From assembly GCA_033442325.1 (NCBI GenBank), contig JAWQFM010000004.1:1182406-1246405 (forward strand): 64,000 nucleotides of DNA. The letters run 5' to 3'. The position numbers were made by a program, and so were the translations under genes. How positions within the stretch are numbered: position 1 is the stretch's first letter; each line of letters begins with the position of its first letter. The stretch comes from Salpingoeca rosetta. Taxonomy: Eukaryota; Protista; Choanoflagellata. A model generated the notes under the pieces. That model saw only the letters and a list, made by a program, of their open reading frames with translations, had not been told where the DNA came from and ran no database searches. Positions 1 through 64,000 of this stretch are shown here, piece by piece.

Positions 1-1
1 C

Positions 2-973
2 AAGCACCTCATGCATCGATGGTGTCTGCACCTTGCTCTGGGCTGCAGGAGCTGCTGCGGGTTGCTGTGGTTGTTTGCAGCCATCGGCGGTGAGACCGTG
101 TGCCGTGGATGGACCAACAGCAACAATGGGCCAGCATCGGAGGCTACTGCGCTCCTTCAGCTTGACCTCGGCTCCGTGGCTGAAGCGCACGTAGTGCCCA
201 TCAGCGCCATCACGCTGCGAGTGGCCCGTTGGCCTGCCGCTGCTGTCCCTGGTCAGACGACCGAGGGCGATGAGGTTGGCCTGGCCCTCGGGCACGTAGA
301 GGCACTCCTGTAGCACAATCTGCATCGTAGCTCCGCTCGTCGTGCGTGCATGCAACAGCACAGAGCCAACACCGCGCACGGGCACACGTGTGCCGCCAAA
401 CGCAGTGATGTGGCGTGGATGGTGCTGTTGCAGGTGCGGTGACAGCTCCACGAAGGCGTCCTTGACGAAGGTGAGGTGGTGTGAAGCACCCGTGTCTGCA
501 AGCCACGTGAGTGGGTCATGCAGCTGCGTGGGTGTAGCTGTGGTAGCGACGAAGGTTGCTGCGTCTTGACCATGTTGATGCTGTGCCTGTGCAGTGAAGC
601 CTGTTGCTCCGTTGTCGCGTTGCTTCTTGCGACACTCTGCTGCACGGTGTCCATACTTGCCACAGTAGTGACAGTTGCCACGGAAGCGGCGCCCCTTGCC
701 GTTGCCGTTGCCGTTACCGCCGCCGTTGTTGCGTCCCTGGCGTCCGTGGTTGTTGCTGTTGTTGGAGAAGCCGCGTCTTCCACCTCTGCGTGGCGGTGCG
801 CTTGCCATGAAGCCGCCTGCCTGCGGCTGTGTGCGTGAACCACGCATCTGCTGCTCCAACTGCTGCAGCCTGATGCTGAGCTCGAGGAGGGAGGGAAAGC
901 GGCCACTGGCAAAGTAGGGAAGCGTGAGCGGGGCTGTGAAGTCCTCACCACAGCGTCCACTTTCAGTTCCGTG
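2..973 (-). mobile_element. Ty1/copia LTR retrotransposon gag-pol fragment (5'-truncated; continues off the left edge of the window)
   Basis: Manual translation of a stop-free minus frame not in the ORF track: Gag CCHC knuckle CHYCGKYGHRAAEC (632-673), aspartic protease motif WLADTGASHH (DTG at 488-496), copia-type CLYVPEGQANLIALGRL, then SMHEVL resembling the start of the GAG-pre-integrase motif. Gag and protease are in one frame. In-frame TAA at 974-976; no LTR or primer-binding site seen. Confidence 0.9.
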
Positions 974-1119
974 TTATTGCCCCCGCTGCGTGATAATTTT
1001 CGTTGTTTTGACCACCATGTGAAGCAATTAATCAATGCTTGTTTACTACAGGTGTCTTCTGTGTTTCAATTCAAGCATTGCCACACCGTGCATGCACACA
1101 CAAACATCAATCACATCCA

Positions 1120-5833
<4,714 letters not shown>

Positions 5834-6007
5834 GTTGTTGTTTGTTGTGATCGTTGGCGTTGACTTGCTGAAAATCGGGTATATTTTACGTCAATTATCC
5901 ACAATGCGGTGTTTTGCAAGGAGGGACAAGCAAGCAAGAAAGAAAAAACCGCGCGGAAAACAAATACACATACACACACACACACACCCCCCCCACACAC
6001 ACACCAG

Positions 6008-6120
<113 letters not shown>

Positions 6121-6131
6121 CACACATGTCC

Positions 6132-7790
6132 TCAGCGAAAGCGGTCCTTGCCGAGTGGCTGTGGTGTATCGCGCAGGGACGAGGCGCGCTGCTGCTGGCG
6201 GTATCGTCGTTGGCGGCCGTGTTCATGTGGGCCTCCAACAGGCTCACCGTGGTGTCCAGATCCACGCGAGTCCACGCTGGAAGAGCGCGCACTGCGTGAC
6301 GCAGGGGACGGTTGTAGCTCTCGCCGGTGTGGCAGGCGTTGAGGCGACGGCGTGTGCTGCTGCTGCTGCTGCTGCTGTCGACGGCGTCGTGGCTCGTGCA
6401 TTGCGCCCCTAACATCATCAGCGGCAGCAGCATCGTTGGCGCCAACAGCGGACAGGATCGAGTCCATGACGTACTCCTGGGGCACAGTTGCGGGGCGCAC
6501 CGCCTGCCTCCTCCCGCCGCGGACCACCGGATTCGTTGGTCTGCGTCGCCGCCGCTTCTGTCGCTTGCGGCGCTTCGGCCGCGACGCAGATGAGGCGGGC
6601 ATTGCTGCGTCGCCATCGTCGGCTTCGCCGGTGCCCTGCGCCTTCTCCGCTTTCTTCGCATCGTCCTCCATTGCCGAAAGAATGGACGACATGAGGCGTG
6701 GCGGCGGCACTGCCTCAGCGCGCGCCACCAACACCCCGCGCAGGGCAACGGGCGCTCCTGAAGGGGACGGAGGCCTTGGGGACGGCACAATTGACGGGAG
6801 CCGGGGCGCAGGTGGCGGGGACAGGGCAGCCTCTGCTGCCGTGGACAGATCGGAGGAGGATGAAGACGGCGCGCGTGAGCACGAAAGCGCACACGAGGGG
6901 AGTGAGGGCGATGACGGCTGGTAGAAGGACACGAATGCTTGTCGCCCAAGCCTGTCATCATCGTCATCATAGTCACCATCACCGTCATAATCATGACCGC
7001 CACCACCGCCACCGCCATCATCATCATCATCATCATCACTGCCATCGTCAAAGTCATCATCAGCGACAGCACTTCCATGGTCACTTCCAAAATCACCACA
7101 AGCAGCACGATCATCGTGATCAGCATAGGTTGATCCAGTCACCCCAGACAGCGACGTCAGCGTGGCGGTTGCAGTTCCTGCACGGCTGGGCAGCTGCTGC
7201 GTGTTGGCTGCGTGCAGTGCTCCCTCGTAGTGCTGGGGCGGGCCGGCAAAGTGCAACTCATCGCGCGGGACGCGGCCGACCGAGAAGCGCGCACGGAACG
7301 GTTCTCCATCATCCTCATCGCCCGTGCTGTCTTCGTCGCTGTCACCCCCATCATGGCCATGGAAGTCAAAGCGGCCATGGGGGGACCAAGCAGCGCCATC
7401 ATCGCCGTCCGCCCCAGCTGCGAGCTTCTTCGCGCTCTTCTGGCGGGCAGACAGTGTCTGTGGTTGAGGTGGTAGCTGTAGCTGCTCCTCTTCGCCTTCT
7501 TCGTCGCTGTCGTTGGCTTGCGCGCGAACGCGGAACACTTCGCACTGATGCCCGCATCGCCCATCAGGGCACCTGTGGTGCTTGGAGAACCACTCGTACA
7601 TGTGGTGGGCGTGGCCGCCGTGGCCGCACCAGCACCACACCAGCAGCGACGTCACAGGCAGGCGGCAGATGGCGCACACAACTGAAGCAAACGCACAAAG
7701 AATGACACGTGACATGTGCACGAGGGAGATGTGAGCGGCAAGCATGCGTGGAATGTACACACGTGTGCAAGTGGGGGGGGGGGTGCTTGC

Positions 7791-7853
<63 letters not shown>

Positions 7854-8444
7854 TGCATGCGTGTGTGTGAATGTGTGTGTGTGTGCTTGTGTGTGTGAAT
7901 GTGCATGCGTGTGTGTGAATGTGTGTGTGTGTGCTTGTGTGTGTGAATGTGCATGTGTGTGAATGTGTATGCATGTGTGTGAATGTGTGACTGTACCTGG
8001 TTTGTTGCAGGAGCGGCAGGGTTTGCCTGGTGGGATGGATTCGTTGCAGCGCCCGCAGACGGACTGATAGACAATGTCGCGCTGGTGGTCATTCGTGATG
8101 CTCCTCAGCCCGCACGCACGCAGCACTTGCGCCCTGTCAACCATGAACAGCAACAGGCGAGAGAGTGAGTGCGTGCGAGGTGTGAGTATGTGTGTGCGAG
8201 AGCGTGTGAGTGTGTGCAACTGTGTATGTCTGCGTACAATTTTGTATCTCTGTGCGCGTGTGTGTGGGTGGAAGGAATGGCAGCAGTGACCTGTAACGCA
8301 CCGCCTGAACCACATGTTGAATCTGGCGAGGATGTCGACGTATGCGGAAAACCACTCCTCCAGCACGTGAGCCGGCACAACGTCCCGCGCAATTGGCCCA
8401 ATCGCAAGCACCATCGTGCACGCCCTGGCATGCAAAGCAAAAGC

Positions 8445-8476
<32 letters not shown>

Positions 8477-11400
8477 CGTCGTCTCGTTTAGTCTTGCATC
8501 AGACAGAACACGCCAGGCAACGCCAAAACAGCAGTGTGTGCAATGTTGCTCAAGTGATGTGTCGTGCTGCTGCTGCTGTTGTTGTTGTTGTTGGATGCAT
8601 TGTGCTTGGTGTGGAAGTGCGCAGCGACTGACATGATGACGTTTCCGGTTTCGACGTAGTACTCCATGGTCTCGTAGAGGAGGTGTGTCAGGTCTGGCGA
8701 CTCGAGGTGGATGGCGTGCAAATGGATGGCGTCCTGCTGGTCGTCGCCGCCGACGTCGCTGGCAACACCTGCAGCAGCAGGAACGGCCGAAGGTGATGCG
8801 CACGGGAGGATGAGTAAGGATATGGAGAGGGAGGAGGAAAGACAACAGTAGGCGCGCAATCAACACAAGAACGTATGGAAGGATAACCATGCATACACAA
8901 CCAGACAAATTGACAACGAGATAAACGAGGCAACCAAATCAGTTAAATTTCCTCGCCACGACAAGCAATGCACAAGAGCTGCAAGACCGCAATCCATGCT
9001 ATGCTCTGTGGTTGCGAGGTGGTCTGGCTCACCTGCATCTGCATCCTGCAGCGGCACTTCCGGCGCGACGTCGGTGACAATCTGTTGCTGGAGGGAGACG
9101 AGCGGCTCACGCTGAGCGGGCGGAGCACCGCCGTCCTCTGGGAACGGAAGGGTGGCCGTGTCCATGCCAATGTCGAACCGCGAAGAAGCACCTTTCTTCC
9201 GCCAGTTTCTGCTCAACCACGCACCACACATCATCACACAGCACACGGCACGCAGCACATGCACAAAGTGAGAGGAGACATTCAGGAACGGAATACCTGT
9301 ACGCAGACACGTCAGTGTGCCGAGGCGGACACACGCAATCACAAGCACAAGCGCAATCACAATCGCAAGCACAAACACAAAAACAGGAGCAGGAGTGCAT
9401 ACTTCATGGGTGTTTTTTTCTTATCCTTCTCGTCCTTCTTCTCGTCCTTCTTCGTATGCTTCTTCGTATGCTGCTGCTGCTGATGATGATGATGTTCTTC
9501 CTTGCGCTCGTGTTTGTCAGCTGCGGTCGCGTTGCCTGCCCGAACCCCATCGCGATCACCAGTCCCGCTTTCATCGCCATCATCATCGTCGTCATCGTCG
9601 TCGATGTCGTCGATGTCGTCGTAATCGCATATGCGAAGAAGCCGCGCAGCGCCACCATTGTCATCACCACCATTATCAGCATCAGCATCAGCGCGCTCCA
9701 ACGCGGCTGCCATGTCGTCATCTTCAACACCGTCGTGGTGGACGTACACGCCGTCCTGCACGCGTACGGTGCCCGTGTACCCACTCTTCGGCGTTGGCGA
9801 GGGCAGCCGTTTGTTCAGCTCCCGCTCCTCCCAGGCCTTGCGTGCAGCTTCGCGCTCGTTGTGGCGCCTCTTCGCCTCCACCCTCCGCCAGTACTGGCGG
9901 TCTCTCTTCCGCTCAATCGCGCGCCTGTACTCCATGTACCGCATGCGCTCGGGACCAGACAGCTGCCACCACTGCTTCCGCGGCGGCGCAGGCTTCTCCT
10001 CCGGTGACGTCGACGGCCCCTCGTGCTGCAGGAACGAACAGCACATCAGCCACGTCTGCTCGCAGGATGGTCGGGCCATGTGCAAGAGAGTGAGTGTGTG
10101 AGTGAGTCAGGGAGTATTTGGATGAGTGAGGGGTTGAGCCATTGTGGCCAAGTGAGTGAGCAAGTGAGGCAGTGAGCGGGTGAGTGAGCAAGCGAGTCAG
10201 CAAGTAAGTGGGTGAGTGGGTGACCGGTTCGCATGGTTTCACGAGAATTCCCAAAGACCACCCGAACACAGAGCAGCAGGCGTTCCCCTGCCGTTGCAAG
10301 AGCAGTGTCACCTGCGCCTCGTCGTACACGCCGGCTGTGCGGGCGACGACGGCGTTGTGCATGCAGACGGCGGCGGTGTTGCGCCCGGAGATGGCGTAAT
10401 TCTCCAGCAGATACCGCACAAGCGCCGTCTCCTCGTCAACCATGTCAAACCTGCAGCGGCACAACCGGAGATGGTGTGTGTGTGTGTGTTTAAGTGTGTG
10501 TGTGTGTGTGTCTGGCTCTCTTCTTCTTCACGAGCACATTGGTGCGGTCACCATCGCAAGCACAATCTCACTTGACGAAGCGAGCCTGTGATTTCCGGGA
10601 GCCGAGGACCACCGTCTGTTGTTGCTCTTCATCATCTTCATCATCGTGTTGCTGTTCACCCTCTCCATCATCATCATCATCATCATCATCAGCCACTTCT
10701 TCCTCGTCTTCTGATGGCGACAGTGATCGAGGGTTGCTGATGGGGGCGATGGCGGTTGTCATACGTGGATGGTGGTGTTGTGGTGGTGAGAAAGCGGCAA
10801 AGCACAAGGAGGCAGAATGGGAGGTATGGACAGGTGGACATGCCAGCACAGGCAAATGTGAGCGCCATTACACTGCGTGGTCTGCCACTCACTAGAATTC
10901 AAATGCCTCTCGCGGAGAGTACACGACACCGCGTGCCCTGCAACACCAGCAATGGCGACGCAACACGTTGCATGTGAGCAGGTGCAATTGTGCAACCAAG
11001 CAAAAAACGCAAGCACAGCCGAGAAAAGGCGTGCACACGCATCATACGCGCATCACACACACACATCACACACGCGGCACACGCAGCACACACGCAGCAC
11101 ACACGCAGCACACGCAGCACACACGCAGCACACATGCATGCAGCAGCGCGAGTCATTGCGCGTGTGTATGCACGCACGCACATGGTTTCCAGCCTGTTGT
11201 GGACTTTGTACGAGGCGGGGATCACCTCAACACAGAGCTTGTCCTTGAGCGTCTTGGCGTGGGACGGCCCACGGCGCTGCAGTCGCACGAATGAACATAC
11301 GTGATGACATCGGGGCGGTGCGGGCACGAAGCAGTGGAGAAGAGGGTGCACAATTAAAAGCCAAGCACACCAATAAAGGAACAAGGTAGTGGGCACACGA

Positions 11401-11868
11401 GCTAAAATAAGGTAAACAACAATGGGAGCCAACCACATCGAAAGATGCAGACACGCACACATACACACACATACGTACATGCACACGCACATACACATGC
11501 ACACACACACACGCACGCACACACGCACATACGCACCTTGACGGTGATGCTTGCGCTGAAGAGGAAGACGTTACGCGGGCAGTGGGGAAGAAAGCACATG
11601 TGTTTGTAGTCCCTCGGGGCATTCGCGGACATGCCACCAAAGGTGACGAGCGGAACACCGGACCGCAGCGACCATAGCACGAGCTGGTGCTTCTCCGCCA
11701 CGCACAGGCTGTGACACACAACGCAGACGCAGGGAGGGACGCAGTGCAGTGGACAGGAGAGAAGTGAGCACGCCATGATGGAGCCGCGAACACGTGTGTG
11801 TCTGTGAGTGTGTTTGTGTGTTTGTTTGCTTGTTTGTGTGTGTCTGTGTGTGTGTCTGAGAGAGAGAG

Positions 11869-11910
<42 letters not shown>

Positions 11911-14788
11911 GCAAGGTTTGATTCAAGTTTGGCGCGGGGAGGGCAGTGGACATAGCAAGGCAAACCTGATGAATGTTGAGGGTGTTTGCCAGGCAACTTG
12001 CAACACCTGTGCATGCACGCGAATAGGGACCGAATGAATGAGTGGGTACTCTTTCATCAACGACGAAGCAAGCCAGAGGGCAGAGTGTAACACACATATA
12101 CATACACGTATGCACACACATGCCATGCGAGAACCATGAGCACGGACGTTTGTTGGCTCTGAGACGCGGGCGACGACGGGAGAGGGTTCGTTTGGGCGCC
12201 CGATTTTCCTATCAAAGGAGCGGCGGTGACGGTGGTGGTGACAGTGGTGGTGAGCAGTTGATGCACAGACAGATGGGGATTGGACGGACGATCACATCGA
12301 CATACAAACAATGCATAGACACCCAACAAAAACAAGCAAACAAAGACACAGAGACAAATATACACGCACATGCACACACACACACACAAAGACACCTGCA
12401 CACACAAATATAGACATAACAAAACTACTTGCACACGTGCAACGCACCAGACGACGATGCGTTTCGCTGCGCAGGCTGCGAGGTGGCCGCTGTCGGGGGC
12501 CCAGGCCAGGGACTGCACCTTCTCTGCCACAGCAGCAGGCTCGAGGTTGGTGCTGGTCAGGTTACCTTGCAGCGTGTGCACCGTCACGCCGCCTTTGTCT
12601 GTGCCAACAGCCACGTGCGCCCCTCTTGCACTGATGGCCATCTGAAGTTTGTGTTGTGGACGGGAATGAGGTGATGGGGGAGATAATAGACGGGGGAGAT
12701 TAGAAACGTGATCGTGATGGCGCATCAACACGACACAACACACATACGCAAGTAGAGTTCGAGCAAGCGCACTAACACTGGACAAACGCACGCACTCGGT
12801 CGTTGTGGGGGGGGGTAACAAGCGGCACACACACACATTCACATACACACACATTCACATAAACATTCACACACACACACACACACACGCAAACACACAC
12901 ACACACACGCAAACACACACACACACACACACGCAAACACACGCAAACACACACGCAAACACACACATGCACACACACACACACGCAAACACACATGCAC
13001 ACAATTAAGAGGCTCACAGTTGTAATGTCGGTCTTGCTGCCAATGACGCGCATGCATGCGGTGCCCTGCCAAAGCTTGACCTCACCGCAGCGGGAGGCGG
13101 AGATAAACTCGTCGCCCTTGCCCGGTATGTGCCCGACGGCTGTGATCATCGACGCGTGCGGCCGTCGGAACGATGTCACAGACTGGTGGTGGTTCGCAGT
13201 GGCATGGGGAAGTTGTGATGGGTGATGCAATTGATGAGGAGGAGGATGCAATTGATGATGGTGATGGTGGTGGTGAGTGGTGATTGTGAACGAGGGGAAA
13301 TGGGGCAAGGGGCGGACACGAATTAAGCCGCATGCGTTGACCAAGCGTGACGTGCAGGTGATGGCGCGTTGGCAAGAGCACGGTGGTGGGCACATTTGTT
13401 GTGGCTGACCAGGGAATCGGGGCGGTTGGGGTCTTCCTTCAGCCGGTAAAGCTTCTGCCTTGCACTCATCACAACCGACAGCTCATCTGGCACAGCAGCA
13501 TATTAACATGAGGACAGTGGCGCGCGTAACCGGGGTTGACAGATAAAACCACAGACACACAACAAGCACAGAAATGGACAGAAGTACAGTTGAACACACA
13601 CACACACACACACACACACACCAACAAGCATACATACGCACACACAGATGGGAAGGTAAACACCAGCTCACATACTACAGCCCCTCACACACGCACACAC
13701 ACACGCGCGCGCGTGCGTGCATCTCCTCCAAGCGTACCGGAAACAAGGCAGGTGATGCCCGAGACGTATGCCCTGGGGAGCGTGGCTGGAAGGTTGTAGT
13801 GCTTGACATGACGCTGCTGATCCTCCCACGTGAACACGTGCAACCCTGAAGCGGTGATGCGTGTGATGTGGAGAATACAAGTGAGTTCACACAAGCAACA
13901 GAGGCATAGCACACAGACACACACACATACACACACACACACAACAAGCGCGCACACACACACACAACAAGCGCGCACGCAAACACACACACACACACAC
14001 ACACACAAGCAAGTGGTGTGAGGCTGCGTACGTTTGTGATCGACGACGACAACAGCAGCCTTGCCCGGAACAGCAGCAATGTGCACGGGTGCGCTTCCAA
14101 CATCGATGGCCTGGTTTGGCAGGAGTTGAGTGACAATCTCTGGTGGCGGGGTTGGCAGACGCGGCGGAGGTGGAGGTGGTGGAGGCGGTGGCGGGGGAGG
14201 CGGTGGCGGAGGAGGTGGAGGTGGCGGTGCTCGCTTGTCCACCAGGACAACACCCCCTGGCATGTCCAGCGTGGATGTTCGCAGCCCGCCCGAGGACGGT
14301 AAGTAGTCATCCACAACAATCGCTGTGGAGGAAGCAGAAGACGGCAATGGGGATGGAGCTGAGCCCACAGCTGCTGCTGTTGTGGTGGTCGGTGTCATTG
14401 TTGACGACAGCTGATGATGTGACGGTCGCACCGATGATGGTGTCGCTGGAGATGGGCGGTCTTCTGCAGGGACAGTGGTTGGTGCGCTGCTGTGTGTGGT
14501 TGTGGGCGTGCGTGTCGCCGTCGTCGCACCCGTTGTTGTTGTTGCTGATGATGAAGTGGATGGAGGGGTGGTTGTGGCGCCCGTGTGTGGTGTTGCTGCG
14601 GTCGTCGACGGCGCCAGTCTTGGTGGGACACCCATCCTCGTGGCTCTCGCTGTGCCCGTGTCTGTGGTGGCACCGGCATCATCGCTCACACGCCTGCTTC
14701 CACCACCACCACGGCCACCACGACCAGTGTCACGGCTGTCACCGCCACTCCCGCCAGCAGCACGGCCACTTCGTTTGCGGCGACTCAT
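6132..14788 (-). CDS. WDR24: GATOR2/SEACAT subunit WDR24 (Sea2/Rtc1)-like: WD40 repeats plus C-terminal zinc finger/RING, with long low-complexity extensions (multi-exon)
   Basis: [47 protein letters not shown] and [45 protein letters not shown] follow the WDR24 C-terminal pattern. WD40-like fragments at about 10860-14150 (e.g. [28 protein letters not shown]). Start ATG (MSRRKRSG) inferred. Confidence 0.82.
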
Positions 14789-15229
14789 ATCTCTTTGTGT
14801 GTCGCGCTGTCGTGAATGCACGCAAACGAGTTTGTCTTGTTTTTGTGCAGGGTCAGACCGGTCACCTGATTTGGGAAATTTGATCTAAATTATCCACCAT
14901 TTTTCCAGCCAAAGTGAAGCCAAGGGGGAAGAGGACGCTTCGAGCCACAAGCACCCAGCCACAAGCAGCCAGCCAGCCACCTTCTCTCCAACTCCAACCC
15001 CAGCTCCTGCTCCTGCTCTCAACCTGTCCCCACCCACCCCCCTCTACAACTGTCATCGATTGCGCCATCTTGCTCCATCTCGGACCCACCCCCTTATCTG
15101 CACACGAAAGCGCCCTTCGATCCGTCGTCTTTGTGTGTGTGTGTGTGAGTGTGTGAGTGTGTGAGTGTGTGGCTTGGTAGAGTTCCAACGCACCAGAACC
15201 AACCAAACGGAGGCAACGAACAGCCAGCC

Positions 15230-21714
<6,485 letters not shown>

Positions 21715-22066
21715 GACGTCGTCGCTCTGTTGGCGTTTGCGTTGTTTCTCATGTCGTTCGCGTGTTTGTTGGCTTCCGTTCCTGATGCCCACATGTGCTG
21801 TGGTTTGCCTTCTTTGTTCCTAAATCAAGTGTCACGCCAAAGTCACGTTTTCCTGCTTGGGTGTCACGTTCTTCCTCCCCTCTCTTCCTACATTTTGATT
21901 GCCGCCTTAAAGTGCCCCCCACAGAGTCAGCTGTGCTTGTTGTCATCGCTGTGTTGTTGAAGGTGAGGTGAGGTTGTAGTTGTGGCCTCCTTCACACGTT
22001 GTGTGTGCGTGTGTGTGCGTGCGTCTATGTGTTTAATCAACCAGAGAACGATCCAACATCGCAAGT

Positions 22067-22131
<65 letters not shown>

Positions 22132-22250
22132 AGCTGAAGTGACGAGGGAAGTGCCTCACAAGCAGACGGACAGTCAGACAGTCAGACAAACACAACACAC
22201 AACGCACACAGCAACAACACCAACACAATAACTCAACACGAACAACAGTG

Positions 22251-27572
<5,322 letters not shown>

Positions 27573-27874
27573 GATGTCAAACTTCCAGCAGACCAGCAAG
27601 CAGACCAGCAAGCAAGCAAGTAAGGCAAGCCACTGCCTTCTTCTCTTCCTCCCCTTCAGCCTTTTTGTTTGTGTTTGTGACTGATTTCAGTGTGTGCAGG
27701 CAAAACCATAAGCAGCTCTGACACATCAACATCAACAACAAGCAAGCATTTGGCCCACACACCCTTTCACTCGCTGACACACACAACCTCCTCATTTCCT
27801 CCTCCACCCATCCATCCGTCCGTCCGTCCATCCGTCCGTCCGTCCGTCCATCCATCGTTTGTGTCGACAACGCG

Positions 27875-28624
27875 ATGGCGTACCATCACCAACAACAGCA
27901 AGAGCTCAAGCCATGCGTGGATGCGAGCTGGTTTGTGGAAAGCGTGCCTGAGCGCTTCATGTGCCCCATCTGCCATGACGTGATGGTGCAGCCAACACAA
28001 GGGCCGTGCCAGCACGAGTTTGGCCACCAGTGCATCCGTGCGTGGATCAAAGATCACCCTTGCTGTCCTGTTTGCCGGGACCCGCTGACCACCTCCATGC
28101 TCACGCCCGCACGGCTCATGCGCGAGCTGGTGGAGGAGCTGCCGCTCCGCTGCAAGTTCCACAACCACGGCTGCCAGGCGCGCATCACCTTGGCTTCGGC
28201 GGACGCCCACCTGCGAGACCAGTGCACCGTCATCGAGTGCACCATGCCAGAGTGCCCTGAAATCGTGCTGCGCGAGCACCTCGCGGACCACCTGAAAGTC
28301 TGTCCGCACAACCCGGGGGCGCACGCCGCACGTATGAAGACGCTGGAGCAGCAGCAGCAGAACATGCGGGTGGTGCTGTTTGAGAACCTGCGCTCGGGCG
28401 TCGTGGATCCGCTCGTATCCGTGCACAAGCGCCTGGTGCAGAGCCAGGTGCGCATCCGTACCTTTGAGCAGACGCTTGACGAGATCTCCATCCCTCGCGA
28501 TGACGACGTGGCGCGGTCGAAGCGGAAGGAGCTGCTCCGTGTCCTGGGCCAAACCGAGGCCGCCATCGACACGCTCGCCAAGTCCATCAGCTCCTTCAAG
28601 GCGCACTGCCCCAGCAACGCTTGA
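27875..28624 (+). CDS. Intronless RING finger + TRAF-type zinc finger protein with BAG-like C-terminus (putative E3 ubiquitin ligase), 249 aa
   Basis: CPIC...CQHEFGHQC...CPVC RING; CKFHNHGC...HLRDQC and CTMPEC...HLKVCP TRAF-type fingers; C-terminal LDEISIPRDDDVARSKRKELLRVL. Confidence 0.85.
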   Translation: MAYHHQQQQELKPCVDASWFVESVPERFMCPICHDVMVQPTQGPCQHEFGHQCIRAWIKDHPCCPVCRDPLTTSMLTPARLMRELVEELPLRCKFHNHGCQARITLASADAHLRDQCTVIECTMPECPEIVLREHLADHLKVCPHNPGAHAARMKTLEQQQQNMRVVLFENLRSGVVDPLVSVHKRLVQSQVRIRTFEQTLDEISIPRDDDVARSKRKELLRVLGQTEAAIDTLAKSISSFKAHCPSNA

Positions 28625-28700
28625 TATCCGGTGTAATGTAACTTGAAGGCCGTACAGAACAGGAGGGTGCAAGAAATCCCTTCCTTTATTTGACTCGTAC

Positions 28701-28750
<50 letters not shown>

Positions 28751-29191
28751 ATGCGTGTGTGTGTGTGTGTGCGTGTGTGTGTGCCTGCGTCTCATGGACA
28801 CCGCTTGCGTGCGATGTTGTGATGTGATGTGTTTCACTTGCCCTTGTTGTGCTGTTGTTGTGGTGGGAAACGGACGGCTGGCATTGAAGTGCAGACATAT
28901 GTTACCGCGGCTGTGTGTGTGTGTGTGTGTGTGTGGTCTGTTATTCTTAATCAACTACATATCTGAATGAACGATTGCCCATATGGCAGTGCGCACCATG
29001 TGCAAAGACAAATAGCATTCGAAGAGGCGAGAGAGGGTGAACGAGAAGGGAGGAGAAAGAAAGACAGCGAAGAGAAGAACGAGAAATGGGGGGAGTGTTA
29101 AGAAAAGACAACGTGTGTGGATCTGTTCGATGATACCAGCGATAGCTGTGGTGGTGGCCGTGTTGAAGACACAAGCGCCTACCGTCTCCTG

Positions 29192-33576
<4,385 letters not shown>

Positions 33577-33614
33577 CTTCGTTGTAGAAAATCAACCGCC
33601 ACACCCACCACTAT

Positions 33615-33640
33615 TCTGGCGCCAAGGTTTGAATTGCGCG
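33615..33640. promoter_or_regulatory. Candidate E2F + CHR tandem element upstream of LRR1
   Basis: TGGCGCC-AAGG-TTTGAA about 40-60 nt upstream of the ATG. Confidence 0.4.
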
Positions 33641-33960
33641 TTGGTGACCAGTGGGTTGTTTATTGTGTGCGCGGGCGCAACCTCCTCCTCCTCCTCCTCC
33701 TCCTCCATCACCACCACCTCCTCTCTCCCTCTCTCTCTCTTCTCTCTCTCTTCTCTCTCTCTGCTCTCTCTCTTCTCTCACTCTGTCTCCTGGGGGCCTA
33801 ATTGATCAGCGTAACAACAACGTCATTGACACAAATCACACCACGCACAAACGCACACAAAAACAATCAAACACACCACACATTTGAAACACACGACACA
33901 CACGAAACACACGACACAAACAACACAAGCGACACAAGCGACAGACGACCACCACGGCGC

Positions 33961-35293
33961 CTATGCGTCTGCTCTGTGCTCGTCCAGGAGGCGGAGCGCC
34001 ACGTCCAGGCCAACCTTGAGGTCTTGCTCCAACTGCGTCAGCTCGGCGTCACTGAACCGCCGATTCAACACCTGCCGCTTCCACACTGCAAACGCCGCGT
34101 TCGCCTTTGGCCGGCACTCCGTCAGCAGCCGTCGCACAAGTGGTTTGGCTGCGTTGGGCCGCAGCGCAAGCGCATGGTGCACGGGCATGCGCTTTGCCCG
34201 CACCTGTTTCTTCTCGCCCGTCACGGCCACGGCCACGCTGCACACGTCCCGCAGCTGCGCCTGGTCCGCCTCGCTCATGTGCTCCGCAATCGACGGCTCC
34301 CGGTCAATAAACCGCAGGTCCCGCTGCAGCGTGCTCTTGAACGTCTCATATGCGCGCGTGAGCAGCACCACCCCTGGCGCGCGGTCGCCAAAGCGCAGCA
34401 GGCCAAACAGCGCCGCCTCAAACGACAGCACGTAGGCGAGATACGGCCCCTGCGGCTCGCCCTTCAGCAGCGACGACGCAAACACGTGCAGGTCCTGCTC
34501 CCGTGTTGTTCGCGGCCGCGCGCGGTACGGCGGGTCCTTGTTTGGAAGGTGCAGCAGCTTCGTCGCGTCCAGGCACACGTGGTACATGTACTGGGTGCAC
34601 ATGTGGTTGAGGATGAGCTGCTGCTGGAGCGACTCGAGTTCCCCCAGCAGCGAGGGCAGGTCCAGGCGTGCATCCGCGTGCTCGCCACCGCCACCACCCT
34701 CCTCCCCGTCCAGATCCTCCAGCGTCACGGCCATCGCCGCCCGGAACGTCACCTCCCACGATGTGAGCGAGGCCGACCGCGGCGTGAGCAGGTCAAACGC
34801 AGACGCGTGCGCGCCGAGTGCAGCAACAGCGGCGGGCCGGAACCGGGCATGTGCACGCACGCGCTTGCGGGTGAGAATCTCATACACGAGGAGAGAGAAG
34901 GCATAAGCCTGCGCCTGTGAGCTGGCGTTGTCTGGTTTGGCGTCGCACTCTGGCGGCAAGTAGAGCAAGCGGTCGCTTGATGTCTCGCGCGTCACGCCAG
35001 ACAGGCGCCGGCTAAAGTCTGCACAGTGTGAACAGAGGATGGAGATGGAGTCGCGGGGGTTGAGACGCGGGAGAGGGGGGTTGTGAGAACGAGCATGGCG
35101 AAGCAGTAACAGGATGACACTGCAAAAGGAAAGGCGTGTGTGTGTGGCTGACGGGCAAGCAGGGAGGCCAACAGGCAGCCGTAAACGCTCAAAGACCAGA
35201 CGGGACAGACACAATTACGTTCAAACACACACATGACGCGCGCACACACACACACACATGACGCACACACACATGACGTACGCATGCACACAT

Positions 35294-35330
<37 letters not shown>

Positions 35331-37372
35331 ACGCACCGAAATCGAAGAGCATCCCCTTGAGCTTGTTGCCTGAGGAGGGCATGAAGCGAATGTGCTTGTG
35401 GTAAATGCACGGCAGGCGCATTGCCTTGTCCTCACACCACTGCAGCGCCTGGCCCACATCAAGCATCGCCGTGTACAGCTGCTCCTGGGCCGTGGTGGCG
35501 TTGGTGAGCGCGTCGCGGAACGGCGTGTACGACGGCACGGCCGCAATGTATGCAAAGCGGCCCGCCACCCGGTCCACAAAGTAGTAGCGCGCCACGCGCC
35601 GGTGCCTGTTGGCGACGAGCAGGTCAAGGTCCTTCAGGGCGCGCTTGGCAACGCGCGACGTCAGGTTTGGGCTGATGGGGCACTCCACCAGCACGACCAG
35701 GGCGTGCTTGGCAAGTGCAATGCTCCCATCCGCCTTCTCCTGCCTCCATGACCCCCTGAACACACGCGCAAACCGCTCGTCTGCCAGGTTTGGCTGCGCC
35801 GTGGTCTCGTCCACCTCGTAAGCAATCCCCCCACCCGCCGCACTGCTGCTGCCGCCAGTCCTCTTCGCCGCTCCTGCGCTTAACGACGACGACGACGACG
35901 ACGACAATGACGACGCAGCACCGGCCAGCTTGGCGCGCTTGGCAGGCTGCTCGTCGGAGCCCGACACAAGGAGGTGGTCCTCCAGGGACTGCTTGTCCTC
36001 AGGCACATCATCGCACGGGTTGCCCGATTTCTCAAGCAGCGGGCTGCCTTCCTGGAAACAGTACCACTTGCCAGACTGCACAGTTTGCACGTACTCACGC
36101 GGCAGGCACCGCCACTTGTTGCACGAGTCGCACTGAATCCAGTCGACGACCTCGTGCTCTGACAGCTCGCTGTGCGATATCTTCTTGTACGCCCTGGTCT
36201 CGCGGGCCTGGTCATACTCCACAAACACGTCGTGCAGCCGCAGCAGCAGCCGCTGGTACATGTGGTTGTTGTGGAACTCCTGCTTGTTGTCGTGCGGCAC
36301 AAAGTGCTTCTTGGGCAGCTCTGCCAGCAGGATCACGCCAAGGCCCTGGTGCGGCGACGTGATGTGGGCCGCCTGTCGCAGAAACGAGCAGATGAGGCAG
36401 TTGGCCGAGTACAGCATGATGCCACCGAGCTTCTTGCGCTTGTACATCTCCGAGAACCCGATGCTGATGCGAATAACGTCTTCATCGTCGTCCTTAACGG
36501 CGAGCGGTTTCATGTCGTCCACTTCTTCCTCCTTCTTCACCAGCGCCTTTGCAGCGTCCGCCCCATAGTCTTCTTCGTCTTCTTCTTCTTCCTTCTTGGG
36601 CCTCGCCTTCAGGATGGGCTTCATCTTCACATCCGTGCGCCCCTCCTCCTCCTCCTCCTCCTCCTCCTCCTCCTCCTCCTCCTCCTCTTTCTTCATCTTC
36701 ATCTTCATCTTGGGGTTCGGTTCCTCCTTGACTTCAGACTTCACTCCCCTCTTCACCCTATCCAACATCCCCTCATCATCCTCCTCTTCCTTCAACTCCT
36801 CCTCCTCCTCCTTGATCTCCTTCTTCACAATCGCGCCACCACCACTGCCCCCGCTGCCGTTGGCTGCGCCCGGTCTGCGCTTTGGCTTGAGCGCCTTCAC
36901 CTTGAGTTCGCTCACCTGCACATCAGACAGGTCCTGCTCCAAACTCCGCCGCTCCACCAGCTTATCGTGCAGAAACACGCGCAGGTCAATGCCGTGCGGG
37001 TGCTGGCGGGAGGGCGGGCGCGTCTGCAGTGTGCGGTACATGATGGCCACGTATTTGCGCAGGGAGTAGTCCATCTCAATGTCGTCTGCCAGCACACCGT
37101 CCTTCACTTTGCGCTGGTAGTGCTGCCGGTTCCCGTCGAGGTCCTCCTGCCAGATGCGGAAGTCGTCCGGCACACTCGTCATGTCGAGCTCGGGCCTGCA
37201 GCGGGGGATGGGTGCGCATGGATGAGAGGGAGAGAGAGAGAGAGCTTGTGCGTGTGTGTGTGTGTGTGTCTGTGCGTGTCTGTGTGTGTCTGTGTGTGTG
37301 TGTGTGTGTGTGCGTGTGTCTGTGCGTGTGTCTGTGTGTGTGTCTGTATGTGTGTGTCTGTATGTGTGTGTC

Positions 37373-37404
<32 letters not shown>

Positions 37405-39200
37405 GTGAAGCTCGACACAGGTGAAGTACACGTGTACAACATTTGCCCCGCCCCCCTTTTTCCTGCCTCAAGAAAACTGACTGCATGTAACCGTAGGAGT
37501 CTTCCTTCTTGACGAGGTCGCTGATGAGGATGGTGGTGCCGCTGGTCTGGTTCTCGTGCATCCAGCGCCCCACAAACAGCTGGTTGATCACCTTCGTTCG
37601 CTCCATGATGCGCTGCAGTACAGAGTCAAACTCCTGCTGGTTCTCTGCTCCCAGAACCCAGAGGGGAGGAAGCAAACATGACATATGGAGGTGAGTAGGT
37701 CGTGATGGTGGTGATAATGATGATGATGAGGCGGGATCATGACAGAGCACAGACACAATACTGCATTGCATTTGATTCCTACACCCACGCGTTCTCGCGC
37801 ACACGCACACGCAGACACGCACGCACACACACACACGCACACACACACACACCTGCAGACACACACACACACGCAGAGACACACACCTGCGTCGGCGTGT
37901 CCGCCTGACCCGATGTTGAGCTTGGTTGTTTCGCACATGATGTCGTCTTCGCCAGTGGGGCCGCGACGAGAGAGAACACCAATACAGACGCTGTTGTGCT
38001 GTATGGAGCGGGTCAGCACGACAGCGTGGTGTCCAATGCGCATGGAGCCCGTCTTGAAGCCATACCCGAACCGCCCACTGCGATGGGTGTCGCTCACGTC
38101 CTGCAGGCACAGGGGCACAAGCACATGTGACCCGTGAGGTTCGTTGGAGAGGAGAGAGGAAGAGAAGATTGGGCACGCCAATCGCAGTGGCACGCGAACG
38201 CACACTCGAGCGCACACAAAACAACCCGCAAACAAAATGCATGCACAAACACAAATACACACACGCACACATACACACGCACGCACGCACGCCGCTCACA
38301 CGCACACGCACACGCACACGCACACGCACACGCACACGCACACGCACACGCACACGCACACGCACACGCACACGCACACGCACACGCACACGCACACGCA
38401 CACGCACACGCACACGCACACGCACACGCACACGCACAAGCACATACCTGTTTGCGGCCCAGCTGCATCATGGTATCAATCTCTTCCTTTGACATGCCCA
38501 CGCCGTCATCCCTGAGCTCAATGAGCGTCTCGCCGCCCATGGTCTTTGGCCGGATGCGGACATTGCGCGCATCTGCGTCGCTCGAGTTGTGAATCAGCTC
38601 TGCAAAGGCGCCAAAGATCCACTCGTGTCGCGCGTAGGCTTCCTTGAGCAGGAACGTGGGTGGCAGCGAGAGGCGGCCCTGCACGTGCAGGCCCTTTGGG
38701 CTGTCGACTGGGGTGCTGGTTGGCGTTGACGATGTGGAGGAGCTTGTGCGCTGCCGGTGGTGGCGGTCGTGGAGTTTGAGTCGCAGGTGGCTGGTGTCTG
38801 CGCGTTGCAGTGGGGCGCCGTCGCGGTAGTAGATGCGGAAGCGGCCCATTTGCTTCGGCGTGGCCACAAAGTATATGCTCGGGTTCTGTGTGTCTGACAG
38901 GATTTCACCCGCCTTTTCGTTCCCCCTGTGATTGAGGCACTTCCACAGCCTGAGCACCTTTCCTTGGCGATCCTCGTCCTCAAAGGACACGTCCAGCGGC
39001 TGCGTGCCTTCGAGGGCCTGGCTGACTGTGTGAATGCGAGGAGAAACGCCACCGCCCGCGCGCTTCACCTTCAGCAGGAGCACGCCCTGTGTTGGCCAAC
39101 CAGGCGGCAGGATGCTTCGGTCCATCTTGCACTCGCTGATGAAGGCTGGCCCGGTGGGTTCGTCTTGAAACAGCTTGAAGGTGATGGTGTCCCCGCTCAT
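33961..39200 (-). CDS. MORC: MORC-family GHKL ATPase with S5 domain, CW zinc finger and C-terminal protein-kinase-like (pseudokinase) domain (about 5 exons)
   Basis: [75 protein letters not shown]; CW finger [14 protein letters not shown]...WYC...CDDVPE; kinase-like segment at about 34700-35800. Approximate exons 39200-38448, 38101-37886, about 37650-37482, 37196-35337, 35018-33961. Confidence 0.9.
38297..38437 (+). repeat. (GCACAC)n hexamer microsatellite in MORC intron 1
   Basis: More than 20 perfect copies; reads (GTGTGC)n on the sense strand just after the donor. Confidence 0.95.
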
Positions 39201-39616
39201 GGTTGGTAGTTGGCGGTTGGTTGCATGCAGAGAGAGGGAGGGTAGTCGTTGCTGTCGAAAGCGACTGCTGGACTGCTGGCTTGCGACGTCGACTAGCCAA
39301 TGGAGCAACGAGCACTTTGCCTCTTTGCAGGCGCTGAACACAAGCAGAGAGGGGGACGGAATGCCAGCTCCCCTCTTTCCTTGGCCAAAATCAAACGGTG
39401 TACGCGTGCACCCACGATGATGTCCGCAAGCGAGCACAACAACAGCCAAAGCAGCCAACAACAGCCAAAGCAAGGCGAGTGACGCAGGCGTGGTGGTCTT
39501 CTTCGTCGTGTTGTTTGTGGTGTGGTGGCGGCGCCTCAAACAAAATAAAAAATTGTGTGAATGTGTGCCGCCAAATTCAAATTGTTGTTTGCTTGCTCGT
39601 TGTTCAAGTTGTGGAG

Positions 39617-39643
39617 TTGTTGTTGTTCTTGTTGTTGTTGTTC

Positions 39644-39726
<83 letters not shown>
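39617..39726 (+). repeat. (GTT)n microsatellite upstream of MORC
   Basis: Direct observation. Confidence 0.95.
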
Positions 39727-40276
39727 CGTGGTGGTGGCGACGGTGGGTGGTGGCGATTGCGGCAGAAGGGTGAAGGCATGAGGCCGTGATGATGTTTATT
39801 ACGTAGATTGTTGTGCTGTTGGTGTGCGAGTTATTTATTAAAGTTGGTGAGGTCAGGTACATGACATTCAGTTGTCATGTTGGCGGAGTTCGTTCTTTGT
39901 TACATTTTGTTGATGGTCTTTCGTTCGGTTGTTGTTCCTCGTCGCTATCGCCGTCATCATCATCATGGACATCACCATACACGCCCTTGCTCCCAGTCTT
40001 TCCCTTCGTCCTTTTTTCTTTCTTCTTCTTCGTAGCTTCGTCTTTCTTTCTTTCCTTCTTCTCCCCCCCCCCTTTTTCCTTTCCTTCTTGGCTCTGTTGA
40101 CAGTGCGACAACCTGCTGCCCCTTGCTGAAGCTTTCGTTGTTGATCCCGCCTTCACGCGTTCGCGTGCGTACAACGATGAAAGCGCAGGACCAAAAGCCG
40201 CATCAGTCGCACGAGTGAAAAGGGGAGTTGTGATGAGGTGCTGTGAGTTTGATTGTTTCAATCCTAAAATGCACAG

Positions 40277-40308
<32 letters not shown>

Positions 40309-40536
40309 CGCACGCATACACACACGCACACACAGACATACAGACTACAACCGGAACAAAGCGACGAGAGCGAAAAGCAACACGCACGCACTGGTGTGTA
40401 ACAAAGGGCAAAAGAGGCACAGATGTGACATGGTGTGAAGCGGACAACACAATTCAACAGCACATCACGGCACGAAGAGCACGCCGTGTAGTTGTCTTGG
40501 TAGTTGCTGGAGAGAAAGGGGTAGGCAAAGGCCCAG

Positions 40537-42952
<2,416 letters not shown>

Positions 42953-43073
42953 CGTGCCGGTCACTACTGTTTATGGTGTTATTTATTGACGATTGAGCCG
43001 GCCCGATTGAGCCCCCGATTGAGCAACGACGCGCAAGATCCACTTCCACGACGAACGACACACAACCCACAAG

Positions 43074-43323
43074 ATGAAGGCGACGCAGGCGCAGCGAGCG
43101 GCACAGGCAGCGGCCAACGCAACGCGGCCGTTCAGGCGCAGGAACCTGGCGGTTGGCGCTGTGTTGTTTGGCTTTGTGGGCTCCGTGTACGCATACACAA
43201 TCCTCTCCGTCAAGCAAGAGGACTTCTCTGACGTGCAGCCCGTGCTTCCCACCCACGGCCAGAAGGTGTGTGTGTGTGTGTTTGCAAGCTTGGGTCGGCG
43301 TCTTTGCTGTTGCTGTCGCTGCA

Positions 43324-43400
<77 letters not shown>

Positions 43401-43508
43401 GTGTGCGCACCTGCGTGTCTTTTGCTGGCGTCCTTCCCTTCCTTCTTCCTTCCTGCCTTCCTACCTTGACGTCCTCAATTTTTCCTGACTTGTGTGCAGT
43501 CGAGGTGA
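43074..43508 (+). CDS. COA3: Cytochrome c oxidase assembly factor 3 (CCDC56), 2 exons
   Basis: RPFRRRNLAVGAVLFGFVGSVYAYTILSVKQEDFSDV. Exon 1 43074-43265, exon 2 43500-43508. Confidence 0.85.
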
Positions 43509-43941
43509 ACTAAGGAAGGACCATATCCTGCCCTACCCTCCAGCCCAAGCCTAACGTAACAGAAACTCTCCCCCACGACATGCCTGCGCGATGACGACAC
43601 TGTTGCAGTGCACCTGTCTCCACCTTTTGTGTTTTGCGTCTCTGCATGTCGCGGCGCGAGCAAGTGCTTGATGTCACACTACACCTTTGCTTGTTTGTGT
43701 TTGTGTTGACGCGCATCCTTGTCATCGCACAATGCCACGCACTTCAGTACACGTTTCCCACCCCGCAAATGCTACTTGCGAGCATCAGATTGAGAGAATG
43801 GGAGAGAGAGTGTGTGTGCGTGTGCGTGTGCGTGTGGGGTAGCGGTCACACGAGGCATGCACACACACACACACACGCACATCCCACCTTGAAACTACAT
43901 GGTCCATTGAAGTCTGTTCGCTGTGGCTTTTCAAGTGACGT

Positions 43942-45652
43942 TTATTTGAGCGAGGCAAGACGCGCCAACAAGTCCTGCTCGTCCTTTGTTGCCTGGTCCA
44001 CTTTTGTTGTTTTTGCGGGCATCGACGCCGACGGCACAGAGCTCATCTGCAGTTCAGCACATGCGTGTGTGCGTATGAGTGTGTGTGAATGTGCGTATGA
44101 GTGTGTGTGTGTGTATGAGCGTGTGGGAATGTGAGTGTGCGTTAACGTGTTTACATGGTGAGCAGCAAGGTGCACATGCACATGCCGTGTGAGTGAAGGA
44201 CGCATGCAGGTGCATGCAGGCGACGCTAGACAAGCCTATGAGCGTCTGTGCAAACGCGCAAAGACGTACCGCGCTGGACACGTCGAGGCCAACTTCATCA
44301 AGCACCTGGTTGACCAGGCCCTCCGTCTCATCCTCCATATCGGAGTCGTCAAACGCCGCATCCAACGCATCTTCCACTGATGGGAGCACGGTGCAAGAGG
44401 CAAAGAGCAAGGAACATTGTCAAAACGACGCAGCGCAGTGCCATATGTGAGCCAACACGCACAGCAAACGCACTCCTTGCTAAAATTTGGGGACACACTT
44501 CCTTCCACACACCAACAGAGACACAGACACATACAGGCACACACACACACACAGACAGACAGACAGACAGACACACACACACACACACACACAGACACAG
44601 ACACACACAGACACACACAGGCACACGCACACACACACACTCACTGATTTCCTGGCCCATCTCCATCTTTGTGGTCTGCTCTTCAAACTGTCCCATGATC
44701 TTGGCAATCTCTTGCGGGCTCACGTGCGCATTCATCGCTTGCATCGTCTACACCAAGGCACAAGCAGCAGCAGCAGCCATGTGTAAGAAGCGACGTGATG
44801 GTGGCACGCAGGCATGAAGCGAACGAAGTGAGGGCGAGCAGACAGAAGGCGCATGCACCAGCATACCTTTGCTGCTGTTCCCATTGACTTGGCCATGGTT
44901 GCTGTCGCTTGCATCGTCTGGTCATGCACGATCAGCAACAGCCAGCCAAGGCAAACGAAAGCATGTATGTGTGCGTGTGTGCGTGTGTACATGTGTACAT
45001 GTGTATTTGTGCGTGCGTGTGTGCGTGTGTGTGCGCGTGTGATGTGGGTTGGGATGAGTTGTGAGTGCAACAGCAACAATCGAACATAAACAACACCAGT
45101 GTATGTATAGGCACTCAAACACAGACAGACACAGACAGACAGACACACACACACGCACCGATGCTTGCGATCTGACGGATGCCAAGTTGCCCTTGGCTTG
45201 GTACTGTCGTGTTCTTGACTTTCTCAGCTGCACCAGCTGTTTCGCAAGCGCCTTTGCTGTCTGTTTGGTTCGCAGCAGGACAAAAACAGATTGCCATGGT
45301 TAGTACTGGACACCCGAAGGCAGGCAATAAGGCAGGCAGGCAGAGAGGCAGGCAGGTAGGTAGATGCACGCGTGCACAAACGCCCCCCGCACACACACAT
45401 AGACCCCCGCACACACACATAGACACACACACACACATAGACACAGACACATGCGCGCATGCACACGGTTTGCATCAACTACATCTGCCTCACGTATTCG
45501 TCGCCCTTCTTGGCGGCCGCCTTGATTTGTTGTTGCAGCTTCTGTTCCTCGCGGTCGAGGCGCGCGATTTCTCGCTGCAGCTCGCGCTCCCCTTGCCGCA
45601 GCTCGCGCTGGTGCGATCGCAGCTGCTTCTTCGGGTCTCCTCCTCGTGGCAT
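43942..45652 (-). CDS. CHMP2B: ESCRT-III subunit CHMP2B/Vps2-like (multi-exon)
   Basis: [47 protein letters not shown]...[22 protein letters not shown]-terminal MIM1-like [10 protein letters not shown]. Confidence 0.88.
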
Positions 45653-45923
45653 GATGATAACGTGTCGATGAATGAACGTGAGGACCAAGGAGATGTGGCA
45701 GGTGTCGAGAGTGGTGCGCTGCTGTGGTTTGTTTGCGTTGTTTGTGTGTCGCTCGATGATTCATCAGCAGCCGAAATTTACTGGAAGGTACACGTTAATT
45801 CTCCACAACCACACGACTGAAAAGACGAAGCTCAACTCGCTCGCTCGCTCGTTGCCCACACGCCCTAGCCAACACTCACCTTCACTCACCTTCACTCACC
45901 TTCACACACACACAACAACAAGC

Positions 45924-46088
45924 ATGCAGAACTGGCAGCGCCTGGAGTCGTGGCGGTATGCGTCGAACATCAACAAGTCGGCGAACATGAAGCGGATGCT
46001 TCCTGGTTTCCTGATTGGCACGGGCATGTTTGTGGTTGCCGTTGGTCTGGAGGCCATTGCCAACAGCAAGAAGAAGAGCTCCCACTGA
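45924..46088 (+). CDS. NDUFB3: NADH:ubiquinone oxidoreductase subunit B3 (B12), 54 aa
   Basis: WQRLESWRY...MLPGFLIGTGMFVVAVGLE fits the W-x-R-x-E-x-W-R-Y / PG + TM signature. Confidence 0.8.
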   Translation: MQNWQRLESWRYASNINKSANMKRMLPGFLIGTGMFVVAVGLEAIANSKKKSSH

Positions 46089-46790
46089 GGACACCAAGCA
46101 GCCAGTGCGTGTGTGTATGATGTGTGTGTGTGTATGATGTGTGTGTGTGTGTGATGTGTGTGTGTGTGTGGTGGTTGAAGAAGAGGAAGGAGGAGGAGGT
46201 TAATGAACAGCTGAACCTTGTATGTGTTGTTGTGTGTGCGTTCTGTGTTTGTGTGCTTGTTGGTGTGCACGGATACGGAGCATGAGAAGTGAAAGTGACA
46301 CCACTTGGTACTTGGTGGTTTCCTTGCGGGCTTATCACCCACGTGCGCGTGTTGCCGAGTGCTTGTTCACGTCCTCTTCGTTGAGGGCTCTGCAGTTGTG
46401 CACCATGTGTTTGTTTTTGGTGTTGTCTTTGTTCAACTCAACGGCTTGTTCCATCTGTTGCTGAGCGTTTCTGTTTTGGTTGTGTTTATTGTACTCTATG
46501 GACAACCGACATGCAAGCGGCTTTGTTTGTACACTCCGCTTGTGCTTGGTTTGTGTGCCCCAGTCTTCCTCTGTCATGCGGCGTGGCGTTGGCTTCACAC
46601 CGCTGCCAGCAGCAGCACACAGAAGTAAACACACACAGCCTCATGCTCAGCCTCAACAGCCAACCTTACATGTCATAACGCGACACAAGAGGGGAAGGGG
46701 GCTGGTCACAAGGGAAAGGGTAGAGGCGTCATCAGAGAACAGAAGAACAGGACCACCCACTCTTCATCCTCTACATGCGCAACACCACGA

Positions 46791-48278
46791 TTACATTTCA
46801 ATGCCGTACGCCTCAAACCCGCGCGTGACAATGTTGAGTTGCACGTGCACCGTCCCCATGGTCTTGGTCTTCAGCTTGAACCGATCAACCTGCGTGTGAA
46901 CTGCACCGAACAAAGTGTGTGTGTGTGTGTGTGTTGCGGAGAGGGGGGAGGGGAGGGTTTGAGCGTTGATGTGTGTGTGTGTGTTGCGGAGAGGGGGGGG
47001 GGAGGGGAGGGTTTGAGCGTTGATGTGTGTGTGTGTGTGTGACGTGTGACGATGTATGAAAAAAGGGGGCGCAAGTGGTTTGTGAGATGATGACAGGAAC
47101 GCACACAGCGTGGTTAACAAGAGCAGTGTTCAGGGCCATCTCCTTGTGGTCACGAACCAGCATCGTCAGACTTCAACTGCAAACTTCCCCCAACAAGTGA
47201 CTCTGCATTGGAGGGCGTGTTCGTGCGTGTGCATGCGTGTGCATGCGTGTGTGTGTGTGTGTGGTGAGGTGGGTGGGAGTATGTTACTCAAAAGAGGTAT
47301 TGCTGTCACGTGATACAAACAAGCAAGCATACGCGACACGCACACAATGCACACAATGCACACACACACACACAATGCACACAATGCACACACACACACA
47401 CACACACGCACAGACAGTACACGTACGATAGAAAGACTCGATGCCTGATGTACTTGGTTGACAACACGCGCATTCAAGGGTGTGACTGCCCGGTGACATG
47501 GGTATGTGACAAACGCCGTATCCATCTGCATGGCAGCATGGCCACGCGCAGCATGCGTGACACGAGTGAGCAGGTTTCAAGGTGAGAGGGAAGAACAGGG
47601 ATGACCGCACAGACAAGACAGACGAAAGGACAGACAGAAAGAGAGACGGACGAACAGACAGAAAGAGAGACAGACGGACAGACAAAGAAACAGAGATAGA
47701 GAGAGACAGAGAGACACAGACACAGACAGACACACACACACGCACACACACACACAGACAGACACATGCACACGTACAAAGTTCGTTGCGGCCGAAGTCG
47801 TCTTGGTGGTACACCTTAAACCCGAGCTTGGGCCATCCTTGCATGCTTTGTACTGCAAAGTGCATGTCTGCACACACGCACACGGAGGCGATGGTGGCAA
47901 CCAGAAAGGCGGGCGCAAGAGGGGCAGGAACGCGAAAGTGTGGGGTTCAGCAACAGCAGCAGATGAAACACAGCGAGAGAGAAAGAGAGAGAGAGAGAGA
48001 GTGTGTGTGTGTAAGACAGTCACACACAGTCACACAGAGACACGCACACACACAAACACACAGACAGATAGACAAACAGATACACCCAACTGACCTAGAG
48101 GGTGTGCCCATGTCACGTCGTGGTCTGGGGCGGGTGCGTCCACGTGTGTTCTGCCATCACCAGCGCCGCGCAAGAGCCGCCACCCAGCGCCATGAATGGC
48201 CTCCCACGTGCAGAACAGCGATCGCTGTGGAAACCCGCTCGCCCCTCGCACCTGCCCAAACACAAACACCTCCGCCAT
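46791..48278 (-). CDS. B9D2: B9 domain-containing protein 2 (ciliary transition zone, MKS module; multi-exon)
   Basis: MAEVFVFGQVRGASGF...LFCTW, WAHPLDMHF...QGWPKL...DDFGRNEL, GYGVCHIPMSPGSH, DRFKLKT...GTVHVQL...FEAYGIEM. Confidence 0.92.
46915..47040 (+). repeat. ~50-nt tandem duplication in the last B9D2 intron
   Basis: Two copies of (GT)n-TGCGGAGAGGGGG...GAGGGTTTGAGCGTTGAT. Confidence 0.85.
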
Positions 48279-48282
48279 TCCC

Positions 48283-48351
<69 letters not shown>

Positions 48352-48397
48352 TGAGCGTGTGGGAGGAAGGACAACAACAAACACAAATCCACAAGCA

Positions 48398-48410
48398 GTT
48401 GCTTCGAAAC
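48398..48410. promoter_or_regulatory. Candidate RFX X-box upstream of B9D2
   Basis: GTTGCTTCGAAAC, an imperfect GTTGCY-N-GGAAAC, about 120 nt upstream of the ATG. Confidence 0.35.
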
Positions 48411-48504
48411 GGTTTTTCGCCACACAAGAAGAAGAAAGCAAGAAAGCAGGAAGAACAAGAAGCACGAACAGCAGCAGCAACAACACTGCACGAACACCAA
48501 CACC

Positions 48505-51203
<2,699 letters not shown>

Positions 51204-51492
51204 CGCGCGTTTGCGCGCGTGTGTATGTTGTATGTGTGTGTGTGTCAGCGCGTCTCTGTACGTCTTCGAGTTTGTATACGTCTGTGTGCATTGTATGTAC
51301 AACAAGACGCCGACAACACTGCATATTGTGCGTCTTCCTCTCATTTCACAAGCGCCGCTTCTGCACGCTCTTGCTTTGCTTGCTTGCTTTAATGGGTTTC
51401 ATTTTTTTTGTTGTTCTTCGCTTTCTAGTTGACGCTTGCATAAACGACCACATTCAAGCGTATCTGTACGCACACGCACACCATGAAGTGAT

Positions 51493-51547
<55 letters not shown>

Positions 51548-51589
51548 CACACGCACACACACACACACACACACGCACACACGCACACA

Positions 51590-53427
51590 TCAGAGGTCGT
51601 CTGGGAGGTCCTCCATGTCCATATCCGAGAACAGCGCCCGGTCAACATCAAGATCGCCTGCAAACAAAGCAACATGAGCATGTACATGTGCGCGCGCGGG
51701 TGAGTGTTTGAGTGTGTGTGTGTGTGTGCATGTGAGTGTTTCTGCAGCTGAGCCGGGAAACGCTGGCACATCCGTGTGTGTCATAGGAACGGCCACTGCC
51801 AACAGGCACTACGCTTGCAACACAGGCAACAGCCATGGCGGACCTTCTTCCATGAACGATGAGTCTGAGGTCTGCATCTTCGTGTCTGTGAGGAACAGCT
51901 GCTTTCCTGCACGCGGGCACCATTCAGCGTGAGTGAGTGAGAGCAAGAATAGGTAGTGTGCAGCAAACACACGGTAGTTACACGCGACACAGACGGGCAC
52001 ACACCACACAAATAACCTGTGAGCTTTGAAGATGATGCCTTTGCCTTTGCTGGGGCGCCCTTCTTCTTGGCCATTTCCTCCTGGAATTGTGTCAGCCACG
52101 CCATAAACGACTCCTTTGTCACCGCCGTGCCGGCCGTCAGCCGCTCCTGAAAGAAACAACAAAAGGCAACGGCAACAGAAAACATGGTTTCAGCACAAAC
52201 CTCACATTGAGCATGCCACGCCGAATGCAGTTGTTCAGAAGATCAGTGCGCTTGCATGTGCATGTGCACATGCACAGACACAGACACAAGGAGACAGGGA
52301 GCCAGGCAGACAGACACACCCCACCAATACACACCCAACCACAGACACACACAGACACACAGACGCACACAGGCGCACAGACACACGCACACACACAGAC
52401 ACACAGACACACACACACACACACAGACGCACACAGACACAGACACAGACACAGACACACAGACGCACACACCAGCTCCTTCATTTCAGCCTCCTCCTTT
52501 GCGCGGATACGGTCGTCGACAATGCGCTGGCGCTCCTGCTCGTTGATCTCGTCAAGGGCCTCCTTCACCGTCATCTGCACCACGGACACCATCGGCATGC
52601 CGAGGTTGTCCTCAATCTCCGTCTTGATCACCTCTTGCAGCTTCTCCTTTGCAGCCGCGCTCACGCACAGCGAGCTTGAGATTTCAATCACCGGTGCCTC
52701 CTCGGGATATGTCGGCGTGTATGTGACCGTCAGAGTGACCGAGCCTAAATGCCAAACACAGCGTCCAGCAAGGGAAGATTAGACACCCGGGGGGAGGACA
52801 ACAACACCCGAGGAGACAGCAAGCCAAGCGAGGCAAGGCGGGCGTCGTGGATCGGGCGCTGGCATGAATAAGCATGCAGCGATGCAAGGTCGCAAACAAC
52901 ACACGCGCGTGCTTACTCGTTGCTTCGGGATCATCTGGTGAGCTGGATTCATCGCTCACAATGACCAGCTTGAAGGAGAGCGGGTCATCCGACAGTTCTG
53001 GAGACAGACAGACAGATAGAGGGAGAGAGGGAGAGGGAGGGAGGGATAGATGCAGCACAGCGCATGAGCGTGCATGTCCCATTCATCATTGTCGCGGTCG
53101 TGGCACTTGCATCTGTTCATCAACACAGACACGCAGACACACACTCACTTGTGAAGAGGTCCGGGTAGATGGCTTCCAGGGACTCCACCTCGTCCAGCTG
53201 TTCTTGCCTGTAATCGTCTACCACAACAACAATGACAGCGGTTGCATTTGTGTGTGTGTGTTTTTGTGTGTGAGGCGAGGTTCTGTGTCAGCATGGAACA
53301 GGGAGCAGAGGGAGAGGGAGACAACACACAGCCAAAAAAAAAAAAACACACACACACACACACAGAGCAAACACACACAGAGCAAACACACACAGACAGA
53401 CACACACACACACAGACACACACACAC

Positions 53428-53504
<77 letters not shown>

Positions 53505-53510
53505 AGCCAT
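51590..53510 (-). CDS. RWDD1: RWD domain-containing protein 1 (DFRP2/Gir2; multi-exon)
   Basis: [67 protein letters not shown]. Inferred 7-nt first coding exon ATGGCTG|gt. Confidence 0.9.
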
Positions 53511-53606
53511 CGCAAGCGTGGTTCAAATTTGTTGGGGAACAGCACAAAAAGTAGTGGATCCAACCCAGCACAGCAGCGACAAAAGACAACAAGAAGAGAG
53601 CAGCAG

Positions 53607-54000
53607 ATGGAGGAGGTGAAGGCATGGTTGCAGAAGGCCGGGCTTGGCTTGTATGCAAAGCGGTTTGAGCAAGCCAACTTCAACTCACTGGAAGCATGCA
53701 AGGTAATCTAACAATGCAGCCAAGCGACTCATCGTTAGCGGAGAAATTGAAGGAGAAACGGGGGTGTCCTGATATGCTTTTGCGGTTCAGTCATCCTGCA
53801 ATGTGTACTGAATCCATGACATACAACTACACCATCGTGCAAGCACCATCGTTCAGGCACCATCGTTCATGCGCTCTCCGTCTTCGTCTCTGATTTTGAC
53901 TCTCTGTCTCGCTCTCACTCACACATACACACACACACACTCTCTCTCACTCACTCACTCACTCACTCACTCACTCACACTCACACACACACACACAAAT

Positions 54001-54041
<41 letters not shown>

Positions 54042-55448
54042 CACACTTGTCAGGGGTTGACGGAGGATGACCTTTCCAAGACGATTGGCATCGTGGATGA
54101 TGAGCACAGAGCCATGGTGCTGGACCTTGTGGCCGGCCTGGCAAAGAAGACCACGCCTACCAAGAAGATTGAGGGCGCGGAGGAGCTGGCAGAACAGAGC
54201 GAAGTCGATGCCACAGCAAAAGTGCAGAAGCGCAAGGCCGGCTGGCGCAACATCTTCAAGCGCAAGTCTCGATTTGACATGAACCAGGACATCACCATGT
54301 CTGCACAGGACCGCCAGTCCCTTGTGGAAGACGTCAGCAGCGGCAAGCTCAGCGCGCTGGACGCCTTCAGCCGCTTCAGCGCGCACGAGGAAGAGGCCTT
54401 CTCCACGCACTCCAAATCCTCGGACGACCGCGACCGCCGCTTCCTGCGCCGCCGCTCCGTGCACCTCAAGAAGTCGTCGCAGGACCGCCTCGCCATCCTC
54501 AAGCGCGTGCGCGACCAGGAGATTACCGTGGAGGAGGCGAGCCGGCTGCTGCAGGCCATCGAAGACAAGAGCAAAGTGCAGGCCATCCAGGAGGACGAGG
54601 AGACCTCCGAGGACGATGCCACGGCCGAATCCAGCACCGACAACACCGCCAACGCGTCATCGTCGGCGGCGCCTGGTCGCCCGCCTGCTCCCGCCAAGCG
54701 CACCATCGCGCTCTCGCCAGCGACGGCAAGCAAGCCCAGCAGGCCGAGCAAGCCCACACCTGCGGCCAAGAAGAGCGACAAAGACAAGGGCGAGGATGAC
54801 TCCCTGTCGTCGGTGTTTGATGCCATTGCCACAAGCCAGACGCCGCTCACGCAGCCCAAGCGTGCACAGCGGCAGCAGAAGCGCCCGCCAAACCGCGCGC
54901 GGATGAGGCAGAAGCGCGCACAGGCGCAGGCGATGGACAGCGACCAGGCATGGAGCATGCTTGCTGGTGCACAGCCCACACCCGGCACCCTCCCACGTAC
55001 GCCCATGTGTCATGGTGATGGCGTGCATGTGTATGTGTGTGTGTGTGTGCGTGCGTGCGTGTGTGCGGTTGCTTGTACTGCCTGTGCTACTTGTGTTTTG
55101 CTCGTGGAACCGCTTTGCCTTGTGTTCGTTCTTGATCATTCACATTTATGCCTCACCTCTCCATGGCTCACCCATCATCATCATCATCATCATCATCACC
55201 ACCACCACTACCACCAACAACACCGCCACCAACAACAACAACTTAAACAACAACAACAACTTAAACAACAACAACAACACCACCACACCACCACCACCAC
55301 CAACAACACCACCACCACACCACCACCACCACCACCACCGCCACCACCAACAACAACAATGACCACCACTGCATGCCCCTACCCCTGTAACAGCTGCGCG
55401 CGCAAAGCCGCGTCCCCGCCCCGTTGCCACATCCCGCAAACCACAGCC

Positions 55449-55479
<31 letters not shown>

Positions 55480-57821
55480 GGAGCAGGAGCGAGCAAGCAG
55501 ACGGTGGTTGCGACCCCTGCGGGCGTGACCACATCGTCATCGTCGACAGATGTGGATGTCCCGGCCGTTGATCCGCCGCTGGAGAAACAGCTCCTCCTCG
55601 ACTGGCTCTCCCCGCTCGGCTGCCAGGTGCCGCATCGTCATGTGGTGTCGTTGTGTGTCGTCGCGTGTGATTACTGCGTGACATTGTGGTGTTGTTGTGC
55701 TGCGTCGTGTTACCATATCCCTGTGCATGCCCGTGTGTGTATGTGTATGTGTGTGTATGTGCAGGTGTGCGCTCGTGGTGAATTGGGCGCTCTTGGTGTG
55801 CACGCGCGCACACATGTTTTCTTTCATGGTGAAACCGCCACCTCTTCCATATGCGTCGTGTGCCCACTCACCGGCTCCACTTTCCCATTTGTTGTCAACG
55901 TGCAGGAGTATGTGCCCAAGTTTGTGTCGCTTGGCTACGATGACGCCTACTTTGTGCGGCAGTTTCTTGACGCGAGCGACCTGGATGCGCTTGGTGTCAC
56001 CAACGCCCTCCACCGCACCGCCATCCTCAAGGCTGTCGTCACCCCGGACCCTCCAGCGGTTCCGCCCCCTTCCAATAATGGAAAGCCGCCCCCATCTCTC
56101 CGCCCGCCATCATCGTCGTCATCCTCATGGTCGGCTGCTGCTGTGACAAAGAAGGCTGCCGCTGGTGCCGCAGGCAAGAAGAAGCCAACACCACCGCCAA
56201 CAGCAACGCCAGCAGCAACAGCGGCAGGAGCAGGGCAGGGCGACGGATCGCCCGACGAGCAGCCGCCTGCACGGCCGCCAAAGCCAACGCCAACGCCAAC
56301 GCCGGCACAGCCCGAGTCGTCAACAACCGCCACGACACCACCATCAGCCGCAAAGGCGACACCGTCAGATGCGCCGCCGGCCCGCCCGCCAAAGTCAGCG
56401 GCAGTCGCGGCCAAAGTGGTACCGGAGCCAGGCGTGCCTGCAGGCAACGGCGCAGCGGAGGACGAAGGCAAGAGCCGCGGCGATGCAAACGCAGACGAGG
56501 GCGAAGAGGAGAGCACATTAAGAGGAGCTAGCGAGCAGCAGGAAGGAGGCGACAACACCAAGACAGCGGCAGACGCGCCCACAGCGCCCACAGCGCCCAC
56601 AGCGCCCGCCCGTCCGCCAAAACCAACGCCGCCGCCACCGGGAGCAAAGGCCGATGCCAACGCCGATACTGGCGACGGCAATGGCGGTGATGGGGATGGT
56701 GCCGGTGTTGACGCTCACAGCAACGACGACGATGAGAAGGGTGATAGCGACGCCGCTGCTGCGCCCCCGCGGCCGCCAAAGCCGACAGACGCGGCGGGCA
56801 GCCAGGATACGGACGCTACGGACACCACTGTCACTGCCGGTGATGGCGATGGTGATGGTGATGATGAAGCGACGAGTGCGCCCACGGCGAAACCGCCTGT
56901 ACGTCCGCCAAAGCCCGTGCCTGCAAGCAAGCAAGCACAACAAACAGCTGAGGAAGAGGATGCAGCGGAGGAGGGCAACGGCGCTGAGCAGACAGCGGAA
57001 GGTGGCGAGGAGAAGCAGCAAAGCCAAGACGATAATAAGGAGGACGCAGCGGCGCCCGCAGCGCCGGCGCAAAAACCGCCCGCCCGCCCGCGCAAACCAC
57101 AGCCCGTAGCACCAAAGAAGCAGGGGGAAGAGGAGGAGAAGGAGGATGAAGAGGAAACGCAGCAAGAGGACGGTGATGGTGATGGTGATGGTGACGACAC
57201 TGCAGCTGCGCCAACGCCGGCAGAGAAACCGCCCGTGCGACCGCCGGTCAAGAAGCCGCCACCCAGCACGCCTGACAGCAGCGGTGCTGGTGATGGTGAT
57301 GGCGATGGCGACGATGACATGCAAGGGAAGAAGCGGCCGCCGCCCCGCCCAAAGCCAAAGGCGCCAGAGCCATCAGCGACAACACAGCAGCAGGAAGACG
57401 AGGACGACAAGGATGAGGACAAGGCGGAGAAGACGGCGGGGAAGGAGGCAGTAGCAGCGCCGCCGCCAAAGCCTGTGCCGCCGAAACCGAAAGCCAAGGC
57501 GGCGGTGGCCACCCCGCCTCCACCAAAACCCGCAGTGAAGAGGCCGCCACCGCCAGCCAAACCACCCGTTGCTGCAAGGAGCGATGACGACAACACCGCG
57601 GCAAGTGCGGGCAAGCCTGCTGTTGCGCCACCACCAGCGGCGCCAGCACCGGCAGCAGCAAAGCCACCGCCTCCAACGCCGCCTGCGAGCAAACCAAAAC
57701 CAAAGCCGCCCGTCGTGCCACCGGCTGATGCAGCAAACAGCAACAGCAGCAGCGGTAACAGTGATGCACCTGCACCAGCACCACGGCCAAAGCCAAAGCC
57801 TCGTCCACGTCCGCCCGTGTA

Positions 57822-57822
<1 letters not shown>
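53607..57822 (+). CDS. Two-SAM-domain protein with long Pro-rich/acidic tail (putative adaptor; 4 exons)
   Basis: SAM1 VKAWLQKAGLGLYAKRFEQANFNSLEACK/GLTEDDL...IGIVDDEHR; SAM2 DWLSPLGCQ/EYVPKFVSLGYDD...DLDALGVTNALHRTAIL. Exons about 53607-53702, 54054-54996, 55394-55626, 55906-57822. Confidence 0.8.

Positions 57823-57913
<91 letters not shown>
57823..57913 (+). repeat. (TTG)n microsatellite starting right after the stop codon
   Basis: Direct observation. Confidence 0.95.
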
Positions 57914-57915
<2 letters not shown>

Positions 57916-59274
57916 GTGTTTGTGTGAGTTGATGTTGTTTGCTGGTGTGTGTGTGTGTGTGTGTGTGCTCTGTGTTGAATGTGTGGGTGAAAGCATGAGT
58001 TAGTCTTGTTGTGTGTTCACTGCAAGTGTTGCGCCGTTGCCCCTTGCTCTCCTCTCCTTTGCTCTCCTCTCGTTCGCCCTGTCCCGTACGCCTTTCAGTT
58101 TGTTTGGTTTTGTTGTTGTTGTCCCAGGTAGCTTCCATGTGTTCATCAATCATTTCATTGCTTTGTTTTCCCCCTTTGTCCCTTTTGCTTTGTTCGCTCG
58201 CTTGCTTTCCTTGCATCTGAAACAGTGGAGTACAGAGAGACAGTGTTTGTGAGACAGTGCTTGTGTGTGTGTGTGATCGAGGATGTGTTTGATCGAGCGT
58301 GTGTTTGAGTGGGTGCTTGCAGTGGCTGGTGTGGTGTGTCGTGACATGATGTGACGACGCACATCACGATCATCACACTCCACGCACAGCACGCACACCA
58401 AAAATAGCGCGACCAACACAAAACAACAACAACCACCACAACGAAAATTATCGAATTACACTGCAAATCGTCCCAACTTGTTCGTTTGTTGTCGTTGCTC
58501 GCGACGCGGAAGACGCAGAAGACGGTTCTCGTTCCTGTTGTTTGTTGTCCCCCTCCTCCCTCCTCCTCTCCTTCTTTGGTAAAGAGTTGTGGGAGAGTGG
58601 TGCGTGTGCAGCAACCAACCCCGCCTCTCTCGCTCTCTCCTTCGCACGCTTCTTGCTTGCTCTCTTCCATGCATGCAGAAAAAGCACAAACAACACACAG
58701 CAAGCACTGCGCACAGGCACACGCACGCAACTCCCTCCGCGGCTGTGCTTTGGTTAGTTTATATTTTGCATCGCCCCGACACAAAGTAGAGGTTCGTGTT
58801 GTTGTGCATGTGTATGGGAGTGTATGGGGGGGCATGTGTTTGCGCTGTGTGGTGTGTGTGTGTGTGGGTGGGTGCGTGCACGATTGTTGTTCGTTATTCT
58901 GGGCTTGGGGGCCATTTTCATCGTGCATCGATTTGATCTCTTATTGGTCGATTTGTGAACCGCAACAGCAGCAGCCAGTGCACCATCCAGCACAGCACGC
59001 ACACACCTCCAAACAGCAAACACTCACGCACGCACGCACGCACGCACGCACACACGCACTCACACACACGCACGCACCCTTTTTTTGGTCTTCTTCATGC
59101 ACGAACACTCCAAACACAGACCCGCAGCCGAGCCATCGCTCATTCTCAACACCAGAGCGTGTTTCAAACAGCTACAACAGCTTCGACTACCACCCAGCAG
59201 TCAACCACAGCGCTCTGGGCTCAAATAAGCGCGCTGTCACACGTCCACCGTGACAATTATTTCCTGAACACACC

Positions 59275-59541
59275 ATGTCATCCATCATGCTCGGAAGCAA
59301 ACAACGTCGAACCGCCCCTGCCCCTGGGGTGAGCCCTGCTGCCTGCTGTTTGTTGTGCTGTTGTGGTTGTTGTGTTGTTGTTGTGTTGTTGTTGTGCTGT
59401 TGTTGGTGTGCTGTTGTTGGCGGTGCTGCTTCATTTGGCTATTCCTGCGTGTTGTTGTGCTGTTGTTGGTGGTGCTGTCTCGGCGGTCTCCACCCATGCT
59501 CTTTGCCCCTCTCGCAGCCACGTTCGCTCACTGCACACACG

Positions 59542-59601
<60 letters not shown>

Positions 59602-59641
59602 CACACACACACACACGCGCTCACTGCACACACACACGCTC

Positions 59642-59676
<35 letters not shown>

Positions 59677-60103
59677 CGCACTGCTCACGGGAAACAACAG
59701 GTTGAGGGAGACATGCAGCACTTGATTGGCCGCGTGCTGAGCAAGGAAGAAGTGGCGCCAAAGGACAAGTACGTGGTGGCGCTGCTGTCCATGGTCAAGG
59801 AGGACGACCGCCTTGACATGTTCTTCTCTCTGGCTATGAAGAGCCCGCTGCTCAAGGAGAAACAGACGGTCGTGTGGAAGGCCCTGGGCCTCATCCACCG
59901 CCTCATGCACTGCCTCGAACGCCCAGACTTCCAGCGACTCATCAACGTACGTGACATGCGTGTGCCTGTGTAGTGGTGCGCGTATGACTTGCTGAGCTTG
60001 TTGTAGGCTCACATGCCTGCATGCATTCACACACATACATACTCACACGCGCGCACTCTCATACACACACACACTCCCACAAAAACACACACATACTCTC
60101 CAC

Positions 60104-60145
<42 letters not shown>

Positions 60146-63100
60146 CATATTGCGCCTCTCTGTTGTGGCGACAGGATCACTGCGACAGCATCAACTTCCT
60201 GCGGCGGCTGTGCGACCACGAGACATCCGTGTACGCCAAGGCGTCCTCCGTGCTCGGCCAGCTGTTGCTGCTCAAGGCAAACTTCCATCAGCAGTACACC
60301 GAGTTTGCCGGCAACATGGCTGCAGAGGCGTCTGCGTCGCAGGTCATTGAGAAGTACGGAAAGGACCTCGTCATGCGCCTGCTGGAGATGCAGCAGCTCA
60401 ACATTGCTTGCATGACCGTCGTCATGTCGCTGACAGAGGCCATGCCCTCCACATCCGGCAGCGGGGCGGGCAGCGGGGGCAGCGGCGGTGCAACCAGCAA
60501 GCAGCATCGCGGGCTCCAGGGCCGCCACCGCCACCTCACCATGAACCAGTCGCAGGCGTGTCTGCTCTGGTCCATCCTCAACGTTGTGCTGGAGTCCGTG
60601 AGCGTGTACGAGGCGTGCTTCCAGCTGCTCGTGTACATGAACCGCACGGGCCGCGACACGGCGGGCGTCGATCACATGTTCCAGACGCAGCACCTCAAGC
60701 TCCGCAGCACATACGCAACCGTCCGCAAGCACCCGTACCTCTCCTCCAAGCTGTACACGCTCGACCTTGGTCCGCAGCCGCCATCCCTCACTGCGGAGAG
60801 CGGGGGCAGCGGGACTGCCCTCCCCGCGCGCGTGCAGCCAACGCGCTCCCCGTTTGCCGCCGACTTTGAAGGCAACGACAGCAACCCCGCGTCGCCGGAT
60901 GTGGTGCGGCGCAAGACCGTGTCTGGCAACATGCGCTCGCCCACGGTGCAGCGGCGCGGGCAGCAGGCGGACAGCGACCAGGTGCGGGAGCTGAAGCACG
61001 AGCAGGAGGTGCTCAAGGCGACAATTGCGTCATTGGAGGACTACATTCGCGACCTGTCCAAGGGTTTGACGCACGTGGACCCGGACGTTGTTGCCGCCAT
61101 CCAGCGGGACGCGCTCGGAGAAGGGCGCGACAAACTGACGGCGATGCACGGCACGGCGCTGACGCTCAAGCAGCGGTACGAGCAGGTCGTGGAGGACAAC
61201 GAGAGGCTGCTGGCGCGGGTGGAGGAGCTGGAGGAGCAGCTGAGCGAAGACGCCCTCAACACATCCACGCAGAACAGAGACTTTGAGGCGGAGTTGTCGC
61301 AGGCGCGGCACGCCACGGAGATGCAGACGGCGCTCGTGGCCAGCCTCAGCGACATCAACGCAGACCTGCAGAAGCAGCTGGACGAGGCAGAGACGCAGGT
61401 GCTGACGATGAAACAGGAGATGTCGCAGCAGGAGGAGACAGTGACCCAGCTGCGGCGCGACCTCACAGCCAAGGTGGAGCTGGTGGAGAGGGCCGGTGCA
61501 CAGCAGAGCAGCGCCGAGGGCGAGCTGAAGGAGGCCCGCGACGAAGGCAGCAGACTGCAGGCGGAGGCCGCCGAACTGCGCCGGGCCGCCGATGTGGCGC
61601 GCTCCGAGGCAGAGCTTGCACGCACGCAGCTGTCGACCATGACGAAAGAGCGCGACCTGCTTGCATCACGCGTGACGCAGCTGAAGGCAGACGTGGCAGA
61701 GGAAGAGGCGCGGCGTGCTGAGGTGGAGCAGGCCCTCGACGCCGCCGAGCAGCGGGTGGAGGAAGCGACGCAGCGTGCCATCTCGTCCACATCGCACGAG
61801 CTGGAGGTGCACAACGCCCTGCAGCAGCTGAAGAAGGAGCACGCAACAACCCGGGAGGAGCTGGCGGCGTCCAAGCGCCAGGCAGAGCACCTTGAAGAAG
61901 AGGTGTCAAGGGCGCGCAAGGAGGTGGCAGATGCACAGGCCGCCCACGAGGACGCCGTCGCCAAGCTCAAGCAGGACGTGCGGGAACGCGACGACAAGCT
62001 GGTGGCGGCCCTGTCCCACGACGCATCGTCCGCCCGCGAGCTGCAGCAGCTGCAGGCGCGCCTGGACGAGGTGGGCACGGCGCTGTCGGCCGCAGAGAAG
62101 AGGGCGCACGCTGCGGAGAAGGCTGCGGAGGAGGCGCAGGGCCGGGCTGCGGTGGCTGTTGAAGAACGAGAGCGCGTGGAGGCTGCCCGCAAGGAGAGGG
62201 AAGCCGAGCTGGAGACAGAGGTGGCGGAACAGCGCACGCGCGCAGACGCAGCCGTGAAGGAGCTGGCACACGCACGCGAGCGGTGGGCAGAGGAGAGGAA
62301 GAAGCTTGAGGGCGAGGTGGCGCGGCTGCGCGCACGCGTGGAGACGGTTGCACAGGAGCAGCAGGCGGCGGCGGAGCAGGCGAGGGAGGCCGGCACGCAG
62401 GCAGACGCCCTGCAGCAGCAAGTGATTGAGCTGCGGACGGCGCACAAGAGCGAGGTGGAGCGCATGCAGCTGCGCCACCAGCAGGCCGTGGAGGAGCTGC
62501 AGAGCAAGCAGACCAAGGCGGCCGCACAGGCCAAGCAGGCTGTTGTGCAGCAGCGCACGCACATGACGATGAGCATTGCCGACGCGCTTGCATCGATTGT
62601 GACGCCGTCGCGCGTGGACGTGCAGGCGACGATGACGGCGCTGAACACAGAGCTGGAGCAGCTGCACACCGCAGTGGCCAAGGCAGCAGCAGCAGCCGCC
62701 GCCGCCAACAACAGCAACAACAAGAACGCCGACGTGAATGCAAACGCGATCGACGACGATGCGGCAGAAGCGTCTGTTGTTGTCGGTGACGCCGTCCGTG
62801 CCGGTGCCCTGCTGAACCGCGTGTGCTCACACGTGCAGCTGCTGCTGGAGGAGGACGGGCTGCCGTCGACACATCCTGCCGCGCGCACGTGCGACACGGC
62901 CGTGGACACGTTCAAGGCACTGTTGGAGGGCATTCGCAGCAGCGGGACGACACCTGAGATGGTGCAGGCGCTGCAGGCGGCGGTGCAGGAGCTGGCGATG
63001 AGCAGCACGCAGCTGGTGGACCTGCAGCAGACGCAGGAGAACCTCCTCGAACAGCAGATGTCAGACGCAGCCACGGTACGAGGCCCGATGCGCGCGCGCG

Positions 63101-63187
63101 CGCGTGTGTGTGTATGTTTGTGTGTGTATGTTTGTGTGTGTATGTTTGTGTGTGTATGTTTGTGTGTGTATGTTTGTGTGTGTGTGT

Positions 63188-63258
<71 letters not shown>

Positions 63259-63787
63259 AACGCGCCCTTGCTCGCGTGTGTATGTGGATTGGGAGTTGGA
63301 GCAAAGACTCTGCTTTCCCTGTGCTCATTGTTGTGTGTACGTGTACGCGTGTGTGCACGTGTTTGATGCAGGTGGTTGATGACGCGTCACGTCGCATCCA
63401 GGCGCTGCTGCACGATGCGCAGTCCGCGGCGGAGAAGGAGACGCTCAAGGTCAACGAGAAGATCCTTGACCAGTCTGTCCAGCTCACCGCCCTTATCAAA
63501 CGTACGCTCATGTCGTGATGCTGTGCTGTGGTGGCGATGGTGGTCGTGTGTTGTGTTTTGTTGTGGTGGTATGCGTACATGTGTTGTGGCTTCCCACGTG
63601 TACGCGTGTTTGCTGTTTTCTTGCTTCCTTGCTTCTTGTGTTTACTCTGCGAGCCATCACTTCACACCGTCCCCTCACACCCATCCTCACCTGACCAACT
63701 TTGCTCTGTCATCTTCAAACAGAACTCGTGGCCACATCGTCTGTCCTTCAGCAAGAAATTGTGTCCGACGAAACAAGCCAGGGCAAG
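59275..63787 (+). CDS. HIP1: HIP1/HIP1R/Sla2-like endocytic adaptor (ANTH, coiled coil, start of THATCH/I-LWEQ); 3' end beyond the window
   Basis: ANTH-like EEVAPKDKYV...VVWKALGLIHRLM, LLLKANFHQQYTEFAGN; long coiled coil; DASRRIQALL...LKVNEKILD...LVATSSVLQQEIV resembling HIP1/Sla2. Confidence 0.82.
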
Positions 63788-63812
63788 GTGTGGTGCACAT
63801 GCACATGCGCCG

Positions 63813-64000
<188 letters not shown>

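Follow-up and report, generated by a model that had tools for sequence, protein, structure and literature searches.

Gene structure and transcription

The window analyzed here is a 64,000-nucleotide stretch of the Salpingoeca rosetta genome, and all coordinates refer to it. On its minus strand we identified a gene of five exons (39200-38448, 38100-37887, 37644-37482, 37195-35337 and 35018-33961). The coding region runs from 39200 to 33961, encodes a product of 1,348 amino acids (aa) and ends with a TAG stop codon at 33963-33961. The frame of this model is open and every junction is GT-AG. When aligned to intron-less orthologue transcripts, all four splice junctions are gap-free. This alignment, rather than reads, is the basis for the exon 1-2 and exon 2-3 junctions; RNA read mapping covered positions 33700-37196, and a loose read end at 37195 runs on into the exon 3 donor. 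A long (GT)n repeat occupies 38297-38438.

The fourth intron (35336-35019, minus strand) is 318 nt long, in phase 1, GT-AG and rich in microsatellites. It interrupts the D997 codon (G|AC), inside the motif equivalent to the kinase DFG, as the initial annotation of this locus had described. That annotation also suggested looking for RNA across this junction. RNA contigs from two studies (X4 record 1 and X5 record 8) splice 35337 straight to 35018, skipping exactly the intron. RNA depth is zero in the intronic bin 35104-35220, and stranded raw reads over exons 4 and 5 derive from one strand, with zero intron depth. Thus, one transcript carries both the MORC and the kinase-like portions described below. 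In run X19, exon 5 was covered two- to three-fold more deeply than exon 4. This excess probably reflects 3′ bias or, less probably, a separate, shorter 3′ transcript from exon 5. The gene is real, expressed and present as a single copy; the genome shows neither expanded paralogues nor signs of its diversification.

The MORC region

The first 175 aa of the protein (39200-38676, minus strand) form a region that is kept in orthologues and belongs to no known family. It shares 46% identity with the Microstomoeca roanoka orthologue (P0001) and is also present in P0006 and P0008. No credible Pfam family was identified for it, the only matches being P33MONOX (E 0.018) and ATR1_N (E 0.15), neither of which approaches its cut-off.

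Next to this region is a GHKL (Bergerat-fold) ATPase (aa 176-376; 38675-37484, minus strand) that extends over exons 1 to 3 and matches Pfam HATPase_c_3 with an E-value of 9.5e-11 (42.3 bits, cut-off 25). In alignments to solved MORC structures, the Glu and Asn of motif I and the DDGVGM motif are intact. Against human MORC2, the counterpart of the MORC2 motif I AELVDNARDADA is aligned and DDGVGM corresponds to DDGAGM. The second glycine-rich box of the ATPase lies within exon 2. The ATPase is followed by a MORC S5 domain (aa 377-715; 37483-36181, minus strand; Morc6_S5, E 4.1e-14, 53.2 bits, cut-off 26.2). The S5 domain is interrupted by a low-complexity insert rich in Glu and Lys (aa 476-615; 36900-36481, minus strand), which is missing from the orthologues and thus lineage-specific.

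A CW-type zinc finger is encoded at 36153-36001 on the minus strand (aa 725-775; zf-CW, E 4.8e-09, 36.5 bits, cut-off 27.5). It aligns with the MORC3 sequence WVQCDACLKWRKLP...KWYC, with the Cys ligands and the two tryptophans preserved. As a whole, the cassette from the ATPase to the CW finger aligns to those of MORC3 and MORC4 with an E-value of 2.6e-13, with NKQEF in the place of the MORC3 NKQDF. Beyond the finger is a low-complexity linker rich in Ser and Ala (aa 776-845; 36000-35791, minus strand), which is poorly conserved (18.5% identity to the environmental orthologue).

All three MORC families score above their Pfam cut-offs, which bears out the initial assignment of the gene to the MORCs. 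On its domain content and alignments, the protein is a true MORC, a chromatin ATPase of the MORC3/4 type. The best database match outside the orthologue family is a MORC3-like protein from fish. When the 55 Mb genome was scanned, Morc6_S5 was found at this one locus and no second MORC was detected. Other GHKL matches in the genome proved to be two Hsp90 paralogues and a MutL homologue.

A kinase-like domain downstream of the CW finger

Of the 500 aa beyond the linker, about 240 form a kinase-like domain and the others a tail. The first part of the domain (aa 846-997; 35790-35337, minus strand) includes the N-lobe, alphaE and the catalytic loop up to DF(D), and the second (aa 997-1085; 35018-34753, minus strand) includes the activation segment, PPE, alphaF and the next helices. 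One exon (37195-35337), free of stop codons, encodes both the CW finger and the first half of the domain. The kinase remnants of this half therefore do lie in the exon and frame of the CW finger, as had been reported. The reported motifs are likewise all present on the minus strand, in frame and in order, from FARVFRGSW (aa 852-860) through alphaF. In detail, they include VVLVECP with E881, a segment with H908, a further one with C973 and H978, LFDFDFSRR with D995 and D997, and LYLPPE with E1020.

Neither the S. rosetta kinase-like pieces alone nor the corresponding M. roanoka region (P0001:680-1180) match a Pfam kinase family at E ≤ 10. Thus, of the HMMER matches anticipated by the initial annotation, the MORC families were found, whereas PK_Tyr_Ser-Thr was absent from the S. 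rosetta pieces at this threshold. Single-sequence searches of the PDB yielded no significant kinase match; they returned an unexplained "THR1" match of 8.5e-4 over 37 residues and, for the second part of the domain, a marginal B-Raf match (E 0.056). The environmental transcript (P0004 and P0008) matches Pfam Pkinase with an E-value of 6e-7 over profile positions 43-252 of 263. For P0004 the E-value is 5.9e-7 and the score 29.6 bits, below the gathering cut-off of 31.7. The two S. rosetta pieces align directly to P0004 with E-values of 3e-5 (part 1, BLASTP) and 7e-6. The Tara Oceans scaffold (L004) matches PK_Tyr_Ser-Thr at 12.8 bits (E 0.075).

We compared the PDB with a profile (A1) built from the S. 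rosetta sequence and the orthologues from M. roanoka, the Tara Oceans scaffold and the environmental transcript. This profile matched protein kinases only, with 420 chains at E ≤ 1, and the matches were in register from beta3 to alphaF, a similarity beyond what chance would give. The best was ULK3 (2.2e-10), and the top matches also included Aurora A, B and C. A second profile (A3), from which the most kinase-like member, P0004, was left out, matched 129 kinase chains and ULK3 at 6e-6. Kinase similarity in the region 34700-35800, on which the initial annotation depended, was thus recovered with family profiles. The ESM Atlas gave a consistent result, with features of part 1 matching Pkinase clusters at 0.96 and the exon 5 product matching kinase clusters at 0.93. 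AF2 modeling of the M. roanoka C-terminal module from a 5-row alignment gave a mean pLDDT of 37, too low for the model to be used, with an order of secondary-structure elements compatible with a kinase. Given the low confidence of the models, the kinase fold rests on sequence-profile statistics. By these statistics, the C-terminal half of the protein contains a divergent eukaryotic protein-kinase domain, with homology across both lobes.

The domain had been described as TK/TKL-like, and we do not retain this description. The best matches, ULK3 and Aurora, are Ser/Thr kinases, P0004 scores against Pkinase and not PK_Tyr_Ser-Thr, and the catalytic loop, which would be diagnostic, is destroyed. 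Only the marginal B-Raf and L004 PK_Tyr_Ser-Thr matches favor the TK/TKL group. Within the S. rosetta genome the domain has no close relative, the next-best kinase matching with an E-value of 0.003.

Catalytic residues

Pseudokinases are defined here as kinase homologues that lack at least one of the beta3 Lys, the HRD Asp and the DFG Asp. Two of these three residues are lost in the S. rosetta domain. The beta3 Lys position is occupied by E881, and a Glu is found there in all four orthologues. The HRD Asp position is occupied by C973 and that of the catalytic-loop Asn by H978, with Y975 at a Lys position. The loss of the VAIK Lys and of the HRD Asp noted in the initial annotation thus stands. 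The Cys and His are shared by S. rosetta, P0001 and L004, and P0004 has Val and Thr instead. When the ULK3 register is extended upstream, no Gly falls at the positions of the GxGxxG loop. The glycine loop had been called degenerate; its glycines are indeed lost, but the single Gly of "RGS" (G858) probably lies in beta2 and not in the loop, as the extended register suggests.

Other positions are retained. The DFG Asp is kept as D995 in a DFD motif, which reads DFE in P0001, CDF (at an exon end) in L004 and CFE in P0004. The alphaC Glu position carries D899, so that an acidic residue is kept, and the APE Glu is kept as E1020 in PPE. Cys973, His978 and Asp995 are kept in three of the four orthologues (S. 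rosetta, P0001 and L004).

Loss of the beta3 Lys, the HRD Asp, the catalytic Asn and the glycine loop therefore makes the domain a pseudokinase by sequence. The earlier description of the fold as catalytically dead agrees with these four losses and goes too far for the DFG Asp. As this residue persists in DFD, the active site has not been stripped of every catalytic residue.

The C-terminal tail and conservation of the module

The protein ends in a family-specific tail of about 260 aa (aa 1086-1348; 34752-33964, minus strand). The tail is conserved in P0001, P0004/P0008 and P0007/P0003, and had no match in Pfam, in the PDB (profile search, E ≤ 10) or in the Atlas. It is mostly helical, and the initial annotation, which recorded about 250 aa of helical sequence with no assignment, was close in both respects. 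AF2 modeling of the tail from a shallow alignment gave a mean pLDDT of 51, with some confidence for the last ~70 residues (34173-33964), which are predicted to form four short helices. The best hit in a fold search with VIA-align against about 48,000 PDB representatives had a Z-score of 3.0, which is not meaningful. A predicted complex of two tail copies scored 0.00, with the fold of the partners uncertain, and so speaks neither for nor against self-association. Over the kinase-like domain and tail together, no helix in the AF2 models, which are of low confidence, exceeds ~28 residues. We also considered a KEN/HEPN domain as an identity for the tail and rejected it, having found no PDB match at E ≤ 10, no KEN entry in the fold search and no conserved Rx4-6H motif.

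The same architecture is encoded by a complete single ORF in M. roanoka, and a complete single ORF with the same domain order occurs in the environmental transcript. The Tara Oceans scaffold has the same exon structure, with an intron at the position of S. rosetta intron 4. The 500-aa module is conserved from end to end, intron position included. Identity to M. roanoka is 35-37% in the C-terminal module and 53-58% in the ATPase, S5 and CW domains. Judging from these alignments, the architecture is conserved in at least three other taxa. An ankyrin/STAND protein (P0002) recovered at 1e-10 in an exhaustive search was treated as a spurious match, as only 43 residues were matched, which are repeated eight times in its ankyrin array. 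In a metagenome pattern scan for further family members, 131 patterns matched and none was confirmed.

Proposed role of the C-terminal module

The explanation that we favor, and regard as reasonably probable, is that the protein is a MORC3/4-type ATPase with a divergent C-terminal pseudokinase and a family-specific tail of ~260 aa, the two forming a non-catalytic interaction unit. The ATPase-CW part would work like that of other MORCs, dimerizing on DNA as an ATP-driven clamp, with the CW finger directing or gating it via histone H3 tails. The pseudokinase and tail would mediate protein-protein interactions, and would replace the constitutive C-terminal dimerization domain, which is a coiled coil in MORC1-4 and an SMC hinge in SMCHD1. 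In this position they could hold two protomers together and/or dock a regulator such as an active kinase. Thus, we infer scaffolding, dimerization or regulation as the role of the module.

The retained DFG Asp and alphaC acidic residue, together with Cys973, His978 and Asp995 in three of the four orthologues, leave room for an unconventional activity or for the binding of nucleotide or metal. The domain could accordingly still be an enzyme, either an atypical kinase or one with a re-purposed site around D995, Cys973 and His978, or it could be an allosteric switch that binds metal or nucleotide. The MORC would then carry its own catalytic or ligand-sensing regulator. Several "pseudokinases" bind nucleotide or catalyze other reactions, and the APE Glu is retained here as well. 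S. rosetta, P0001 and L004 have the same residues where the three active-site positions used to be, and the Glu that invariably replaces the beta3 Lys looks like the product of selection and not of free drift. However, the domain has lost its glycine loop as well as the beta3 Lys, HRD Asp and catalytic Asn. In addition, the three residues are Val, Thr and Cys in P0004, the orthologue that has diverged furthest, and therefore the family as a whole does not require the Cys/His/Asp set. The geometry of the site is not judgeable in AF2 models with a mean pLDDT of 37. On balance we consider this alternative unlikely.

In both plants and animals, MORCs contribute to defence against viruses and to the silencing of transposons (PMC5651269; preprint 10.64898/2026.09.30.754977). 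Against this background, the pseudokinase could serve as an integrated sensor or decoy, which either mimics a kinase targeted by parasites or viruses or is recognized by an immune kinase that acts upstream. It would couple the silencing of foreign DNA by the MORC to the detection of infection, so that the gene would be a defence architecture instead of a chromatin factor with housekeeping duties. Compared with the ATPase, S5 and CW domains, the C-terminal module is the faster-evolving part (35-37% versus 53-58% identity to M. roanoka), as might be expected on this reading. However, the gene is single-copy, without paralogue expansion or diversification in the genome, and as the only MORC detected there it is more readily seen as a core chromatin factor than as an accessory of immunity. 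The domain also resembles no particular host kinase, given the E-value of 0.003 for its next-best relative in the genome. We therefore regard a sensor or decoy as rather improbable.

It is similarly improbable, in our view, that Cys973, His978 and Asp995 make up, with the invariant Glu, a novel site that binds a ligand, metal or substrate and through which the only MORC detected in S. rosetta senses a small molecule or viral protein and switches on chromatin compaction. If true, the closest living relatives of animals would possess a silencing machine that is coupled to a sensor.

It is very improbable that the kinase similarity is spurious or the gene model artefactual, whether because two adjacent genes were merged by mistake or because the C-terminal extension is decaying and without function: the S. 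rosetta sequence alone has no Pfam kinase match, the AF2 models are of low confidence and P0004 scores 29.6 bits against a gathering cut-off of 31.7, but this possibility is largely refuted already by the CW finger and kinase N-lobe in one uninterrupted exon, the spliced RNA contigs from two studies that link exons 4 and 5, the complete single ORFs with the same domain order in M. roanoka and the environmental transcript, profile matches (E 2e-10 and 6e-6) exclusively to kinases and in register, and a 500-aa module that is conserved end to end, as is its intron position.

MORC ATPases are central to the silencing of transposons and viral DNA in animals and plants, and the control of their dimerization and targeting by C-terminal regions is still poorly understood. 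On our preferred reading, a pseudokinase and an orphan domain stand at the usual place of the coiled coil, in what seems to be the sole MORC of a choanoflagellate-type organism that is amenable to genetics. Such a natural C-terminal variant, in an apparently sole MORC, therefore offers a direct way to ask what the module contributes. A chromatin enzyme would also be added to the proteins known to have acquired a dead kinase domain. As the pseudokinase escapes Pfam-based annotation, it has probably been missed by kinome and domain-architecture surveys of holozoans.

Comparison with known systems

The fusion was said not to be known among described MORCs, and indeed no MORC-kinase fusion is described in the literature that we searched. 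Animal MORC3 and MORC4 (5ix1 and 7k7t) are the best solved relatives of the S. rosetta protein (E about 1e-13). They have the same order of GHKL ATPase, S5 domain and CW finger, and share motif I, the G1 box, NKQ(D/E)F and the CW tryptophans. The CW finger occurs in a subset of MORCs, namely animal MORC1-4 and some plant MORCs. Unlike MORC3 and MORC4, the S. rosetta protein has a pseudokinase and an orphan tail behind the CW finger, where the coiled coil sits in those proteins. It also has ~175 additional N-terminal aa, which are conserved, and an acidic insert in S5 that is lineage-specific.

In RNase L and IRE1, as here, a kinase-like domain is directly followed by a C-terminal helical extension. 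The kinase-like domains of these two proteins mediate dimerization. A few Atlas neighbors of the exon 5 product fall in clusters with Ribonuc_2-5A; however, the S. rosetta tail has no support as KEN/HEPN, and IRE1 and RNase L are absent from the list returned by the fold search.

A C-terminal coiled coil is common in MORCs and is not defining, and SMCHD1 and plant GMI1 are GHKL-S5 ATPases with a C-terminal SMC hinge (PMC5651269). They provide a precedent for MORC-type ATPases that swap the C-terminal dimerization module for an unrelated domain (PMC5651269). Their module is a hinge with a known dimerization function, whereas that of S. rosetta is kinase-derived. The plant Tiamat-like GHL ATPases, which are linked to defence and fused to a CDK (preprint 10.64898/2026.09.30.754977), likewise join an ATPase of the GHL/GHKL superfamily to a protein-kinase domain. 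They belong, however, to another GHL clade that is not MORC, and to plants and not holozoans, and their kinase is an N-terminal, complete and presumably active CDK, whereas the S. rosetta MORC carries its divergent pseudokinase behind the CW finger.

Gene structure and transcription

In this GC-rich eukaryotic genome, the gene is read from the minus strand and comprises five exons (39200-38448, 38100-37887, 37644-37482, 37195-35337 and 35018-33961). All four junctions are GT-AG, the frame is open and the product is 1,348 aa. Long (GT)n/(CA)n microsatellites fill all of the introns (38297-38438, 37230-37400 and 35282-35336). The four junctions give gap-free alignments to intron-less orthologue transcripts; the exon 1-2 and exon 2-3 junctions are placed by homology only. 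RNA reads and contigs from four public runs were placed on 33700-37196. Assembled RNA contigs from two studies (X4 record 1 and X5 record 8) span 36562 to 35337, pick up directly at 35018 and continue down to 33790. Thus, the 318-nt intron is removed exactly as predicted, and the exon encoding the S5 domain, CW finger and kinase N-lobe shares an RNA with the last exon. The raw stranded RNA-seq runs X19 and X20 cover exons 4 and 5 from a single strand, and their depth is zero across the intron bin 35104-35220. The 37482/37195 junction is confirmed by a loose end at 37195 that reads on into the reverse complement of the exon 3 donor. We conclude that the gene model is real.

The initial annotation had read this gene, from the sequence alone, as a MORC ATPase with a C-terminal pseudokinase. 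The motifs that it quoted are all present in the order given, and one exon, with no intervening stop, encodes the CW finger together with the first half of the kinase-like domain. The Asp following "DF" is encoded by a codon split G|AC by the phase-1 intron at 35337/35018. RNA coverage runs on through the kinase-like region rather than ending before it.

Several other features of the locus were noted. Upstream of the chosen ATG the minus-strand frame stays open for ~190 codons (39201-39779), across a long poly-Thr run; we treat this as 5′ UTR because the orthologue starts correspond to 39200. Over ~20 nt at 35241-35261, beside intronic CA/TG repeats, reads and contigs pile up to very high depth and have many loose ends; most likely they come from repeats elsewhere in the genome rather than from intron expression. 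Low-support variants in the RNA reads (A>C at 33906 in the 3′ UTR and C>G at 37098 in codon 410) and a 60-nt joint that goes back on itself in the repeat-rich 3′ UTR (33851-33910) suggest strain or allele differences. The next downstream open frame (33576-32953, minus strand; 207 aa, Gln/Lys/Ser-rich, starting MTAKRNKRLWG) may be where a separate neighboring gene begins.

The MORC half

The assignment to MORC proteins was borne out by Pfam, with HATPase_c_3 (E 9.5e-11), Morc6_S5 (4.1e-14) and zf-CW (4.8e-9) all above curated cut-offs. In the alignment of exon 1 to human MORC2, both motif I and the G1 box (DDGVGM) are intact, and exon 4 matched the ATPase-CW cassettes of MORC3 and MORC4 (E ~1e-13), retaining NKQEF and both CW tryptophans. 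Together, the domains and alignments identify a MORC3/4-type protein with an ATPase that, judged by its motifs, looks functional.

The GHKL ATPase is preceded by a region (aa 1-175; 39200-38676, minus strand) with no credible Pfam family. This region has 46% identity to its counterpart in Microstomoeca roanoka, also occurs in the relatives P0006 and P0008, and constitutes the family's second unassigned module. The S5 domain contains a Glu/Lys-rich low-complexity insert (aa 476-615; 36900-36481, minus strand) that is missing from all orthologues. The RNA contigs are interrupted within it at 36563-36722, probably because of GAG repeats.

An exon-by-exon scan of the assembly (55.4 Mb, 68 contigs) found Morc6_S5 at this locus only. 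The remaining HATPase_c_3 matches are two Hsp90 paralogues and one MutL homologue, so at the sensitivity of the scan this gene is the organism's only MORC. Both Hsp90 paralogues (G000:C3:52500-57000 and G000:C11:450000-455000) each lie in one long open frame (766 and 880 aa, respectively), and the second also has weak SACS and KIND matches. The C-terminal module of the MORC protein has no paralogue in the genome, the next-best kinase having an E value of 0.003.

A degenerate kinase domain and an orphan tail

On its own, the S. rosetta sequence matched no Pfam kinase family at E<=10 in either half of the kinase-like domain (aa 846-1085), and the stretch after DFD gave a marginal match to B-Raf (E 0.056). 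A language-model search placed the two halves independently in protein-kinase clusters (0.96 and 0.93), which we take as a lead only. A profile of the C-terminal modules, with the two S. rosetta exon pieces as rows, matched 420 PDB chains at E<=1; among the matches listed all were protein kinases, with ULK3 first (2.2e-10) and Aurora A at ~1e-7. These alignments are in register from β3 through the catalytic loop, DFG and APE to αF. We also built a profile without P0004, the most canonical member, from S. rosetta, M. roanoka and a Tara Oceans relative. It still matched kinases only (129 chains; ULK3 6e-6), and the S. rosetta pieces matched P0004 directly at 3e-5 (N-lobe) and 7e-6 (tail). On these sequence statistics, kinase homology is established, at the level of family profiles though not of Pfam searches with the single sequence. 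An AF2 prediction of an orthologue's C-terminal module from a shallow alignment had a mean pLDDT of 37, too low for a structural model to establish the homology as well. Separately, residues 26-62 of the N-lobe piece 35338-35808 (35731-35623) had a 37-residue phmmer match to PDB 8g9j_A, "THR1" (E 8.5e-4).

Catalytic positions were mapped via the two ULK3 profile alignments, with and without P0004. The β3 Lys is replaced by Glu (E881), as in all four orthologues, the HRD Asp by Cys (C973), and the catalytic-loop Lys and Asn by Tyr975 and His978. No glycine occurs at any glycine-loop position in this mapping, and the αF Asp is lost. Acidic residues are kept at three positions: D899 in αC, D995 as the DFG Asp (in "DFD") and E1020 as the APE Glu. 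By the usual operational definition the domain is a pseudokinase; the initial description of it as catalytically dead agrees with the loss of the β3 Lys, HRD Asp and glycine loop, but the DFG Asp is retained. Its label as TK/TKL-like is unsupported, because the domain matches Ser/Thr kinases best and the group-discriminating motifs are destroyed.

The tail (aa 1086-1348) is conserved in every orthologue and had no match in Pfam, in PDB by profile at E<=10, or in the ESM Atlas. Its AF2 model has a mean pLDDT of 51, with only the last ~70 residues (four short helices) at 70-86, and the best structural match (Z 3.0) is meaningless. We found no support for a KEN/HEPN-like tail by analogy with RNase L and IRE1. 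Homodimer prediction for the tail returned no answer, and is evidence neither for nor against self-association.

Orthologues

When the exon 5 product was searched exhaustively with HMMER against 1.84 billion representatives, only three proteins matched: a tail fragment, a spurious ankyrin-repeat match, and P0001, a complete 1,180-aa transcript ORF from the choanoflagellate M. roanoka with an identical architecture. P0001 is the nearest orthologue. As a query it recovered two environmental proteins, P0004 and P0008 (1,160 and 1,216 aa), whose equivalent region matches Pfam Pkinase (E 5.9e-7) over profile positions 43-252 of 263, scoring 29.6 bits and thus below the gathering score of 31.7. A Tara Oceans scaffold encodes S5, CW and an N-lobe ending in CDF, followed by an intron at the same position and the last exon. 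The ATPase, S5 and CW domains share 53-58% identity with M. roanoka, against 35-37% for the kinase-like domain and tail; thus, the C-terminal module evolves faster, yet remains under constraint from end to end. In the collections searched, members of the family were rare and none appeared from Monosiga or non-choanoflagellate holozoans, which is not proof of absence.

Proposed function and comparison with known architectures

Pseudokinase domains often serve as non-catalytic interaction modules. By analogy, this is the most likely role of the pseudokinase and tail, which would provide constitutive dimerization and/or dock a regulator. The GHKL-S5 module would dimerize on ATP and clamp DNA, and the CW finger would read the H3 tail, as in other MORCs (PMC5651269). 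We consider this combination of architecture and role the probable explanation overall. The architectural part alone is very likely, and a dimerization or scaffold role is plausible but tentative.

A re-purposed or ligand-binding site in the kinase-like domain is unlikely. Three former active-site positions are Cys, His and Asp in S. rosetta, M. roanoka and the Tara relative alike, and Val, Thr and Cys in P0004, a pattern that may reflect either drift or a re-purposed site. Still less probable is that the pseudokinase acts as an integrated sensor or decoy for defense. Artefact or chance similarity is scarcely credible beside the spliced RNA and the profile matches. The domain architecture is real, conserved and previously unannotated, and the function as a non-catalytic interaction module is a prediction.

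In MORC1-4 the C-terminal module that holds the protomers together is a coiled coil, and in SMCHD1 and GMI1 an SMC hinge (PMC5651269), whereas here its place is taken by the pseudokinase and an orphan domain. The architecture figure of the founding comparative paper includes SMC hinge, HTH, BAM, TAM/MBD and several uncharacterized domains, and the paper never mentions a protein kinase (PMC2292703). Consistent with the initial impression that the fusion was new, full-text literature searches turned up no account of a MORC fusion with a protein-kinase or pseudokinase domain. A 2026 preprint (10.64898/2026.09.30.754977) describes the closest published parallel: plant Tiamat-like GHL ATPases that carry a complete CDK at the N terminus and differ in clade, kinase position and catalytic state.
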